64,000 nt of DNA from Ignavibacteria bacterium RIFCSPLOWO2_12_FULL_56_21 (GTDB taxonomy: Bacteria; Bacteroidota; Ignavibacteria; UBA10030), in NCBI GenBank assembly GCA_001802945.1, contig MHAK01000018.1:10941-74940 (forward strand). The letters are read 5' to 3'. This document shows positions 1 to 64,000 of the stretch, piece after piece. How positions within the stretch are numbered: position 1 is the stretch's first letter; each line of letters opens with the position of its first letter. Below the pieces are notes generated by a model. It was not told the DNA's origin, ran no database searches, and worked only from the letters and a program-made list of their open reading frames with translations. Position numbers and translations under genes: made by a program.

Positions 1-34
1 CTGATCGAGATCGGACAGAGGATGGCGTCCGGTT

Positions 35-1912
35 ATGGAGAATGATGGCCCTTCCACGATACTCATCGGGTCGAACGACCTGAGCCTGGCTGAAAAGCTC
101 GATTCGTTACCGGCGCAGCCGGGCGTCTATCAGTTCAAGAACAACGAGGGCAAAGTTCTCTACGTCGGGAAAGCGTCGAACCTGCGCAGCAGAGTCCGTC
201 AGTATTTTCAGCGCTCACGGTCTGTTGAACCGAGGATCGACGCAATGGTTCGGAAGATTCACGACGTCGAACTGACCGTGACTTCGTCGGAAGTGGAAGC
301 CCTCATCCTCGAAGCCAATCTTATCAAGCAGTTCAAGCCGCGGTACAACGTCGTCCTCAAGGACGACAAGTCCTACCCGTACATTGTCATTACCAAGGAG
401 CTGTATCCCCGCGTTTTTGTCACCCGCCGCAAAGTGTCCGGTGCGCGCTATTTTGGGCCGTACACGGACGTAAAGACCATGCGATTTGCGCTGAAGACAG
501 TACGGGACATTTTCATGATCCGATCGTGCAATTACGACCTGACCGACGAAACGATCACCGCCGGGAAGTACAAGGTCTGCCTCGATTACCATATCAAGAA
601 GTGCGAAGGTCCATGTGAGGGCCTGGTTTCTCACGAACATTACAACCGCATGATCGACCAAGTGGCGCAAGTGCTCAGGGGACGCACGCATCCCGTCGTC
701 GACGCGATCGAAACGGAAATGCAACGACTCGCCGATGACCTGCGATTCGAAGAGGCTGCCCGGTTGCGGGACCGCATGCAGGCATTGCGCGTGTACACCG
801 AAAAGCAGCGAATGGTGGAAAGTAAAGAAGCCGAGAGGGATGTGTTTGCAGTGGCTGCCCGCGGGGACGACGCATGCGGAGTGGTGTTCAAGGTGAGGGA
901 AGGAAAGGTTGTCGGAAGTCTCCATATGTACATGTCGCACGCTGAAGGTCGGTCGGAATCGGACCTCGTCGAGCAATTTGTGGAGCGATATTATCTCGAC
1001 GAGGAAGACATTCCCGGCGAGATCATGCTTTCATCTCCCATTGAGACCGTCAAAGTGTTTTCTGCGTGGTTGAAGGCAAAGGCCGGACGGGATGTCGCAT
1101 TCGAGGTTCCGCAGACGGGCGAAAGGGTGAAGTTGATCGCCATGGTTCGTTCGAACGCCCAATTCTGGCTGGATGAGCTGGAAGTACAAAGGCTGAAACG
1201 GGGCGAAACCGTGCCGCATGCGGTGAAAATGCTCCAAACGGACCTTCGCCTCTCATCGTTGCCCCGGCGAATCGAATGCTTCGACAATTCCAATATTCAG
1301 GGGAGCGATCCGGTTTCGTCCATGGTCGTTTTTGTAGACGGCAAACCGAAAAAGAGTGAATATCGGAAGTTTCGTGTTCGGACAGTCACCGGTTCGGACG
1401 ATTTTGAAACCATGCGCGAGATCATTCAGCGGCGCTATCGGCGGGTTGTCGCAGGAGAGATACCGCCTCCTGACCTCATCGTCGTCGATGGCGGGAAAGG
1501 TCAATTGTCAAGCGCCGTCTCGGTGCTCAAAGAACTTGGACTTGAACATCTTCCCATAATCGGTTTGGCGAAGCGGCTGGAAGAGGTTTTCGTCCCCGAA
1601 GTACAGGACTCCGTTCAGCTCCCCCGCACATCGGCTTCGTTGCGACTGTTACAGCACCTGAGGGACGAGGCACATCGGTTCGCAATCACTTTCCATCGAC
1701 GGGTAAGGTCAAAACGCATCCTGAGCACTGAATTGGACCTGATCGAAGGGATCGGTAAGAAGAGGGCCGCGGAACTGTTGGAAGCATTCGGTTCCGTCCA
1801 GGGAGTGAAATTCGCCACGCAAGAGCAATTGGAAGAAGTCGTCGGAGAAAAGGTGGCTGAGAAAATCAAGAGTTACTTTGCTTCGGAAGAGAATGAAGAA
1901 AGTAGAGAATAG
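35..1912 (+). CDS. uvrC: Excinuclease ABC subunit C (UvrC)
   Basis: 625 aa. N-terminal GIY-YIG motif (PGVYQFKN...VLYVGKASNLRSRVRQYF), UvrC-type Cys cluster, and C-terminal RNaseH-like/HhH region typical of UvrC. Confidence 0.93.
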   Translation: MENDGPSTILIGSNDLSLAEKLDSLPAQPGVYQFKNNEGKVLYVGKASNLRSRVRQYFQRSRSVEPRIDAMVRKIHDVELTVTSSEVEALILEANLIKQFKPRYNVVLKDDKSYPYIVITKELYPRVFVTRRKVSGARYFGPYTDVKTMRFALKTVRDIFMIRSCNYDLTDETITAGKYKVCLDYHIKKCEGPCEGLVSHEHYNRMIDQVAQVLRGRTHPVVDAIETEMQRLADDLRFEEAARLRDRMQALRVYTEKQRMVESKEAERDVFAVAARGDDACGVVFKVREGKVVGSLHMYMSHAEGRSESDLVEQFVERYYLDEEDIPGEIMLSSPIETVKVFSAWLKAKAGRDVAFEVPQTGERVKLIAMVRSNAQFWLDELEVQRLKRGETVPHAVKMLQTDLRLSSLPRRIECFDNSNIQGSDPVSSMVVFVDGKPKKSEYRKFRVRTVTGSDDFETMREIIQRRYRRVVAGEIPPPDLIVVDGGKGQLSSAVSVLKELGLEHLPIIGLAKRLEEVFVPEVQDSVQLPRTSASLRLLQHLRDEAHRFAITFHRRVRSKRILSTELDLIEGIGKKRAAELLEAFGSVQGVKFATQEQLEEVVGEKVAEKIKSYFASEENEESRE

Positions 1913-1944
1913 AGATGTGTGGAGTCTTATGAAAGACCTGCGCA

Positions 1945-3219
1945 ATGCGCAATCGCTCAAGTAATTCCATGCGGACTCGAACGCATGCCGTGAAAAAGAA
2001 AACTCGCGCGCACGACGAGACATGGGACGTGGTTATCGTTGGCGGAGGAATCGTTGGGTTGGCGACAGCGTATCGCCTGCGGAAGGTCAGGCGATCATGG
2101 AAGATACTTCTCCTGGAAAAGGAACGGGAAGTCGCGCTCCATCAAACGGGCAACAACAGCGGTGTGGTCCACTCCGGCGTGTATTACAAGCCGGGGAGTC
2201 TCAAAGCGCGGCTCTGCGTTGAGGGAGGGAAGGAACTTCTGCAGTTCTGTCGGAAGGAGAAGATTCCGTTTCGAGTGTGCGGAAAGGTCATCGTTGCGGT
2301 GCAGGAAGAGGAACTCGGTCGACTTGACGAGTTGTATCGCCGTGGGAAGGAGAATGGGTTGAAAGGCATCCGTCTCATCAGTCGGGAGGAAATCACCGAA
2401 GTTGAACCGGTGGCCGAGGGTATTCGGGGGCTTCACGTTCCGTCGACTGCGATAGTCGATTACGGTCGGGTAAGCAGGCGGATCGCCGAGCTACTTGAGA
2501 GGGATGGTGTTCGGATCAAGTATTCCGAACAAGTCACGAGTATACAGCAGGTGAACGGCGTAAACATGGTCGTCGTCGAGTCCACAAAAGCACGGTATTC
2601 GTCAAAACGAGTCGTTACATGTGCCGGTCTGCATTCGGACAGACTTGCGTCAATGACGCATCCCGATGCACGTGTAAAGATCATCCCGTTCCGGGGAGAA
2701 TACTACAGGGTCCGGGGAGGACGGCAGGAACTCGTGCGCGGACTCGTCTATCCTGTTCCCGACCCTCGATTTCCGTTTCTCGGTGTGCATCTCACGCGTA
2801 AGATCGACGGAGGCCTTGAAGTCGGACCGAACGCGGTGCTCGCGTTTCAGAGGGAAGGTTATCGTAAGAGCGATGTTTCTATGAAGGATACGTGGGAAAC
2901 ACTTTCGTGGCCCGGATTTCGCGTCATGGCCAGGAAGTATTGGAAAACGGGGTTGGGGGAGTTCTACAGATCATTCAGCAAAGCTGCGTTTGTTCGTGCG
3001 CTGCAGCGATTAGTACCGGAGATCAGGTTGGAAGATCTTGCACCTGGAGGGGCGGGTGTGCGCGCACAGGCTTGCGGAATAGACGGGGGATTGATCGACG
3101 ATTTTCTTTTTGTCGGTGATGGGAGGATACTGCATGTCTGCAACGCCCCATCGCCGGCGGCGACGGCTTCGCTGGCGATTGGAAGATTCATCGTTGACAG
3201 ATTACTCCGCAAATCATAG
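1945..3219 (+). CDS. FAD-dependent oxidoreductase, L-2-hydroxyglutarate oxidase/dehydrogenase-like
   Basis: Rossmann FAD motif VVIVGGGIVGLATAYRL and DAO-family architecture; resembles LhgO/L2HGDH family. Exact start uncertain (ATG at 1945 or 1969). Confidence 0.7.
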   Translation: MRNRSSNSMRTRTHAVKKKTRAHDETWDVVIVGGGIVGLATAYRLRKVRRSWKILLLEKEREVALHQTGNNSGVVHSGVYYKPGSLKARLCVEGGKELLQFCRKEKIPFRVCGKVIVAVQEEELGRLDELYRRGKENGLKGIRLISREEITEVEPVAEGIRGLHVPSTAIVDYGRVSRRIAELLERDGVRIKYSEQVTSIQQVNGVNMVVVESTKARYSSKRVVTCAGLHSDRLASMTHPDARVKIIPFRGEYYRVRGGRQELVRGLVYPVPDPRFPFLGVHLTRKIDGGLEVGPNAVLAFQREGYRKSDVSMKDTWETLSWPGFRVMARKYWKTGLGEFYRSFSKAAFVRALQRLVPEIRLEDLAPGGAGVRAQACGIDGGLIDDFLFVGDGRILHVCNAPSPAATASLAIGRFIVDRLLRKS

Positions 3220-3234
3220 TTGCTCGACTTCTCG

Positions 3235-3263
3235 TTGACAATCCGTAGATTCAACGGTATATT
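3235..3263 (+). promoter_or_regulatory. Sigma-70-type promoter (TTGACA-17-TATATT) upstream of tRNA-Val
   Basis: Exact TTGACA at 3235-3240, a 17-nt spacer, and TATATT at 3258-3263, about 43 nt upstream of the tRNA 5' end. Confidence 0.55.
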
Positions 3264-3305
3264 ACCATTTGACATCCGCTCGCACAAAACGCTCGCGGGT
3301 CACAT

Positions 3306-3380
3306 GGGCGCTTAGCTCAGTTGGTTCAGAGCGTACGCCTCACACGCGTAAGGTCGCTGGTTCGACCCCAGCAGCGCCCA
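3306..3380 (+). tRNA. tRNA-Val (anticodon CAC)
   Basis: 75-nt cloverleaf. Acceptor GGGCGCT/AGCGCCC, D-arm GCTC..GAGC, anticodon stem TACGC/GCGTA with loop CTCACAC (anticodon CAC), T-arm GCTGG-TTCGACC-CCAGC, discriminator A; CCA not encoded. Confidence 0.85.
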
Positions 3381-3400
3381 CATGGAAGCAGGATACAAGC

Positions 3401-3573
3401 GAGGCGCTTAGTCCCGTCCCGTCCAAAGTTAGCGAGACGAAGTCGAAGCTAACTTTGAGGACGGGACGAGGATCCCGTTCACGTTCGCCGCAGGCGAACG
3501 GAACGGGACTCAGTTGGTTCAGAGCGTACGCCTCACACGCGTAAGGTCGCTGGTTCGACCCCAGCAGCGCCCA
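3401..3573 (+). pseudogene. Second tRNA-Val copy interrupted by a 97-bp insertion in the D-stem (probable pseudo-tRNA)
   Basis: GAGGCGCTTAG (3401-3411) matches the tRNA-Val 5' end with one acceptor mismatch. After a 97-bp insertion the sequence resumes, identical to tRNA-Val from CTCAGTTGG through AGCGCCCA (3509-3573). Confidence 0.6.
3412..3508. mobile_element. 97-bp double-hairpin insertion element (MITE/REP-like) with terminal inverted repeats TCCCGT(C/T)C
   Basis: Two near-perfect hairpins: tcccgtcccgtccaaagttagc...gctaactttgaggacgggacga and tcccgttcacgttcgcc-gcag-gcgaacggaacggga. The element begins TCCCGTCC and ends GAACGGGA, the reverse complement. Confidence 0.45.
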
Positions 3574-3599
3574 CTTGGCAAGTAAGAAGGTAAAAGGGT

Positions 3600-3800
3600 A
3601 AAGGAAGAAGTTGGTAGGTCGCTGGTTCCCCGCCCGCCATGATTCACCTTTTGGCGGGCCTACCCGCCATGTGCGTTGTCCAGCCTGCCCGCCGTTTGAA
3701 GTGCTCAATATTGGCAGGCGGGCATCCCGCCGTTTTTTGGCGGGGACGCCGTCGGCACCCACCAAAAAGGGTAAATGTAAGAAGTAGGAAGTGCGAGGGT
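3600..3800. repeat. Cluster of GC-rich CCCGCC...GGCGGG palindromic hairpins (REP-like) plus a degenerate tRNA-Val T-arm fragment
   Basis: Hairpins cccgccatgattcaccttttggcggg, cctgcccgcc..ggcaggcggg and atcccgccgttttttggcgggga; the fragment aggtcgctggttc at about 3612 matches the tRNA-Val T-arm. Confidence 0.45.
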
Positions 3801-3821
3801 TGTCAGTAGCCGCCTCAATGA

Positions 3822-3852
3822 AAACGCCATGAATCGTGGCGTTTTTCTTTTT
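3822..3852. terminator. Bidirectional rho-independent terminator
   Basis: Stem aacgcca/tggcgtt with loop tgaatcg, flanked by an A-run upstream and tttttcttttt downstream. It lies 35 nt past the stop of the minus-strand gene that ends at 3884. Confidence 0.5.
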
Positions 3853-3883
3853 ACCAGAACACAACTAAATCTCGTGCGAACGA

Positions 3884-6800
3884 TTATGTGACTGATGGCG
3901 GGACTTTTCCCCCTACCGGTAGCGGGCGTGCCGGGTCCGTGGTGGCGCCGATCTTTGCCGCGTAACTCGTCCGTTTCCGAATGTCTTCGTCCGTTATGAA
4001 GTGCACATCAAGGAATCGTTCGATGGCAATTCCCGTCCTCAGATAGTTCATATGACCAAGGCTGAGGCTCCAACCTTCAAGCCAATGGACCAGCTCTTTC
4101 TTCTGCTGGGAAGTGCCGGTAAAGTGGAGCAGGAGATTGATATCGCTCTTGGGGCCGGCTGTGGCATTCTTCGTACTCCCAAAGATGTATGCCGCCTTCA
4201 CTCCGAACCGCGAGGGATCCAGTCGCGCGGTCAGCTCATGAACGGTTCGAAGGCGCCATCGCCAGTGGGAATCATCCTCTTTCGGCGACGCCTCGATTTC
4301 GCTCGGCTGCGCCCGTTCCGTGACCGGTTCCGCTGAAGGCTCGCCCAGTAGTCCCACCGCTTCGTCCGTCTCTCCATTCATAAGAATGGATACAACAAGC
4401 CCGTTTGTGGAAGCCGGGACGTCAATTACCCGCACGATGCTCTCCAATTGAGCCATATCCGGAAGCAGGTCTTTCAAGACGTTGGGAGACTGCGTGAAGA
4501 ACGACTCATTGAACGCGGTTCCCGTCTCATCGGGATATAATGGAAGATACCGGATGTCGGCCTCCACGAGATCCTGGAAGAAATGGGTCCCGAACGACAA
4601 TTCCGGCTCGTATTCACGCTGTTTACGGGCGACCTCGATCAGCATAGCCGTGTTGCTGATGTCGGAATACGTTACACTCACGCCTAGTTTGATATCGCCG
4701 CGGCTGCCCCAGCGACCGGGACCGATCAAAATGAACTGGCGTTTGGGAAGTGACTGGTTGAGGCGACCTATCGCTTTTCCGACTGCGACGAGATCGGCAT
4801 GCCGCTTGATCTCGGCATACCGCTGTGGGTCGACGTACACGATGTGTGTAATGCTGGCGACAGTGCCGTTCGACACATACCGGTTCGCCGTAAAGAGAAC
4901 CTTGTGCCGCGGGATATCGCGGGGAATTATTGCAGGCTGTGATGTTTCACTATAGCTCTGAGGCCTGCATTGCAGCAAGTACAGATTCCGGCCGTCGTGC
5001 GCGAACTCGATGTCAACAGGCATTCTGAATTCCCGTTGTAACACCCCGAGAATGTTCTTCATCTGTTCGACAAACGGCGATCGGGAGATGAGCCCCTCAA
5101 AGGTCGCAACGGGAAAACCTGTTTCCGGGTCGGGTGTGGCCGAAGCGAAACGTTCGAACCGATTATCCCGCAGGATAGAAACGAGCTGATCGAGCAGGGG
5201 GTAGTCGTCCGAACACCGTTCGATCAGGTCGCGCAGATCGACCGTCTCGAACGTCTGGGACCGCAAGTTGATCACGTCCACTTTTCTCGGAGAGTACCTC
5301 ACCTGTTCGTCCAACGTGACGTTCACACGAAGGCCGGGCTGCCCGGGGGCGACCAGAACGGGATAATCGTCCGTCATTCTGTCGACGGCACGCGTTCCGA
5401 GTCCTGGAACCATCCGTAAGAGACCGTCCTCCCGTCTGATCCTCTTTGACCATCGGAACTCATTGTTGCTGAACGCAACGCCCGAGAATGCGGGCAGATA
5501 GTACTCTCCGACGCGAACGCCGATGACCTCCTGTATCAACACCCCCATCTCTTCATGCGAATCGAGAAGCCGCCGTTCAAGCCGATATTCAATCGGGTCC
5601 GGCCCGAACGTTGACGCATACACCTCTGTGATCGCATCCATCAATGCTACGAGGCGCTGCTGCTTCGTCCCCTGATTCGCAATGAAGAGACTCTTATATT
5701 TTCCGGCAAAGGACGTACCAAGTCGGTCTTCGAGGAGACTCGAACTCCGGACTATAAGCGGCGTGTCTCCAAAATCGTCGAGGGCAACGGATAACCCTGT
5801 GACGATCTCGGGCGGGAGGGGAGAGTTCTTGAACACGTGCACGATATACGGATATTCCTGCCGCACTTGTCCGATGTCCTCGTACTTCTGTTCGACGATC
5901 TCTTCCAGGTCGTTGTAGTTAATGAAATTGAGAATCCCGTCGGAAGTAAGATACCAGGTCTTGGGGGTCAGGATCGTCGACACATCTTCTCCATCTGCAC
6001 GGGACTTCTGAAGCATGTTGCTGGCGAGGAAAAGGCCGGCTCCTTTGCCGCCGAGTCGGCCGTGGCTTCCGGCCGGGTAGATCACCCGATGCAGGAGCTC
6101 GTAGAAATCGTTGACGTCAAGGTACTGCTTTGCGGTGTTGATGAATTGCGGATGGTCGCTAAGGAGTCTCCGAATCAGCGAGACACGGAAGGCCCGTTCT
6201 CGGGGTGAGGAAAGTTCTATTCCCTGGGGGGACAGGTGATGAAATCGCTCTATTGCGCTCGAGATCTCCGCAAGCGAGGAGCCGGCATTCTCCAGGATTT
6301 TCACGAGGAATCCCGAACGGTCCTCCTTGATCCAGTTCTGGATATTGTTCAGGATCTCCTTTTCACTCAGATGGTCGCTCGCGATCCGGAATATCTCTTC
6401 TGTGAGGCTGAGAAGGTCCGGTTTCTTCATCACGTGGACGGGACGATTGTCGTCCATCCCGGGGGTCGCAGAACCGCCGCTCATCGAAGGATTGAACGTT
6501 GCAAGGATGCGATCTGCGTCCTCGATTCCCGCCCAGGAGAGGTAGTTAAGCATCTTGCGCAGCAGGCGAGTCAAGAGCTTCGGGTCCGTCCGCCGAAGGA
6601 GGTCTATGATGACCTCCCACTCGTGATCTTGTGGATGCGTCAACTTCTGATTTTCGAAGACTCTCTTCAGCTTCTCGTGCAGAATTCGTCGTTCAAGACG
6701 GTCGGCGATTGTATTGATCAGTTTTCGTTCCTCCTTGAAGAACGGACCTTCGTCGGCGGCCGGACGCTCCTCGAGGTAACATACTGTGATCGACCCGACG

Positions 6801-7078
6801 ATTTCTCCTTGCACATCAAGGGCGGCGTGCAGTGCCCATGGCGACTCCCGGAATCCCGGTGATGCGCAAATAGCGCCGTCGATCTCAACTTGCGCAACGC
6901 ACACCTCAGGATACTGCCACCCGGCAGGAATGGAGCGCACAATACCGCTGGAGATCTCGTCGAGCGTGATCTCCGACTTGCTGAAGAGCTCTTCAACCTC
7001 ATAAAGACAATTCAGCTCCTTCGCCCGTTCCTTCAACGAGCGCAGCAGGTGCTCAACGGACTTGTCGTTCTCCTTCAT
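3884..7078 (-). CDS. Multidomain protein: N-terminal GAF domain + PEP-synthase/PPDK-type ATP-grasp (PPDK_N-like) domain + C-terminal pol-beta-type nucleotidyltransferase domain
   Basis: 1064 aa. GAF-like N-terminus; central GGKGAGL and VRSSSLLED...FAGKY motifs of the PEP/pyruvate-binding ATP-grasp domain; C-terminal GSTKNATAGPKSDINLLL minimal-nucleotidyltransferase motif. No recognisable PEP-utilisers phospho-His (GGxxSHAAI) motif. Confidence 0.65.
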   Translation of the reverse strand: MKENDKSVEHLLRSLKERAKELNCLYEVEELFSKSEITLDEISSGIVRSIPAGWQYPEVCVAQVEIDGAICASPGFRESPWALHAALDVQGEIVGSITVCYLEERPAADEGPFFKEERKLINTIADRLERRILHEKLKRVFENQKLTHPQDHEWEVIIDLLRRTDPKLLTRLLRKMLNYLSWAGIEDADRILATFNPSMSGGSATPGMDDNRPVHVMKKPDLLSLTEEIFRIASDHLSEKEILNNIQNWIKEDRSGFLVKILENAGSSLAEISSAIERFHHLSPQGIELSSPRERAFRVSLIRRLLSDHPQFINTAKQYLDVNDFYELLHRVIYPAGSHGRLGGKGAGLFLASNMLQKSRADGEDVSTILTPKTWYLTSDGILNFINYNDLEEIVEQKYEDIGQVRQEYPYIVHVFKNSPLPPEIVTGLSVALDDFGDTPLIVRSSSLLEDRLGTSFAGKYKSLFIANQGTKQQRLVALMDAITEVYASTFGPDPIEYRLERRLLDSHEEMGVLIQEVIGVRVGEYYLPAFSGVAFSNNEFRWSKRIRREDGLLRMVPGLGTRAVDRMTDDYPVLVAPGQPGLRVNVTLDEQVRYSPRKVDVINLRSQTFETVDLRDLIERCSDDYPLLDQLVSILRDNRFERFASATPDPETGFPVATFEGLISRSPFVEQMKNILGVLQREFRMPVDIEFAHDGRNLYLLQCRPQSYSETSQPAIIPRDIPRHKVLFTANRYVSNGTVASITHIVYVDPQRYAEIKRHADLVAVGKAIGRLNQSLPKRQFILIGPGRWGSRGDIKLGVSVTYSDISNTAMLIEVARKQREYEPELSFGTHFFQDLVEADIRYLPLYPDETGTAFNESFFTQSPNVLKDLLPDMAQLESIVRVIDVPASTNGLVVSILMNGETDEAVGLLGEPSAEPVTERAQPSEIEASPKEDDSHWRWRLRTVHELTARLDPSRFGVKAAYIFGSTKNATAGPKSDINLLLHFTGTSQQKKELVHWLEGWSLSLGHMNYLRTGIAIERFLDVHFITDEDIRKRTSYAAKIGATTDPARPLPVGGKVPPSVT

Positions 7079-7091
7079 ACGGTTGGAACTG

Positions 7092-8813
7092 TCACTCGTG
7101 TGAGGCTACCATGCCCGTCCCGGAACGGCCATCCACTTTGAGCGTAAGTGGGTTGGGAAGGGTAATGTGTCGCGTGAACTTCCTGTCATTGACGATTCGC
7201 TGGCTTTGAAGCCACTGCCAATCGATGCTGTCGGACCCTCCGGATCGTATGCAGAAATAGCTCACATGAAAGCTCGTCAGATTATGGAAGAAATGCGATC
7301 CCTGGCTAAAATCGATGTTCAGGTCTGGAATGGACGCCTCGACGATTGCTTGTGCCCCGGAGATCTGACCCCATGCGACAGGAATTCCGAGAAATGGGTC
7401 GGCGCTGCCCCATCGTCCGAACCCGATCAGAATGTACGGCCTGTGGGAGGATGTCAGCACATTGTTGAGGTCGGCCAATTCGTCTGCAATCGCACGTGTC
7501 GAGGTGGTGGCAAACATCTCGGGCTTTACATACACAATATCGGAGATCGTATCGACGATGCCATTGCCCAGCACTGTGCCGGATCGAATGCGAGTCCGAT
7601 CCGATCGAAGATCGGCCTCGGTCAGCGTGACTTCTGCCTGTGAAACGACCATGGGACGTGCCTGGAGAAATCCGAAGCGTGGCGGGTCGAAGGTCATCGC
7701 AAATTCGGCCTCGAGCGGCGCTCCCACGGACTCTGCACACACTGCCAGAATGTTCCGAACGAGTTGATTCACCGGCAACTCACGGCTGGCCAGCAACATT
7801 GAAAAATCGAGGACGCGAATGCCGACGCGACTCGTGCCGGGTGTGCGGCTGTCTGACGCTGGGTCATACGTCGAAGCTATATACTGCAGCCGGCCGTCCT
7901 CTTCGGCGTCCTGCAGCGTTCCTTCGACCAGATATTCCCGCTCGTTAATGGGGTCGTAAGCGGGCGGTTTCCCCATGTTTACCGCCCAAAATGTCGACTG
8001 CGTACTTTTGACCAGTTCGACCGATGAACGATATGGTGGAGCTATCGTTGGATAGGCGGGGGAGTATGTCCAACACTTGCCGCCATCCACAATCGTTTTC
8101 CCGAGTCCGAGCGCGAGACTGACAACTCCATCTTCGGGACGTGCGCGGCCCATCGCGTAAAAATTGTAGGAGCGCGCGACACCGGATACGTTGGGATAGA
8201 ACCTGTCGCCAACCGGACTTCCCACAACTTCCTGGAGAATGACTGCCATTTTCTCATCTTCCGTTCGATGACTGGTTGCGCGGACATAATCCCTCGCCGA
8301 ACGAAAGAATGTCGACGCATACACGAACTTGACCGCCTCGGAAAGTCGCCGAAACCGTTCGTCCACACTCGGCTGGTTGTTCGGGATCATTTTTGTTTCA
8401 TACACGCCGGCGAACGGTTCGCTGAGTGCATCTTCAAGCAGGCTCGAAGATCGCACTGCAAGGGGCGTATGCACCTGCTCAACCAGCGCCCGCAGGTCCC
8501 CCAGGATTTCGGCGGGAAGGGCTGCTTTCTGAAAAGCGTACGCCTTATATGAGTCGTCCTCGTCCGCATAAGCAATCTTGTGAAGCTCATTCCGCGTCAG
8601 GAACGCGTCGAAGACATCGGTACGGATGACCGTCAGGCTGGGAATGGAAACGTCGATCCCCGGGAACGATGTATTGTCCCATGACATCGCAAGAATGTCC
8701 TGGATGACCGCCAGTCCGTGCGCCTTTCCACCCAACGATCCGGTTCCGATGACCTTGAACCTCTGCGACGGGTCAAAGAAGGTCCGGTCGAACGGAGCAA
8801 GCAGGCTTTCCAA
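7092..8813 (-). CDS. PEP-synthase/PPDK N-terminal ATP-grasp (PPDK_N-like) domain protein, paralog of the downstream gene
   Basis: 573 aa. GGKAHGL and VRSSSLLED..FAGVYET motifs. Shares a C-terminal block (ILIGFGRWGS...SxGSHFF) with the 1064-aa neighbour. 14-nt gap to the next gene on the same strand. Confidence 0.65.
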   Translation of the reverse strand: MESLLAPFDRTFFDPSQRFKVIGTGSLGGKAHGLAVIQDILAMSWDNTSFPGIDVSIPSLTVIRTDVFDAFLTRNELHKIAYADEDDSYKAYAFQKAALPAEILGDLRALVEQVHTPLAVRSSSLLEDALSEPFAGVYETKMIPNNQPSVDERFRRLSEAVKFVYASTFFRSARDYVRATSHRTEDEKMAVILQEVVGSPVGDRFYPNVSGVARSYNFYAMGRARPEDGVVSLALGLGKTIVDGGKCWTYSPAYPTIAPPYRSSVELVKSTQSTFWAVNMGKPPAYDPINEREYLVEGTLQDAEEDGRLQYIASTYDPASDSRTPGTSRVGIRVLDFSMLLASRELPVNQLVRNILAVCAESVGAPLEAEFAMTFDPPRFGFLQARPMVVSQAEVTLTEADLRSDRTRIRSGTVLGNGIVDTISDIVYVKPEMFATTSTRAIADELADLNNVLTSSHRPYILIGFGRWGSADPFLGIPVAWGQISGAQAIVEASIPDLNIDFSQGSHFFHNLTSFHVSYFCIRSGGSDSIDWQWLQSQRIVNDRKFTRHITLPNPLTLKVDGRSGTGMVASHE

Positions 8814-8896
8814 ATCTTTTTCTGAGGCGTTCTTCAGAGGTCAACTCCCAATGTCGTCGAGTATGAAGCCGTCCTCCATCCACCTCACTACCCATC

Positions 8897-10183
8897 TCAC
8901 ACCCAACCGCGATCCTTACATGCCTGTGCGACCCGGCTGATAGAGATAACGTAAGCGGCCTCACGCATGGTCAATTTTCGCTTGTTCGCAGTTTCCCGCA
9001 CGGCGTGATATGCAGAGGTCATGGTTGTGTCGAGCTTTCCGAATACTTCATCCTTGTTCCAGTAGTAGTTCATGTTGCTTTGCACCTGCTCAAAATAGCT
9101 GCATGTCACTCCGCCGGCGTTTGCGAGGAAATCTGGAATGACAAACATGTTTCTTGCACACAATGCGACGTCGGCTTCGGATGTCGTAGGTCCGTTCGCC
9201 GCTTCGGCGATGAGCTTGACGCCTTTGCCGATTCTGCCAACATTGTCTCTGGTGATCTGGTTCTCGAGCGCGGCAGGAATAAGCATGTCGACGTCTTGTT
9301 CAATCCAAGCGTCTTCTTGTAATACCTCATACCCGAGGTCTTGCGCCTTGCCGCGGTCAATTCCTCCGAACGGATCGGTGATTGTGCGGAGTTCTTCCAC
9401 GCTGACCCCGGATTTCTTGCGGAATGAGAAAGCGCATTTGGCTCCCTGGTCCCAACTGGAAACGCACACCACGGTTCCGCCGATCTGCTGCAAAAGCTCC
9501 ACTGCATACTGTGCAACATTCCCGAATCCCTGAACGCTCGCCGTGACGCCCTGCGGTTTCAGCTTCAAATCTTTCAGTGCCTCGCGCACAGTGAAAATAA
9601 CGCCGTACCCGGTCGCTTCTTTTCTGCCTTGCGATCCGCCTATGCTGAGAGGTTTTCCGGTGATGAAGCCGGGGTATTTGCCTCCATGGATCACTTCGTA
9701 TTCGTCCAGCATCCACAACATGTTCTGAGGATTTGTCATGACGTCTGGCGCAGGCACGTCGAGCACCGGACCTACGTTGCGGGAGACCTGTCGCACCCAG
9801 CCGCGACAGAGCTGCTCCACTTCACGCTGGCTCATATTGTGCGGGTCGCACACCACTCCGCCTTTGCTGCCCCCGAGTGGAATATCAACGACTGCGCATT
9901 TCCACGTCATCCAGACGGCAAGGGCGCGAACAGTGTCGATGGTCTCCATGGGATGGAATCGGATGCCCCCTTTTCCGGGTCCGCGCGCATCGTTATGCTG
10001 CACACGGAATCCGCGATAGATATGTACCGAGCCGTCATCCATTCGAACTGGAATGCTGAAATGGTATTCCCGCATGGGCCAACGGAGGAGATCTCGCGTC
10101 GCCTGACCAAGGTCTAACAGGTCGGCAACATGGTCGAATTGATGTTGAGCAGTTTCGAAAGGATTGTAACTCTGGGTGGACAT
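8897..10183 (-). CDS. gdhA: NAD(P)-specific glutamate dehydrogenase
   Basis: 428 aa. Glu/Leu/Phe/Val dehydrogenase signature region GGSKGGVVCDP with N-terminal dimerisation and C-terminal NAD(P)-binding domains. Confidence 0.9.
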   Translation of the reverse strand: MSTQSYNPFETAQHQFDHVADLLDLGQATRDLLRWPMREYHFSIPVRMDDGSVHIYRGFRVQHNDARGPGKGGIRFHPMETIDTVRALAVWMTWKCAVVDIPLGGSKGGVVCDPHNMSQREVEQLCRGWVRQVSRNVGPVLDVPAPDVMTNPQNMLWMLDEYEVIHGGKYPGFITGKPLSIGGSQGRKEATGYGVIFTVREALKDLKLKPQGVTASVQGFGNVAQYAVELLQQIGGTVVCVSSWDQGAKCAFSFRKKSGVSVEELRTITDPFGGIDRGKAQDLGYEVLQEDAWIEQDVDMLIPAALENQITRDNVGRIGKGVKLIAEAANGPTTSEADVALCARNMFVIPDFLANAGGVTCSYFEQVQSNMNYYWNKDEVFGKLDTTMTSAYHAVRETANKRKLTMREAAYVISISRVAQACKDRGWV

Positions 10184-10464
10184 GTACGTTCGCCTTTTGA
10201 ATTGATCGGATAAACTGCCGACAGGTTGTGAGAATAGAGATGCTGGAGGGGACAGTACAAAAAAACGTGCCGCAAGAGAGATGGCAAAAAAATGCCCAAA
10301 CTCATCCGCATTCTTTGTAGGATCGTGCGAGTATTCCCCATATGAGGGAATATTCTTAGAATCGAGACCCGCATTCTACGACCGGAGAACACGGATGCCA
10401 TTATGACGTTGTTGCATCAGCAACGCCCGCTTCGTATATTTAAGACAGTGTTCTTTCTCAGTTG

Positions 10465-10498
10465 TCCTTTAATACCTGTCCAGCGAGGCAGGAAAGGA
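10465..10498 (+). promoter_or_regulatory. Putative PyrR-binding loop in the pyr leader RNA
   Basis: tcctttaatacctgTCCAGcGAGGCaggAAAGGa resembles the conserved PyrR binding-loop consensus (UUUAA..UCCAGAGAGGCU..AAGG); the stem tccttt/aaagga encloses it. Located about 190 nt upstream of pyrR. Confidence 0.45.
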
Positions 10499-10631
10499 TG
10501 CCGGTAATGCAGGCGCGTGTGAAACCTCGGCCTGTATTCGCCTTGAATGATCTGACGACTTCCCGGATGAAGCTTGCCGCCCCTGACAGTGGCGCGCCTC
10601 CTCTCCAGTCAAGTCTCCAGCGGGTCATGAC

Positions 10632-10672
10632 GAAGCCTCCTTTCGAACCTCGAATGGAGGCTTTTCTCTTTC
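10632..10672 (+). terminator. Attenuator/terminator hairpin in the pyrR leader
   Basis: Stem gaagcctcc/ggaggctt followed by a T-rich tract ttttctctttct, immediately before the pyrR SD (GAGGAG) and start codon. Confidence 0.5.
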
Positions 10673-10685
10673 TGAGGAGTTGTCC

Positions 10686-11240
10686 ATGACCCAAACCCGC
10701 ATCATCGACGCAGCAGGCATGCGGCGCACCGTCAATCGACTAGCCCATGAGATCGTCGAAAAGAACAAGGGGGCGGAGGAAGTTGCCGTGGTCGGCATTC
10801 GCACACGGGGGGAATTCCTTGCGCGGCGCATCGCCAGAAAGCTCGAAGAAATCGAGCACCATCCCATTCAGGTGGGAATACTCGATATAACGCTGTATCG
10901 TGACGACCTTCGCGGCCGGCTTGATCAACCCCGTCTCCAAAGCACGGACATCCTCTTCGATGTCAACGGCAAGATCCTCGTCCTTGTCGATGACGTGCTG
11001 TTCACCGGAAGGACTGTCCGCTCGGCGCTTAACGCAATCATGGACCTGGGGAGGCCGAAGTCCATCCAGTTGCTCGTCCTCGTCGATAGGGGACATCGAG
11101 AACTTCCCATCAAGGCAGATTTTGCGGGGAAGAACGTCCCCACCTCGCAGCTTCAGGAGATCAAGGTGCTCATGGAAGAAGTTGACGGGGAAGATGGAGT
11201 TCTCCTCATCGAACGTTCGCCGTCGGAGGAGAGCCTATGA
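10686..11240 (+). CDS. pyrR: Bifunctional pyrimidine operon regulator / uracil phosphoribosyltransferase PyrR
   Basis: PRTase fold motif VLVDDVLFTGRTVRSAL and PyrR-like N-terminus. SD GAGGAG lies 6 nt upstream of the ATG at 10686; the ORF track starts at TTG 10680. Confidence 0.88.
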   Translation: MTQTRIIDAAGMRRTVNRLAHEIVEKNKGAEEVAVVGIRTRGEFLARRIARKLEEIEHHPIQVGILDITLYRDDLRGRLDQPRLQSTDILFDVNGKILVLVDDVLFTGRTVRSALNAIMDLGRPKSIQLLVLVDRGHRELPIKADFAGKNVPTSQLQEIKVLMEEVDGEDGVLLIERSPSEESL

Positions 11241-12154
11241 AACTCTCCGGAAGACACCTCCTTGGTCTCGAGAACATGTCCCGGGACGAACTGGACTTGA
11301 TCCTCGAAACTGCGGTCTCCTTCAAAGAGGTCCTCGAACGTCCCATCAAAAAGGTTCCGCCGCTGCAGGGGAAAACGATCGCAAACCTCTTCTTTGAAAG
11401 TTCTACGCGAACAAGGATATCGTTCGAACTGGCAGAGCGTCGGCTTTCCGCGGATGTCATTTCATTCAGTCAGTCAGGGAGCAGCGTGTCGAAAGGAGAA
11501 ACCCTGAAAGACACGGCGCGGAACATCGAAGCAATGAAGATCGACATGGTCGTTGTGCGGCACGCGTCGGCGGGGGCCGCACATTTCTTGAGCCGCGTTG
11601 TTGATGCGAACATCATCAACGCTGGGGACGGCGCACATGAACATCCGACTCAGGGCCTTCTCGATATGTTCACGTTGCGCGAAAAGCACGGGTCGCTTGA
11701 AAATCTTCGCGTGTGTGTCGTCGGAGATATTCTTCACAGCCGTGTCGCACGTTCGAATATATACGGCCTGCAGACGATGGGAGCCAAGGTATCCGTCTGC
11801 GGTCCTGCAACACTCATTCCCCGCGAGATTGAACGGATGGGCGTAGCAGTGTACCATCGCCTGGAAGACGTCATTCCGGAAGTGGATGCCCTGAACGTTC
11901 TTCGGGTTCAACTGGAACGACAAAAGAGGGGACTCTTTCCGTCGCTCAGAGAATATCATCGGTACTTCGGCGTTACGAAGGAGAAAGTGCAGAAGGCTTC
12001 GCGGCCGCTGACCATCATGCATCCCGGACCGATTAATCGCGACGTTGAGCTCTCGGCCGACCTGGCAGACAGTGAACATTCTGTCATCCTTCAACAGGTG
12101 ACAAACGGAGTTGCGGTGCGGATGGCAGTCTTGTATCTGTTGGGCACAGTGTAA
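11237..12154 (+). CDS. pyrB: Aspartate carbamoyltransferase catalytic subunit
   Basis: STRTR motif (FFESSTRTRISFE) and HPTQ/HPxQ carbamoyl-P binding; overlaps the pyrR stop (ATGA). Confidence 0.9.
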   Translation: MKLSGRHLLGLENMSRDELDLILETAVSFKEVLERPIKKVPPLQGKTIANLFFESSTRTRISFELAERRLSADVISFSQSGSSVSKGETLKDTARNIEAMKIDMVVVRHASAGAAHFLSRVVDANIINAGDGAHEHPTQGLLDMFTLREKHGSLENLRVCVVGDILHSRVARSNIYGLQTMGAKVSVCGPATLIPREIERMGVAVYHRLEDVIPEVDALNVLRVQLERQKRGLFPSLREYHRYFGVTKEKVQKASRPLTIMHPGPINRDVELSADLADSEHSVILQQVTNGVAVRMAVLYLLGTV

Positions 12155-12193
12155 CGAACGTCGTTAACTAATTTCATGAACAAAGGAACTTCC

Positions 12194-13483
12194 ATGAAGA
12201 TTCATATCAAGGGCGGCCGAATTGTCGACCCGGTCAGCGGCATGGACGAGGAGCGGGATATACTGGTGGTGAACGGGATCATCGAGCGGATCTCGTCGAG
12301 GCCGAGCGTCGACGGGAGCTACCAGACGGTTGATATGAAGGGTAATATTATCGTTCCCGGATTGCTCGATATGCACGTGCACCTTCGGGAACCGGGTTAC
12401 GAACACAAAGAGACCATTGAGACGGGTTGCGAATCAGCACGGGAGGGGGGATTCACGGCGGTTTGTTGTATGCCCAACACGAATCCCGCTATCGACGACG
12501 AATCCGTTGCGCGGTACGTTCGTCAGAAAGGACAGCAGGTGTGCGACGGCATTGTCGAGGTCTATCCGATTGCAGCAGCGACCAAGGGCCGATTGGGGGA
12601 GGAATTGTCGCCGATGGCAGAATTGGCAGGCGCGGGGGCTGTCGGATACTCCGACGACGGATCGCCGATCGCGAGCGCGGAGATCATGCGCAGGGTTCTT
12701 GAGTATTCATCGATGTTTGGCATACCCGTCATTCAGCACGCAGAAGAGCCGACCATGACCATGGGCGGTTGCATCAATGAAGGGTTCGTGTCGACAAAGA
12801 GCGGACTGCCGGGTATTCCGCCCGTCGCCGAAGAATTGATGGTGGCACGCGACCTCATTCTCCTGCGATACATACCGGCGGCGAAATATCATGTTGCCCA
12901 TATCAGCACGGCCTCAGCGATCGAGCTCGTGCGCAGGGCGAAAGCGGACGGTCTCCAGGCGACGGCTGAGGCGACGCCGCATCATTTTACTCTGACGGAC
13001 GATGTCACCGCTTCATTTGACACGAACACGAAGATGAACCCGCCACTCCGGACGGCCGACGACGTCGAAGCGGTCCGTCAGGCCCTAAAAGACGGCACTA
13101 TCGACGCAATTGCAACAGACCATGCTCCCCATACGATCGATGAAAAAGAAGTTGAATATATTGAGGCGCCGTTCGGCATTGTTGGATTGGAAACCGCGAT
13201 CGGTCTGACCATGACGGAGCTCGTTGAAACTGGCCTGCTTGCGCTTGACGAAGCGATCGCCAAGCTCTCCACGAATCCCCGGCGAATTGTCGGATTGCCG
13301 GCGATCAAGTTCACTCAGGGTGAACCAGCGAACATGACATTCATCGACCCTCGCGCAAAGTGGACGGTGGATGTGCAACGTTTCAAATCGAAATCCAAGA
13401 ATTCACCGTTTCACGGGCGAGTGCTCACGGGGAAGGCAATCGGCGTTCTGAATAACGGGAAAATGTACATTGCCGGAGTATGA
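12194..13483 (+). CDS. pyrC: Dihydroorotase (PyrC-type amidohydrolase)
   Basis: GLLDMHVHLREPG metal-binding motif and cyclic amidohydrolase family; positioned in the pyr operon after pyrB. Confidence 0.85.
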   Translation: MKIHIKGGRIVDPVSGMDEERDILVVNGIIERISSRPSVDGSYQTVDMKGNIIVPGLLDMHVHLREPGYEHKETIETGCESAREGGFTAVCCMPNTNPAIDDESVARYVRQKGQQVCDGIVEVYPIAAATKGRLGEELSPMAELAGAGAVGYSDDGSPIASAEIMRRVLEYSSMFGIPVIQHAEEPTMTMGGCINEGFVSTKSGLPGIPPVAEELMVARDLILLRYIPAAKYHVAHISTASAIELVRRAKADGLQATAEATPHHFTLTDDVTASFDTNTKMNPPLRTADDVEAVRQALKDGTIDAIATDHAPHTIDEKEVEYIEAPFGIVGLETAIGLTMTELVETGLLALDEAIAKLSTNPRRIVGLPAIKFTQGEPANMTFIDPRAKWTVDVQRFKSKSKNSPFHGRVLTGKAIGVLNNGKMYIAGV

Positions 13484-13604
13484 CCCCCCGTGTGCACAAA
13501 ACTAGACGTCGAAACGGAATGCAGTGAGTGAATCCGTCGAAAATCAACGGGGAACTTGGCATAAGGATTGAATTTTTCGTTCGAGTCAAGACCCAGGAGA
13601 CACC

Positions 13605-14405
13605 ATGAAAACACTTGCGCTGTTGGTCGCCACCTTTGTCACTCTTGCCGGATGCAGGAGCTTGAACGAAGTCGATACGACCGCTCCCGCAGCACCCCGA
13701 GGAATTCGGACAGTGTCGCTTGACGATGCCGTCTACGTACAGTGGTTAGCGAACACGGAACCGGACCTTGCTGCATACAACATCTGGAGCAGCAATGCTT
13801 ATGATGGTCAATATACGCTCGTCGCGACCACAACAGCGACTTCCTTTGAAGACTTGCGGCCGCGAAATGGTGTGACGGTGTATTATGCACTGAGCGCGTT
13901 CGACAATGAAGGCAATGAAAGCGATCTCAGTGCAGATGTCGTCTACGACACGCCGCGCCCGGAAGGCTCCAATGTACTCCTGAATAATTACCTCACGCAA
14001 CCCTCTACGGCGGGATACGATTTCTCTACGTATAGTGTCGGCCTGTACAACGACGAATTCACGGATGTGTTTTTTGAGTCTGTGAATGGCAGATACTATC
14101 TCGACGTATTCGACGACACCGAAATCCAGGACATGGGATACACCGAATCGTTGGACGAGATCTCTGTAGCGCCGGTGAACGGTTGGTCGCCGTCAAGGTC
14201 GGTAGAAGCGATCCCCGGCCATACATACGTGGTTTGGACCTGGGATGACCATTATGCGAAAGTACGGGTGACAGAGACCAGTGCGATCCGTGTGCACTTC
14301 GATTGGGCATACCAGACTGCGCCGGGAAATACTGAGCTGAGGGCGGCGAAACCTGCACCCCGCCGTCGTGCACCGCTGCAACGTGCGTCAGTTGCTCAAA
14401 ATTGA
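13605..14405 (+). CDS. Hypothetical lipoprotein (FN3-like domain)
   Basis: Signal peptide with lipobox LAGC; the remainder resembles a fibronectin-III-like beta-sandwich; no enzymatic motifs. Confidence 0.5.
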   Translation: MKTLALLVATFVTLAGCRSLNEVDTTAPAAPRGIRTVSLDDAVYVQWLANTEPDLAAYNIWSSNAYDGQYTLVATTTATSFEDLRPRNGVTVYYALSAFDNEGNESDLSADVVYDTPRPEGSNVLLNNYLTQPSTAGYDFSTYSVGLYNDEFTDVFFESVNGRYYLDVFDDTEIQDMGYTESLDEISVAPVNGWSPSRSVEAIPGHTYVVWTWDDHYAKVRVTETSAIRVHFDWAYQTAPGNTELRAAKPAPRRRAPLQRASVAQN

Positions 14406-14436
14406 TTCTCATGGCCTTTTCCAATACTTTGCCATC

Positions 14437-14907
14437 ATGAAGTTCGCGTTGTCCATCCTGATAATCGTGTGTGCTGTGGATACATCAGACGCTCAGATCC
14501 GCAGTCGGCGGACGGACAGGCAACAGCTTCTCCCATCGGATCTTCCTCTTCCAGAAGCGCAGCAACAAGAGGTCGGTGCAGTATTCGCTTCTGTGCAAAG
14601 AGGACTGGCAGCCTCTTCTGTGACGCCGTTCAGCGGACACTTTGCCGGCTCTGTTCATCTAGCGCTTCCGGCAAGCGACAGGGGACAATTCTCGCCAAAT
14701 CAGGCCTCGCAGATCCTCTCCAAGTTCTTTGCCGACCACCGAACCAAGTCGATGCGATTCGAGAATACCGCGACGACTGTGGCGGCGCCCTTCGCGTTTG
14801 GCACACTCGTGGTCGATGGACGCGGTCGACCTGATACACTCCGCGTGTACGTGGCGTTGACCCGTGTCGACACCCGGTGGTTGATCTCCCAACTTGCAGT
14901 CTATTGA
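14437..14907 (+). CDS. Hypothetical secreted protein
   Basis: Start at MKFALSILIIVCAV (signal peptide); the upstream part of the listed ORF overlaps the previous gene. No motifs recognised. Confidence 0.45.
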   Translation: MKFALSILIIVCAVDTSDAQIRSRRTDRQQLLPSDLPLPEAQQQEVGAVFASVQRGLAASSVTPFSGHFAGSVHLALPASDRGQFSPNQASQILSKFFADHRTKSMRFENTATTVAAPFAFGTLVVDGRGRPDTLRVYVALTRVDTRWLISQLAVY

Positions 14908-17900
14908 ACCTCGCACCTCCCCCACGATGACGAAGACCGATCGCAGACTCCGCTTGTCAGTGTGGGCGGCAGGTGTGTGCGGTCTCTCCGCCTTCCTTCT
15001 TTGGGCAGTCTTGCCGAATCTGAAAACTCAGGACAATGACCGGCCGGAAATGGCGGCGCAGATGCTGAAACGCGTCCGGGAAGCTTCCCTGGAGTATATT
15101 CGCTCATTGTACGCGAACGCCGAATCGGTTGCGGCCGACAGAGAGTTGTATCGGCTCGCGCTTTCGCGCGATCCGCTTGAAGTGGCCGGAGCATTCGATC
15201 GTTTGGCGGGATACCCACGGCCGCAGAGTACAACACTTGAGCTGACCGACGCCCGCGGTGAGATTCTCGCGTGGGCCGGCCGGCATTGGCGAGGTGCGAC
15301 GCCGTTTGAGGCGACCGGGGTGCAGCGCGACTCCGCGACCGTCATCGCTCCAACCGGTGCTTTCCTCGTGCTGTCTGTCTTTGCGACTCGCGACAGTGGA
15401 AAGTCGTTCGCGGTCGTTTCTACTCCGGTTCAGATCGACGAAGAAGCCGTTGCTCGGCTATTTCCAGTCCCGTCGCTGACCTCCATCCTCCACGAACTCG
15501 CGGGAACTCATGCCACATTCGAATCGATTGGAAATGTCAACCCCCTAAATCTGCAATCTCCGGTGGTTGGCTTGCGGGGCGAGATGATAGCATGTCTCAG
15601 TGGTCCGTCGATTGACGGACCGGCACAAGAGTTCCCTGGGTTGCCGGCAATCGGGCCGACAATCCTGCTTGTCCTCACCATCGTATTTGGCTGGACGGCC
15701 TTTTGGACCGTCACTGGTCGATTGCACGATGGAATGAGCTCGACGCTCCGAGTTGCCGCTGTTTGGGTGACACGGTATGCACTGCTCCTCTTGGGCATTC
15801 CCGGAAGATTCGACCTTGGACCCTTGGTAGATTCGGCCGCATACGGTTCGCCGTTTGGAAACGGCATAACAGGGACACCGCTTGACCTTTTGTTGAGTGC
15901 GATCGCACTCACACTTTCCCTCGCTTGGTTGGAGAAAACGATTGATGGACGCCTGGCTCACACTCGGATGCTCGCTTTTCGAACGCGCCGGTTACGGTGG
16001 TTGTCGTTGGCAGTCATGATTGTCGTCGTGTCTGCGCTGTTGATCGCGATTTCGCGTGCATTTGCGGCGTCAATCAAGAGCATCGTTGTGGATTCAACAC
16101 TGAAGCTGTATGATTCATTGAACATCGTGCCAGATGCCGGAGTTGTTGTACTTCTTACCGCATCGTTGTTACTCACGGCCTGCCTCATTATTTCCTGGAC
16201 GTCTCTCCTTCGATACATGGCGTCAGCTGCTTCCGGTGTAGCATCACATTTCGCATTTTCGACATGGGTGTATGTCGTCGCTGGAATTGCATTTGCTGTC
16301 GGTGTCTTTACGTTTGTCGATAGTTCTGGTGTCCTTCCGTTGACCCTCCCGGTTGCGGCGGTCGTTGTCGGCATTCTTCTGGCCGACCCGGAGCGTATTT
16401 CATCGGGTCGACAGACGACACTCTGGACGATCAGAGCAGTGGCGGTGATCGTGCTGGCACTTCCCGTTATCGACTCGATGGTCCGACAGAAATCTCGCGA
16501 TGGAATTCGCCACGAAGTCGAAGACAAGCTTCGTCCTGAAGATTCGTGGTTTTCCTTTCTCTTATCGACCGACCTCGCCGCGCTATCGCGTGATGCGGCA
16601 GAAACGGCACCGTTTTCGTCGGCTGCCAACGGTATCCGCGGAACACAGGCGTTTCGATTATGGGCTCGCACGACCATCAGCCGCCAGCCGTTGAATTCGG
16701 GTGTTGTTCTCTATGACGCTGCCGGTCGGGAAACCGACCGCTTTGTTGTCGGATTCAGCTCGTTCGAACAACAGATGGCTTTGAACGCAGTCTTCCAGGG
16801 CGACGAGGAAACGGCACAAACGTTGGATTCGCGTTCTCTGGGCAGTAAGTCTCATGTGTACGGCATGTGGGGGACATTTCGGAATTCTGAGAACGGGGTC
16901 CTTGGCAGTCTGGCATTGATCCTGTCTCCCGCTGAAGAGGAACCGCTCCTGCTTGCTGTGGCCGAGCGTTCAAGCACCGGGTTGACGCAAGCTCCAGAGG
17001 TAGAATATCTTGGAGGCGAGGCAGTGCGAAGCACGGACCCGTATGTGAGGTCCGGCTCCTTGCTCGGTGCGGACGTCTTTTCCGAACTTGAAAGCGTCCG
17101 TCGCAATTGGGTTTGGACTCGCTCGCACAATCGGGACGCCGACATTCTGTATGTACGCGATCCGGCAGTCCCGGGACGCATTCTCGCTGTGGCATTTGAG
17201 GATCAAGACATTCGTTGGCAGGTGTTCCACGCGGTACGGATCATAGCGGTGTATGCAATGATCGTGCTGCTGGTATTACTTGTGCGGTGGGTCGTCCGAT
17301 GGTTTTCGGGCACGCGCAACGTGATGAGTTTCCGCACCAGGCTTTTCCTTGCTTTCGGATCGATCGCAGTCATTCCTTTGATCCTGCTCGCCATTTACAA
17401 CCAGTCCTTATCGGAGGAACGTACGTCACGGTCTATCCGGACTGCGCTTCAGCGCGAACTCTCCCAGGTCGTTCAGCGGATGAATGCTTCCGTGCAAAGC
17501 GAAGAGGACATTGACCGCGGCGTGACGGACGATTTCTGCAGCTCGGTGGCTGCAGAATTGGATATCGAGTTTTCCTTTTTTCGCGGCGAACGGCTCCAGG
17601 CAAGCAGCAGGCCGGAACTGTATGCGTCGTCGTTGCTGGGAGACCGGGTGCCCGGGAAGGTGTTCGCTGCTGTGCAATTGTTGTCGGACGATCTTGTCGT
17701 TGAAACACAGAGGATCGGTTCGGTGACATACGCCGTCGGGTACGGTCCTTGGATCGTCAACGGGCGTCCGGCGGGAATTCTTTCGGTCCCGACACTGAAT
17801 CGACAGATGGAGATCGAGCAGGAGCTCGCCGAGCGAAACGCATACATACTTGTGGCATATGTCGTCGCTCTCGTTCTTATGCTCGTCGTCGGAGGTTATC

Positions 17901-18736
17901 TATCCGAGAGGATAGCACGTCCCTTGCGCGAACTCACCGCAACAACGCGGGAGCTTGGACAGGGAAGAGTCGTACCCGTCACCCGGTCGAGTCGGACGGA
18001 CGAGGTCGGTGAATTGATAAATGCCTTCGACGATATGTTGCAGCAGCTCGAGACCAGCCGCCAGCAACTTGCCCGTGCCGAGCGGGAACACGCCTGGAAG
18101 GAAATGGCAAAACAGGTTGCGCACGAGATCAAGAATCCGTTGACCCCGATGAAGTTGTCCGTCCAACATCTTCGCCAGGCGTTCAAGGACAAAGCACGTG
18201 ACCGGGAACGCATCCTCGCACAGGTCACGAAGATGCTTCTCGAACAGATCGACACGCTGTCGCGGATCGCAACTGAATTCGCACATTTCGCAAGATTACC
18301 GCAGCGAACGTTTGAACGCGTCGATGTTTGCAGAGTGATTCGTGAAGTCAAGGACCTGTTCACGGACAACCGTGGTATTGCAATTACTCTTCGCCTGCCG
18401 AAAGAAGCGGTGCTCGTGATCGCCGATGCAGATGAGCTTCAACGAGTCTTCATCAACCTCTTCCGCAACAGCATACAGGCGATGAGTGAACGGGGCTCAA
18501 TTGATGTATCAGCGTCGGTCGAACGGGGAATGCTGCATGTGGTTTTTGCAGATTCGGGTCCCGGTGTGCCGGAGCATCTCAGGTCGCGAATCTTTGAGCC
18601 GAGTTTCTCGACAAAGACCGAGGGGATGGGATTGGGACTCGCGATCGTCCGCCGCGTGATCGAAGATATGGGAGGCACCATCACGCTTCGTCCGATCGAC
18701 AAAGGGGCCGCGTTTGACATCCATATCCCTATATGA
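14894..18736 (+). CDS. Multi-pass membrane sensor histidine kinase
   Basis: 1280 aa with many predicted TM helices in the N-terminal 900 aa, a HAMP-like linker, H-box AHEIKNPLTPM, N-box, G1 (DSGPGV) and G2 (GMGLGLAIV). True start may be ATG 14927 (MTKTDRRL). Confidence 0.85.
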   Translation: MQSIEPRTSPTMTKTDRRLRLSVWAAGVCGLSAFLLWAVLPNLKTQDNDRPEMAAQMLKRVREASLEYIRSLYANAESVAADRELYRLALSRDPLEVAGAFDRLAGYPRPQSTTLELTDARGEILAWAGRHWRGATPFEATGVQRDSATVIAPTGAFLVLSVFATRDSGKSFAVVSTPVQIDEEAVARLFPVPSLTSILHELAGTHATFESIGNVNPLNLQSPVVGLRGEMIACLSGPSIDGPAQEFPGLPAIGPTILLVLTIVFGWTAFWTVTGRLHDGMSSTLRVAAVWVTRYALLLLGIPGRFDLGPLVDSAAYGSPFGNGITGTPLDLLLSAIALTLSLAWLEKTIDGRLAHTRMLAFRTRRLRWLSLAVMIVVVSALLIAISRAFAASIKSIVVDSTLKLYDSLNIVPDAGVVVLLTASLLLTACLIISWTSLLRYMASAASGVASHFAFSTWVYVVAGIAFAVGVFTFVDSSGVLPLTLPVAAVVVGILLADPERISSGRQTTLWTIRAVAVIVLALPVIDSMVRQKSRDGIRHEVEDKLRPEDSWFSFLLSTDLAALSRDAAETAPFSSAANGIRGTQAFRLWARTTISRQPLNSGVVLYDAAGRETDRFVVGFSSFEQQMALNAVFQGDEETAQTLDSRSLGSKSHVYGMWGTFRNSENGVLGSLALILSPAEEEPLLLAVAERSSTGLTQAPEVEYLGGEAVRSTDPYVRSGSLLGADVFSELESVRRNWVWTRSHNRDADILYVRDPAVPGRILAVAFEDQDIRWQVFHAVRIIAVYAMIVLLVLLVRWVVRWFSGTRNVMSFRTRLFLAFGSIAVIPLILLAIYNQSLSEERTSRSIRTALQRELSQVVQRMNASVQSEEDIDRGVTDDFCSSVAAELDIEFSFFRGERLQASSRPELYASSLLGDRVPGKVFAAVQLLSDDLVVETQRIGSVTYAVGYGPWIVNGRPAGILSVPTLNRQMEIEQELAERNAYILVAYVVALVLMLVVGGYLSERIARPLRELTATTRELGQGRVVPVTRSSRTDEVGELINAFDDMLQQLETSRQQLARAEREHAWKEMAKQVAHEIKNPLTPMKLSVQHLRQAFKDKARDRERILAQVTKMLLEQIDTLSRIATEFAHFARLPQRTFERVDVCRVIREVKDLFTDNRGIAITLRLPKEAVLVIADADELQRVFINLFRNSIQAMSERGSIDVSASVERGMLHVVFADSGPGVPEHLRSRIFEPSFSTKTEGMGLGLAIVRRVIEDMGGTITLRPIDKGAAFDIHIPI

Positions 18737-19500
18737 AGCCGATCAACCCTTCCGCTGAAATCCTTGTTCCTCGTGTATTCGGTCGGGTCAGCAACATCGT
18801 CTGCGGGATGAGCACGAGGCGAGGCGGTGTATCGCCCGATCCGTTGGGAATGAACATGAGCTATTCAGTGGACGATGACGTGGCAAACGTCCGACAGAAC
18901 AGGGCTTTCATGTTCGGATCGATCGGTCGGCGGGAAAGCGACATCGCGTTCGCAGGCCAATGCCACTCGGCGACGGTGGTCATTGTAGACCACCCGGGTA
19001 TGTACCCGGAATGCGATGCGCTCGTTTCTGCTGCTCCCAACGTGGTTCTCGCAGTTTCGGTGGCAGATTGCTCGCCGGTTCTTCTGTGTGATCCACGCCG
19101 GAAGGTGGTGGCCTCGGTCCATTCCGGTTGGCGGGGAACTCACCAGCGGATTGTCGCAAATGCGGTCAGATGCATGGAACGGGAATTCGGTTCCCTCCCG
19201 ACTGATCTTCTCGCCTACATTGGGCCCTGTGCTGGACCGTGCTGCTATTCTGTGGGTCCGGAGGTCTCGTCACTGTTTGACGAAGTCGTGATCAGAAGAA
19301 TAGAAGAAAAGACGAACCTGAATCTAACACTCGAAAATCGACGCCAGCTTCAGTCTGCCGGATTGTCGTCAGGGAACATCGAAGCCGACGGTCGGTGCAC
19401 CATCTGCGGTCCGGAATTGTTCCATTCATTCCGCCGTGACGGACGGAAGTCGGGGAGGATGCTGGCGTTCATTGGACTTACGCAAGATGGAGATAGATGA
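18733..19500 (+). CDS. yfiH: YfiH/PgeF-family protein (DUF152 laccase-domain / purine nucleoside phosphorylase)
   Basis: Conserved ...SVADCSPVLLCD...SGWRGT motifs of the Cu-oxidase_4/YfiH family; start overlaps the histidine kinase stop. Confidence 0.8.
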   Translation: MKPINPSAEILVPRVFGRVSNIVCGMSTRRGGVSPDPLGMNMSYSVDDDVANVRQNRAFMFGSIGRRESDIAFAGQCHSATVVIVDHPGMYPECDALVSAAPNVVLAVSVADCSPVLLCDPRRKVVASVHSGWRGTHQRIVANAVRCMEREFGSLPTDLLAYIGPCAGPCCYSVGPEVSSLFDEVVIRRIEEKTNLNLTLENRRQLQSAGLSSGNIEADGRCTICGPELFHSFRRDGRKSGRMLAFIGLTQDGDR

Positions 19501-19502
19501 AC

Positions 19503-21341
19503 ATGTGCGGAATCGTGGGATATCTTGGATTTCGAGAGCCGTTGCCGATCATTCTCGACGGACTTCGTCGGTTGGAATATCGCGGCTACGACTCGGCAGG
19601 TGTGGCGCTAAATCGCAATGGCTGCATCACTGTGCGGAAAAGTGCGGGCAAGGTTGCCGAGCTGGCGGCCCAGGTGGAATCGAACCCGGAGTACGCGGGA
19701 GCCCGGGCGGGAATGGGTCATTCTCGCTGGGCTACGCACGGTGAACCAAACGATGTGAACGCGCATCCGCATGTCGATTGCACGGGCAGGGTCGCGGTCA
19801 TCCACAACGGCATCATCGAGAATTATGCCGCATTGAAGACTCAGCTGCAACACCGCGGGCACGTGTTTGCGAGCGCCACAGACACGGAAGTCCTGGCGCA
19901 TCTTATTGAAGACTTTCTCCGAACGACACCGGACCTGTATGGGGCGGTCAAAGCATCCTTGCGGGAGGTTCGCGGTACGTACGGTCTTGTCGTGATGGAC
20001 GCGCATGCTCCGGAGGTCATGATCGCCGCGCGCATGGGAAGTCCGTTGATCATCGGTGTTGGTGAGGGGGAGCACATCATTGCGTCCGACGCGGCAGCTA
20101 TAGTCGCCCATACGAGACAAGTGGTCTATTTGAACGATGGAGAGGTCAGCGAAGTGAGGCCCGACGGGATGCGGACGTCAACGATCTTTGACGTGCCGAT
20201 TTCAAAAGAGATCACTAACGTAACAATTGAACTTTCCCAGATTGAAAGGGGCGGATACGAACATTTCATGTTAAAGGAGATCCACGAGCAGCCGGAAACG
20301 ATTCGAAACGGCATGCGGGGCCGGTTGCGGGTTGAAGACGGGGAGGTCAAACTTGGCGGACTTGAACATGTGCGCGACAAGCTCGTCCAGGCGAAACGGA
20401 TTGTGCTTATCGGATGCGGTACGTCCTGGCATGCCGGTCTCGTCGGCGAATATATGCTTGAACAGATCGCCAAGGTTCCGGTGGAGGTCGAATATGCCTC
20501 GGAATATAGGTACCGCAGTCCGCTTGTTGGCAAAGACGACGTTGTTTTCCTCATCAGTCAGAGCGGAGAAACGGCCGATACGCTGGCTGCGTTGCGCGAG
20601 GCGAAGCGTCATGGCGCGACGGTGCTGGGGATCGTCAATGTCGTGGGAAGCACCATTCCCCGCGAAACGGACGGCGGAATGTACGTCCATGCGGGTCCCG
20701 AGATCGGGGTCGCATCTACGAAGGCCTTCACGTCGCAGTTGACGGCGCTTGGCCTGATCACTATCATGATCGCCCGGGCGAAGGGTCTTCCGCGGGAAGA
20801 GGCGAATGTGCTTACCAGGGAGTTGGCCTCCATCCCAGATAAGGTTGCGCGAGTGCTTGCACAATCCGACGCCATCAAGCAACTTGCTCAAGAGTTCAAA
20901 GACTCACGGAATTTTCTTTTTCTCGGCAGGGGTGCGAATTTCCCCGTCGCCTTGGAAGGCGCCCTCAAGCTGAAGGAAATCTCTTATATCCATGCGGAAG
21001 GTTATCCGGCAGCCGAAATGAAGCATGGTCCGATTGCGCTCATTGACGAGCATATGCCGGTAGTGTTCGTCGTGCCGAAAGATGCCATCTACGAAAAAGT
21101 ACTAAGTAACATCCACGAAGTTCGCGCACGGAAGGGACAGATCATTGCCATCGCCAATGAGGACGACACCGAGATCGACAAACTTGCGGACCATGTCATA
21201 CGTGTTCCACGAACGTATGGATTCTTCGGTCCGATCGTGAATGTCATTCCACTGCAGCTTCTGGCATACTATATTGCTGTTGCCAGAGGGACAAACGTCG
21301 ACCAACCCCGGAATCTTGCCAAAAGCGTAACAGTAGAGTAG
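19503..21341 (+). CDS. glmS: Glutamine--fructose-6-phosphate aminotransferase
   Basis: N-terminal MCGIVGY (catalytic Cys2), glutaminase and two SIS domains, C-terminal ...VDQPRNLAKSVTVE; ATGA overlap with yfiH. Confidence 0.95.
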   Translation: MCGIVGYLGFREPLPIILDGLRRLEYRGYDSAGVALNRNGCITVRKSAGKVAELAAQVESNPEYAGARAGMGHSRWATHGEPNDVNAHPHVDCTGRVAVIHNGIIENYAALKTQLQHRGHVFASATDTEVLAHLIEDFLRTTPDLYGAVKASLREVRGTYGLVVMDAHAPEVMIAARMGSPLIIGVGEGEHIIASDAAAIVAHTRQVVYLNDGEVSEVRPDGMRTSTIFDVPISKEITNVTIELSQIERGGYEHFMLKEIHEQPETIRNGMRGRLRVEDGEVKLGGLEHVRDKLVQAKRIVLIGCGTSWHAGLVGEYMLEQIAKVPVEVEYASEYRYRSPLVGKDDVVFLISQSGETADTLAALREAKRHGATVLGIVNVVGSTIPRETDGGMYVHAGPEIGVASTKAFTSQLTALGLITIMIARAKGLPREEANVLTRELASIPDKVARVLAQSDAIKQLAQEFKDSRNFLFLGRGANFPVALEGALKLKEISYIHAEGYPAAEMKHGPIALIDEHMPVVFVVPKDAIYEKVLSNIHEVRARKGQIIAIANEDDTEIDKLADHVIRVPRTYGFFGPIVNVIPLQLLAYYIAVARGTNVDQPRNLAKSVTVE

Positions 21342-21410
21342 TTCGTTTTCCTTGACTTTCCTCGGAATAGTGCTAACTTCAATCGTCGCCTAGACTTGTG
21401 AGGACTTTCA

Positions 21411-22259
21411 GTGAGTAATTCACCTATACGATTCAAGAATACAGATTGGGCTTTGATTCTTGGTGCTTCAAGCGGGTTCGGCGGAGCAACTTCCGTAGCA
21501 CTTGCCGAGCATGGCATGAATATCTGCGGTGTTCACTTCGACAGGGCGCAGACCATGCACCTTGTGGACGATGTTAAGAAAAAAGTAACGGCGGCTGGGG
21601 TACGATCTATGTTCTTCAACGTCAATGCTGCCGATGCACAAAAGCGTGGCGAGATCCTGGAAGCGCTGAAGAAAGAAACGGGAAAATCGCCCGATGGATT
21701 CGTCAGGGTCTTGATGCATTCTCTGGCATTCGGGACATTGAAGCCCTATATCTCAGAGAATTCGGAAGAAATGGTGACGCAGGCGCAGATCGAAATGACG
21801 ATGGACGTCATGGCGAATTCGGTTGTCTATTGGACACAAGGAGCGTTCTCGCAAGGCCTGTTGCGGAAAGGGAGCAGGATCTTTGGGATGACCAGTAGTG
21901 GCGGGCGAACTCAGATTCCGTATTACGGGGCGGTCTCGGCGGCAAAGACGGCACTTGAATCGCATCTTCGGCAATTGAACATGGAATTAGGAGCATGGGG
22001 GATCACCTGCAATGCTATCATGGCGGGTGTCACGGATACACCGGCTCTGAGAAAGATCCCGGGCGCCGATAAGATGATCAACACCGCACGCGCAAAGAAT
22101 CCTCAAATGCGATTGACGACGCCCGAAGACATCGGCAAGTTTATCGTTCTTATGTCGCATGAGTATGGCGATTTCGTTGCAGGAAACGTTCTCGGAGTTG
22201 ATGCCGGAGAAGAAACCGTGAGCTTCATCGGTCAAAAAAGCGCTCGGTCGCTCGACTGA
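21411..22259 (+). CDS. SDR-superfamily oxidoreductase, enoyl-reductase-like (Tyr-x6-Lys)
   Basis: N-terminal GASSGFGGATSVALAEHG dinucleotide-binding motif; YGAVSAAK active-site spacing resembles FabI/FabL-type enoyl-ACP reductases. Confidence 0.5.
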   Translation: MSNSPIRFKNTDWALILGASSGFGGATSVALAEHGMNICGVHFDRAQTMHLVDDVKKKVTAAGVRSMFFNVNAADAQKRGEILEALKKETGKSPDGFVRVLMHSLAFGTLKPYISENSEEMVTQAQIEMTMDVMANSVVYWTQGAFSQGLLRKGSRIFGMTSSGGRTQIPYYGAVSAAKTALESHLRQLNMELGAWGITCNAIMAGVTDTPALRKIPGADKMINTARAKNPQMRLTTPEDIGKFIVLMSHEYGDFVAGNVLGVDAGEETVSFIGQKSARSLD

Positions 22260-22297
22260 CCGTTGACTTCCCTTGGAACATTCGCTATATTTCAAAG

Positions 22298-22328
22298 TGG
22301 TGCAGGTTGTGCTGCACCACTTTTTTTT
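22298..22328 (+). terminator. Rho-independent terminator after the SDR gene
   Basis: Stem gtggtgcag/ctgcaccac with loop gttgt, followed by tttttttt. Confidence 0.7.
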
Positions 22329-22334
22329 CGTTAG

Positions 22335-22456
22335 AAATTGTCGGATCCCGCCAAAAAACGGCGGGGATCCTGAGAATTTCAAACACGTAGCTTCGGTCGC
22401 TTCCTGCGACCTCGCTAAGTGTAGAAATTTTCGGACAGGTAGCTCAGTTCCAATTC
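22335..22456 (+). repeat. Direct repeat unit 1 (about 120 bp, two hairpins) ending in a 17-nt copy of the tRNA-Phe 5' end
   Basis: Hairpin ggatcccgcc-aaaaaacg-gcggggatcc, hairpin ggtcgc-ttcc-tgcgacc, then gaaattttcGGACAGGTAGCTCAGTT, which matches tRNA-Phe positions 1-17. Confidence 0.6.
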
Positions 22457-22562
22457 GACTGAACTTGCCGAACGGAGTGAAGGTAAGTTCAAGGTCGAAT
22501 TGAGAATCCCGCCGAAAGGCGGGATTGGTAGGACAGAGTTACACGATAAACAGATACATTTG

Positions 22563-22679
22563 GAGATTTTCGGATCCCGCCAAAAAACGGGCGGGATCCT
22601 GAAAATTTCACAAACTTAACTTCGGTGGGTTCCACCCACCTCGTTAAGTTTGGAAATTTTCGGACAGGTAGCTCAGTTG
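22563..22679 (+). repeat. Direct repeat unit 2 (about 117 bp), leading into the intact tRNA-Phe
   Basis: About 80% identical to unit 1. Hairpin ggatcccgcc-aaaaaacg-ggcgggatcc and hairpin aacttaac..ggtggg-ttcc-acccacc..gttaagtt. The inner stem differs from unit 1 by compensatory changes. Confidence 0.6.
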
Positions 22680-22733
22680 GTAGAGCAATGGACTGAAAAT
22701 CCATGTGTCGGCGGTTCGATTCCGTCCCTGTCC
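22661..22733 (+). tRNA. tRNA-Phe (anticodon GAA)
   Basis: 73-nt cloverleaf. Acceptor GGACAGG/CCTGTCC, D-arm GCTC-AGTTGGTA-GAGC, anticodon stem ATGGA/TCCAT with loop CTGAAAA (anticodon GAA), T-arm GGCGG-TTCGATT-CCGTC. Confidence 0.85.
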
Positions 22734-23139
22734 ACGAAAGTCACATCACTCATGGAGCTGAGCGACTGTAACTGATCGGTGACTTTCAGTGTCCCGACAT
22801 GCTTCTAGTCGGGACCCATTCATCGTGCAAATGTCCGCCGCGACTTTCAATCTGTATTCCGCCCACTGCCTACTCTCAATCACGTTTTCATCTTTTCAAG
22901 ATACTCGGCCTCGCCTGCCAATTTTCGCATTCCAATTTCTTCCTTCGCCGCCCTGCCCAATAGCTGCAACAATCGTCCGGCGGGATTTCCGCATCTTCTT
23001 TTCTTTTCGCGTCTGATGGCTACACCTTTCCTTGATCCTTGCAAAACACATCCTCGAGTATCAATCCTCACATGCCGCATTGCGGTGACGTATGCCTCGC
23101 CGGGATATTGCGAAAACATGGAGTGCCATCGTGGGAAGG

Positions 23140-24609
23140 TCAGATCCGCGCCAGGTCGCGCATCAGGGCCTCGTGAACTGGGCCTTCGGCTGCGAGATAG
23201 GACGCGAAACAGGAGGCGATCTCGTCGGCGTGACGCGCCGCCTTGGGGTCGCTACGAGAGGTGGTCCATGCGGAGAGATTCAGGAGTTGGCATGGTTCCA
23301 ACAGTTGAAGAAGATCCATCAGGTCGAGAGAGGCGGAATACTTCAAAAGCGCCGTGCGCGTATTCCTGAGGCGCGCAGCTATGCACGCGGATTGAGTCAT
23401 CTTGGAAATGAGCGACTGTGAAGAGACTGGAAAAGCATTGGAAGCAAGCACTTGGCCTTGTGCGGTCACATGCAATTCGTCCCCGTCGAAGAACGATGCT
23501 GCGTCATTACCCATTGGCGTTCCCGGGAACAACATCAGTCGGAACACATTGATCGCCCGAAATCCCAGGTCAAGCACGTCTTTCAGTGTGCGTTCAAATC
23601 CTTCTGGTGAATCTCCAGGGAGTCCCACGATCACGTCCGCAGGAATGTCGGGAAATTCGCGGAGAAGAAGTCCGATGGCGGCGCGGTGCCGGTGCGTAGC
23701 CTGGCGGCCGATTCGCCGAAGGCATGCGGGATTCGTGGATTCAATGCCGATCGAAATCATCTCTATTCCGGCATCTCTGGCGAGGGTGACATATTCTCGG
23801 TCCACATGTGTGAGGTCAGGGTATGCCTTGATGCTCGTCTGCCGATTGACCCGTCCAAGGAGCGCGAAGATCTTTTTTGCCCGGTCACGTGTCCCCCCAA
23901 AATGCGCATCACAGATCCGGAGATGGCGCACGCCGTGCCGGCACAAAAAGGGAAGCTCCTGCTCTATCAGCGTGTCATCCAGAATCGTCATATTGCCGTC
24001 GGGATATTGACAATACGCGCATCGCGACCGACAACCTGCGACAGTCTCATAGGACACTTCTGAAACGGAACTGATGCATTGCATTACGTCGGTGTTCGCT
24101 TCGTGGAAGATTACTCCTCGCCCCGGTTCTGGGTCGGGGCGTACAGGCATATGGACGATCCGGTTGTCGGTCCTGAAACTGATGCAGTCGACGGCGTCGA
24201 ATGGTTTGTGGGATGCAATAGCTTCGAGTACGCGAACCAGGGGTCGTTCTCCCGCGCCACGGATGACAACATCAACGGCGTTGTGGTGCATCAAGATCTC
24301 TTCTGCGGCCGCCGTTGAATTTACCTGTGGACCGCCGAGCAGAACTCGTGCTTTTGGCAAGAGAAGTTTTACTGTGGAGGCCGCATCGAGGAATGCAGGA
24401 AGGGACCAGTAGTGGCAGGAAAAACCGACTGCATCCGGCGTCCAAGTGCCAATTGCCTGCACCAGAAGGTCGTTGGCGGGGATTCCTGCCGTCGGAATGT
24501 CAAGGGCACGTACACTGATCGGAAAAGCACACCGGCTGTGCAGAGCCTCCTTGAGGTACCACTCTGCCAGCGAGAATCCTTGCCATGAGTGCACAAACAA
24601 GAATTTCAT
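23140..24609 (-). CDS. B12-binding (class B) radical SAM protein
   Basis: 489 aa. N-terminal cobalamin-binding-like domain, then CRSRCAYC (CxxxCxxC) radical-SAM motif. Last gene of the six-gene minus-strand operon. Confidence 0.75.
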   Translation of the reverse strand: MKFLFVHSWQGFSLAEWYLKEALHSRCAFPISVRALDIPTAGIPANDLLVQAIGTWTPDAVGFSCHYWSLPAFLDAASTVKLLLPKARVLLGGPQVNSTAAAEEILMHHNAVDVVIRGAGERPLVRVLEAIASHKPFDAVDCISFRTDNRIVHMPVRPDPEPGRGVIFHEANTDVMQCISSVSEVSYETVAGCRSRCAYCQYPDGNMTILDDTLIEQELPFLCRHGVRHLRICDAHFGGTRDRAKKIFALLGRVNRQTSIKAYPDLTHVDREYVTLARDAGIEMISIGIESTNPACLRRIGRQATHRHRAAIGLLLREFPDIPADVIVGLPGDSPEGFERTLKDVLDLGFRAINVFRLMLFPGTPMGNDAASFFDGDELHVTAQGQVLASNAFPVSSQSLISKMTQSACIAARLRNTRTALLKYSASLDLMDLLQLLEPCQLLNLSAWTTSRSDPKAARHADEIASCFASYLAAEGPVHEALMRDLARI

Positions 24610-24636
24610 TTCAGTGATATTGCTTGGGCAGGATTT

Positions 24637-24987
24637 CTACCAGCTGACAATGTAGTAGTTGTAGTAGTAGTTGTAGTAGTTGTTGTATGCGTGATAATAG
24701 TTGCTGTAGCTGCTGTAACTGCCATAGCTGCCGTAGCTGGAATAATTTCCATAGCTTGTATAACTGCTGTAGTTACTATAGCTCGTGTAGCTGCTATAGC
24801 TGGCGTAGCTGTTGTACTTTTCCGGTTCGAACGGATTATCACATCCGGGAATCAGTTGGGCCCCGAGCGAACCGGCGAGCGCGGCAAATGCAATCCTCCG
24901 AAGTGCCTCCCGGCGTTTCATCGAGGGGGCAGAAGGTGCAGCGGGCAATTCGGTCCCGTCGTCAGGTTCGGTATGTTCAGTGGTCAT
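24637..24987 (-). CDS. Ser/Asn/Tyr-rich (X-X-Y)n repeat peptide with Tat/lipobox-like leader; candidate RiPP precursor
   Basis: 116 aa. Strong SD AAGGAG 6 nt upstream of the ATG; start overlaps the upstream GT stop (ATGA). Leader MKRREALRRIAFAALAGSLGAQLIPGC. Core NSYASYSSYTSYSNYSSYTSYGNYSSYGSYGSYSSYSNYYHAYNNYYNYYYNYYIVSW has perfect 3-residue periodicity. Confidence 0.55.
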   Translation of the reverse strand: MTTEHTEPDDGTELPAAPSAPSMKRREALRRIAFAALAGSLGAQLIPGCDNPFEPEKYNSYASYSSYTSYSNYSSYTSYGNYSSYGSYGSYSSYSNYYHAYNNYYNYYYNYYIVSW

Positions 24988-25856
24988 GATCCGCTCCTTT
25001 GCAAGAGGTTTTCTATGGCGCTAGTGAGTTGAGCCGGGAGAATGGTGTTCAAGCAATGACGCGCTTCCATTGGACAAGGCAGGAAGTAGTGGTCGGGATG
25101 CTTGGGGCCGAGGCAATGCTCCCGTTCCTGGCAATATTCTCGTGAACCCTTGAGGTGAATTTGCTCTGGATATCCATACACGTGTGGGTCCGTCGGGCCC
25201 CACACAACGACGGCCGGCACTCCCACGAGATGTGCAACGTGCACAAAGAAATTGTCCACCGTCACAATGGCACTGCATCGACAGGCAAGCCCGATGGCTT
25301 GGGCCGGTGAAGTGACACCAAGCAGGGAATACGCTCCCTTGATATGGGTATCTTGGTGTTGGCCGAGTTGCAGTACAAAGAGCCCCTCTTTTCGCAGCAA
25401 CTGTACCAGATCAATCCAGACGTGCAACGGCATCATTTTCCTTGGTGCATCGGATGAAGGAGCGATCAGCACAACGCAACTCCGATTCCAGGGAATCATG
25501 TTTTCCAATGATCCGGCAGCGGCAAATCCGCCGGGGAAGTACAATCGTTCTTCAACCGGCGTGGGAAGTCCGAACATTCGTGCAAGAATCTGAAAGGCCC
25601 TCCGGTCCCCGGATCCCAATTCTTCCCTGCTCCAATAATCCGTCCGGACGATTGTCGCGTCGGGTGGTGGGAAACCAATTTCCTCTATTGCCGGGTGCCC
25701 CGCAAGAATGCCCTGGTACCTCGTCCGTCGTACCAAACGGAAACGGCGTGACGGCTGATGCTCGATCACCTGCTTAAGCACGCCGGAAAGCATGAGACTG
25801 TCCCCCAAGCCTCCTATGGGATTGATCCATTCACTTTGTCCGGGCATGTCAGGCAT
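24984..25856 (-). CDS. Glycosyltransferase family 9 (heptosyltransferase-like)
   Basis: 290 aa. N-terminal GGLGDSLMLSGVLKQV motif and overall GT-B RfaF/RfaC-like pattern; 8-nt overlap with the upstream rSAM gene. Confidence 0.6.
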   Translation of the reverse strand: MPDMPGQSEWINPIGGLGDSLMLSGVLKQVIEHQPSRRFRLVRRTRYQGILAGHPAIEEIGFPPPDATIVRTDYWSREELGSGDRRAFQILARMFGLPTPVEERLYFPGGFAAAGSLENMIPWNRSCVVLIAPSSDAPRKMMPLHVWIDLVQLLRKEGLFVLQLGQHQDTHIKGAYSLLGVTSPAQAIGLACRCSAIVTVDNFFVHVAHLVGVPAVVVWGPTDPHVYGYPEQIHLKGSREYCQEREHCLGPKHPDHYFLPCPMEARHCLNTILPAQLTSAIENLLQRSGS

Positions 25857-26985
25857 GGGTGTTTTCCGACAAGGAACCTACGGGTGCAGGGAAGTCCGCG
25901 TGTAGTCCAGTGACTGGTTCGATATATCGTTCGATAAGCCTTTTTGTGGCGGCGCAATTCGGGGACTTATGCATATACGTTCCGTAGTGTTGCTTCGATT
26001 CCAATGGGCAGCCGCCATGGCAGATTCCCCACAGCCGGCACTCCCGGCACTCGGTTTCAGGAAGCAGCGATTGACGCTGTAAAAATGCGTCGCGCCGGGC
26101 ATCATGAAGAATAGATTCCAAGGTGCAGTCCTGGATCCGGCCGTATGATTCCATGTTGTAATCACCCGCTTTTCCGCATTGCGACGTGTGGCCCTCCGGA
26201 CCGATGTATACCCATTCATATGTGCAGGAACCCGAGGACTCGCAGACCAATCCTACGTTGCGATCCCGGAGACTCCGGATAATTCCTTCAAACGGTTTTA
26301 CGTGAGGGAATCGGACTCGATGTTTCCACCACACGGGGAAAATAGCGCCCAGAAAGTCGGCGAATTCCTCCGGAGTAATTGCCAGCTCGTGTTCGTCCGA
26401 ACCATACACCCAAACCATGTTGAAGTTTGGCTGCGATCGTAAATTCATGTTCGTCAGGTGATAGAACAGCTCCAGCGGTATGGCAAGAGATTTCCGGTGA
26501 ACAACATAGATAACTCCCCAGTAGATATTGTTTTCTTCGAGCAATTCCACTGACCGCATGAACGCGCGGTTGTAGGCGTCGGAATCCCGGTTCTTGCCGA
26601 ATCCCCGCAATCCGGGAATCGGCTCATAACTGGAGCCAATCTGACGAATCCCGAGCTGTCGGAACACTTCGATCAATTCCTGAGTCAACAGCGTCAAGTT
26701 CGATTGTACGAGGTGTTCGATTCTGTCTTGTGTTTGGGGACAATGCTTTTTTTGGTGTTCAAGCGCAAGTCTGAAATACTCCGGTCCGAGCAAGCATACT
26801 TCGCCGCCATGCCAGGTCAGGGTCATCGTTTCCCGGGGATGGGCGCAGAGGTATTCATTGATTCGCTGGAAGACTAGCTCGAGCAGAGAAGACGAAAGAA
26901 TCGTGTTTTGACGCTTCTTGATCACGTCGCAATAAATACAGTTGGAATTGCACCGCTCGACGGCCTTGAATATAATTACCGGCAT
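25849..26985 (-). CDS. Radical SAM / SPASM-domain protein (anSME-like peptide-modifying enzyme)
   Basis: 378 aa. CNSNCIYC (CxxxCxxC) at residues 12-19; C-terminal Cys cluster CGKAG...CRECRLWGICHGGC typical of SPASM auxiliary Fe-S domains. Confidence 0.8.
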   Translation of the reverse strand: MPVIIFKAVERCNSNCIYCDVIKKRQNTILSSSLLELVFQRINEYLCAHPRETMTLTWHGGEVCLLGPEYFRLALEHQKKHCPQTQDRIEHLVQSNLTLLTQELIEVFRQLGIRQIGSSYEPIPGLRGFGKNRDSDAYNRAFMRSVELLEENNIYWGVIYVVHRKSLAIPLELFYHLTNMNLRSQPNFNMVWVYGSDEHELAITPEEFADFLGAIFPVWWKHRVRFPHVKPFEGIIRSLRDRNVGLVCESSGSCTYEWVYIGPEGHTSQCGKAGDYNMESYGRIQDCTLESILHDARRDAFLQRQSLLPETECRECRLWGICHGGCPLESKQHYGTYMHKSPNCAATKRLIERYIEPVTGLHADFPAPVGSLSENTHA

Positions 26986-27836
26986 TCGTCCATCCTCCCG
27001 TCGTCGCGTTTACGGCGATAGAAGTCGGCCGCGTCCAAGAGGTCCGAAAAGAATTCCGAACATCCGGTCGTTGGGGGGACTGCATCTGCGTACTTGCCCA
27101 GACAAACTCTCCATCCCGGGCAGGACGCACACGAGCTCATCTCGAGAAATCTCTTCCGCCATGCGTACTGTGATTTCCGGAATGCAGGCGACGCCGTGAT
27201 CGTTTCCAGCGCCCCGAGACCCTTCGCTAGAATTCGACCGCTTTGCAGATCCTCTTGGGTCAACGCGATCTCTTCCCGGTTGTTCACATGGAGGTATTGA
27301 CCCGGTGCATTGAAATACGCAGCATCGAAATCGGTCATCTTCTCGGGATGGTAATGAGTCACGACGTAGTTAAACGGCTCGATGGGAGCGTGCGGGGCCT
27401 TGCAGTAGACAGCATAATGCATCAGGTCGTTCAGTTCCTGCCAGCGGTCAAACGAAGCATCAACGATCAGTCCGCAGGAAATTCCCAGTGAAGAGAGAAT
27501 GTGCAGGTCGACGAAGGCGCTTGGGAGGTGAGCCGGAATGAATATGCGCAGGGGAAGACGCCGGAGCAACGGCATGCGAGGCGAGAGGCCCTTTACCGAT
27601 GCGATCCCGGCGCAGCGGATGACAAGTGTCACACCTGCCCAGCGACTTTCGATTGGAATATCGTCCAGCGGTTGGTCAGAATCCAACCACACAGCGTGCA
27701 ATGCGTTGGTGCCGTTGGTCCGGACAGCCAAAGAAGCTATCGCTGCCGGATCACGAGTACGAATCACGAGTGCCTGGCCACGCATTCGGGTAAGGAGCAC
27801 CGGTTCGTCGGGACACACAATGATTGGCTCGTTCAC
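26976..27836 (-). CDS. Hypothetical protein with C-terminal SPASM-like Cys cluster but no CxxxCxxC motif
   Basis: 286 aa. SSCASCPGWRVCLGKY...TGCSEFF cysteine cluster near the C-terminus; no radical-SAM core motif. Translationally coupled between two rSAM genes. Confidence 0.5.
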   Translation of the reverse strand: MNEPIIVCPDEPVLLTRMRGQALVIRTRDPAAIASLAVRTNGTNALHAVWLDSDQPLDDIPIESRWAGVTLVIRCAGIASVKGLSPRMPLLRRLPLRIFIPAHLPSAFVDLHILSSLGISCGLIVDASFDRWQELNDLMHYAVYCKAPHAPIEPFNYVVTHYHPEKMTDFDAAYFNAPGQYLHVNNREEIALTQEDLQSGRILAKGLGALETITASPAFRKSQYAWRKRFLEMSSCASCPGWRVCLGKYADAVPPTTGCSEFFSDLLDAADFYRRKRDDGRMDECR

Positions 27837-28834
27837 CCGTATACCTCTGTAATACGGACGGGGGCTTCGGTATGAAACCGGTCAACAAGATGAGCAATGC
27901 ATCCGCCTTCGCAAAGTCCGCTTTCCCGATGCCGACACGTATCGCATTCCAAGCGCACCCCCCCGGATTCCTGCCGGACCAGTTTGTGCAATCTCTCATA
28001 GAATTGCCGGATATCCTGGAGCGAATTGAAATCATACAGAGACCTTCTCCGAAAACCGGAGAGAGGAAAACATGACCATACCGTCATATCGGGGCCGATG
28101 TCAATGGCCGGTCCGCAATTGAAATGCAAGTTGCCCTGACTGATCCGATACAGTATGCCCAGCTGCTCGTCGGAAAACAGGCACAAGGGCATTCCACAAT
28201 CAAACCCTATCGTAATATGAAACTGATCCAGGTTTGGGACAAACTGCATCAACCGCTGGGCCATGTGTTTGAGTTCATGGGAAGCCAGACAGCGATTGTG
28301 TTCGCCCGGAATCGGATGTGCAAGTCCGATCCGCAGGTGGCGTCGCGTGCCATACCGGTTGATGTAATCGAAGAGCACAGCGAGGTCGAAATCAGGGCGA
28401 TAGATATTGTATCCGAGCGAAGAGTGATGGCCGAACAATTCGAGGAATCGTTCTAACCGTTCGGTCTCTTTGTCGGAGGAGATGTCAGGCTGATTGACAT
28501 TGACAACAAAGGACAACTGATCCGGTGCAACATCCCGCAGATGTTTCCATGCATCGTCGAGGACAGGGGTCGACATGATGCCGCTCGTGAAGACCGAAAC
28601 ATGGAATTGACGGGCGATCAGGTATGCGACAAAATCGACGAAGTGTGGATTAAGGGTGGGTTCACCGCCGAGGAGCGAAATGTGTCGCTCATGCGATGAT
28701 TCAAGGAAGTCGATAACGTACAGGAAGTTTTCCCACGTCAGGCTTCCGTCCGGGGAAGGGTCGTTCATCTGCTCTCGCGCAAAACAGTATGGACAGGATC
28801 GAACGCATTTCCGTGTGAGGAGGAGGTTCGCCAT
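27833..28834 (-). CDS. Radical SAM / SPASM-domain protein
   Basis: CVRSCPYC (CxxxCxxC) near the N-terminus and C-terminal CDTCRHRESGLCEGGC SPASM motif. Start set at MANLLL (ATG 28834) because a consensus promoter lies inside the longer ORF-track extension. Confidence 0.78.
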   Translation of the reverse strand: MANLLLTRKCVRSCPYCFAREQMNDPSPDGSLTWENFLYVIDFLESSHERHISLLGGEPTLNPHFVDFVAYLIARQFHVSVFTSGIMSTPVLDDAWKHLRDVAPDQLSFVVNVNQPDISSDKETERLERFLELFGHHSSLGYNIYRPDFDLAVLFDYINRYGTRRHLRIGLAHPIPGEHNRCLASHELKHMAQRLMQFVPNLDQFHITIGFDCGMPLCLFSDEQLGILYRISQGNLHFNCGPAIDIGPDMTVWSCFPLSGFRRRSLYDFNSLQDIRQFYERLHKLVRQESGGVRLECDTCRHRESGLCEGGCIAHLVDRFHTEAPVRITEVYG

Positions 28835-28853
28835 AACGTGAGCAGCTTGACCG

Positions 28854-28882
28854 AATATATCTTTCCCACCTCTGAGTGTCAA
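28854..28882 (-). promoter_or_regulatory. Sigma-70-type promoter (TTGACA-17-TATATT) for the rSAM/peptide operon
   Basis: On the minus strand, TTGACA (plus coordinates 28877-28882), a 17-nt spacer, and TATATT (28854-28859), about 20 nt upstream of the MANLLL start codon. Confidence 0.55.
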
Positions 28883-28925
28883 GCAATTGAAGTTCCGGCG
28901 TCGGTCTGAGATGCGGCATTCACCA

Positions 28926-30896
28926 TCAGCTTTCTGTTTTCTTCAACTTCTCAATGAATTCGGATTCGATACTTTGAATGTGCTTTCCAAGATTTTCCCA
29001 TTCCTGCAAAAGCATAGTAAGCCGCAGTTTGCCCTTTTTGACCTCCTTTCCAGTTCTTTTCAGCTCATCGGACCGCTTGTAGGCATCGGGCTCGATCATT
29101 GCCCGTTCGAGCGCGCGGATTTCCCGTTCCAACTTGTCGATCTCCCGTTCCTTCTCTCGCAACTCTGTCATGAGCGGATGAAGTAGTCGACTCTTCTCCT
29201 GTCGCAGACCGGCCAAACGCCGCCGTTCATATTTGTCCGGACGGACGGCCTCGCTTGCGGACGCGGCTTTTCCCGACCATGCCTTCGCTTGTTCCTTCCT
29301 CCGCATTTCAACATACTCCGACACGGTCGAAAAAAACGTTCTCACACCCGAGGCTGAGACCTCAAGCACCGTATTGACGATCGGGTCAAGAAACCCGCGA
29401 TCATGGGAAACAATCACAAAGGACCCCGTATACGCCAGGAGTGCTTCCTGCAATATCGCTTTCGACCTGATGTCGAGGTGATTGGTCGGTTCGTCGAGAA
29501 GAAGTAAGTTGGAGGGACGGAGTAGCATGCGTGCCAAGGCGAGTCGGCTCTTTTCCCCGCCGGAGAGGACCTTAACCTTCTTGAAAACATCGTCGCCGTG
29601 GAACAAGAAGGAGCCCAGGATGGATCTGAGCTTTTTCCTGATCTCACCCTGGGCGACATCGTCCACGATCTCAAGGACTTCCTGGTTGGGATCCAGGTCG
29701 TCAGCCTGGTGCTGGGCGAAATACGAGAGCGTAAGATTATAGCCAGGGATTCTGTCGCCGGACTCAAAGGGTTCGATACCGGCCATGATGCGCAAAAGCG
29801 TTGATTTTCCCGCTCCGTTGACGCCGACGACGGCGATCCGGTCGCCGTTTCCCACTGTAAGAGAAATGCCGCGGAAGACTTCAGCCGAGCCGTACGACTT
29901 GACGATCTCCTTCAGCGACATCACTACCTTGCCCGACGACGGTGGTTCGGGGAAACTGAATGCGATCTCCTCCTGCCCCTCAACATCCTCGATCCTCTCC
30001 AATCTGTCGAGCTGCTTTATCCGGCTTTGCACTTGACGGGCTTTTGACGCCTTGTACCGGAATCGTTCGATGAAGCGTTCAGTATCCCGGATGCGATCCT
30101 GCTGTTTCTTCCGTTCCCGGCCGAGTTGTTCGTTGCGCTCGTCCAGCATGCTCACATACGAGGAATAATTGCCGCGATGATCATCCAAAGTACGCCGGCT
30201 CAAGCCAAGAGTACGAACGGTGGCGCGGTCAAGGAACACCGTATCGTGGGAAACGACGATGACAGCGCCGTCATAGGAAGCAAGATAGTCTTCCAGCCAT
30301 GCGAGGGACTCAATGTCCAGGTGATTCGTCGGCTCATCGAGGAGCAACACGGATGGTGTTTGTAAGAGCAGCTTTGCGAGCGCGATCCGCATCTGCCAGC
30401 CGCCGCTGAACTCCTCGGACTTGCGTGACAGGTCATTCACCGTAAATCCCAGGCCCATGAGCACTTTCTCGATCCTCGATCGCATGCGATATGCATCGAG
30501 GTCTTCGAGACGGTGCTGCAGTTCGCCAATCACTTCAAGGAGCTCGGCATGTTGATCCGAATCCGGCGCAATGGAATTCAGCGAGTTCACGCCTTCATCG
30601 AGTCGGGTCTGCAGGGAAATGAGATCTTCAAAAGCGGTCGCCGCTTCGTCGTACAGCGTCCTCCCTCGAAGTGCGATGTTTTCCTGCGGCAAATAGCCGA
30701 TCGTGACATAATGAGCGCTGGAGATCGATCCTTCGTCGGCCGGGAGTTCACCGGCAAGGACCCGCAGCAACGTGGTTTTGCCGCTGCCATTCGCTCCCAC
30801 AAGTCCAATTCGATCGTGAGGACGGATGAGAAACGAGACGTGCTCGAACAATGCCTGCCCGCCGACATGAACGGCGAGGTTGGAAACGGAAACCAT
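28926..30896 (-). CDS. ABC-F family ATPase (Uup-like, tandem ABC domains with C-terminal coiled coil)
   Basis: Two Walker A motifs (GANGSGKTTLL, GVNGAGKSTLL), ABC-F signature FSGGWQMR, and a charged coiled-coil C-terminus. Start set at MVSVSNL (30896); the 150-aa ORF-track N-terminal extension has no similarity. Confidence 0.8.
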   Translation of the reverse strand: MVSVSNLAVHVGGQALFEHVSFLIRPHDRIGLVGANGSGKTTLLRVLAGELPADEGSISSAHYVTIGYLPQENIALRGRTLYDEAATAFEDLISLQTRLDEGVNSLNSIAPDSDQHAELLEVIGELQHRLEDLDAYRMRSRIEKVLMGLGFTVNDLSRKSEEFSGGWQMRIALAKLLLQTPSVLLLDEPTNHLDIESLAWLEDYLASYDGAVIVVSHDTVFLDRATVRTLGLSRRTLDDHRGNYSSYVSMLDERNEQLGRERKKQQDRIRDTERFIERFRYKASKARQVQSRIKQLDRLERIEDVEGQEEIAFSFPEPPSSGKVVMSLKEIVKSYGSAEVFRGISLTVGNGDRIAVVGVNGAGKSTLLRIMAGIEPFESGDRIPGYNLTLSYFAQHQADDLDPNQEVLEIVDDVAQGEIRKKLRSILGSFLFHGDDVFKKVKVLSGGEKSRLALARMLLRPSNLLLLDEPTNHLDIRSKAILQEALLAYTGSFVIVSHDRGFLDPIVNTVLEVSASGVRTFFSTVSEYVEMRRKEQAKAWSGKAASASEAVRPDKYERRRLAGLRQEKSRLLHPLMTELREKEREIDKLEREIRALERAMIEPDAYKRSDELKRTGKEVKKGKLRLTMLLQEWENLGKHIQSIESEFIEKLKKTES

Positions 30897-30974
30897 GGAA
30901 GTACGAAGTAACCCGGGAAATGTGAGCAATAAAACTACTGTGGTCTTGGTCCAGATGCAACGCTTTCCTTTCGG

Positions 30975-31331
30975 ATGATTTTTTCGGTTCTTCCAAGCGA
31001 ACTGGACCTCACGATGATCCTCATTCTCTGGCGGTTCACTGCGAAATCGGATTCCGTCGACACTTTTGCTCAAATGTACGACAGCTCCGGCCCGTGGGTT
31101 GACATTTTCCGTCGTTACCATGGTTATCTTGGTACGGAGCTCCACCGATCGGTCGACGATGTGCGGGTGTTCATGACGATCGACAGATGGGAAGACAGAT
31201 GGTCGTATGAGACGTTTCTGGCAAACCATGACCCCGAGTATACGGCGCTCGACAAACGATGCCAGGAGCTGACGGAATCCGAAGATTTTGTCGGGCTCTA
31301 TGAAAATGTAACCGCCGTACCGGGCGAATGA
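30975..31331 (+). CDS. Small ABM-like (antibiotic biosynthesis monooxygenase / dimeric alpha+beta barrel) protein
   Basis: About 105-118 aa with ferredoxin-like ABM pattern (…LILWRF…FAQMY…FMTIDRWEDRWSYETF); weak assignment. Confidence 0.4.
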   Translation: MIFSVLPSELDLTMILILWRFTAKSDSVDTFAQMYDSSGPWVDIFRRYHGYLGTELHRSVDDVRVFMTIDRWEDRWSYETFLANHDPEYTALDKRCQELTESEDFVGLYENVTAVPGE

Positions 31332-33172
31332 AGTTGGCCGATTCACACTCTTACTTTGAGGAAGCCATGCGTAGCCGTCTCTTACTTACAGGATTGATAC
31401 TGATCATCGCCACAGGCGTGGACGCCCAGAACACATCCCGTTCCGGACGGACAGTCGCGGAGGCCAAGGTCTTTGTCGATTCCGCGGAACAACGATTACG
31501 AGAATTGTGGGTCCGATCGTCGCGGGCTTCATGGGTGCAGAACAATTTCATCACCGACGACACAGAAGCACTTGCAGCGGATGCACAGAAGGACGTGACT
31601 GCGGCAAGCGTCGCGTTCGCAAAAGGAGCGGCGCGATTCGACGGTGTGAAGTTACCGTATGAGATCGAACGCAAATTGAAGCTCCTGAAACTGTCGCTGA
31701 CGCTTCCCGCGCCTTCCAACGACAACGATCAACAAGAAGTGACGCAGATCGCCGTCTCTCTTGAAAGCGACTATGGCAAGGGAAAATTCTCAACTCAGAA
31801 CGGGACAGTATATACTCTGAACGATGCGTCGCGTGTCATGGCGACCAGCAGAAACTACGACACGTTGCTCCTGATGTGGAAGGGATGGCATGAAGTCGCA
31901 CGTCCAATGCGTGAACGATATACCCGTCTCGCAAAGTTGACGAACAAGGGGGCGAAAGAGCTTGGGTTCGCCGACGTCGGATCGCTCTGGCGGTCGAACT
32001 ACGATATGCCTCCCGGCGAGTTTGCGAAGGAGATCGACCGATTGTGGCTGCAAGTGAAGCCGCTGTACGACGCTCTCCATGCCTATGTTCGGACCGCACT
32101 CGCGAAAGAATATGGAAAAGGGAAGGTGGAGCGGGGGGGACGAATTCCCGCACACCTCCTGGGAAATATGTGGGCTCAGAGCTGGCTGAATATCTATCCC
32201 CTCGTGGCTCCCCCGTCTGGCGATCCGGGATACGATCTGACAAAGATTCTCCAGGAGAGAAAAGCGACGGAAGAGGACCTCGTCCATATCGGGGAAAGAT
32301 TCTTTGTCTCGATCGGTTTTGACCCGCTGCCTGCTTCGTTTTGGACACGGTCGCTCTTTCGAAAGCCGCAGGATCGGGAGGTCATATGTCATGCGTCCGC
32401 CTGGAGCATTGACTTCCACGACGACTTGCGGATCAAGATGTGCATTGAAGTGAACGATGAGGATTTTCAGACGATCCACCACGAATTGGGGCACAACTTT
32501 TACCAGCGTGCGTACAACGGCCAGCCGTTGTTGTTCCAGGGGAGCGCTAACGACGGGTTCCATGAGGCACTTGGCGACGCGGTTGCGCTGTCGCTGAGCC
32601 CGGAATACCTGCAGCAGCTCGGCATGATCTCGACGGTGCCGGATGCTTCGGGGGACCTCGGCTTGCTGATGAAGATGGCACTGGATAAGGTCGCATTCCT
32701 CCCGTTCGGGCTTGTCGTCGATCAGTGGCGATGGAAAGTATTTTCGGGCGAGATCAGTCCCAACGAGTACAACTCGTCCTGGTGGTCGTTGCGGGAAAAA
32801 TATCAGGGGGTTCAAGCGCCGGTAGAGCGAACGGAGAAAGATTTCGACCCCGGAGCGAAATTCCACGTTGCGGGAAGCGTTCCATACACCCGGTATTTTA
32901 TTTCGACGATCCTTCAGTTCCAGTTCCACAGGGCTTTGGCCAGAGAGATGGGGCACACCGGACCGATTCACAGGGCGTCGATCTACAACAACAAGCGGGC
33001 GGGAGAAAAACTCAAAGCAATGATGGCTATGGGACAAAGCCGTCCATGGCAGGAGGCTTTGGAGGCACTAACCGGAGAGAAACAGATGGACGCAAGCGCC
33101 ATTGTCGATTATTTCGCGCCCCTGAAACGTTGGCTGGATGAGCAGAACAAAGGACAGAAGGTGGGATATTGA
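31328..33172 (+). CDS. Peptidase M2 family (angiotensin-converting-enzyme-like dipeptidyl carboxypeptidase)
   Basis: N-terminal signal peptide, zinc motif HHELGHNFYQ and downstream EALGDAVALS, as in ACE/XcACE. Confidence 0.75.
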   Translation: MKLADSHSYFEEAMRSRLLLTGLILIIATGVDAQNTSRSGRTVAEAKVFVDSAEQRLRELWVRSSRASWVQNNFITDDTEALAADAQKDVTAASVAFAKGAARFDGVKLPYEIERKLKLLKLSLTLPAPSNDNDQQEVTQIAVSLESDYGKGKFSTQNGTVYTLNDASRVMATSRNYDTLLLMWKGWHEVARPMRERYTRLAKLTNKGAKELGFADVGSLWRSNYDMPPGEFAKEIDRLWLQVKPLYDALHAYVRTALAKEYGKGKVERGGRIPAHLLGNMWAQSWLNIYPLVAPPSGDPGYDLTKILQERKATEEDLVHIGERFFVSIGFDPLPASFWTRSLFRKPQDREVICHASAWSIDFHDDLRIKMCIEVNDEDFQTIHHELGHNFYQRAYNGQPLLFQGSANDGFHEALGDAVALSLSPEYLQQLGMISTVPDASGDLGLLMKMALDKVAFLPFGLVVDQWRWKVFSGEISPNEYNSSWWSLREKYQGVQAPVERTEKDFDPGAKFHVAGSVPYTRYFISTILQFQFHRALAREMGHTGPIHRASIYNNKRAGEKLKAMMAMGQSRPWQEALEALTGEKQMDASAIVDYFAPLKRWLDEQNKGQKVGY

Positions 33173-34470
33173 AAACGAGACTCTGTGGTTCCATTGAATG
33201 CACGCGACTCAGTGTCAAGGCGGCGTATGGACACGCGACGAAGGTTTTGCTCGTCGGATGTGTTCTTTGGCTTGCGGCACATCAGCCGCTCGCCGGTCAG
33301 CATGGTTCCCTAATCGGCTTCGCACACGAATCTTCGGCAAACTCATTCGTCGTCGTTGTGTCGGACGACAGCATTCAGACGCGAACGATTCGCAAAGGCA
33401 TTATTCATACCGAGTACACGCTGACAGGCCCGTACACACTCGACGTTCTGACCGTGGATCTCACGTCGACTGCGTGCCGCATCGGTACATTCCGACCGGA
33501 CAGCCTCACGCGAACATCCGTGCAAGCGAGGCAGAACAGCGTCGGAGCGAAGAACGTCGTCACGGCGATCAATGCGGATTTTTTTTCGTTCTCGACACAC
33601 TGGCCCCAAGGCAATCAAGTCAAGGAAGGAATGATGATACACGGTACTCTGTCCAACCGGCGTTCGCACTTCGTCACCGATGTGACCGGTCGGCCGTATT
33701 TGACCACGTTGACTTTTCATGGGTCAGTGATGTCGACGATGGGAAAGGTTTTGACAATTGACGGAGTCAACCTCCACAGGGATTCTGGCACGATCGTGCT
33801 GTACAATATGTATAGGGGTCAAAGGATCAGAAGAGATTCGACGGGGTGGGAGATGCCCCTTCGCATCCTCAGCGATAAGTGGGTTACGAACGATACAATG
33901 CGTTTTGTCGTCGGTGGTGTGCAGGCGGGAGGAACGTCGTCGATCAGAGATGGGAATGCCGTCCTTGCGTTCGGTGCGGAGTCTGCGGGGAACATGAAAA
34001 ACTTCGCTGACGGCGATACGGTCCGGTTGTATATAGGATTTCGTGAGATTCCGGGACGCGTCGCGGAGGTTATCGGCGGGTCGGGAAGGATACTGTGGAA
34101 CGGAGAGATTGCGGACAACAATTTCCGGCGGGCAGAGTCGCTCGGTCAGGCCTTTCTACGGACCCGTCATCCTCGGACGTTTCTCGCGATTGACAAGGAC
34201 ACAACACGATTGTACTTATGCACAGTGGACGGACGTCAGAAGACGAGCATCGGAATGAACTTTGAAGAGATGGCGAAGTTCCTGCTGTCCATAGGCGCAT
34301 GGAATGCCATCAATCTGGACGGCGGAGGATCGACGACCATGGTGATCGACGGCCAGATCGTAAACTCTCCCTCTGACAAATCGGGGGAACGGGCAGTCGC
34401 AAATTCGCTGCAGGTGATTGAAGAAAGAGAATACAACCCATCTCAAAAACTGCACCCCGGAAAAGAATGA
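33169..34470 (+). CDS. Phosphodiester glycosidase family protein (NAGPA-like, DUF2233)
   Basis: C-terminal NLDGGGSTTM motif and overall similarity to the N-acetylglucosamine-1-phosphodiester alpha-N-acetylglucosaminidase-like domain. Confidence 0.6.
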   Translation: MKTRLCGSIECTRLSVKAAYGHATKVLLVGCVLWLAAHQPLAGQHGSLIGFAHESSANSFVVVVSDDSIQTRTIRKGIIHTEYTLTGPYTLDVLTVDLTSTACRIGTFRPDSLTRTSVQARQNSVGAKNVVTAINADFFSFSTHWPQGNQVKEGMMIHGTLSNRRSHFVTDVTGRPYLTTLTFHGSVMSTMGKVLTIDGVNLHRDSGTIVLYNMYRGQRIRRDSTGWEMPLRILSDKWVTNDTMRFVVGGVQAGGTSSIRDGNAVLAFGAESAGNMKNFADGDTVRLYIGFREIPGRVAEVIGGSGRILWNGEIADNNFRRAESLGQAFLRTRHPRTFLAIDKDTTRLYLCTVDGRQKTSIGMNFEEMAKFLLSIGAWNAINLDGGGSTTMVIDGQIVNSPSDKSGERAVANSLQVIEEREYNPSQKLHPGKE

Positions 34471-34660
34471 GCCACAAAAATGCACCCCGGCCACGCTCCG
34501 TCTCGCTACGCTCGACGAGAGCTTTCAGCCCGAGGCTCGGCCGAGGGCGGGCAGAACGCACAAAAATCGATTTTGTGCCTTTTGTGGCAAATGTTTTTGA
34601 GATGGCTTCTCATATCCCGGCGAAAAACGAGGTGTGCGGAAGGAAGCGATCACCGACGCA

Positions 34661-37600
34661 TTACTTGTGTTTGCCGGTAAGAGTCAGACGGAGGGTCTTG
34701 ATCTCGAAGGGTTTGAACTTGAGGCCTAGCCGGGCGCCCTTCAGTGGAAGGGGCTTGATGTCCCGTTCGATCAGGTCGCATTCAGAGACTAATAGAGGCT
34801 TGTGTCCAAATGCAATGGACGCGTCGGTCGAACGACCGTGAGCCTCGTACAAGCGAACAATGACGCCGGCGCCATCTTCCGAGATCTTCAGCGCCGTGCA
34901 ATGTATGTTGGCTCGATTCAGCGTGAAGATCGACTCTTGCGCTTTGAGCGGTGTGCCAGAATAGACCTGCACCGGGACGTTGATTCCGCGCGCAGTCGCA
35001 GTAACGTTTGCAGAACGCCAATCGCCGGCAAACGGGACCAGGGAATACGTAAACAGGTGGTCTTCCTGGTCGGTCGTCTCAGGCGCAGTCATGTGACGCG
35101 GGTCGATGGGATGAGGGAAGCGGGGTGAGCGCAGGAGCGTTATACGTAGTGCATTGTCCCTGCAATCGTAGCCGTACTTGCCGTCGTTCACGACTGCTCC
35201 GCCGTATTTACCATCGCTCAATGACGCCCACCGTTGAGTCGGGACCTCGAATTTGGCTTTGTCTTCGGGTACTTTTGATCGTGTCGGCCGGCTCACGACT
35301 CCAAACTGGGTCTCGTATGTGGCGTTGGGGGGACGGACCGACAATGGGAATGCCGCCTTCAGCAATGTCTGGTGCTCCCTCCAGCGGACCGAGGTCTCAA
35401 AGTCCACGCGCGACGTTTTGTGGAACAATCGTATGTGCTGGACAATATACGTTCCGGAAGCGGTTCGGAATTCCTGCCGCAGCGTTCCCCGCAACGGCCC
35501 GGCTTCGACGACCTTCGATCCCTTGAACTGAAGCACGGCGAGTTTGTTCCGCTCGACGTCCGCATCAAGATCCCAGGCCTCCCACTCCTTTGGTACGTCC
35601 TTGAACGTTTGCAGGGTGTTTGCCCGTTTTCCCTTCTGCACCAACTCCCGTCGAATCGACTTGTCATACACGGAACTCAGTCCGCCCCGATTGTCAAATC
35701 GGATGCGCAGTCGCGGTGTTTCTATGAATCGCTGGGACATTTTCCACGTGCCCGCGGAAGGAACAGGAGACTCCTGCGCGGCTTTTACCGTGAATGATGT
35801 GAACCCGAACGCGGGTACATCCGGCAGAAAGACGAGTAATTTGCATGAGATCTTCGTCCGTTCAAGAAGCTGGAAATCAAGAGGGGTCCCGTCGTCGGCG
35901 TGAACGCTCCACCCAGTACTCACGTTCGGAACGTCGACTTCGATGTAGGTTGGACGCGAATAGGAAAGCGAATTGAACGCGGTGAACGTGTGCGAGCCTT
36001 TCGTGTCCGTACCGGCGTGCAAAAGCCCCCTGGCAGCTTTTGCCGCGACTGTGGACGCCGCCTTCCGGACTTCGTTAAGGTCGAGTCGGGCATCATCCAT
36101 GGCCTCACGAATGGATGTTCCGGTGACGATATTGTGAGACTGATTCTGGAGAAGCAGCTTCCAGGCGCGGGAAAGGTCGGAGGTCCAGGCGGGGGAGGCT
36201 CCTGGCAGGGTCGACCGCAGCACGGTGAGAACTTCAGCGACATACAGATCGCGTTCGGCCTCGCGATTCGCCCGTTTGATCCATCCATGGGTTGTATACG
36301 TTCCCCTGTGCTTCTCCAGGTACAATTCCTTCTTCCAAACGGGGAATGTGTCGGAACGAGCTGCAAGTTCTTTGAAGAAAGCCGCCGGACCGCTGAGTTT
36401 CGACGGAACAAGTCCGGGAGTTTTCGAGAGCACGCCGGCAACGTCGAGTTCTTCTGTAGTAACGCCAACGCCATTGGCGTACCCAAAGGTCTGAAGAACC
36501 GGGGCAGGGTCCTCGTCCACTTCGACGGCTTTGGCCGTTTTCAAGAGGTCTTTGGGCGTCAAGCGGGCTTCAAGCCCTTGCGGAGGGATGTGAACGAGTA
36601 TGCGGCTTCCGTCCAATCCTTCCCACCAGAAAGATGAGTACGGGAATGTGGTGGTATCGTTCCACAGGAGTTTTGTGGTGAAGAAATAGTTGATTCCCGC
36701 CTTCTTCATGATCTGTGGGAGAGAAGGAGGGAAACCGGATGAGTCGGGAAGCCACAGAACTTCGGTCGATTGTCCGAATTCTGACTGAAGAAAGCGCATA
36801 CCATGGAGAAGATGACGTACGAGGGACTCGCCCGAAGGAATGTTGCAGTCGGGTTCAACCCATGTTGCGGCCGCCGTTTCCCACCTTCCGGCCGAAACGT
36901 AGTTCCTAACTTCTTTATACAGCGGCGGGAAATGCCGCTTTGCCAGGTCGTACAGGAGCGCCTGGCTTTGGGAGTATGTATACTCCGGAAATTCCTCGAG
37001 CTGCCTGATGGCGGTGGAAAACGAGCGTCCGCATTTCCGGATGGTTTCTTGCAGACGCCCTAGCCGGGCAACGTCGAGATGCGATTGTCCGACGAGATGT
37101 ATGGACCCCTGGCGGACTTCCGTGTATTCCGTGGCGACTGTTGACTGGAGAAAAGACAACGCGCGCACGATGGCATTTGGGTATTCTTCGCCATCGGGGG
37201 AAAAGTACTTCAGAAAGATCAGTGTGCGGCGAATGAGTTCCCGAACTTCGCTCAGGCCAGGGAGGCCATGTTCGAGAAGTTTTTCCAGCTCGTGCAGCGA
37301 ATTCAGATTGTTGGTGAGCGCGCGGGCGGTCGTGTTGACTTCAACAAGCTCGGCAGTGCCAAATTGGTGATTCCGATCGGAGCGGTCGGAATATGCCTCT
37401 ACGGCAAAAAGGAAATCCTGATTCCGACGGGCCTTGTGAGCGAGGAGAACTTCACAATGTTGCGGATCGACCCCGGAGAGCGGCGCTCCGTTGACATAGA
37501 GAAGGGCATCCGGAAGAGCAAGCCGCAGGGCAATCGTTTTGCCGGCAAATTCTTCAGGAATCCTGATAGAAGAACGAAACCAGATATTCCTGTCATTCTT

Positions 37601-37873
37601 CCCCCAATCGAACGGTATGCGAACGTCTGACCAACCCTTTTCCTTGAATCCCACAAGGTGGGCTTCAGGGAAATTCCCCACTTTCATCCGCCAATCGAGG
37701 AGAGGCAAACGACGGGGAAATATAGCCTTTCGTACATGGGGAAGGATCTGTTCGAGGAGTTCTGTTGCCATTCTGTCAGAACAGGACGACGTTCTTTTGA
37801 AAAAAGGTGGAAGAAGATAAGAAATTCCCAATATCGGGGCAATGGAAAAAAGCGGGCAAATTCTGCATTGCAA
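34661..37873 (-). CDS. Glycoside hydrolase family 38 alpha-mannosidase
   Basis: 1070 aa. GH38 N-terminal catalytic domain (LVGQSHLDVARL, WLPDSSGFPPSLPQIMKKAGINYFFTTKLLWND), central and C-terminal beta-sandwich domains. Confidence 0.88.
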   Translation of the reverse strand: MQCRICPLFSIAPILGISYLLPPFFKRTSSCSDRMATELLEQILPHVRKAIFPRRLPLLDWRMKVGNFPEAHLVGFKEKGWSDVRIPFDWGKNDRNIWFRSSIRIPEEFAGKTIALRLALPDALLYVNGAPLSGVDPQHCEVLLAHKARRNQDFLFAVEAYSDRSDRNHQFGTAELVEVNTTARALTNNLNSLHELEKLLEHGLPGLSEVRELIRRTLIFLKYFSPDGEEYPNAIVRALSFLQSTVATEYTEVRQGSIHLVGQSHLDVARLGRLQETIRKCGRSFSTAIRQLEEFPEYTYSQSQALLYDLAKRHFPPLYKEVRNYVSAGRWETAAATWVEPDCNIPSGESLVRHLLHGMRFLQSEFGQSTEVLWLPDSSGFPPSLPQIMKKAGINYFFTTKLLWNDTTTFPYSSFWWEGLDGSRILVHIPPQGLEARLTPKDLLKTAKAVEVDEDPAPVLQTFGYANGVGVTTEELDVAGVLSKTPGLVPSKLSGPAAFFKELAARSDTFPVWKKELYLEKHRGTYTTHGWIKRANREAERDLYVAEVLTVLRSTLPGASPAWTSDLSRAWKLLLQNQSHNIVTGTSIREAMDDARLDLNEVRKAASTVAAKAARGLLHAGTDTKGSHTFTAFNSLSYSRPTYIEVDVPNVSTGWSVHADDGTPLDFQLLERTKISCKLLVFLPDVPAFGFTSFTVKAAQESPVPSAGTWKMSQRFIETPRLRIRFDNRGGLSSVYDKSIRRELVQKGKRANTLQTFKDVPKEWEAWDLDADVERNKLAVLQFKGSKVVEAGPLRGTLRQEFRTASGTYIVQHIRLFHKTSRVDFETSVRWREHQTLLKAAFPLSVRPPNATYETQFGVVSRPTRSKVPEDKAKFEVPTQRWASLSDGKYGGAVVNDGKYGYDCRDNALRITLLRSPRFPHPIDPRHMTAPETTDQEDHLFTYSLVPFAGDWRSANVTATARGINVPVQVYSGTPLKAQESIFTLNRANIHCTALKISEDGAGVIVRLYEAHGRSTDASIAFGHKPLLVSECDLIERDIKPLPLKGARLGLKFKPFEIKTLRLTLTGKHK

Positions 37874-37995
37874 GTTCCTCTTGTGTCATGTACATTAGGC
37901 GCGTTTACCGCCTTTGCTCGCGTGACGGTTGAACTGCGGCCGTCAAAAACTCCCTTTCCCAAGAACAATCGACGTTCATCACACTTCCTCCTTCC

Positions 37996-39756
37996 ATGCA
38001 AGTCCTCGACTGGTTCATTGTTATCGTCTATTTTGTGTTGAGTGCCGCAATTGGACTGTATTACGCGCGGCGCGCCGGCAAAGATATCAGTGAGTTCTTT
38101 TTGTCCGGCAGAAGTCTGCCATGGTGGCTTGCCGGAACCTCGATGGTGGCCACGACATTCGCGGCCGATACACCGCTCGCCGTCACGGAGCTCGTTGCCC
38201 TCAACGGCATTGCGGGCAACTGGTTGTGGTGGAACTTTGCATTCGGGTCGATCCTTACGGTCTTTTTTTTCGCCCGACTTTGGCGGCGTGCGGGCATCCT
38301 GACGGACGTGGAATTCGTCGAAGTCAGGTATGACGGACGTGCGGCTGCGTTTCTCCGTGGATTCCGTGCGTTGTATCTCGGAGTGTTCATGAATTGCATA
38401 ATCATGGCATGGGTCAATGTCGCCATGGGCGCGATTCTGGAGGGCATGTTTGATATTCCCCATGACAAGGTGATCTTGTATGTGGTCCTTGCCATGCTGA
38501 TCACCGCGGGCTATTCTGCCGCTTCGGGGATGTGGGGCGTCGCCGTTACCGATGCGGTGCAGTTTGTCCTTGCCATGACGGGAACGATCGTGTTGGCCAT
38601 TTTCGTGCTCGACCTTCCGGCCATCGGCGGCATAGCGGGACTTCAGTCGCAGCTGCCCGAGTGGACGTTCCGTTTCGTCCCCGTCATTGGAGATATCGGC
38701 GTCAGTGAAAGCGTTGGCGGAGTGCTTGCACTGAGCGCGGGAACGTTCATGGCGTATGTCGGCCTCCAATGGTGGTCATCCTGGTATCCAGGGGCTGAGC
38801 CGGGGGGTGGAGGCTACATTGCACAGCGAATGATGTCTGCCAAGGATGAAAAGCATTCCCTGTTCGCGACCCTGTGGTTCACTATCGCCCACTACTGTAT
38901 CAGGCCTTGGCCGTGGATACTCGTCGGGCTTTCGTCGCTCGTGCTGTATCCCGACCTTTCCACAGCCGATAAGAAACTCGGCTATGTGTACGCCATGCGC
39001 GATTATCTTCCCTCTGGACTGAAGGGCCTTCTGGTCGCTGCTTTCTTTGCCGCATATATGTCGACGATTGCCACGCAATTGAATTGGGGGACATCCTACA
39101 TTATCAACGATTTCTATAAGCGATTCATCCATCCGAATGCACCGGAGAAGAAGTTGGTCGGTGTGTCGCGCATTTCGACGATCGTTATCATGCTGCTGTC
39201 GGTGGTCGTTACACAGTTCATCGACACTATCTCCGGGGCCTGGACCTTCCTCATTGAAGCAAGCGCCGGGCTGGGATTGGTGCTCATCCTCCGTTGGTTT
39301 TGGTGGCGCGTCAATGCCTGGAGCGAAATAGCAGCAATGCTCACGCCGATCATAGTGTACACCGTGTTGATCACTTTCACGAGTATTGTATTTCCCAGCA
39401 CGATGTTCATCATTGTTGGTATCACGACCGTTGTTTGGGTGGGAGTAACATACTTGACGCCCCCCGTTTCTGCATCCACGCTCGATTCGTTCTTTCGTCG
39501 TGTGCATCCCGGCGGAATAGGCTGGCGCGCAGTGCAGGCCAGAATACCGGAGATTCAAGGCGACGAACACTATGGCGTACTTGCCGGATCTTGGCTCGCA
39601 GGAGTCATCATGGTATATGCCGCCCTTTTTGGGATCGGATCGATCATCTTCGGTGATTACCTGCGGGGTGCAGGGTACGCGGTGGTCGTCGGAGTCTGCG
39701 CATTCTGGATCAATGCGGCCATGAAACGCGTTGGATTTGCGGCCCTCGCGAAATAG
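37996..39756 (+). CDS. Sodium:solute symporter family (SSF) transporter
   Basis: 586 aa, about 13 TM helices, SSF-type N-terminal motifs (GRSLPWWLAGTSMVATTFAADT). Confidence 0.75.
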   Translation: MQVLDWFIVIVYFVLSAAIGLYYARRAGKDISEFFLSGRSLPWWLAGTSMVATTFAADTPLAVTELVALNGIAGNWLWWNFAFGSILTVFFFARLWRRAGILTDVEFVEVRYDGRAAAFLRGFRALYLGVFMNCIIMAWVNVAMGAILEGMFDIPHDKVILYVVLAMLITAGYSAASGMWGVAVTDAVQFVLAMTGTIVLAIFVLDLPAIGGIAGLQSQLPEWTFRFVPVIGDIGVSESVGGVLALSAGTFMAYVGLQWWSSWYPGAEPGGGGYIAQRMMSAKDEKHSLFATLWFTIAHYCIRPWPWILVGLSSLVLYPDLSTADKKLGYVYAMRDYLPSGLKGLLVAAFFAAYMSTIATQLNWGTSYIINDFYKRFIHPNAPEKKLVGVSRISTIVIMLLSVVVTQFIDTISGAWTFLIEASAGLGLVLILRWFWWRVNAWSEIAAMLTPIIVYTVLITFTSIVFPSTMFIIVGITTVVWVGVTYLTPPVSASTLDSFFRRVHPGGIGWRAVQARIPEIQGDEHYGVLAGSWLAGVIMVYAALFGIGSIIFGDYLRGAGYAVVVGVCAFWINAAMKRVGFAALAK

Positions 39757-39767
39757 AACGCGGTCAC

Positions 39768-41519
39768 ATGAATCGAACTCGTCGTATCGCCATTGCTGTT
39801 GGTATTGTTCTTCTCGGTGTGCTTGTCATCTGGATGATGATGCCGCAACCTGCCGATGTCATATTCGTGAATGGAAAGATCCGCACAATGTCCGACAATA
39901 TGCCTCGTGCAGAGGCAATGTCGGTGTACGCGGGAAAGATCGTCGGCGTTGGTTCGACAGAACTGATGAGGCGGAAATTTCGCGCAGTGGAGGAAGTCGA
40001 CCTGGGCGGTTCGGCGGTGCTCCCCGGACTGATCGACGCTCACGCACACTTTCTCTCGCTGGGCATTTCAACGATGACGGTGGACCTTGTCGGCTCAACT
40101 TCCGCGGCGGACGCGGCGGACCGAGTGCGGCAACGGGTGCGGGCAGCCCGGGCCGGACAGTGGATTCGCGGTCGCGGATGGGACCAGAACCTTTGGCCGG
40201 GACGGCAATTTCCGTCGCATGAAACCCTCGACCGTATCGCTCCAGAGCATCCCGTTGTTCTCGGACGCGTTGACGGTCATGCGCTTTGGGTCAATGCGCG
40301 GGCGATGGCATTCGCAGGAATCACGAGGGGGACACCCGATCCACCGGGTGGGCGCATTATCCGTGACGCGAAGGGTATGCCGACGGGAATTCTCATCGAT
40401 AATGCAAAGAATCTCATCGTGAGCGTCATTCCGCTCATATCGGACGCCGAGCGTCAGGAAGCGCTGCTATCGGCGCAGCGGCTGTGTCTGTCCGTTGGAC
40501 TGACCGGCGTGCACGACATGGGTGTAGACACAGCGGATCTCAACGCGATGGTGCGACTTATCGATGATGGTGAACTGCACATACGATTGTATGCAGCCGT
40601 CGGCGGTCCGGGACCATTGTGGGAAAGAATGAAAAGGGAAGGACCTCTCGTCGGGTATGGGCAGGGACGTTTGACGGTGCGTGCACTGAAGCTCTATGCG
40701 GACGGTGCGTTGGGATCGAGAGGTGCGGCGTTGATCGAGCCATATGCAGATGATCCGGAGAATCGAGGCCTGACGGTAACTTCAGAAGGCGAGCTGCGCC
40801 GGTTCACAGACGAAGCCGTCGCCGCGGGTTTCCAAGTGTGCACTCATGCCATTGGCGACCGCGGAAACAATATCATTCTCAATGTGTATGACAGCGTCCT
40901 GGCAAAGTACGGTCAAGCAGATCGGCGACTCCGCGTTGAACATGCACAAGTACTCCACAAGGATGATATTCCACGATTTGCCCAGCTACATGTCCTGCCC
41001 TCAATGCAACCGACCCACTGCACTTCAGACATGTATTGGGCGGAGTCACGCCTGGGCGCTGTGCGTGTAAGGGGTGCGTACGCATGGAGGTCGTTGCTGC
41101 AAACCGAAGTCGTGATTCCTTGCGGTTCAGATTTTCCCGTCGAGCATCCAAACCCGCTGGCAGGCATCTATGCGGCAATAACTCGTCGCGACAAGAACGG
41201 CCAGCCGAAAGGGGCTGCCGAGATGGGCGACGAGTTTCAGTTTTCAAAGGACGGGATCAGAGATTCCTCCGATTTCAGTCACGGATGGTACGGCGGTCAG
41301 CGATTGACGTTGGATGAGGCATTGCGAGGGTTCACGGTGTGGGCGGCATATTCGGCCTTTGAAGAGAACGAACGAGGTTCGATCGAACCGGGAAAGTTGG
41401 CCGACTTTATTCTCCTGTCCAGAGACCTTGACGAAAACGCTCCTGAAAACATACTCACTACTACGGTCCGGGCGACGTATATTGGGGGGCGCAAAGTCTA
41501 CGAGAGAGGTGCCCCATGA
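39768..41519 (+). CDS. Amidohydrolase-3 family metal-dependent hydrolase
   Basis: N-terminal TM/signal, LPGLIDAHAHFLSLG metal-binding motif, C-terminal amidohydrolase barrel motifs. Confidence 0.75.
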   Translation: MNRTRRIAIAVGIVLLGVLVIWMMMPQPADVIFVNGKIRTMSDNMPRAEAMSVYAGKIVGVGSTELMRRKFRAVEEVDLGGSAVLPGLIDAHAHFLSLGISTMTVDLVGSTSAADAADRVRQRVRAARAGQWIRGRGWDQNLWPGRQFPSHETLDRIAPEHPVVLGRVDGHALWVNARAMAFAGITRGTPDPPGGRIIRDAKGMPTGILIDNAKNLIVSVIPLISDAERQEALLSAQRLCLSVGLTGVHDMGVDTADLNAMVRLIDDGELHIRLYAAVGGPGPLWERMKREGPLVGYGQGRLTVRALKLYADGALGSRGAALIEPYADDPENRGLTVTSEGELRRFTDEAVAAGFQVCTHAIGDRGNNIILNVYDSVLAKYGQADRRLRVEHAQVLHKDDIPRFAQLHVLPSMQPTHCTSDMYWAESRLGAVRVRGAYAWRSLLQTEVVIPCGSDFPVEHPNPLAGIYAAITRRDKNGQPKGAAEMGDEFQFSKDGIRDSSDFSHGWYGGQRLTLDEALRGFTVWAAYSAFEENERGSIEPGKLADFILLSRDLDENAPENILTTTVRATYIGGRKVYERGAP

Positions 41520-41592
41520 GCCGGTCGTTTGTTTTTCGCTCGAAAAGTTCGTAGAATCGCATACTTGAACGGTCTTTTCCACCCTCCTTCCG

Positions 41593-42003
41593 ATGCCGTA
41601 TAAAGTTCTGATCGCCGACGACGACGAGGGCCAACGAAAATCGCATGGTTTTGCGCTTGAGGTCGCCACGGCGATCATCGAAGACGAGATCGCGATTGTC
41701 GAAACGGCCAACAGCGTCGACAGTTGGGCAAAGATCAAATCGGAGCAATTCGACCTGATCATCCTTGATAATGATTTTAAGGATACGGGACTGAAAGGCC
41801 ATTTGCCGGGCATTGCCCTGCTCCAATTGGCCAAGAAAGAGGGCCCGAATCGCGCTACACCGACGTTCTTCTGCAGTGCCGATGCCTACGACACGCTTAA
41901 GGCCATGGTCGAAAAACACGGGGGTTTCTACCTGCCCAAGGTCGGGTACGATATTGAAAAGGTGGCACAGCTCTTCGCAGAAAAAATGAAAAAGAAGAAG
42001 TAA
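41593..42003 (+). CDS. Stand-alone response-regulator receiver (REC) domain protein
   Basis: 136 aa; ADDDEG acidic pocket and phospho-acceptor Asp in LIILDNDF; no output domain. Confidence 0.55.
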   Translation: MPYKVLIADDDEGQRKSHGFALEVATAIIEDEIAIVETANSVDSWAKIKSEQFDLIILDNDFKDTGLKGHLPGIALLQLAKKEGPNRATPTFFCSADAYDTLKAMVEKHGGFYLPKVGYDIEKVAQLFAEKMKKKK

Positions 42004-42070
42004 GCAGATTCCGAATATTCGCACGAACCATCCAAGGTCGCCTGTGGCGGCCTTTTTTCTTTCCCAGCTC

Positions 42071-43191
42071 ATGAATTCCCTTACCCGCCGCCGAAATGCC
42101 AGGCTTCATCTTGTTGAAGGGGCGCTGTATGTTGCGAGCGGAGCCTTCCTATCGCCGCAAACAGTGCTACCCGCGCTGATCGTAATGCTAGGGGGGAGGT
42201 CCGGTCGTCGTCGGCATGCTTCCGGTGGTCATGTATTTGGCGATGTTCGTACCGCAACTTGGGGCTGCCGTTCGGATACGACGTCTCCCGTACCGAAAGC
42301 CCTAGACCATTGCCGGCGGTCTCGTACAGCGTTCGATCATTCTAGCTCTATCGTTCGCCGTACTGCTCGCTGCTGTGGTAGAGGGGTCATTGCCGCTTGT
42401 GGTCGTACTCGTGCTCCTGACGCTCAACCAACTCGCAGCCGGCGTGACATCGCCAGCTTGGTTCGAGTTCCTCGTAAAAACGACGGAAACGACAGATCGG
42501 GGAAAACTCATGGGGTGGAGAAATTCAGCCGGCGCGATTCTGGCGTTTGTCAATAGTCTTTTGCTGACAGCGCTGCTGACATGGTTTCCCGATCCATACA
42601 ATTATTCTGCGGTGTTTGCGGCAGCGTTCGCATACCAAATGGCATCGCTGTTGGTGCAAAAACGAGTCGAGGAGTCGCATGCTTCACCGCCTGCAGCCGC
42701 GGACGCACATCTCGGGAGCTTGCATCACGCCATATCAGTACTCCGGAAGGACAGACGGTTCCTCCGCTTTCTTGTTTCTGCCGGGTTTATCACCGGCTGT
42801 ATATAGGGATCATGAATGCTTGGATCGCCCCGTGGTTTCTTTGCAGTCTTCTTGCTGGTGCACTAGCAGGATGTGGAAAAAAGGGCCTTAGAAGAATTTC
42901 ACGCAATGCCGCTATGACCGCAATGGACGCAAAGGGAGAAAATTCACTAAAATCTTATTGCGCCCGCCCTCGGCCGAGCCTGGCCTCGGGCGAGGCCGGG
43001 GAACTTTGCGTAGTCGCAGTACATGGCCCTTTGCGTCATTGCGTGATCTCTTTTTCCGCAAGCTGCTAGTCCCATCGGTCGGATATACCGGAGTTTTTGT
43101 TGGTTCACTGGTCTGCTCGCTGTTCGGAGTAATTTTGCTGATGCGCGTGGAAGACCCCCGGCGGTCTCATCTTGCGCTTTCCTCTGAATAA
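42071..43191 (+). pseudogene. Possible disrupted MFS-type transporter gene (fragments in three reading frames)
   Basis: TM-helix-rich MFS-like fragments at 42071-42200 (frame 2), about 42196-42300 and 42375-42806 (frame 0), and 43045-43191 (frame 1), separated by frameshifts, stops, and an unrelated segment at about 42810-43040. Confidence 0.35.
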
Positions 43192-43235
43192 CTCTACATT
43201 GACAGCATCAGTTCGGCAGTATCTGCATCCATTCC

Positions 43236-43706
43236 GTGTACGAAAAGACTCTCCAAACAGCTGAACGGCTCCTCGCCGTTCGACCTTCGTCGCCGGTCCC
43301 TGTGCGGGATCTGTGGCAATCCGTGTGCAAAGAGGCCCAGGCAGGGAAGATCGAGCCATGTACGCTGCCCGATTTCGCAGCGCTCCTCGAAGCCGACCCC
43401 CGGTTTGAATTCTTTCAGAAAGACTTCTCTGACGAAGAGCTCGATGCGCGCCCTGAATCCGACGGCGACAACGAACTCAAGAGTCTCGGTTTCCTGACGG
43501 AAAGCACGGTCCGGCTGAAGTCCGCCAGGTCCGTCCGTGATGTCGATGAAGAAGAAGAAATCCCAAGTATTTCATTGCGACATTTGTCTGAAACCGCCCC
43601 GTCGCGCATGGTTGGACAGAAAAAGGCCATTTCCCAGAAGGGCCCGAAGAAATCGGCGCCGGTGCATCGATCATCCCGCAAGCGTCGTACCCCCCGCAAA
43701 CGCTGA
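43236..43706 (+). CDS. Hypothetical protein with basic C-terminal tail
   Basis: 156 aa, no recognisable motifs; highly basic C-terminus (SSRKRRTPRKR). Confidence 0.35.
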   Translation: MYEKTLQTAERLLAVRPSSPVPVRDLWQSVCKEAQAGKIEPCTLPDFAALLEADPRFEFFQKDFSDEELDARPESDGDNELKSLGFLTESTVRLKSARSVRDVDEEEEIPSISLRHLSETAPSRMVGQKKAISQKGPKKSAPVHRSSRKRRTPRKR

Positions 43707-43711
43707 CCGAC

Positions 43712-44611
43712 ATGTTCGAAACTTCAACCCGCAGATGGACGGTGCGGGAGTTGATGCGCGTTGCCATTGAGCATTTGCAGCAGCGTGGCGTCGACGAATC
43801 GCGCCTCAGCGTCGAGTTGCTGCTCGCCGATGCCCTAAAATGCCCTCGCATTAGGCTGTACACCAATTTCGATGTACCCGTCACGGCGGCGGAACTTGGA
43901 ACTTTCCGAACGCTGATGCAGCGCAGGCTTCACGGAGAGCCCGTGCAGTACATCGTCGGCTCGACACATTTCATGGGACTGGAGTTTCGGGTCGATCCGC
44001 GGACACTGATCCCGCGTCCGGAGACGGAGACGCTAGTGGAGGCCGTCATCATGTGGGCCAATGATCGACAGGAGGAACGTCCGCCCAGCCTGATCGACAT
44101 CGGAACGGGATGCGGAAACATTGCCGTGTCTTCTGCAAAGCTCGTTCGCCGACTGCAGGCGGTGGCTGTGGACATCAGCGAACCTGCGCTCGATGTTGCG
44201 CGTTCCAACGTGCAATTGCACGGCGTCGGCGATCATGTCGCTTGCCGAGTGTGGGACATTTATTCCGATCCACCCGCAGACGTCCTAGGACGGTTTGATG
44301 CGGTCGTGAGCAATCCTCCATACATTGCCCTCGTCGAATGGGAAGGTCTGCAGCGTGAAGTCCGCGACCACGAACCGCAGCGCGCGTTGACGGACGGCGG
44401 CGACGGATATCGTGCGTTGCGACGGATTATTGACATCGGACCGAGTCTTCTGCGCAACGGTGGCCCGGTAATGCTTGAAGTCGGAGATGGCCAGGCGGAA
44501 GAGATCATCCGTGTCATGCGGAGGGCAGGATATGAGAATGTCATTGCCAAGCCCGATCTACAGGGAACGTATCGGGTGGTGTCGGGAACGATCGTGCGCA
44601 GAAACGGTTGA
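43712..44611 (+). CDS. prmC: Peptide chain release factor N5-glutamine methyltransferase
   Basis: HemK/PrmC family: SAM-binding DIGTGCGNIAV and catalytic NPPY (VVSNPPYIA). Confidence 0.85.
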   Translation: MFETSTRRWTVRELMRVAIEHLQQRGVDESRLSVELLLADALKCPRIRLYTNFDVPVTAAELGTFRTLMQRRLHGEPVQYIVGSTHFMGLEFRVDPRTLIPRPETETLVEAVIMWANDRQEERPPSLIDIGTGCGNIAVSSAKLVRRLQAVAVDISEPALDVARSNVQLHGVGDHVACRVWDIYSDPPADVLGRFDAVVSNPPYIALVEWEGLQREVRDHEPQRALTDGGDGYRALRRIIDIGPSLLRNGGPVMLEVGDGQAEEIIRVMRRAGYENVIAKPDLQGTYRVVSGTIVRRNG

Positions 44612-44614
44612 TCG

Positions 44615-45082
44615 ATGCGGGCGTTGATCCAGCGCGTTGCCCGTTGCACCGTGCGCGTGGAGGGACGTGAAGTTGGATCGATCGGTGCAGGAATGCTCAT
44701 TCTCCTGGGGGTGCGCCGCGATGACACCGAGCAGGACGCGTCCTTCCTCGCACGTAAGTGCGCGAGGCTCAGGATCTTCAGCGACAGCGAAGGGAAGATG
44801 AATATTTCGTTGCGGGACACCGGCGGCAGCGCATTGGTGGTCTCACAATTTACGCTCTACGGCGACACGAAGAGGGGTTTGCGACCGAGTTACACAGATG
44901 CCGCTCCGCCTGTCGACGCTGAACGGCTGTATACTTCTTTTATCATCATGCTTCAATCTGAACTGGGAATGGACCGCGTGGCTGCCGGCATCTTTCGTGC
45001 AGCAATGGAGGTCGAACTTCTGAATGACGGTCCGGTAACGTTGCTTATTGAAAGTACTCCCGATTCGAGTGGTCAGGTGTGA
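44615..45082 (+). CDS. dtd: D-aminoacyl-tRNA deacylase
   Basis: 155 aa; N-terminal MRALIQRV and SQFTLYGD motif of the Dtd family. Confidence 0.88.
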   Translation: MRALIQRVARCTVRVEGREVGSIGAGMLILLGVRRDDTEQDASFLARKCARLRIFSDSEGKMNISLRDTGGSALVVSQFTLYGDTKRGLRPSYTDAAPPVDAERLYTSFIIMLQSELGMDRVAAGIFRAAMEVELLNDGPVTLLIESTPDSSGQV

Positions 45083-45993
45083 AGGTATTCCTGCTTTTTC
45101 TGGACGGCGTCGGCATTGGGACCATGGATCCCGGACGCAATCCATTCTTCCGCGCACGATTGCCGTTTCTCCGATGGTTGCTCGATGGCGATCTCCCGCA
45201 TCTTCGCAGGCGGCGCCTGGAAACCCGCCATGCCGCCCTGATCCCAGTAGATGCAACGCTCCATATGCCGGGTCTTCCACAGAGCGGAACAGGTCAAGCG
45301 ACGATCTTCACAGGCATTAATGCGGCCCGAATGTTCGGACGACATTACGGTCCGTATCCCCCCACCTCGCTCCGGTCCGTCATTGCGGAGCAGAGCATCT
45401 TTCGCCGCGTGCGGGATGCCAATGGCAGCGCCGTGCTGGCGAACGCATTCCCAAAGAAATTCTTTGACTACACTCATGCGGGAACCCGACGCCTGACGGT
45501 CACAACGATGGCCTCCGTGACGGCAGGTATTCCGTTGTTGACGGCTGACGATCTGCATCGCAACAAGGCGGTCTCGGCGGATTTCGTCCGGTCGCGATGG
45601 AAGGAAATGGGACATTCCGCCGTTGAACCCGTCAGCGCAGATGAGTCAGGACGTCATTGTGCTGCGATAATAGCCGAACACGACTTTACGGTATTCGACT
45701 ATTGGCTGACCGATCATGCAGGTCACGAACAAAGTATGGACAAGGCTGTTCGAACGTTGGAATCACTGGATGAATTTCTGGGGGGAGTGGTCCGGTATGC
45801 GGATCTTTCGGACACGCTGATCCTTGCGATCAGTGATCACGGCAACATCGAAGACCTTTCGCTGAAGACGCATACGCGCAACCCCGTCCCATGTCTGCTT
45901 CTGGGTGCGGGACGACAGCTCATGGCTCATCGTATCCGCTCCTTGACGCACATAGCACCGTGTGTCCTTGAGTGCCTGAACATACCACGCTGA
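45079..45993 (+). CDS. Metalloenzyme-superfamily (alkaline-phosphatase-like core) protein, cofactor-independent phosphoglycerate mutase / phosphopentomutase-like
   Basis: N-terminal FLLFLDGVGIG and C-terminal AISDHGNIED metal-binding motifs; overlaps the dtd stop. Confidence 0.5.
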   Translation: MKVFLLFLDGVGIGTMDPGRNPFFRARLPFLRWLLDGDLPHLRRRRLETRHAALIPVDATLHMPGLPQSGTGQATIFTGINAARMFGRHYGPYPPTSLRSVIAEQSIFRRVRDANGSAVLANAFPKKFFDYTHAGTRRLTVTTMASVTAGIPLLTADDLHRNKAVSADFVRSRWKEMGHSAVEPVSADESGRHCAAIIAEHDFTVFDYWLTDHAGHEQSMDKAVRTLESLDEFLGGVVRYADLSDTLILAISDHGNIEDLSLKTHTRNPVPCLLLGAGRQLMAHRIRSLTHIAPCVLECLNIPR

Positions 45994-48362
45994 GGGGATT
46001 CCTTGCTGCGCGGCCCGCGATCCGACTTGCGGTCCTGCTCGCAGCCGGCATACTGCTGTCGGATGTGACATACATCCGGCCTTCGGTGGTATGCGCCTTT
46101 TTCATTGCGACCGGCAGTGTCGCCGTTGTCTGTTCGGCGTTCGACCGACTTGGCTCGGCCGCAATCATCTTCCTGCATATCTCCATGCTCCTCCTTGGTT
46201 CGGCCATGTACTCTGTCCGCAGCTCGACCGACAATCGCCTGCGTCTCGACCCCGTCTCTGAATCCGACCCCGTTGTTCTGACGGGTTCAGTGATAGCTCC
46301 GCCAACGCCCACACGATCAGGTTGGAGTCTCATCGTTCGCCCGGAACGGCTGATCGTTCGGGGATTGGAGATCAGGAATGATCGGGATGTTCTCGTGTAT
46401 GTCCGGTCGAAAAAAGGGTCCGCGGACGGATCACCCGCGAATTCGGGAGAGCACGTCGTTGTTCACGGACTCCTGGACAGGTTCCCACGGCCGAAAAACC
46501 CCGGCGAATTCGACTACGGACTCACCTTGTCAATGAATGGGATCGAGGTGGTCGTCCGGGCCGACAGCCTCGCGGCGAATGGGAGGGTCTTGGACGGGAG
46601 TTCAATGCGATTGCTGAATGCCCGCGTGCAAGAAGCATTGTATGATTGGCTGGATCGGCTGCATCCGCCAGAGCATGCGGCCTTTCTCAAGGGCCTCATG
46701 CTGGGGTATCGGGCTGAACTATCGGATGAATTGAAGGAAGCATTCCAGGTCACGGGAACAGTGCATATTCTCGCTGTTTCCGGTTCAAATGTCGCCCTCA
46801 TTGCGCTTGTGGCGCTGGCCTTTGCCGGTTCGCTTCGGGTCGGACGGCGCATAATGATACTAATAACGCTGATATCTCTGGCAGCCTACATGGTTGTTAC
46901 AGGATCGAGCCCTTCCGTTGTTCGCGCGACGATCATGGGGGCAATAGTGGTTGCTTCCGGTCTTTGTTCACGTAGAACCGACGCAGTGCAATCCCTTGCG
47001 GTGGCCGCGGTCATTCTCCTGCTTGTTGACCCGAGAAATGTGTTTGATGTCGGATTTCAACTTTCCTTCGTATCCGTGGCCTCGTTGATCATCGGAGTAC
47101 CGTATGCGGCGGAATGGACGCAACGATTTCCCGAGGAGATAAGAGAATCCAGGATTCTTTCCGGAATCGTGCAGCTCATGTCAGTTACCGTGGTTGCGCA
47201 GATCGGAACATTGCCGTTGACAGCGGCTTACTTTGGCCGGGTGTCGATCGCGGCGCTCCTTGTCAACATGATCGTGGTTCCCCTTTCCGGTCTCGTATTA
47301 CTGGTGGGCGTGGCAGAAACAGCCTTCATGACGGTGTGGGAGGGACTCGCTTCCGTGTATGCAACTGTGAACGATGCGCTCATGGCCGTGCTGCTTGGGC
47401 TTGTTCGCAGAGCTTCTGCGATACCGTACGCTGCCGTCGATATCGACATGCCCGGTCCGCTCACTGTGGTTCTTTGGTACAACGCGCTGGTCCTCCTGCT
47501 GGCCTGGCGGACTCCGCGACTGAGGGCGTGGACCGTTTGTACGATGTTCGTACTTCTTGACATTGTAGTGTGGCTGGGCGTTGTGTCGGCGTGGCGGCCG
47601 CGTGCGGAATGGACGACACTTGATGTAGGGCAAGGAGACGCCCACATTCTGCGGTCGATGCGCGGTTCGGTGATGATGGTCGATGCAGGTCCTTCACCCG
47701 AAGTGGCAGAACGCGCGATCATTCCGTGGTTGAAACGGGCGGGCATTGAGCGGATAGACCTCCTCGTTCTTTCCCATCCTCATGCCGACCATATTGGCGG
47801 AGCCGGCGTGTTGCTCGACCGGATTCCTGTGCGTACATTGGCCGTTGACGACACTGCGAAGTACCCGCTTTGGCTGAGATCAAGCGCTTGGAGGGCCGGT
47901 ACACGGATGATCAATGTCGCACGAGGAGATCGTTTGGATCCAGATGCTTCGATGCGTGCATATGTCGTGCATCCAGGGACCGAAAGCAGGAATGAATCCG
48001 CGAACAATCGGTCTGTCGTCGTAAAAGTGATGATCGGCGGAACGTCGGTGCTGTGTACGGGCGATGCGGAGGAAGAGGCGGAGACACTCATGGTGTTGCG
48101 TTATGGCACATTCCTGGCGGCCGACGTCCTCAAGGTGGCGCATCACGGGAGCGCTACAGGTACCACTGATTTGTTCCTGGACTGTGTCAATCCTGTGTCG
48201 GCGCTCGTTTCCGTCGGATGGCGCAACAAGTTTCACCATCCGTCGTCGGAACGCATGGCGGAGCTCCGGCAGCGGGATGTTCACGTTTTGACAACGTCGC
48301 TGGTCGGAGCTGCTCGGTTGTCGTCGGATGGAACCGTATGGTCGCCGGTGGCATGGCGATGA
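45972..48362 (+). CDS. comEC: DNA internalization competence protein ComEC/Rec2
   Basis: N-terminal DUF4131 TM region, central competence domain, C-terminal metallo-beta-lactamase domain (LDVGQGDAHIL...HPHADHIGG). True start likely a few codons downstream. Confidence 0.85.
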   Translation: MPEHTTLRGFLAARPAIRLAVLLAAGILLSDVTYIRPSVVCAFFIATGSVAVVCSAFDRLGSAAIIFLHISMLLLGSAMYSVRSSTDNRLRLDPVSESDPVVLTGSVIAPPTPTRSGWSLIVRPERLIVRGLEIRNDRDVLVYVRSKKGSADGSPANSGEHVVVHGLLDRFPRPKNPGEFDYGLTLSMNGIEVVVRADSLAANGRVLDGSSMRLLNARVQEALYDWLDRLHPPEHAAFLKGLMLGYRAELSDELKEAFQVTGTVHILAVSGSNVALIALVALAFAGSLRVGRRIMILITLISLAAYMVVTGSSPSVVRATIMGAIVVASGLCSRRTDAVQSLAVAAVILLLVDPRNVFDVGFQLSFVSVASLIIGVPYAAEWTQRFPEEIRESRILSGIVQLMSVTVVAQIGTLPLTAAYFGRVSIAALLVNMIVVPLSGLVLLVGVAETAFMTVWEGLASVYATVNDALMAVLLGLVRRASAIPYAAVDIDMPGPLTVVLWYNALVLLLAWRTPRLRAWTVCTMFVLLDIVVWLGVVSAWRPRAEWTTLDVGQGDAHILRSMRGSVMMVDAGPSPEVAERAIIPWLKRAGIERIDLLVLSHPHADHIGGAGVLLDRIPVRTLAVDDTAKYPLWLRSSAWRAGTRMINVARGDRLDPDASMRAYVVHPGTESRNESANNRSVVVKVMIGGTSVLCTGDAEEEAETLMVLRYGTFLAADVLKVAHHGSATGTTDLFLDCVNPVSALVSVGWRNKFHHPSSERMAELRQRDVHVLTTSLVGAARLSSDGTVWSPVAWR

Positions 48363-48398
48363 CTTTCTCATCTTCCACATTGCAACTGAACAGGATCG

Positions 48399-50045
48399 AT
48401 GAACAACACACTGCAGGATGAGTTGCGCCGCTGGGACCTCAACATTCGGAAGCCTTCGATGAACAAAGGACCAGAACGGCGGACAGACTTTCGGACTGAC
48501 TCGGGATGTCTTATAGGGCCAGTATACATTCCCGGAAACCTGGACTATCCCAAAAAGCTCGGATTCCCGGGAGAGTTTCCGTTCACCCGCGGCGTCTATC
48601 CCACAATGTACCGCAGTCGATTTTGGACGATGCGACAGTATGCGGGATTCGGGACGGCGGAAGAGTCGAACGCGCGATACCGGTATTTGATCGCGAACGG
48701 TACGACGGGTCTGTCTGTCGCGTTTGACTTGCCGACTCAGATAGGGTACGATTCGGACCATCCGATGGCGGAAGGGGAAGTGGGAAAGGTCGGCGTGGCG
48801 ATCGACACGCTCGATGACATGCTTCGGCTCTTTGACGATATCGAAGTGCAGAAAGTCACGACCTCGATGACCATCAACGCAACTGCTGCCATTGTGCTTG
48901 CGCTCTACGTCGCCGTCGCCAAACGACAGGGGGCGGACCTTTCCAGGATCTCGGGGACCGTCCAGAACGACATCTTGAAGGAATATGCCGCGCGCGGGAC
49001 GTACATCTTCCCTCCGGTCCCCTCCATGCGGCTCGTTACCGACGTCTTTGGGTGGTGTAAGGACAACCTTCCCAGATGGAACACGATCTCGATCAGCGGT
49101 TACCATATCCGTGAAGCTGGGGCGACTGCGGTCCAGGAATTGGCGTTTACTCTGGCAAACGGAATCGCGTATGTACAGGCAGCGATCGACCGGGGCCTCG
49201 CTGTGGATGAGTTTGCGGCGAACATTTCTTTCTTTTTCAACGCGCACAACAATTTCTTCGAGGAAGTCGCGAAATTCCGCGCGGCTCGCCGGTTGTGGAG
49301 CCAAATCATGAAGGAGCGCTTCGGAGCCCGTAACCCGGACAGTCTGAAGCTTCGGTTCCACGCACAAACAGGCGGAGCCACTCTGACGGCGCAGCAGATC
49401 GATACCAACGTCGTTCGTGTGACAGTGCAGGCGCTTGCCGCCGTGTTGGGCGGTTGTCAGTCCCTTCACACCAATTCCCGGGATGAAGCGCTTGCGTTGC
49501 CGACAGAGGAATCGGCGCAACTTGCCTTGCGGACGCAACAGGTGCTCGCATTCGAGTCCGGCGTGACGGAGACAGCCGACCCTCTCGGCGGGTCGTACTA
49601 CGTAGAATCTCTCACTGACGACATCGAACAGCGTGTGAACGAGTATCTCGCGAAGATCGATGAACTAGGCGGTGCAATACGGGCAATCGAGACGGGGTTT
49701 GTCCAGGGGCAAATTGCAGACAGCGCATATACCTATCAGAAAGAAATCGAAGCCGGCGACAAAGTGATCGTCGGCGTCAATCGATTCCAATCAGACGAAA
49801 CAGTACAGTCGAATCTTCTATCGATCGATGAGGCAATCCGGCACAAGCAGGTGGAGCGGCTTGCGTCCATTCGGCGAAGGCGGGATGCTGGTGCATGGTC
49901 GGCGGGTTTGCGGGCTGTCCGTTCAGCCGCAACCGAGGGCCGGAACATCATGCCTGCGCTCATAGAGGCGGTCGAATCTCAGGCGTCCGTGGGCGAAATT
50001 GCGGACGTTTTGCGGTCAGTTTGGGGAGAGTACGGTGGGTCGTAG
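48399..50045 (+). CDS. Methylmalonyl-CoA mutase family catalytic (large, TIM-barrel) subunit without fused B12-binding domain
   Basis: 548 aa. MCM N-terminal substrate-binding barrel motifs ([36 protein letters not shown]...[17 protein letters not shown]); the protein ends where the B12-binding domain would begin. Confidence 0.8.
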
Positions 50046-50100
50046 TCAAGACGTCGCCGCGAGATTCGCTTGAAACCGCGGTTGCAATTCACGCGGCGAA

Positions 50101-52050
50101 GTGGCAAGTTACCATGGTCCAATCAAAGTGTCGAGGTGTAATCGCAACTTTGTGAACAATTGGGGGGAGGCCCCCGAAGTGAAAAGTGTTCTTGCAGTCC
50201 GCGCACACCGCACGGAGAGAGTCTTTCGTGCGTCCATGGCGATGTTCGCGGTGATGATTCCGTTCGCCGTACAGGCGCAGGTTGCCCGCATGGCGATTGA
50301 AGGGAGCGTACAGCTTGACGGAGCGGCCGTTCCGCCGGGGACGGTCATTCGTATTCTTCGTCAAAATGGTTCGGTTGCTCGCACGGTCTCCCCTTATTCG
50401 ACGAACCCGTCGCAATTTGGTGTGCGGCTTTCGACAACCGACGGATTTCGTGAGGGCGAACCATTAGGGTTTCGCGTGGTCGTCTCTCGGCGGGATTCTT
50501 TCGAATCCAGGATCGCGGGACCCGCCCCCGTCTTCCGCGGCGCTTCCACCCCTGAACTCTCGGTGTACCGTTTCTTGTTGTTCCGCAATCATCTGCCTTC
50601 CATCCGGCGCCAGTTTCCGGACACGCTCATCAATGAGTATCAGCTGTTCAGATTACGTGTGTCGGCGATCGATGTCGATTCTGACACGCTGCGTTACCGC
50701 CTCATTGCTGCTCCGCCCGGTGCATTCGTAGAAAGCCTGACGGGATATGTGACGTGGGTCCCGACGTATGAACAGTCGGGATCGCACCAATTCATCGTCG
50801 GTGTCAGTGATGGATTGGAGGAATCGCAGTCTCGTCGCGCGACAATCCGTGTGCGTCATGTCAACCGCGCACCACGGATCACAGGACCTCTGCAATCTGT
50901 GACGGGCGCAGAAGGGGAATCGATCGTCATCATCGTGGAGGCTCTCGACGACGACAAAGATTCCCTTCAGTATTCTCTGATCGAAAAAGGGTATAAGACG
51001 CGACTGTTCAGCAGGAATGGGGTCTTTGAATGGAAACCGGACTATGAAGCTGCAGGTCTGTATCACTTTGTGACAATTGTGAGCGACGGCGAATTCACCG
51101 ACACGTCCAACGTCTTCACCGTTTCGGTGGCCAACACGAATCGATTGCCCCATTTCGACCGGTCGTTGGTCGACACCATTGCCATCGAGGGAGAACGGAT
51201 TTCCGTCGGCATGACTGCCGCGGACCCCGACGGTGACACTGTGCAATATGGGCTTGAACTTGCCCCGGAGGGTGTCTCCGTCGATTCGGTCGGTCAGTTG
51301 GTATGGACACCGACGTTTGATCAGGCAGGATCCTACGTCGTCGTGGTGAGCGCTTCCGACCAACAGTCATCGAGCGAAAGTGTCGTGAGGATAAATGTTC
51401 TCAACCGGAACCGGCGCCCGGTCTTTGTGCATACGGGAGGGAAGGGTGGACGAGAGACTCTGCGCATTCCGGACGGACGGCTGATAGAATTGACGTGGCC
51501 AACGGCGATCGACCCCGACCTGGACGACACGCTCCGATACGCGATACGACTGACAGGCGTTGGCGTCGACACAAGCATATTCGGCATTATGGATACGAGC
51601 CTAAGCCTTCTTGGCCGTAATCGACTGCAGACCGACGTTGTCTATACCTGGTCGGTAATTGCGACGGACGGTGCGGTGGAAGTAGCATGTCCGGACACGT
51701 TTGCTTTTCGCCTTGCAGCACAGCCGGCCACTGCAGTTCGCGATCCATTGCCGATAGTCCCTCGTTCATTCTCTCTTGAACACTCCTCGCCGAATCCGCA
51801 GAGTTCGATCACGTCGATCCGTTTTAACCTCGCGGAACGGAGCGACGTCAATTTGGCAATCTATAACATGCTGGGAGAACGAATACAGACGATAATAAGC
51901 GGCGAACGCGATGCCGGTCAGTATGAGACGACGTTCGACGCCAGTTCGCTCAGCAGCGGCGTCTATATGTTCAAGCTGGAAGCGCATCCGCTCCAGGGGG
52001 GCCGGCTCAGGGATTTTGTCAGTACAAAGAAAATGGTCCTCGTAAAATGA
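50101..52050 (+). CDS. Secreted cadherin/Ig-like repeat protein with T9SS C-terminal sorting domain
   Basis: Signal peptide (MAMFAVMIPFAVQAQ, probable true start about 50236), repeated beta-sandwich modules, and a C-terminal 80-aa Por_Secre_tail-like domain (…NLAIYNMLGERIQT…SGVYMFKLEA…KKMVLVK). Confidence 0.55.
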   Translation: MASYHGPIKVSRCNRNFVNNWGEAPEVKSVLAVRAHRTERVFRASMAMFAVMIPFAVQAQVARMAIEGSVQLDGAAVPPGTVIRILRQNGSVARTVSPYSTNPSQFGVRLSTTDGFREGEPLGFRVVVSRRDSFESRIAGPAPVFRGASTPELSVYRFLLFRNHLPSIRRQFPDTLINEYQLFRLRVSAIDVDSDTLRYRLIAAPPGAFVESLTGYVTWVPTYEQSGSHQFIVGVSDGLEESQSRRATIRVRHVNRAPRITGPLQSVTGAEGESIVIIVEALDDDKDSLQYSLIEKGYKTRLFSRNGVFEWKPDYEAAGLYHFVTIVSDGEFTDTSNVFTVSVANTNRLPHFDRSLVDTIAIEGERISVGMTAADPDGDTVQYGLELAPEGVSVDSVGQLVWTPTFDQAGSYVVVVSASDQQSSSESVVRINVLNRNRRPVFVHTGGKGGRETLRIPDGRLIELTWPTAIDPDLDDTLRYAIRLTGVGVDTSIFGIMDTSLSLLGRNRLQTDVVYTWSVIATDGAVEVACPDTFAFRLAAQPATAVRDPLPIVPRSFSLEHSSPNPQSSITSIRFNLAERSDVNLAIYNMLGERIQTIISGERDAGQYETTFDASSLSSGVYMFKLEAHPLQGGRLRDFVSTKKMVLVK

Positions 52051-52862
52051 GATCTTCAGCGGACCGCACCCCTTCCTATCCGGTGTTGACACAAGCCGAG
52101 GCGAAGAAGGTCCGGTCGTACACAACGAAGAAGGGGCGCGAAGAGAGTTCTCGCTTCCTTGTTGAGGGGTGGAAGAATGTCGGAGAGGCGCTTGATGCTG
52201 GCTGGTCGCCGGAACTTGTCATCGTGGAAACGGAGCGGGAGCGTCCCCCGTCAGCTCCGCCTGTGTTGGAGCGCTTGCAGAGTGATAGGATCAAGGTCCG
52301 TTCGGCCTCGCACCGGACTATGTCTTCATTGGCCATGGTTGACACCAGTCAGGGGATCATCGCCTGCCTGCGTCAGCGAACGTGGTCGGTGCAGGATATT
52401 ATCGGAGCCGGAGGAAAGGTCATCCTCGTGTTGGACGGAGTTAGCGACCCCGGTAACGTGGGCACACTCATCCGGACAGCTGCCTGGTTCGGCACGACGG
52501 GTGTCATACTTGGTCCCGGTTGCGCGTCCCCCTTCAACGAAAAATCGGTCCGGTCCACCTCGGGAGCGTTGTTTCGCGTCCGATTATGTTTAGCGGCCGA
52601 CCTCCGGAAAGAGCTCGAACAGCTTCGGATTGCGGGCTTTGAAGTGGTGGGGACTGATGCCCGCGGGACGGGTGTGGCGAAACTCCCTGCGGCGAAGCCT
52701 ATCGCGATCGTTCTCGGAAGTGAGGCGCATGGTATGTCGCAAGTTTCGCGTGAATTCATTTCCACAACGATAAGCATTCCTGGAAATGGCAAGGTCGAGT
52801 CGCTCAATGTTGCGGCTGCAGGCGCCGTCATGCTCTATATGATCTCTCTTCGGGCGCAGTAA
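52047..52862 (+). CDS. TrmH/SpoU-family RNA 2'-O-methyltransferase (RlmB-like)
   Basis: SPOUT motifs LDGVSDPGNVGTLIRTAAWFG and IVLGSEAHGMS...SLNVAAAGAV. Confidence 0.75.
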   Translation: MRSSADRTPSYPVLTQAEAKKVRSYTTKKGREESSRFLVEGWKNVGEALDAGWSPELVIVETERERPPSAPPVLERLQSDRIKVRSASHRTMSSLAMVDTSQGIIACLRQRTWSVQDIIGAGGKVILVLDGVSDPGNVGTLIRTAAWFGTTGVILGPGCASPFNEKSVRSTSGALFRVRLCLAADLRKELEQLRIAGFEVVGTDARGTGVAKLPAAKPIAIVLGSEAHGMSQVSREFISTTISIPGNGKVESLNVAAAGAVMLYMISLRAQ

Positions 52863-52941
52863 AAGTCCCGAAAAACTGCCCGCACAACATTCGTTCTTCA
52901 GCGGTACTCCGACCGGATCTCTGCAAGCGAAGGCGCCTTTT

Positions 52942-53733
52942 TTGAACACAGTGAAAAATCGACTATCTTCATCCTTTCGACCACCGGGAAAACGTCGGCC
53001 ATTGCGTCCACGCGTCTCGCTCCAGCGCGCGCTTTCTAAGTTGGGGCTGTGTTCACGTGCCGAAGCCGAAGAGGTGATCAAGGGCGGCAGGGTCACGGTC
53101 AATGGGAACAAAGTAATCGACCCGGCGTACCGGGTGGACCTCGGCCTTCAGCGCATTCATGCGGAAGGTTTGGCGCATCGGGTCAGCGCATCGCAGACGA
53201 TTGCGTTTCACAAACCCCCGGGGATCGTTACAACCAGAAAGGATGAGAGAGGACGGCACACAGTCTTCGATGTCCTTGGCTCCATTGCCAATGGGCTGAA
53301 AGCTGTCGGTCGATTGGACATTGAGTCTTCGGGTTTGTTGTTGTTGACGACCGATCACCGACTGCTCGACAACTTAACGCGGCCCGACGCACTTGTTGAA
53401 AAAGAATACGAAGTGGTAGTTGAGGGAAACCTCGATCATGCAACGCTGGAACAATTGCGGCATGGTGTTTCGATCTCTGCAGGAGGACGCCGATATACGA
53501 CTCGGCCCGCGAGAGTCGATATCGTCCGACCATCAACGCTTCGTATGATCCTGACGGAAGGAAAGAACCGCCAAATACGGAAGATGGCCCAGGCGGTTGG
53601 ATTGACTGTGCGCCGCCTTCATCGGGTTCGCGTCGGCAATGTGTCGCTGGGAAGTCTGCCGGAAGGATCCTGGCGTCCAGTGGCTGCGGCGGAAATACCG
53701 GGAATGACCTCTCGAAAGCCTTCGTTGCGCTGA
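52942..53733 (+). CDS. RsuA/RluB-family pseudouridine synthase (S4 domain + catalytic domain)
   Basis: S4-like LSKLGLCSRAEAEEVIKGGRVTVNG; catalytic HKPPGIVTT...GRLDIESSGLLLLTTD with conserved Asp. Confidence 0.8.
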   Translation: MNTVKNRLSSSFRPPGKRRPLRPRVSLQRALSKLGLCSRAEAEEVIKGGRVTVNGNKVIDPAYRVDLGLQRIHAEGLAHRVSASQTIAFHKPPGIVTTRKDERGRHTVFDVLGSIANGLKAVGRLDIESSGLLLLTTDHRLLDNLTRPDALVEKEYEVVVEGNLDHATLEQLRHGVSISAGGRRYTTRPARVDIVRPSTLRMILTEGKNRQIRKMAQAVGLTVRRLHRVRVGNVSLGSLPEGSWRPVAAAEIPGMTSRKPSLR

Positions 53734-54197
53734 TGCCGACGATTTCAGCGGATATCATCGAAGTAGTTGTGTTTCGGAAGGGAACGGGGGGCACGGAATA
53801 TCTTGTACTCCAACGCGCGGAGCATGAACGATTGTATCCCGGTATCTGGCAGATCGTCAGCGGAAAGATCAAAGGGAACGAAACGGCTGCGCAGGCAGCA
53901 CTGCGGGAGGTTCGCGAAGAAACTGGCCTGCACCTCAGGGGATTTTGGTCCCTTCCCGTGGTAAATGCATTCCACAGCGTTGAATCGGATGTTGTGCATG
54001 TGACGCCGATGTTTGCGGCGGAAGTGAAATTGCCGGATGTGCCGACGTTGTCGAAGGAACATCAGTCATGGAAGTGGATCAGCCAGACTGATGCCAAATC
54101 CGTCCTCCTTTGGCCGGGAACGCACCATGCGCTCGAAGTGTGCGAGGCATACATCCTTGGCCGTCCGGACGTAGGTCGATTGCTGCGAATAGAGTGA
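53733..54197 (+). CDS. NUDIX hydrolase
   Basis: Nudix box GKIKGNETAAQAALREVREETGL. Confidence 0.7.
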   Translation: MPTISADIIEVVVFRKGTGGTEYLVLQRAEHERLYPGIWQIVSGKIKGNETAAQAALREVREETGLHLRGFWSLPVVNAFHSVESDVVHVTPMFAAEVKLPDVPTLSKEHQSWKWISQTDAKSVLLWPGTHHALEVCEAYILGRPDVGRLLRIE

Positions 54198-54269
54198 AGG
54201 ATTCAGCAAGTTAGCATCTGCTGCCGCTGTAATCACAACGAAGACCTCCTTTCTCGAGGTCTTTGTACT

Positions 54270-55214
54270 GTGTACGTGTTTACGCATCAAGGAGTGAATG
54301 TGAGCCTGCTCGTGGTTGGTTCGGTCGCGCTCGATACCGTGGAAACTCCTTTTGGCCGCGTCAAAGATGCTCTGGGAGGATCTGCCGTATATATATCGAC
54401 AGCGGCAAGTTTTTTTACGACACCCATTCGGCTCGTGGGAGTTGTCGGCGGCGACTTCCCAAAGGAATATTTCAGCTTCCTGGAATCCCGTCAGATCGAC
54501 CTGGATGGTCTTCGTGTCATCCAAGACGGCCGGACATTCCGATGGTCCGGACGGTATCACTATGATCTGAACAACCGGGATACTTTGCTCACAGAGTTGA
54601 ACGTGTTCAGCTCCTTCGAGCCCCAAATCCCGGACGGGTACAAGCGCAGTCTGTACGTGTGTTTGGGCAACATTCATCCAAACCTGCAACGACGTGTTCT
54701 GGCCCAGATCAGCAAGCCGCGGCTTGTCGTTGGCGACACGATGAACTATTGGATCGAGACCACGCCGCAAGAACTTCGTCAAACCCTCGAATTGCTCGAT
54801 GTTCTCATTTTGAACGATTCTGAAGTGCGCCTACTCGCAAAGGAACCTAATCTGGTCCGGGCGGCGAAGGTGATTCGATCGATGGGTCCACGAGTCATCA
54901 TTATTAAGAAGGGGGAACACGGCGCGCTCCTCGTCACGGAAGACACGATCTTTTCTGCTCCCGCTTACCCGCTCGAGAACATCTATGACCCGACGGGAGC
55001 CGGCGATTCTTTCGCCGGAGGATTCATCGGATGGCTTGCCAAAACGGATGACGTGTCCGACGGAAACCTCAAACGTGCGGTCATCTATGGTAGCGCTCTC
55101 GCCTCCTTTTGTGTGGAACGATTCAGCGTAGACGGCCTTCGTGAGCTCTCCTACCTCAAGATCCAGGACAGATACCGGTCGTTCATGGAACTTTCCCGAT
55201 TCGATGAAAGGTAG
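54270..55214 (+). CDS. PfkB-family carbohydrate/nucleoside kinase
   Basis: Ribokinase-like fold with C-terminal DPTGAGDSFAGGF signature. Confidence 0.75.
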   Translation: MYVFTHQGVNVSLLVVGSVALDTVETPFGRVKDALGGSAVYISTAASFFTTPIRLVGVVGGDFPKEYFSFLESRQIDLDGLRVIQDGRTFRWSGRYHYDLNNRDTLLTELNVFSSFEPQIPDGYKRSLYVCLGNIHPNLQRRVLAQISKPRLVVGDTMNYWIETTPQELRQTLELLDVLILNDSEVRLLAKEPNLVRAAKVIRSMGPRVIIIKKGEHGALLVTEDTIFSAPAYPLENIYDPTGAGDSFAGGFIGWLAKTDDVSDGNLKRAVIYGSALASFCVERFSVDGLRELSYLKIQDRYRSFMELSRFDER

Positions 55215-55220
55215 CAGATT

Positions 55221-56288
55221 GTGCGGGCGGTAGTGTGGGAAGACGGGTCCGTGCGTTTCCTCGACCAAACTCAGCTTCCAGAACGGGAGGTGTGGATCAC
55301 GACCGACGATCCCTCCGTTCTCGTCGGAGCTATGCAGTGTCTGGCCATTCGGGGCGCCCCGTTGATCGGCATCGCTGCCGCATACGGCGCCGTCTTGGCA
55401 GTCCACCGACTCCGCGATCCTCTGACCGATGCGACGATTGCATCGCTCCGCAGATCCCTTGACGCTATCGCCGAATGCCGGCCGACTGCGGTAAACCTTC
55501 ACGCCGCCATCGAGCGAATGCGCATGGTTTTGGCTTACCAGACATTCGGATCACGGGGTGAGCTTGCAGATGCTTTCCTCGCTGAGGCGCGGGCGATAAC
55601 GCACGAAGACGAAGCGGCGTGTGAAGCGATCGCACGTCACGGGAGTCCCCTCGTTCTGCCCGGTTCCACTCTCCTGACCCACTGCAATACCGGTTCGCTC
55701 GCGACCGGGGGGCGGGGAACAGCACTGGGGGTCATTACGCGTGCCTGGGAACAGGGGACCGTCCGACACGTGTATGTCTGCGAAACACGTCCGCTCTTCC
55801 AAGGCTCCCGGCTGACAGCGTGGGAACTTGACCGTGCCGGTGTGCCGGCAACGATCATCACGGATTCAACAACCGCTGTTCTTTTCCAACAGAAGAAGAT
55901 CAATGCGGTCTTCGTGGGGGCCGACCGGATCGCGAGGAATGGAGACGTTGCAAACAAGATCGGCACGCTGGGGTTGGCGCTCCTTGCTAGAATGCATGGA
56001 ATACCGTTCTTTGTAGCCGCACCTATGTCATCGGTAGATGTCGGAACGCAGCGTGGCGAGGACATACCCATTGAGGAACGTTCTGGGGATGAAATCATGG
56101 TCATCAACGGTAAGCGCATTGCCCCAAGCGGATCACATGCGTATGCGCCGGCGTTCGACGTGACGCCTGCAGATTACGTTACGGCGATCATCACGGAACT
56201 TGGCGTGTGTCGCCCGCCACTGGCTCCGGCCCTATCGTCCATGCAGAAAAAAGTCCTGCAAAAGGCGGGAACGGGAACCATGGCATGA
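55221..56288 (+). CDS. mtnA: S-methyl-5-thioribose-1-phosphate isomerase (eIF-2B-like)
   Basis: GTG start. MtnA/eIF2B family motifs (WEDGSVRFLDQTQLP, RGAPLIGIAAAYG, THCNTGSLAT, GADRIARNGD). Confidence 0.8.
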   Translation: MRAVVWEDGSVRFLDQTQLPEREVWITTDDPSVLVGAMQCLAIRGAPLIGIAAAYGAVLAVHRLRDPLTDATIASLRRSLDAIAECRPTAVNLHAAIERMRMVLAYQTFGSRGELADAFLAEARAITHEDEAACEAIARHGSPLVLPGSTLLTHCNTGSLATGGRGTALGVITRAWEQGTVRHVYVCETRPLFQGSRLTAWELDRAGVPATIITDSTTAVLFQQKKINAVFVGADRIARNGDVANKIGTLGLALLARMHGIPFFVAAPMSSVDVGTQRGEDIPIEERSGDEIMVINGKRIAPSGSHAYAPAFDVTPADYVTAIITELGVCRPPLAPALSSMQKKVLQKAGTGTMA

Positions 56289-57088
56289 TCGTCAAAGATG
56301 AGGCCGTCGTACTACGGGGACTGAAATACGGGGACACGTCCAAGATCGTGACCCTGTATACGCGTGACCATGGTCGCGTCACCGTCTTGGCCAAAGGCGC
56401 TCGCGCGCGGAACGCAAAGTACGGGTCCGCACTGGAGCCGGGCAGTCGCATCTTGGCAGTGTATTATTCTAAAGAGACCCGGGAAATACAAACGCTTTCA
56501 CAAGCGGACGTCATCGAGCCCTTCCGTGTTGTCGCGTCATCGCTCCCGTCATTGGCGGCTGCATTGCAGATGCTCGAGGTAGTGTATGACATCTCGTTTT
56601 CCGGCCATCCTCACCGCGAGGTGCACGACCTCCTCGTCGATGGATTACGTACACTGGACAAAGTCTCCGAAGGCCTTCCGCAGGTGTTGATCGGATTCCG
56701 GCTTCACGTCGCTTCCTCGCTGGGATTTGCCCCTTCCCTGTATGGATGCATCCGCTGCGGGAGCCCAATCGAACCGGAAGACGGCACGATGGTCCGATTC
56801 CACATTCCAAGGGGTGGACCTATGTGTAAGCGCTGCTTCGGAGAAATTCGGGAACAGCGAGGACAGACGGCGGCCGAGGGATTTTGGACCGATCACGTCA
56901 TTCATGTGCGAACGCTCACGGCATTGAAGGAACTTATGACCGTACCTCTCGTAGAATCGCATACTGTAGCATGCGACCACGACACAAGGAACGAATTGGA
57001 ATCGACGCTGCGTTTGTACGAACGCTTTCATGTGGAACGATCACGCCCATTGCGGACCGCAGCTCTCGTTCGCGACGTCGTGGTATGA
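56285..57088 (+). CDS. recO: DNA repair protein RecO
   Basis: N-terminal OB-fold (MIVKDEAVVLRGLKYGDTSKIVTLYTRDHGRV), C-terminal zinc motif CIRCGS...CKRC. Start set at the ATG that overlaps the mtnA stop. Confidence 0.8.
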   Translation: MIVKDEAVVLRGLKYGDTSKIVTLYTRDHGRVTVLAKGARARNAKYGSALEPGSRILAVYYSKETREIQTLSQADVIEPFRVVASSLPSLAAALQMLEVVYDISFSGHPHREVHDLLVDGLRTLDKVSEGLPQVLIGFRLHVASSLGFAPSLYGCIRCGSPIEPEDGTMVRFHIPRGGPMCKRCFGEIREQRGQTAAEGFWTDHVIHVRTLTALKELMTVPLVESHTVACDHDTRNELESTLRLYERFHVERSRPLRTAALVRDVVV

Positions 57089-57109
57089 ACAAGGAGGAAG
57101 AACAGCATA

Positions 57110-58662
57110 TGTCTACACGATCAATTCTCGTCGCAGTGGTGCTAATATCCCTCGGCATCGTCTTCGGTGTACTGCTTGTCTCGGGATGGAAGGGCGTCGG
57201 CGTTTCGTTTGCAAGTCAGGAAGTTCAGTTGGGCGCCCAGAAAGCTGCGTCGAAGGCCAATCCAACCCTGAAGGCGATCAACGACGCCTACCATGAAATA
57301 GCTGCGGCGGTGACCCCGACGGTCGTCTCTATCACCGTCAAGACGTCGGGTGAGACGGGAGATGAGGAAAGTGGCGGCGGGCAATTCTTTCACAGATTCT
57401 TTGGTCCGGATTTTCGCATGCCGCGGCGCGGACCTGAACTCGGAGCAGGTTCGGGCGTCATTTTGACTCCGTCAGGGTACATTCTTACGAACAATCACGT
57501 CGTCGAGAATGCGGCGAAGGATGGGATCACTGTGCGGCTCATGGACACGCGGGAATATCAGGCAAAGTTGATCGGCACGGATAAGTATACCGACCTTGCC
57601 GTTATCAAGGTTGAAGCGAGCGGATTACCGGTTTCGGCCCTGGGCAACTCCGACGAAGTAGAAGTCGGCCATGTCGTATTCGCCTTCGGCAATCCCCTGG
57701 GCCTGACGTCGACGATGACACAAGGGATTGTCAGTGCGCTGGGCCGTCAGATCCGGATTATTGATGATGAGAATACTGGGTACGGTATTGAGAACTTCAT
57801 CCAGACGGATGCGGCGGTCAATCCAGGGAACAGCGGAGGAGCGCTCGTGGATATCAACGGTGCCGTCGTTGGCATCAATACGGCGATCGCAACGACCAAC
57901 GCCCGGTATCAGGGATACAGTTTCGCCATCCCGATGAATCTGGCAAAGAAAGTGGCCTCCGATATTATCAAATACGGTGCAGTTCGACGGGGCTTCATTG
58001 GCGTGACGATCCAGTCCGTCGATGCCGTGACCGCAAAGGCGGCCGGCCTCGAAAAGCCTCAGGGCGTGATCGTGCAGGAAGTGAAACCGAACAGTGCCGG
58101 TGAAGAAGCCGGGCTTCAACCGCTCGATATCATCATTTCGGTCGACGGTCGAGAAGTGAATACGGCGAACATGCTCCAGAGCATCGTCGCAAGCAACGAT
58201 CCCGGCGAGTCCGTGACTTTGAAAGTGTTTCGCAACAAAAAGATGATCGAAAAGAAGGTCACGCTGAAGCCCAGGGAAGACGATAGCGCGGTTGTAGCGG
58301 CAACCGACAGCAAGGAAGAACGACCTCCTTCAACCGAACATTCGACCACAAAGCAGCTTGATGTGGATGAACTTGGGTTGTCAGTCCGCGCCATGGACCC
58401 CGGAACAAAGAAAACATACGAAACGGACAAAGGCGTCATCGTTGTTAAAGTGGAACCCTTTGGTCCCGCAAGCAATCGCGGTCTCGAACGTGGCGACGTG
58501 ATACTCTCGATCGGGGATAAAGACGGTCGCCACAAACCGTTAGACTCGCTGGACGATTTCAAAGAGACGATTGGCAAACTACGCCCGGGCGATGCGGTGA
58601 TGCTCCGCGTCAAACAGGCCGATAAGCGAGTGAAGTACCTGGCTGTGGAAATTCCCAAATAG
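57110..58662 (+). CDS. htrA: HtrA/DegP/DegQ-family periplasmic serine protease (trypsin domain + 2 PDZ)
   Basis: SD AGGAGG upstream of ATG 57110; N-terminal TM/signal; catalytic triad context (…TNNHVV…D…GNSGGALVD); two PDZ domains. Confidence 0.88.
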
Positions 58663-58683
58663 GGCTTCCTGTCGAAAAAAGTG

Positions 58684-58719
58684 AGGCGCGTCCGGTTCCC
58701 GGGCGCGCCTTTTTCGTTT
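58684..58719 (+). terminator. Rho-independent terminator after htrA
   Basis: Stem aggcgcgtccgg/ccgggcgcgcct with loop ttc, followed by ttttcgttt; an A-run upstream makes it potentially bidirectional. Confidence 0.7.
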
Positions 58720-58785
58720 CCGGCAGATTGCCCTTGCCGTCATTTTCGAGTATGTTTCGTATGAAACCAGCACATCGAGGCTTAC

Positions 58786-59985
58786 GTGATCCGGTATTTG
58801 ACTGCAGGAGAATCACACGGGAAAGCGCTAGTGGGCATCGTCGAAGGCCTGCCGGCAGGTATCACCATCACTTCCGACTACATCAATCATCAACTCAAGC
58901 GTCGTCAGCAAGGATTCGGCCGAGGTGCCCGAATGCGGATCGAATCTGATCGTGTGGAGATTCTCTCAGGTGTGCGATTTGGGAAGACATTGGGCAGCCC
59001 ATTGTCCCTCGCGATATGGAACAAGGACAACGAGAACTGGCTGGAACGGATGTCGGTGGAAGGTTCCGGCGAAGGAGTTGAACCGATTGTGATTCCGAGG
59101 TCGGGTCATGCTGACTATGCGGGCGCTGTTAAATATGGATTCACGGATATTCGGAACGTGATCGAACGGGCGAGCGCACGCGAAACGGCGATGCGGGTGG
59201 CATGCTGCACCATTTTGCGCAAATTCCTCGAGGAAGTCGGAGTGTTCGTTGGCAGTCATGTGATCGCCATCGGTCAATCGTCGATCATCGACCGATCAGC
59301 GATCGATCGTCGCATCAAGCGCCTGACCACGGCTTCATGCGGAGCGTATAAGGTTACCGAGGAAGCCGATAGATCCGACGTCCGCATGCTTGACGCGAAA
59401 GTTGCACAAAAGGCAATGCGCGAGATCCGAAGCGCAAGAAAATCAGGCGACACCATTGGCGGTGTTTTTGAAGTGCTCATAAGCGGCATCCCTGTCGGCT
59501 TGGGAAGTCACGTCCAGAGCGATCGCAAACTCGACGGACTTCTCGCCCAGGCGCTAATGTCAATTCAGGCGATAAAAGGTGTCGAGATTGGCGGGGGATT
59601 TCGGAATGCAGGAAGGCCAGGGTCGGAGGTCCATGATCCATTTGTTGTGAATAACGGGTCGATTCGGAGGAGGTCGAATAACGCAGGCGGATTGGAAGGC
59701 GGTATGTCCAATGGAGAGAATATTGTGCTTCATGCAGCAATGAAGCCGATATCAACGCTGGCCCATCCATTGGCGTCGGTGAACATTCAGACGGGTAAGG
59801 CGTCACCGGGCAGGTATGAAAGATCTGACGTGTGCGCAGTCCCCGCGGCCTCGGTCATAGGGGAGGCTGTCGTTGCGCCCATACTTGCGAGTTCTTTTCT
59901 GGAAAAGTATGGTGGCGATTCCCTGGACGAAATCCGTTCACATATTTACAAAACGGAGGGGAAAAAGAGGAAGAAAGGCCGTTAA
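58786..59985 (+). CDS. aroC: Chorismate synthase
   Basis: N-terminal RYLTAGESHGKALVGIVEGLPAG and conserved AroC motifs throughout; 399 aa. Confidence 0.92.
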   Translation: MIRYLTAGESHGKALVGIVEGLPAGITITSDYINHQLKRRQQGFGRGARMRIESDRVEILSGVRFGKTLGSPLSLAIWNKDNENWLERMSVEGSGEGVEPIVIPRSGHADYAGAVKYGFTDIRNVIERASARETAMRVACCTILRKFLEEVGVFVGSHVIAIGQSSIIDRSAIDRRIKRLTTASCGAYKVTEEADRSDVRMLDAKVAQKAMREIRSARKSGDTIGGVFEVLISGIPVGLGSHVQSDRKLDGLLAQALMSIQAIKGVEIGGGFRNAGRPGSEVHDPFVVNNGSIRRRSNNAGGLEGGMSNGENIVLHAAMKPISTLAHPLASVNIQTGKASPGRYERSDVCAVPAASVIGEAVVAPILASSFLEKYGGDSLDEIRSHIYKTEGKKRKKGR

Positions 59986-59998
59986 ACATTGGCTGTTC

Positions 59999-60027
59999 TT
60001 GACTCTGGTATTGGATTCCATTATATT
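59999..60027 (+). promoter_or_regulatory. Sigma-70-type promoter (TTGACT-17-TATATT)
   Basis: TTGACT at 59999-60004, a 17-nt spacer, and TATATT at 60022-60027, about 70 nt upstream of the HNH gene start. Confidence 0.5.
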
Positions 60028-60095
60028 TTTTTTGAGTCAATTTGACGTATCCCTCAAGAAGATAGTGAAGCAAGTGCTCTAACTCCATTTGGAGG

Positions 60096-60647
60096 TTGCC
60101 AGTCTTCAGCGCGAAAGCAGATGAACATCGTGGCATAGGCCTGCAGGGCCACAAGGTCCTTGTGCTCAACCATAACTACGAGCCTTTGAGCGTCTGCAAC
60201 GTTCGAAAAGCTGTTGTTTTGCTGTGGCTGGGAAAGGCCGAGCTTATCGCGGCCACCGAGGGGAAGGTCCTCCGATCCGTCTCTCGAACGATGCCGTTTC
60301 CAAGCATCGTTCGCCTGTCAGTATACGTCCGCATTCCCTTCAAGAAGATCGTTCTGTCCCGCAAAAACGTCCTTCGCCGCGACGGTCACCAGTGTCAGTA
60401 TTGCGGCCGGTCGGATGTAACCCTGACTGTCGATCACATTATTCCGCGCGCTCATGGCGGAGACGAAACGTGGGAGAATTTGGTGGCCGCTTGTGTAGGC
60501 TGCAATAATCGAAAGGGAGATCGAACCCCCAGCGAAGCAAACATGCAGCTCAAACGCAGGCCTATTCGTCCGAATCATGTCATGTTCATACGTCATTTCG
60601 TCGGTTCTGTTGACGACCACTGGAAACCGTATCTTTTCATGAACTGA
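60096..60647 (+). CDS. HNH endonuclease family protein
   Basis: Conserved N-terminal block (KVLVLNHNYEPLSVCNV) and HNH motif HQCQYCG...DHIIPRAHGG...NLVAACVGCNNRKGD. Start codon uncertain (TTG 60096 lies immediately after GGAGG). Confidence 0.7.
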   Translation: MPVFSAKADEHRGIGLQGHKVLVLNHNYEPLSVCNVRKAVVLLWLGKAELIAATEGKVLRSVSRTMPFPSIVRLSVYVRIPFKKIVLSRKNVLRRDGHQCQYCGRSDVTLTVDHIIPRAHGGDETWENLVAACVGCNNRKGDRTPSEANMQLKRRPIRPNHVMFIRHFVGSVDDHWKPYLFMN

Positions 60648-60703
60648 GCATTTCGCAGAGAGCAAACCCCCTGAAAAGTCTGAAGAAAGTCATCCTGAGC
60701 GGC

Positions 60704-61654
60704 ATGCGCCCGACCGGGCGATTGCACCTCGGACACCTGGTGGGAGCCCTGGAAAACTGGGTGTCCCTGCAGGATGAATACCAGAATTATCACCTCATTG
60801 CTGATTATCACGCGCTCACGACAAATCCCGACACTCGCGGTTTGTATGAGAACTCCATTGAATTGCTGATTGACTGGCTGGCCGCGGGTCTGGACCCCGC
60901 ACGAAGCCCGATGTTTCGTCAATCACAAATTAAGGAGCATGCCGAACTCCACCTTATTTTCTCCATGTTGATAACGACGGCGCGATTAGAGCGCAACCCG
61001 AGTCTGAAGGAGCAGGTGCGTGATCTGGAGCTCAATTCGGTGGTGTATGGCCACCTCGGATATCCGGTTCTCCAGGCTGCGGACATTCTCCTATACAAAG
61101 GCGACCTTGTGCCCGTAGGAGAAGATCAAATACCGCACGTCGAGATCAGCCGGGAGATCGCGCGTCGATTCAACTCCCAGTATGCCGAAGTGTTTCCTGA
61201 GCCCGCGGGCAAAGTTTCAAAATTTCCGAGGTTGCCGGGCCTCGACGGCAAGAAAATGAGCAAGTCGCTCGGGAATGCGATCCTGCTTTCCGATGGACCG
61301 GACGAAGTATGGGCCAGAATGCGCACTGCCGTAACGGACCCGCTGAAGGTACGTCGCAATGACCCCGGTCGGCCCGACATATGCCTGGTGTTCTCGTACC
61401 ATCAGAAGTTCAATCCGGGCGAGCTGACGGAGATCCGGGCGGGTTGTGAAAGCGGATCCCTCGGATGCGTCGACTGCAAGAAACGATGCGCCGACAGGAT
61501 CTCGGAGACGACCGCGCCGTTGCGTGAACGCCGGGCGTATTTTGAGCAACGAAGGGATGCAGTGAAGGAAATTCTCGCTGATGGTGAGCGTCGCGCACGC
61601 GGGGTCGCCCAATCAACCATGCTGGAAGTACATTCGGCAATGGCGCTCGGATGA
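60704..61654 (+). CDS. trpS: Tryptophan--tRNA ligase
   Basis: Class I motifs TGRLHLGH (HIGH) and KMSKS. No in-frame ATG or GTG precedes the conserved ILSG, so the N-terminus may be slightly longer with a rare start. Confidence 0.88.
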   Translation: MRPTGRLHLGHLVGALENWVSLQDEYQNYHLIADYHALTTNPDTRGLYENSIELLIDWLAAGLDPARSPMFRQSQIKEHAELHLIFSMLITTARLERNPSLKEQVRDLELNSVVYGHLGYPVLQAADILLYKGDLVPVGEDQIPHVEISREIARRFNSQYAEVFPEPAGKVSKFPRLPGLDGKKMSKSLGNAILLSDGPDEVWARMRTAVTDPLKVRRNDPGRPDICLVFSYHQKFNPGELTEIRAGCESGSLGCVDCKKRCADRISETTAPLRERRAYFEQRRDAVKEILADGERRARGVAQSTMLEVHSAMALG

Positions 61655-62394
61655 GCACAGCCTCTCCTGTGTCCACATACGCTGTCAAACTCCATGATTT
61701 TGAAGGTCCGCTCGACCTGTTGCTATTCTTTATTAAGCGGGATGAACTGGACATCTACGATATTCCGATCGCCCGCATAACGAAGGAATTCTTTGGTTAC
61801 ATCCGGTACATGCAGGAGCTCGACCTCGAGGTCGCCGGCGAGTTCCTCGTCATGGCTGCGGAACTGATGCAGATCAAAGTGCGCATGCTGCTGCCGCCGG
61901 ACCCGGCGGCAGGAGAAGATGAGGCAGACCCCCGGGCCAGCCTCATTAAACGCCTGGTCGAATACAAGCGATTCAAGGAAGTAGCCGAAGGAATGAAAAC
62001 GCTCGAAGCCGATGCGATGCTTGTGGCACCGCGGGGGTATCGCGATGCGGACGAAGCGACGGTGCCGGAAGAAACAGCCGGAGACCTCGTTCGCGACGTG
62101 AGCTTGTTCGATCTCATCGCGTCGTTCCAGTTTGTCATGGATCGCATGCCCAAGCGGTCCGTGCACGAGATCGTGCGGATCAACGTTACGGTCGAAGAAC
62201 AGATGGCGTTCATCGTTGATTTCTTCTCACGAAGGTCGGAAGTCACATTTGCTGAACTGGTCGTCGACATGAAAGAGAGGATACGCGTTGTCGTCACGTT
62301 CCTTGCGTTACTTGAGGTCATTCGTGCCGGAACGGTGATCGTTCGTCAAATGGGCCCGTTCGGAGAACTCTCCATTATGAGGAGCGTGTTGTGA
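61651..62394 (+). CDS. scpA: Segregation and condensation protein A
   Basis: ScpA N-terminal motif FEGPLDLLLFFIKRDELDIYDIPIARIT; overlaps the trpS stop. Confidence 0.85.
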   Translation: MSTASPVSTYAVKLHDFEGPLDLLLFFIKRDELDIYDIPIARITKEFFGYIRYMQELDLEVAGEFLVMAAELMQIKVRMLLPPDPAAGEDEADPRASLIKRLVEYKRFKEVAEGMKTLEADAMLVAPRGYRDADEATVPEETAGDLVRDVSLFDLIASFQFVMDRMPKRSVHEIVRINVTVEEQMAFIVDFFSRRSEVTFAELVVDMKERIRVVVTFLALLEVIRAGTVIVRQMGPFGELSIMRSVL

Positions 62395-63557
62395 CAATCG
62401 AACCGACGCTGATGCAGCCGGAGGTCCAGGACGATCGTGCTAAGGCTCTGGTCGTACCCTCGACGCTGCGAAGTCTGATCGAAGGGCTGATCTTTGCGGC
62501 CGAAGAACCATTGTCGATCAAACAGCTGAAAGCGATCTTTGAATACAGCGCCCCCCCGGGAAGCGGGGTGGAAGAACGGAAACTCGACGCCGATTCTATC
62601 CGCAGTATCATTTCCGGTCTGAATCAGGAGTACGCGCAGGCCGACAAGCCGTTTCGAATTCTCCAAATCGCAGGGGGCTATCAGTTCGCGACGCTGAAGG
62701 AATACGCCGACTGGTTGGGGAAACTTCGGCGGGAACAGGCACGGCGCAAGCTTTCCCAATCGGGCATCGAGACGCTGGCGATCATTGCGTATAAGCAGCC
62801 AGTAACCAAGGCGGAGATCGAATCGATCCGGGGAGTAAATTGCGACTACGTCCTTAAGTCGCTTTTGGAAAAAGAACTCGTGACCGTGACTGGCCGCGCG
62901 GAAACAGTGGGACGTCCTCTCCTGTACGGCACAACGCGGGAATTCCTCAAGCATTTTGGTCTCAATGAAGTGACAGACCTCCCGCGACCGAGAGAGATCG
63001 AGGAGATCCTCGGAGAGACGCAGTTCGAAACGGAACGTCGAATGCTTGAGGCGCAGGCGAACGTTGAGAAAGCGAAGGAAGACGAAGATTTCAAGAGCCG
63101 TCTTCCACACATTCCAAAACGTCAGTCCGGGCTTGCATCTTCGTCGGTGGAAATCGTTGCCCGCTCAAAACGACGCGAGGTCAAAACGGTACAGGGTCCG
63201 GAATTGCCTTTTGTCAAGCCTGAACAGGCTGTCCCCGCACCTCTTTCTGGGGAGGTTGCGCCCGAATCGCAAGATGGTATCGCGGCCGGCGACGAAACCG
63301 TTATAGAACCTGAGCACCAGGACCTCACGGCACAACCGTCAGGTGAATCTCCAACCGCTCCGGAGGTCGTTGTCGGATCAATGGCGGCGACTGAGGCTCC
63401 GTCAGAGCAGGCTTTCACGCCCGTGGAATCCACACATCTTCCATCGGATGGTTCCCTGCCCGACAAATCAACGACAACGCAGGTTGAAGGGAACAAGAAT
63501 CGATGGCAAATGTGGAAGGAAAAGATCCAGGGTTACATCCGGCGCCTGTTCGACTGA
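62391..63557 (+). CDS. scpB: Segregation and condensation protein B with long low-complexity C-terminal extension
   Basis: Two winged-helix ScpB repeats (LIEGLIFAAEEPLSIKQLKAIF ...) in the first 200 aa. The remaining 190 aa are an acidic, Pro/Glu/Ser-rich tail. Confidence 0.8.
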   Translation: MTIEPTLMQPEVQDDRAKALVVPSTLRSLIEGLIFAAEEPLSIKQLKAIFEYSAPPGSGVEERKLDADSIRSIISGLNQEYAQADKPFRILQIAGGYQFATLKEYADWLGKLRREQARRKLSQSGIETLAIIAYKQPVTKAEIESIRGVNCDYVLKSLLEKELVTVTGRAETVGRPLLYGTTREFLKHFGLNEVTDLPRPREIEEILGETQFETERRMLEAQANVEKAKEDEDFKSRLPHIPKRQSGLASSSVEIVARSKRREVKTVQGPELPFVKPEQAVPAPLSGEVAPESQDGIAAGDETVIEPEHQDLTAQPSGESPTAPEVVVGSMAATEAPSEQAFTPVESTHLPSDGSLPDKSTTTQVEGNKNRWQMWKEKIQGYIRRLFD

Positions 63558-63571
63558 ACCGCTTTCTCGCC

Positions 63572-64000
63572 ATGGCCGGACTCGGCTCACGACGTAAAAT
63601 GGACGTTCTCATAGCGTCCGGAGCCGTTACCGTCAACGGTACCCCCGCCGCAACTCTCGGAATCAAGGTCGATCCCCTTCGCGATCGTGTCGTCGTGAAC
63701 GGCGCCACAGTCGGTTTGGCAGAAAAACCTGTGTATATTCTGCTCAACAAGCCGAAGGATTGCATCACTACCCTGAGCGACGAGCGGGGACGCACCACGG
63801 TGATGGAGTATGTTCATGTCCGCCAGCGCGTGTTTCCCGTTGGCAGGTTGGACAGAAATACAACAGGGGTCCTGATCCTCACGAATGACGGCATGATGGC
63901 CCACGCACTCCAGCATCCTCGGTATGAAGTAGAACGGCTATACCGTGTGACGCTTACGCGCGGCATCAGCGATGACGACATCAAGAGGCTGCGAAAGGGC
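63572..64000 (+). CDS. RluB-type pseudouridine synthase (S4 domain + catalytic domain), 3'-truncated by window end
   Basis: MAGLGSRRKMDVLIASGAVTVNG (S4), then VYILLNKPKDCITT...GRLDRNTTGVLILTNDG; reading frame is open to the window end. Confidence 0.75.
   Translation, partial: MAGLGSRRKMDVLIASGAVTVNGTPAATLGIKVDPLRDRVVVNGATVGLAEKPVYILLNKPKDCITTLSDERGRTTVMEYVHVRQRVFPVGRLDRNTTGVLILTNDGMMAHALQHPRYEVERLYRVTLTRGISDDDIKRLRKG

Follow-up and report, generated by a model that had tools for sequence, protein, structure and literature searches.

In the 64,000-nucleotide stretch of DNA analysed here (the window), a minus-strand gene encodes what we consider likely to be the precursor of an exported, Tyr-rich repeat protein family, which would carry a twin-arginine (Tat)-type signal, be modified in the cytoplasm, and then be exported through Tat and anchored to lipid. 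The gene itself is real and conserved. It belongs to an undescribed, widespread family encoded beside a conserved core consisting of a radical SAM (rSAM) enzyme, a degenerate rSAM-fold protein (pseudo-rSAM), a SPASM-type rSAM enzyme and a GT9 glycosyltransferase, and this core contains no dedicated exporter or protease.

The precursor gene and its family

The precursor gene and its parts are as follows:
24637-24987, minus strand: precursor gene, 116 aa, with a Tat-like lipoprotein-type signal and a Tyr-rich Y-x-S/N repeat core
24994-24999, minus strand: Shine-Dalgarno-like AAGGAG, contained in the codons CAA-AGG-AGC at the 3' end of GT9
24916-24987, minus strand: N-region of the signal, hydrophilic and acidic, MTTEHTEPDDGTELPAAPSAPSMK, aa 1-24
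24889-24915, minus strand: twin-arginine motif RREALRRIA, aa 25-33; family consensus x-R-R-[DE]-A-L-K-R-[IM]-A
24844-24894, minus strand: h-region IAFAALAGSLGAQLIPG, uncharged and moderately hydrophobic, aa 32-48
24841-24855, minus strand: lipobox-like L-I-P-G-C, aa 45-49, with Cys49 as the proposed lipidated +1 residue
24700-24816, minus strand: 13 consecutive Y-x-(S/N) triplets, aa 58-96, proposed modification sites
24640-24699, minus strand: C-terminal tail YYHAYNNYYNYYYNYYIVSW, aa 97-116, conserved within the clade of the window

The open reading frame (ORF) and its translation match the preliminary description exactly. The protein reads MTTEHTEPDDGTELPAAPSAPS-MKRREALRRIAFAALAGSLGAQLIPGC-DNPFEPEK-(YxS/N)x13-YYHAYNNYYNYYYNYYIVSW, and its layout comprises, in order, a 24-aa hydrophilic N-region, RREALRRIA, a 17-aa uncharged stretch, LIPG-C, the 13 triplets and a Tyr-rich tail. 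Both translation signals described earlier are real: AAGGAG lies 6 nt 5' of the ATG at 24987, separated from it by the spacer cggatc, and the GT9 stop codon TGA (24986-24984) shares bases with this ATG in an ATGA overlap. Of 34 other long ORFs in the window, only 3 are preceded by an SD-like 5-mer, and the internal Met23 has no SD-like sequence before it. Public gene callers predicted exactly this 116-aa protein in 37 blocks of the collection. At the DNA level, an imperfect period-9/18 array was detected at 24698-24816 (TRF).

A total of 68 distinct homologues were collected, the majority of them through a search with a neighbouring enzyme rather than with the peptide. The peptide-first search gave 19 homologues, and the enzyme-first search, using the 286-aa neighbour as query, returned 96 loci with about 48 distinct Tyr-repeat ORFs beside the enzymes. 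These ORFs occur in Bacteroidota, Nitrospirota, Spirochaetota, Acidobacteriota, Desulfobacterota-type lineages, Phycisphaerae and others, and the marker protein itself is represented by 258 sequence clusters (50%-identity representatives) at E<=1e-30. As the earlier reading would require, every informative locus keeps the minus-strand ORF beside the enzyme set, and both the N-terminal motif and the (Y-x-x)n core are conserved. The precursors vary in length from 80 to 260 aa and in the copy number of their repeats, which are of the Y-x-S/N/D/G type; in one locus (L039), the precursors have a mixture of His and Tyr at the periodic position (SHRSHSSYESHKSY). Tails of the YYHAYNNYYNYYYNYYIVSW type are also found in L041, L042 and L044, the loci that carry a B12-rSAM gene. 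Neither the model searches nor the literature searches yielded a family model or paper for this precursor family, and literature queries on Tat-signal RiPPs, on twin-arginine combined with SPASM and on tyrosine-rich combined with radical SAM returned nothing relevant.

Neighbouring enzymes

The genes flanking the precursor on the same strand are the following:
27833-28882, minus strand: rSAM1, the second radical SAM enzyme, whose gene opens the conserved core
26976-27836, minus strand: 286-aa degenerate radical-SAM/SPASM-fold protein, lacking CxxxCxxC and retaining the C-terminal C-x2-C-x5-C...C
25849-26985, minus strand: radical SAM/SPASM enzyme of an anSME/DarE-like group, present in 93 of 99 loci
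24984-25856, minus strand: glycosyltransferase of the GT9 family (heptosyltransferase-like), in translational coupling with the precursor gene
23140-24609, minus strand: B12-binding radical SAM enzyme (Pfam B12-binding and Radical_SAM), 27 nt downstream of the precursor gene

rSAM1 matches Pfam Radical_SAM with 55.5 bits, together with Fer4_12, and is found in 81 of the 99 loci, always directly upstream of the gene for the 286-aa protein. The best structural match of the latter is an rSAM enzyme crystallised with the leader of its substrate, and we propose that the 286-aa protein acts as a substrate-binding or auxiliary-cluster partner. The SPASM enzyme scores 128 bits with the NCBIfam model DarE, 127 bits with anSME and 81 bits with GrrM/OscB, all far under the respective cutoffs; its match in the PDB is anSME 4K36 (E 5e-15). 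The glycosyltransferase was assigned from Pfam Glyco_transf_9 (34.5 bits), with WaaF (1PSW) as top PDB match, and its gene is present in 61 of 99 loci, many of the others being cut by contig ends. The B12-rSAM enzyme is a clade-specific accessory found only in the window, L041, L042 and L044.

Direct reading of the sequences revealed no N-terminal signals on the cluster enzymes. RRE, PqqD, C39 peptidase and ABC-transporter domains are likewise absent from the conserved core, which agrees with the earlier statement that the leader is not a typical RiPP leader; it resembles a Tat signal and not a leader of the GG/RRE type. The upstream ABC-F gene (28926-31346) was considered as an exporter and rejected, being of the soluble translation-factor type, lacking a membrane domain and not conserved with the cluster. 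Assignment of the locus to the HXS, triceptide, darobactin or anSME families was also discarded, since the enzyme scores are all far below the family cutoffs. Similarly, PADLOC gave only generic rSAM matches (pVip, PDC-M51A) and no specific one, and thus does not point to a known defence system.

The twin-arginine box

The hydrophilic N-region preceding the twin arginine ranges from 3 to 40 aa among the homologues and contains five acidic residues (D/E) in the window. Because most homologues lack a Met near the RR, this N-terminal extension must be translated. Nearly all 68 homologues carry the consensus box followed by a hydrophobic stretch. Among the 46 enzyme-adjacent precursors, RR is present in 44, and the subsequent A, L, K, R and A positions are kept in 44, 41, 41, 45 and 43, respectively, while S or T precedes the RR in 27. 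Across the 59-68 homologous leaders, RR, A28, R31 and A33 vary little or not at all. Of the two RR pairs in the window, the first, R25R26, corresponds by homology to the invariant twin arginine; the second is due to replacement of K by R at position 30, next to the invariant R31.

When the window box K-R-R-E-A-L-R is set against the Tat motif S/T-R-R-x-F-L-K, the position of Phe is occupied by Ala, as in 44 of the 46 precursors, the remainder having Ser. In E. coli, the rate of export depends on hydrophobicity at this position. The RR is missing altogether from two members (L014 with CR, L030 with KK), both of which keep ALKR[IM]A; part of the conservation is therefore unexplained by Tat. The preliminary description had called the leader Tat-type rather than a typical RiPP leader. 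Its Tat-like character holds throughout the family, but the words "rather than" may be too exclusive in view of these two members. Conservation of the box beyond what Tat needs suggests an additional role, and RR[DE]ALKR[IM]A probably also serves as a recognition handle for the maturases.

The h-region and cleavage site

The 18 uncharged residues of aa 32-49 (Cys49 included) have a mean Kyte-Doolittle value of 1.53. This corresponds to a Tat-type h-region, that is, about 13-20 uncharged and moderately hydrophobic residues followed by a cleavage site, and similar stretches, rich in Gly, Ala and Thr and only moderately hydrophobic, are found throughout the family. A Cys follows the RR by 22-30 (mostly 23-25) residues in 44 of the 68 members, whereas the remaining 24 have an AxA-type site instead (SWA, AKA, AMA, AIA and ALA types). 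The near-fixed distance of the Cys from the RR and the conserved residues show that these features are more than chance.

In the 44 Cys-type members, position -1 is S, A or G in 40, position -3 is I or L in 22 and position -4 is F or L in 28. With L(-4), I(-3), P(-2), G(-1) and C(+1), the window shows the small residue at -1 ([AGS]) and the hydrophobic residues at -3/-4 that are expected of a lipobox. Pro at -2, however, lies outside the permitted residues ([LIVMFYSTAGCQ], or strictly [ASTVI]), so that the previously noted LIPGC is indeed lipobox-like but not canonical, failing both the PROSITE-like core and the strict pattern. Using simplified patterns in place of the exact TATFIND and LipoP rules, 25 of the 44 Cys-type members pass the PROSITE-PS51257-like core and 11 pass the strict [LVI][ASTVI][GAS]C. 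Cys49 is also located farther from Met1 than typical lipoprotein rules allow.

Tat-signal models and tat genes

The leaders were compared with Tat-signal models, for which the E. coli signals of TorA, SufI and HyaA served as controls. In leader-only scans of seven leaders, two exceeded the trusted cutoff of TIGR01409 TAT_signal_seq (16.7 bits) with 17.3 and 17.7 bits and two fell just below it (16.6 and 15.8 bits); the controls scored 18.0, 23.3 and 32.1 bits, respectively. Among 59 leaders, the three commonest NCBIfam matches at E<=0.1 were all Tat-signal models (TIGR01409 in 22, Iro in 15 and formate_TAT in 12). The leader of the window gave no TIGR01409 match in the leader-only scans, only 11.3 bits with formate_TAT in the seven-leader scan and nothing at E<=0.1 in the 59-leader scan. 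Scans of whole proteins are less sensitive, since the Tyr repeat suppresses weak N-terminal matches, and found TIGR01409 in only 2 of 19. Pfam TAT_signal (PF10518) matched no family leader; as a test it was uninformative, as it missed TorA and remained sub-threshold for SufI and HyaA.

The precursor gene has tatA and/or tatC as immediate neighbours, in the same orientation, in 11 distinct loci representing at least three clades, with scores of 52-62 bits for TatA and 158-218 bits for tatC; the preliminary description had not foreseen this evidence. No other transporter or protease recurs beside the precursor loci. The 64-kb window itself contains no tat genes, and among its ORFs no RR-type signal other than that of the precursor peptide. 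Judged from sequence, the Tat reading of the leader is supported because the box approximates S/T-RR-x-F-L-K, with Ala for Phe, Tat HMMs rank top for the leaders and tatA/tatC adjoin the precursor gene in the 11 loci. Those refuting conditions of the preliminary description that were examined all turned out in its favour.

Two other readings of the leader have to be weighed. The box might mainly be a RiPP-type leader for the rSAM machinery, the hydrophobic stretch being an uncleaved anchor or a recognition helix and the likeness to Tat secondary or coincidental. Such a reading would account for the conservation of the box well past Tat need (each of A, L, K, R and A in at least 41 of 46) and for its persistence in the two members without RR. 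Moreover, the rSAM enzymes have no RRE domain and thus need some other recognition element, and the degenerate rSAM-fold protein, with a leader-bound rSAM as top structural match, could be a dedicated leader binder. Yet a cleavage-type site ([SAG]-Cys or AxA) always closes the hydrophobic stretch, its spacing from the box is fixed, and enzyme recognition alone leaves the adjacency of tatA/tatC unexplained. Since both roles are compatible and the preferred Tat-type reading already includes a dual role of the box, we regard a leader function without Tat as rather unlikely.

Still less probable, in our judgement, is an ordinary Sec-type (lipo)protein signal, in which the arginines would only provide a positive n-region and export would proceed without Tat. 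The leader of the window does remain under the Tat HMM cutoff, the Phe of the Tat box is absent from every member, the generic lipoprotein-signal model lipo_YgdI_YgdR is matched by 4 of 19 members, and HxsA and bufferins have general or Sec-type signals. A Sec signal, however, needs no adjacent arginines, and these are found in 44 of 46 very divergent sequences within an S/T-RR-x-x-L-K frame. The tat genes beside the precursor gene are hard to explain for a Sec substrate, and the Tat-signal models among the top matches as well as the Gly/Ala/Thr-rich, only moderately hydrophobic h-regions likewise speak against it.

Proposed maturation and export

In the preferred Tat-type reading, the signal would consist of the variable hydrophilic n-region, the box RR[DE]ALKR[IM]A and an h-region of 13-20 residues rich in Gly, Ala and Thr. 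In the clade of the window, it would close with the lipobox-like [FL][IL]x[SAG]-Cys, corresponding to a site of the signal peptidase II/Lgt type, and in other clades with an AxA-type signal peptidase I site. The cytoplasmic enzymes, namely the two rSAM enzymes, the degenerate rSAM-fold partner, GT9 and, here, the B12-rSAM enzyme, would first modify the Y-x-(S/N) triplets. The likely chemistry would be H-abstraction at Cbeta of the third residue, leading to Tyr-to-Cbeta three-residue cyclophanes or to Ser oxidation, along with O-glycosylation of Ser. The bulky, possibly pre-folded product would then leave via the Tat translocase, the signal would be cleaved, and the mature protein would be lipid-anchored in the envelope at Cys49. 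The maturation machinery might bind the box and perhaps shield the signal until modification is finished, comparable to the Tat "proofreading" chaperones. The layout of the sequence, its conservation across the family, the synteny, the fold of the partner protein and the neighbouring tatA/tatC are observations, whereas Tat dependence, lipidation, the chemistry and this order of events are inferred.

A more far-reaching version is conceivable, although we consider it more doubtful than the scheme above. This could be the first recognised ribosomal family whose maturation leader is at once a Tat signal. The Tyr-x-Ser repeats would be cross-linked in the cytoplasm by the rSAM enzymes, with the pseudo-rSAM holding the signal, and heptosylated or glycosylated there; the fully modified protein, perhaps as a fibre, would be exported through Tat, in some lineages with the cluster-encoded TatA/TatC, and would form a lipid-anchored, cross-linked, Tyr-rich surface or periplasmic matrix.

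RiPP-like pathways almost always need dedicated leader peptides, proteases and ABC exporters. General secretion signals in such pathways have been recognised only recently, in the Sec-dependent bufferins and in HXS. If the precursors carry a Tat signal, heavily modified ribosomal peptides would be routed through a translocase built for folded or bulky cargo, providing a natural system for the coupling of post-translational modification with Tat "quality control". The loci also present a new, widely distributed rSAM/pseudo-rSAM/GT9 enzyme set and a new kind of tyrosine-rich low-complexity protein, presumably of the envelope. For genome mining, they suggest a rule of searching for the RR[DE]ALKR[IM]A box beside rSAM genes, as leader-centred RiPP tools would overlook these loci.

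Comparison with known systems

The closest analogues are the HXS system and the bufferins. In the HXS antiphage system (HxsA/B/C/D), a signal-peptide-bearing effector with H-x-S repeats is matured by two rSAM enzymes and exported to the periplasm (PMC13128918). Both systems thus share a small protein in which tandem X-x-Ser repeats are combined with a signal peptide at the N-terminus, as well as cytoplasmic maturation by two radical SAM enzymes and an accessory protein followed by action in the envelope, the latter steps being predicted for the present family. The His/Tyr mixture of L039 bridges both repeat types, and HxsA3 and HxsA4 are the only named NCBIfam models that touch the Tyr repeat (HxsA4 with 22 bits against 55). 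In contrast, the window enzymes reach only 43.6 of 370 bits for HxsB and 21.8 of 268 bits for HxsC. HxsD is missing, the 286-aa pseudo-rSAM is found instead and GT9 is present. The window repeats are Tyr-based, acidic or neutral instead of basic and far more numerous, and the protein has a Tat-like signal with a lipobox-like motif and no peptidoglycan-binding domain.

Bufferins are RiPPs with Sec signals; according to the paper on them, Sec handles bulky or macrocyclic peptides poorly (PMC11626156). Like the present precursors, they are unusually long, use a secretion signal as "leader", are modified in the cytoplasm (as would be the case here) and have no dedicated ABC exporter or protease. 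They differ in their Sec signals, MNIO enzymes and Cys-to-thiooxazole chemistry, compared with a Tat-like, often lipoprotein-type signal, rSAM enzymes and GT9, and in some clusters their own tatA/tatC, in the family described here.

The 3-CyFEs of triceptides (XncB, OscB/GrrM, MscB/FxsB, YxdB, YhhB, HaaB) cross-link aromatic-x-X motifs, for example Phe-C4 to Ser-Cbeta or Tyr-C3 to Asp-Cbeta (PMC11002830). Such a core is also present here, as Y-x-S and Y-x-N and, in relatives, Y-x-D, and in both cases a SPASM rSAM gene adjoins the precursor gene. However, the SPASM enzyme of the window scores far from these families (score/cutoff: GrrM 81/310, YhhB 78/445, FxsB 59/370, XyeB 42/450, AmcB 71/425) and is nearer to anSME and DarE. 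In place of a short leader, the precursors of 80-260 aa bear an export signal. GT9 and two more proteins of the rSAM fold are obligatory partners, and the chemistry is a prediction in the present case.

anSME modifies exported sulfatases ahead of export and is the closest relative of the window SPASM enzyme, which nevertheless reaches only 127 of the 349 bits of the model cutoff. A sulfatase and a C/S-x-P-x-R motif are lacking here, and the substrate would be the repeat protein. Tat lipoproteins are known from Streptomyces and haloarchaea, and signal-binding chaperones (REMPs) from E. coli. With the former, the precursor would share a twin-arginine box followed by a lipobox-type Cys. Similar to the TorD/DmsD-type chaperones, a cytoplasmic maturation factor likely binds the signal until the substrate is finished. 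Here, the cargo would be a cross-linked or glycosylated repeat protein instead of a cofactor enzyme, no TorD/DmsD-family protein is present and the Tat-box Phe is replaced by Ala. Unlike classical leader-dependent RiPPs, the conserved core offers neither a short leader recognised by RRE/PqqD nor a dedicated protease or exporter.

The antisense open reading frame

A plus-strand ORF (24589-25032) indeed exists opposite the precursor gene, as previously described; it has a GTG start and encodes 147 aa of poly-Val/Ile/Ala. We give virtually no credence to the view that this ORF is the true product, or that the region is non-coding repeat DNA, and the plus-strand ORF was rejected as a gene. In its favour, the precursor DNA is a tandem repeat and two antisense frames of the window are nearly fully open (117 codons without a stop and 113 with one). 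Across the homologous loci, however, the plus-strand ORF is not conserved. In the median homologue, the longest antisense run without a stop covers 0.64 of the gene length, and at least 0.8 is reached in only 11 of 47 homologues, whereas the sense frame is open in all, has a conserved non-repetitive N-terminal motif and a C-terminal tail, and possesses the SD sequence and ATGA coupling. The antisense ORF is a by-product of codon composition, because no reverse-complement stop can arise from the codons of Tyr (TAY), Ser (AGY), Asn (AAY) or Gly.

Operon Organization and the Precursor Gene

The precursor gene lies within a tightly packed minus-strand operon of enzyme genes, arranged in the window as follows.

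Features of the precursor operon (window coordinates)
27833-28882 (-), radical SAM enzyme rSAM1
26976-27836 (-), 286-aa protein without Pfam or NCBIfam match
25849-26985 (-), radical SAM/SPASM enzyme
24984-25856 (-), GT9 (heptosyltransferase-family) glycosyltransferase
24999-24994 (-), Shine-Dalgarno-like AAGGAG, six bases from the precursor ATG
24637-24987 (-), precursor ORF, 116-aa product, sequence MTTEHTEPDDGTELPAAPSAPSMKRREALRRIAFAALAGSLGAQLIPGCDNPFEPEKYNSYASYSSYTSYSNYSSYTSYGNYSSYGSYGSYSSYSNYYHAYNNYYNYYYNYYIVSW
aa 58-96 (-), Y-x-(S/N) core of 13 consecutive triplets, followed by a Tyr/Asn-rich tail
24589-25032 (+), antisense poly-Val/Ile/Ala ORF
23140-24609 (-), B12-binding radical SAM enzyme

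The preliminary description had reported this ORF, its AAGGAG site six nucleotides upstream, the ATGA overlap between its ATG and the stop codon (TGA) of the glycosyltransferase gene upstream, and the plus-strand ORF, and all of these are present in the window DNA. The AAGGAG is notable because SD-like 5-mers are rare ahead of the other long window ORFs (about 3 of 34), with the caveat that its AGG-AGC codons double as coding sequence for the GT9 C-terminus. No SD-like sequence precedes the internal Met23. The DNA of the core forms an imperfect period-9/18 array (TRF).

The SPASM enzyme scored highest with DarE (128 bits), anSME (127 bits) and GrrM/OscB (81 bits), none of which comes near its curated cutoff; among solved structures, anSME 4K36 is the closest (E 5e-15). 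No N-terminal signals were found in the cluster enzymes on direct reading of their sequences. The 286-aa protein is interpreted as a degenerate radical SAM paralogue, because it lacks the CxxxCxxC SAM-cluster motif and keeps four invariant C-terminal Cys residues (C-x2-C-x5-C...C). Since the radical SAM enzymes of the cluster begin directly with their cluster motifs and lack an RRE, this pseudo-enzyme would be the best candidate for binding the precursor or its leader. Upstream of the cluster, the ABC-F gene (28926-31346, minus strand) has a longest ORF of 806 aa from a GTG and is called publicly as 656 aa; translation probably does not include the first 150 residues.

Conservation of the Precursor

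In the public collection, gene callers predict the identical protein in 37 blocks. A peptide-first search returned 19 homologues of 104-162 aa, which share the N-terminal box, a hydrophobic stretch, an (S-Y-x)n core and a C-terminal tail. To avoid circularity, the neighbouring 286-aa protein was used as a second query. This yielded 33 clusters in a word-indexed database, 258 representatives among 1.84 billion at E<=1e-30, and 28 genome plus 68 metagenome loci (L-numbers below). The order rSAM1/286-aa protein/SPASM enzyme/GT9 is almost invariant, and about 48 additional, distinct ORFs with Tyr-rich repeats adjoin the enzyme set, upstream or downstream, in Bacteroidales, Nitrospirae, Spirochaetota, Acidobacteriota, Syntrophaceae, Thermodesulfobacteriota, Phycisphaerae, Kiritimatiellae and one Thorarchaeota MAG.

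The antisense frames, almost fully open in the window, are broken in most homologues: the longest stop-free antisense stretch has a median of 0.64 of the gene length and reaches at least 0.8 in only 11 of 47. On these grounds we reject the plus-strand ORF as a real gene. It is explained as a compositional by-product, because no Tyr (TAY), Ser (AGY), Asn (AAY) or Gly codon reads as a stop in the reverse complement. The minus-strand leader and repeat core are kept beside the enzymes, and on this comparative basis we regard the precursor as a real, conserved gene.

Leader Architecture

Among 46 non-redundant enzyme-adjacent precursors, the leader carries the motif x-R-R-[DE]-A-L-K-R-[IM]-A. The RR pair occurs in 44 of 46, preceded by S/T in 27; the following A, L, K and R are found in 44, 41, 41 and 45, respectively, and the final A in 43. 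The box appears to be the Tat consensus S/T-R-R-x-F-L-K with Ala replacing Phe. In the window (RREALRRIA) the invariant pair is R25R26; the second 'RR' arises where Arg replaces the Lys of position 30, next to the invariant R31. Ahead of the box lies a hydrophilic n-region of variable length (3-40 aa), which is evidently translated, since most homologues have no Met close to the RR. Behind the box come about 13-20 uncharged residues rich in Gly, Ala, Thr and Leu.

The end of the signal was compared in 68 members. A Cys lies 22-30 (mostly 23-25) residues past the RR in 44, with S/A/G at -1 in 40, I/L at -3 in 22 and F/L at -4 in 28 of these, while the other 24 lack the Cys and end in SWA, AKA, AMA, AIA or ALA. 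Such alternation of lipobox-type and AxA-type ends at one place would be expected for a cleavable export signal rather than a structural Cys. The family lipobox appears loose; the PROSITE-like core matched 25 of the 44 Cys-type members and the strict [LVI][ASTVI][GAS]C pattern 11. The window LIPGC matches neither owing to Pro at -2, which also occurs in FIPAC relatives. Of the Tat-lipoprotein leader proposed in the preliminary description, the RR and the uncharged stretch recur in almost the whole family and the Cys in 44 of 68 members; the lipobox of the window is non-canonical, and the Phe of the Tat box is Ala.

Acidic residues stand at +2 to +6 past the Cys in 29 of 44 members (CDNPFEPE, CEPYSDY, CEEPED, CTKPED; window 24841-24819). 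A negatively charged surface-export signal has been described for Bacteroidota lipoproteins; by this resemblance the product might be surface-exposed.

Leader-only sequences were also scanned with HMMs.

Scores of single leaders and of E. coli Tat-signal controls (TIGR01409 cutoff 16.7 bits)
L023, TIGR01409 17.3 bits
L032, TIGR01409 17.7 bits
L012, TIGR01409 16.6 bits
L037, TIGR01409 15.8 bits
Window, no TIGR01409 match; formate_TAT 11.3 bits
L009, lipoprotein-signal model only
L040, formate_TAT only, 14.9 bits
TorA control, TIGR01409 18.0 bits
SufI control, TIGR01409 23.3 bits
HyaA control, TIGR01409 32.1 bits

When 59 leaders were run against 18,950 NCBIfam models, the three models matched most often all describe Tat signals: TIGR01409 (22 leaders), the Iro HiPIP signal (15) and formate_TAT (12). 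Judged against the controls, the family leaders score like weak-to-typical Tat signals, with the window copy at the weak end. Pfam TAT_signal was uninformative, since it missed TorA.

Tat Genes Beside the Precursor

The genes tatA and/or tatC directly flank the precursor on the same strand in 11 distinct loci, which represent at least three clades; scores are 52 to 62 bits for TatA and 158 to 218 bits for TatC. In L034, a Spirochaetales MAG, a further radical SAM gene follows tatC on the same strand. The other ten are L095 and L028; L035 and L094; and L019 (= L052), L021, L038, L059 (= L060), L064 and L098.

Precursor-linked tat genes (locus coordinates)
L034 1660-1902, precursor, 22 nt before tatA
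L034 1924-2115, tatA, same strand, Pfam TatA_B_E 61 bits
L034 2057-2899, tatC, same strand, Pfam TatC 162 bits
L034 1924-2899, tat region
L095 1872-2763, tat region
L028 3498-4208, tat region
L035 5974-7010, tat region
L094 10239-11254, tat region
L019 7109-7327, tat region
L059 11019-11225, tat region

Because tat genes number no more than a few per genome, their repeated embedding beside the precursor gene is hard to explain unless the precursor is a Tat substrate. Apart from the Tat genes, no recurrent transporter or protease was found around the conserved core. Since the 64-kb window contains no tat gene, its precursor, if Tat-exported, would have to depend on the housekeeping Tat system.

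Proposed Maturation and Relation to Known Systems

The family combines a conserved exported-protein architecture with cytoplasm-type maturases, lacks a dedicated exporter or protease, and has Tat genes in cis in many relatives. Modification before export, with a signal of Tat/lipoprotein type in place of a classical RiPP leader, is the best-supported reading of these genes, considerably strengthened by the family comparison and the tatA/tatC linkage. Its weak points are that the Tat box has Ala for Phe, that the lipobox has Pro at -2 and that the window copy scores below the HMM threshold.

The Y-x-(S/N/D) triplets would be modified in the cytoplasm. anSME-type enzymes abstract Cβ-H at Ser. 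The enzymes known to form three-residue cyclophanes join an aromatic residue i to Cβ of i+2, with Phe-Ser and Tyr-Asp among the pairs (PMC11002830). By analogy, either chemistry would fit the triplets. The GT9 enzyme may glycosylate Ser residues, and the bulky product would then leave via Tat, in keeping with macrocyclic or bulky peptides being poor Sec substrates (PMC11626156, the bufferin paper). Cleavage and, in the window's clade, lipidation at Cys49 would follow export. ALKR[IM]A is kept even in the two RR-less members (L014 and L030), which suggests that the box is also what the maturation machinery recognises, much as Tat proofreading chaperones bind signal peptides.

As in HXS, bufferins and anSME-sulfatase pairs, a signal-peptide-bearing protein would here, to go by the genes, be matured in the cytoplasm, and the core resembles a triceptide substrate. 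The cluster falls outside the HXS, bufferin, anSME and triceptide families: its enzymes score far below the cutoffs, in contrast to HXS it lacks HxsD, and in contrast to classical RiPPs a short RRE-type leader. Neither Pfam nor NCBIfam holds a model for the precursor or the 286-aa protein, and literature searches found no description of Tat-signal radical SAM substrates of this kind. We would place the family among radical-SAM-matured exported repeat proteins, or signal-peptide RiPPs. The closest functional analogue, HXS, is an antiphage effector of the periplasm that bears H-x-S repeats and is matured by two radical SAM enzymes (PMC13128918); it may hint at the function of the mature protein. 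In two tandem precursors of L039 (5270-5587 and 5604-5954) the periodic residue is sometimes His and sometimes Tyr (e.g., SHRSHSSYESHKSYSSHKSY), which appears to link the Tyr-x-Ser family to His-Xaa-Ser-type repeats.

Variation Among Loci

The B12-binding radical SAM gene occurs only in the window, L041, L042 and L044, whose precursors all end in a related Tyr/Asn-rich ...NYY[IV]VSW/VVNW tail; this co-occurrence suggests an extra, tail-specific modification, possibly methylation. At its C-terminus the L023 precursor (8595-9350, 241 aa) is fused to Peptidase_S74 (59.5 bits), the 'chaperone of endosialidase' domain typical of trimeric fibres, tail fibres or spikes, and the related P0018 stops exactly where this domain would begin. 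This fusion may point to a product that assembles into fibres. L007 (8127-12156), L035 and L094 each carry, immediately downstream of the cluster, a gene for a very large secreted protein that contains an FGE-sulfatase (formylglycine-generating-enzyme-like) domain. The Bacteroidota 'YYNYYSYY' clade (L019, L021, L038, L059, L064, L098) has a recurrent LysM + SLT lytic-transglycosylase gene beside the cluster (e.g., L064, 3850-5616), which suggests a cell-wall connection. In L033, a Candidatus Thorarchaeota MAG (JBHLRA010000055.1), the cluster is complete and its precursor has the Tat box (HNRREALKKIA...); its presence on a contig assigned to an Asgard archaeon reflects either horizontal transfer or a binning artefact. 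In one clade (L024, L025, L026, L032, L079, L084, L090) a third radical SAM/SPASM gene lies between the SPASM enzyme and GT9, and the precursor repeats are of the (S/T)-(A/G)-Y type, with Cys residues in the tail (YYSQYCSG...YYYSYYCS).
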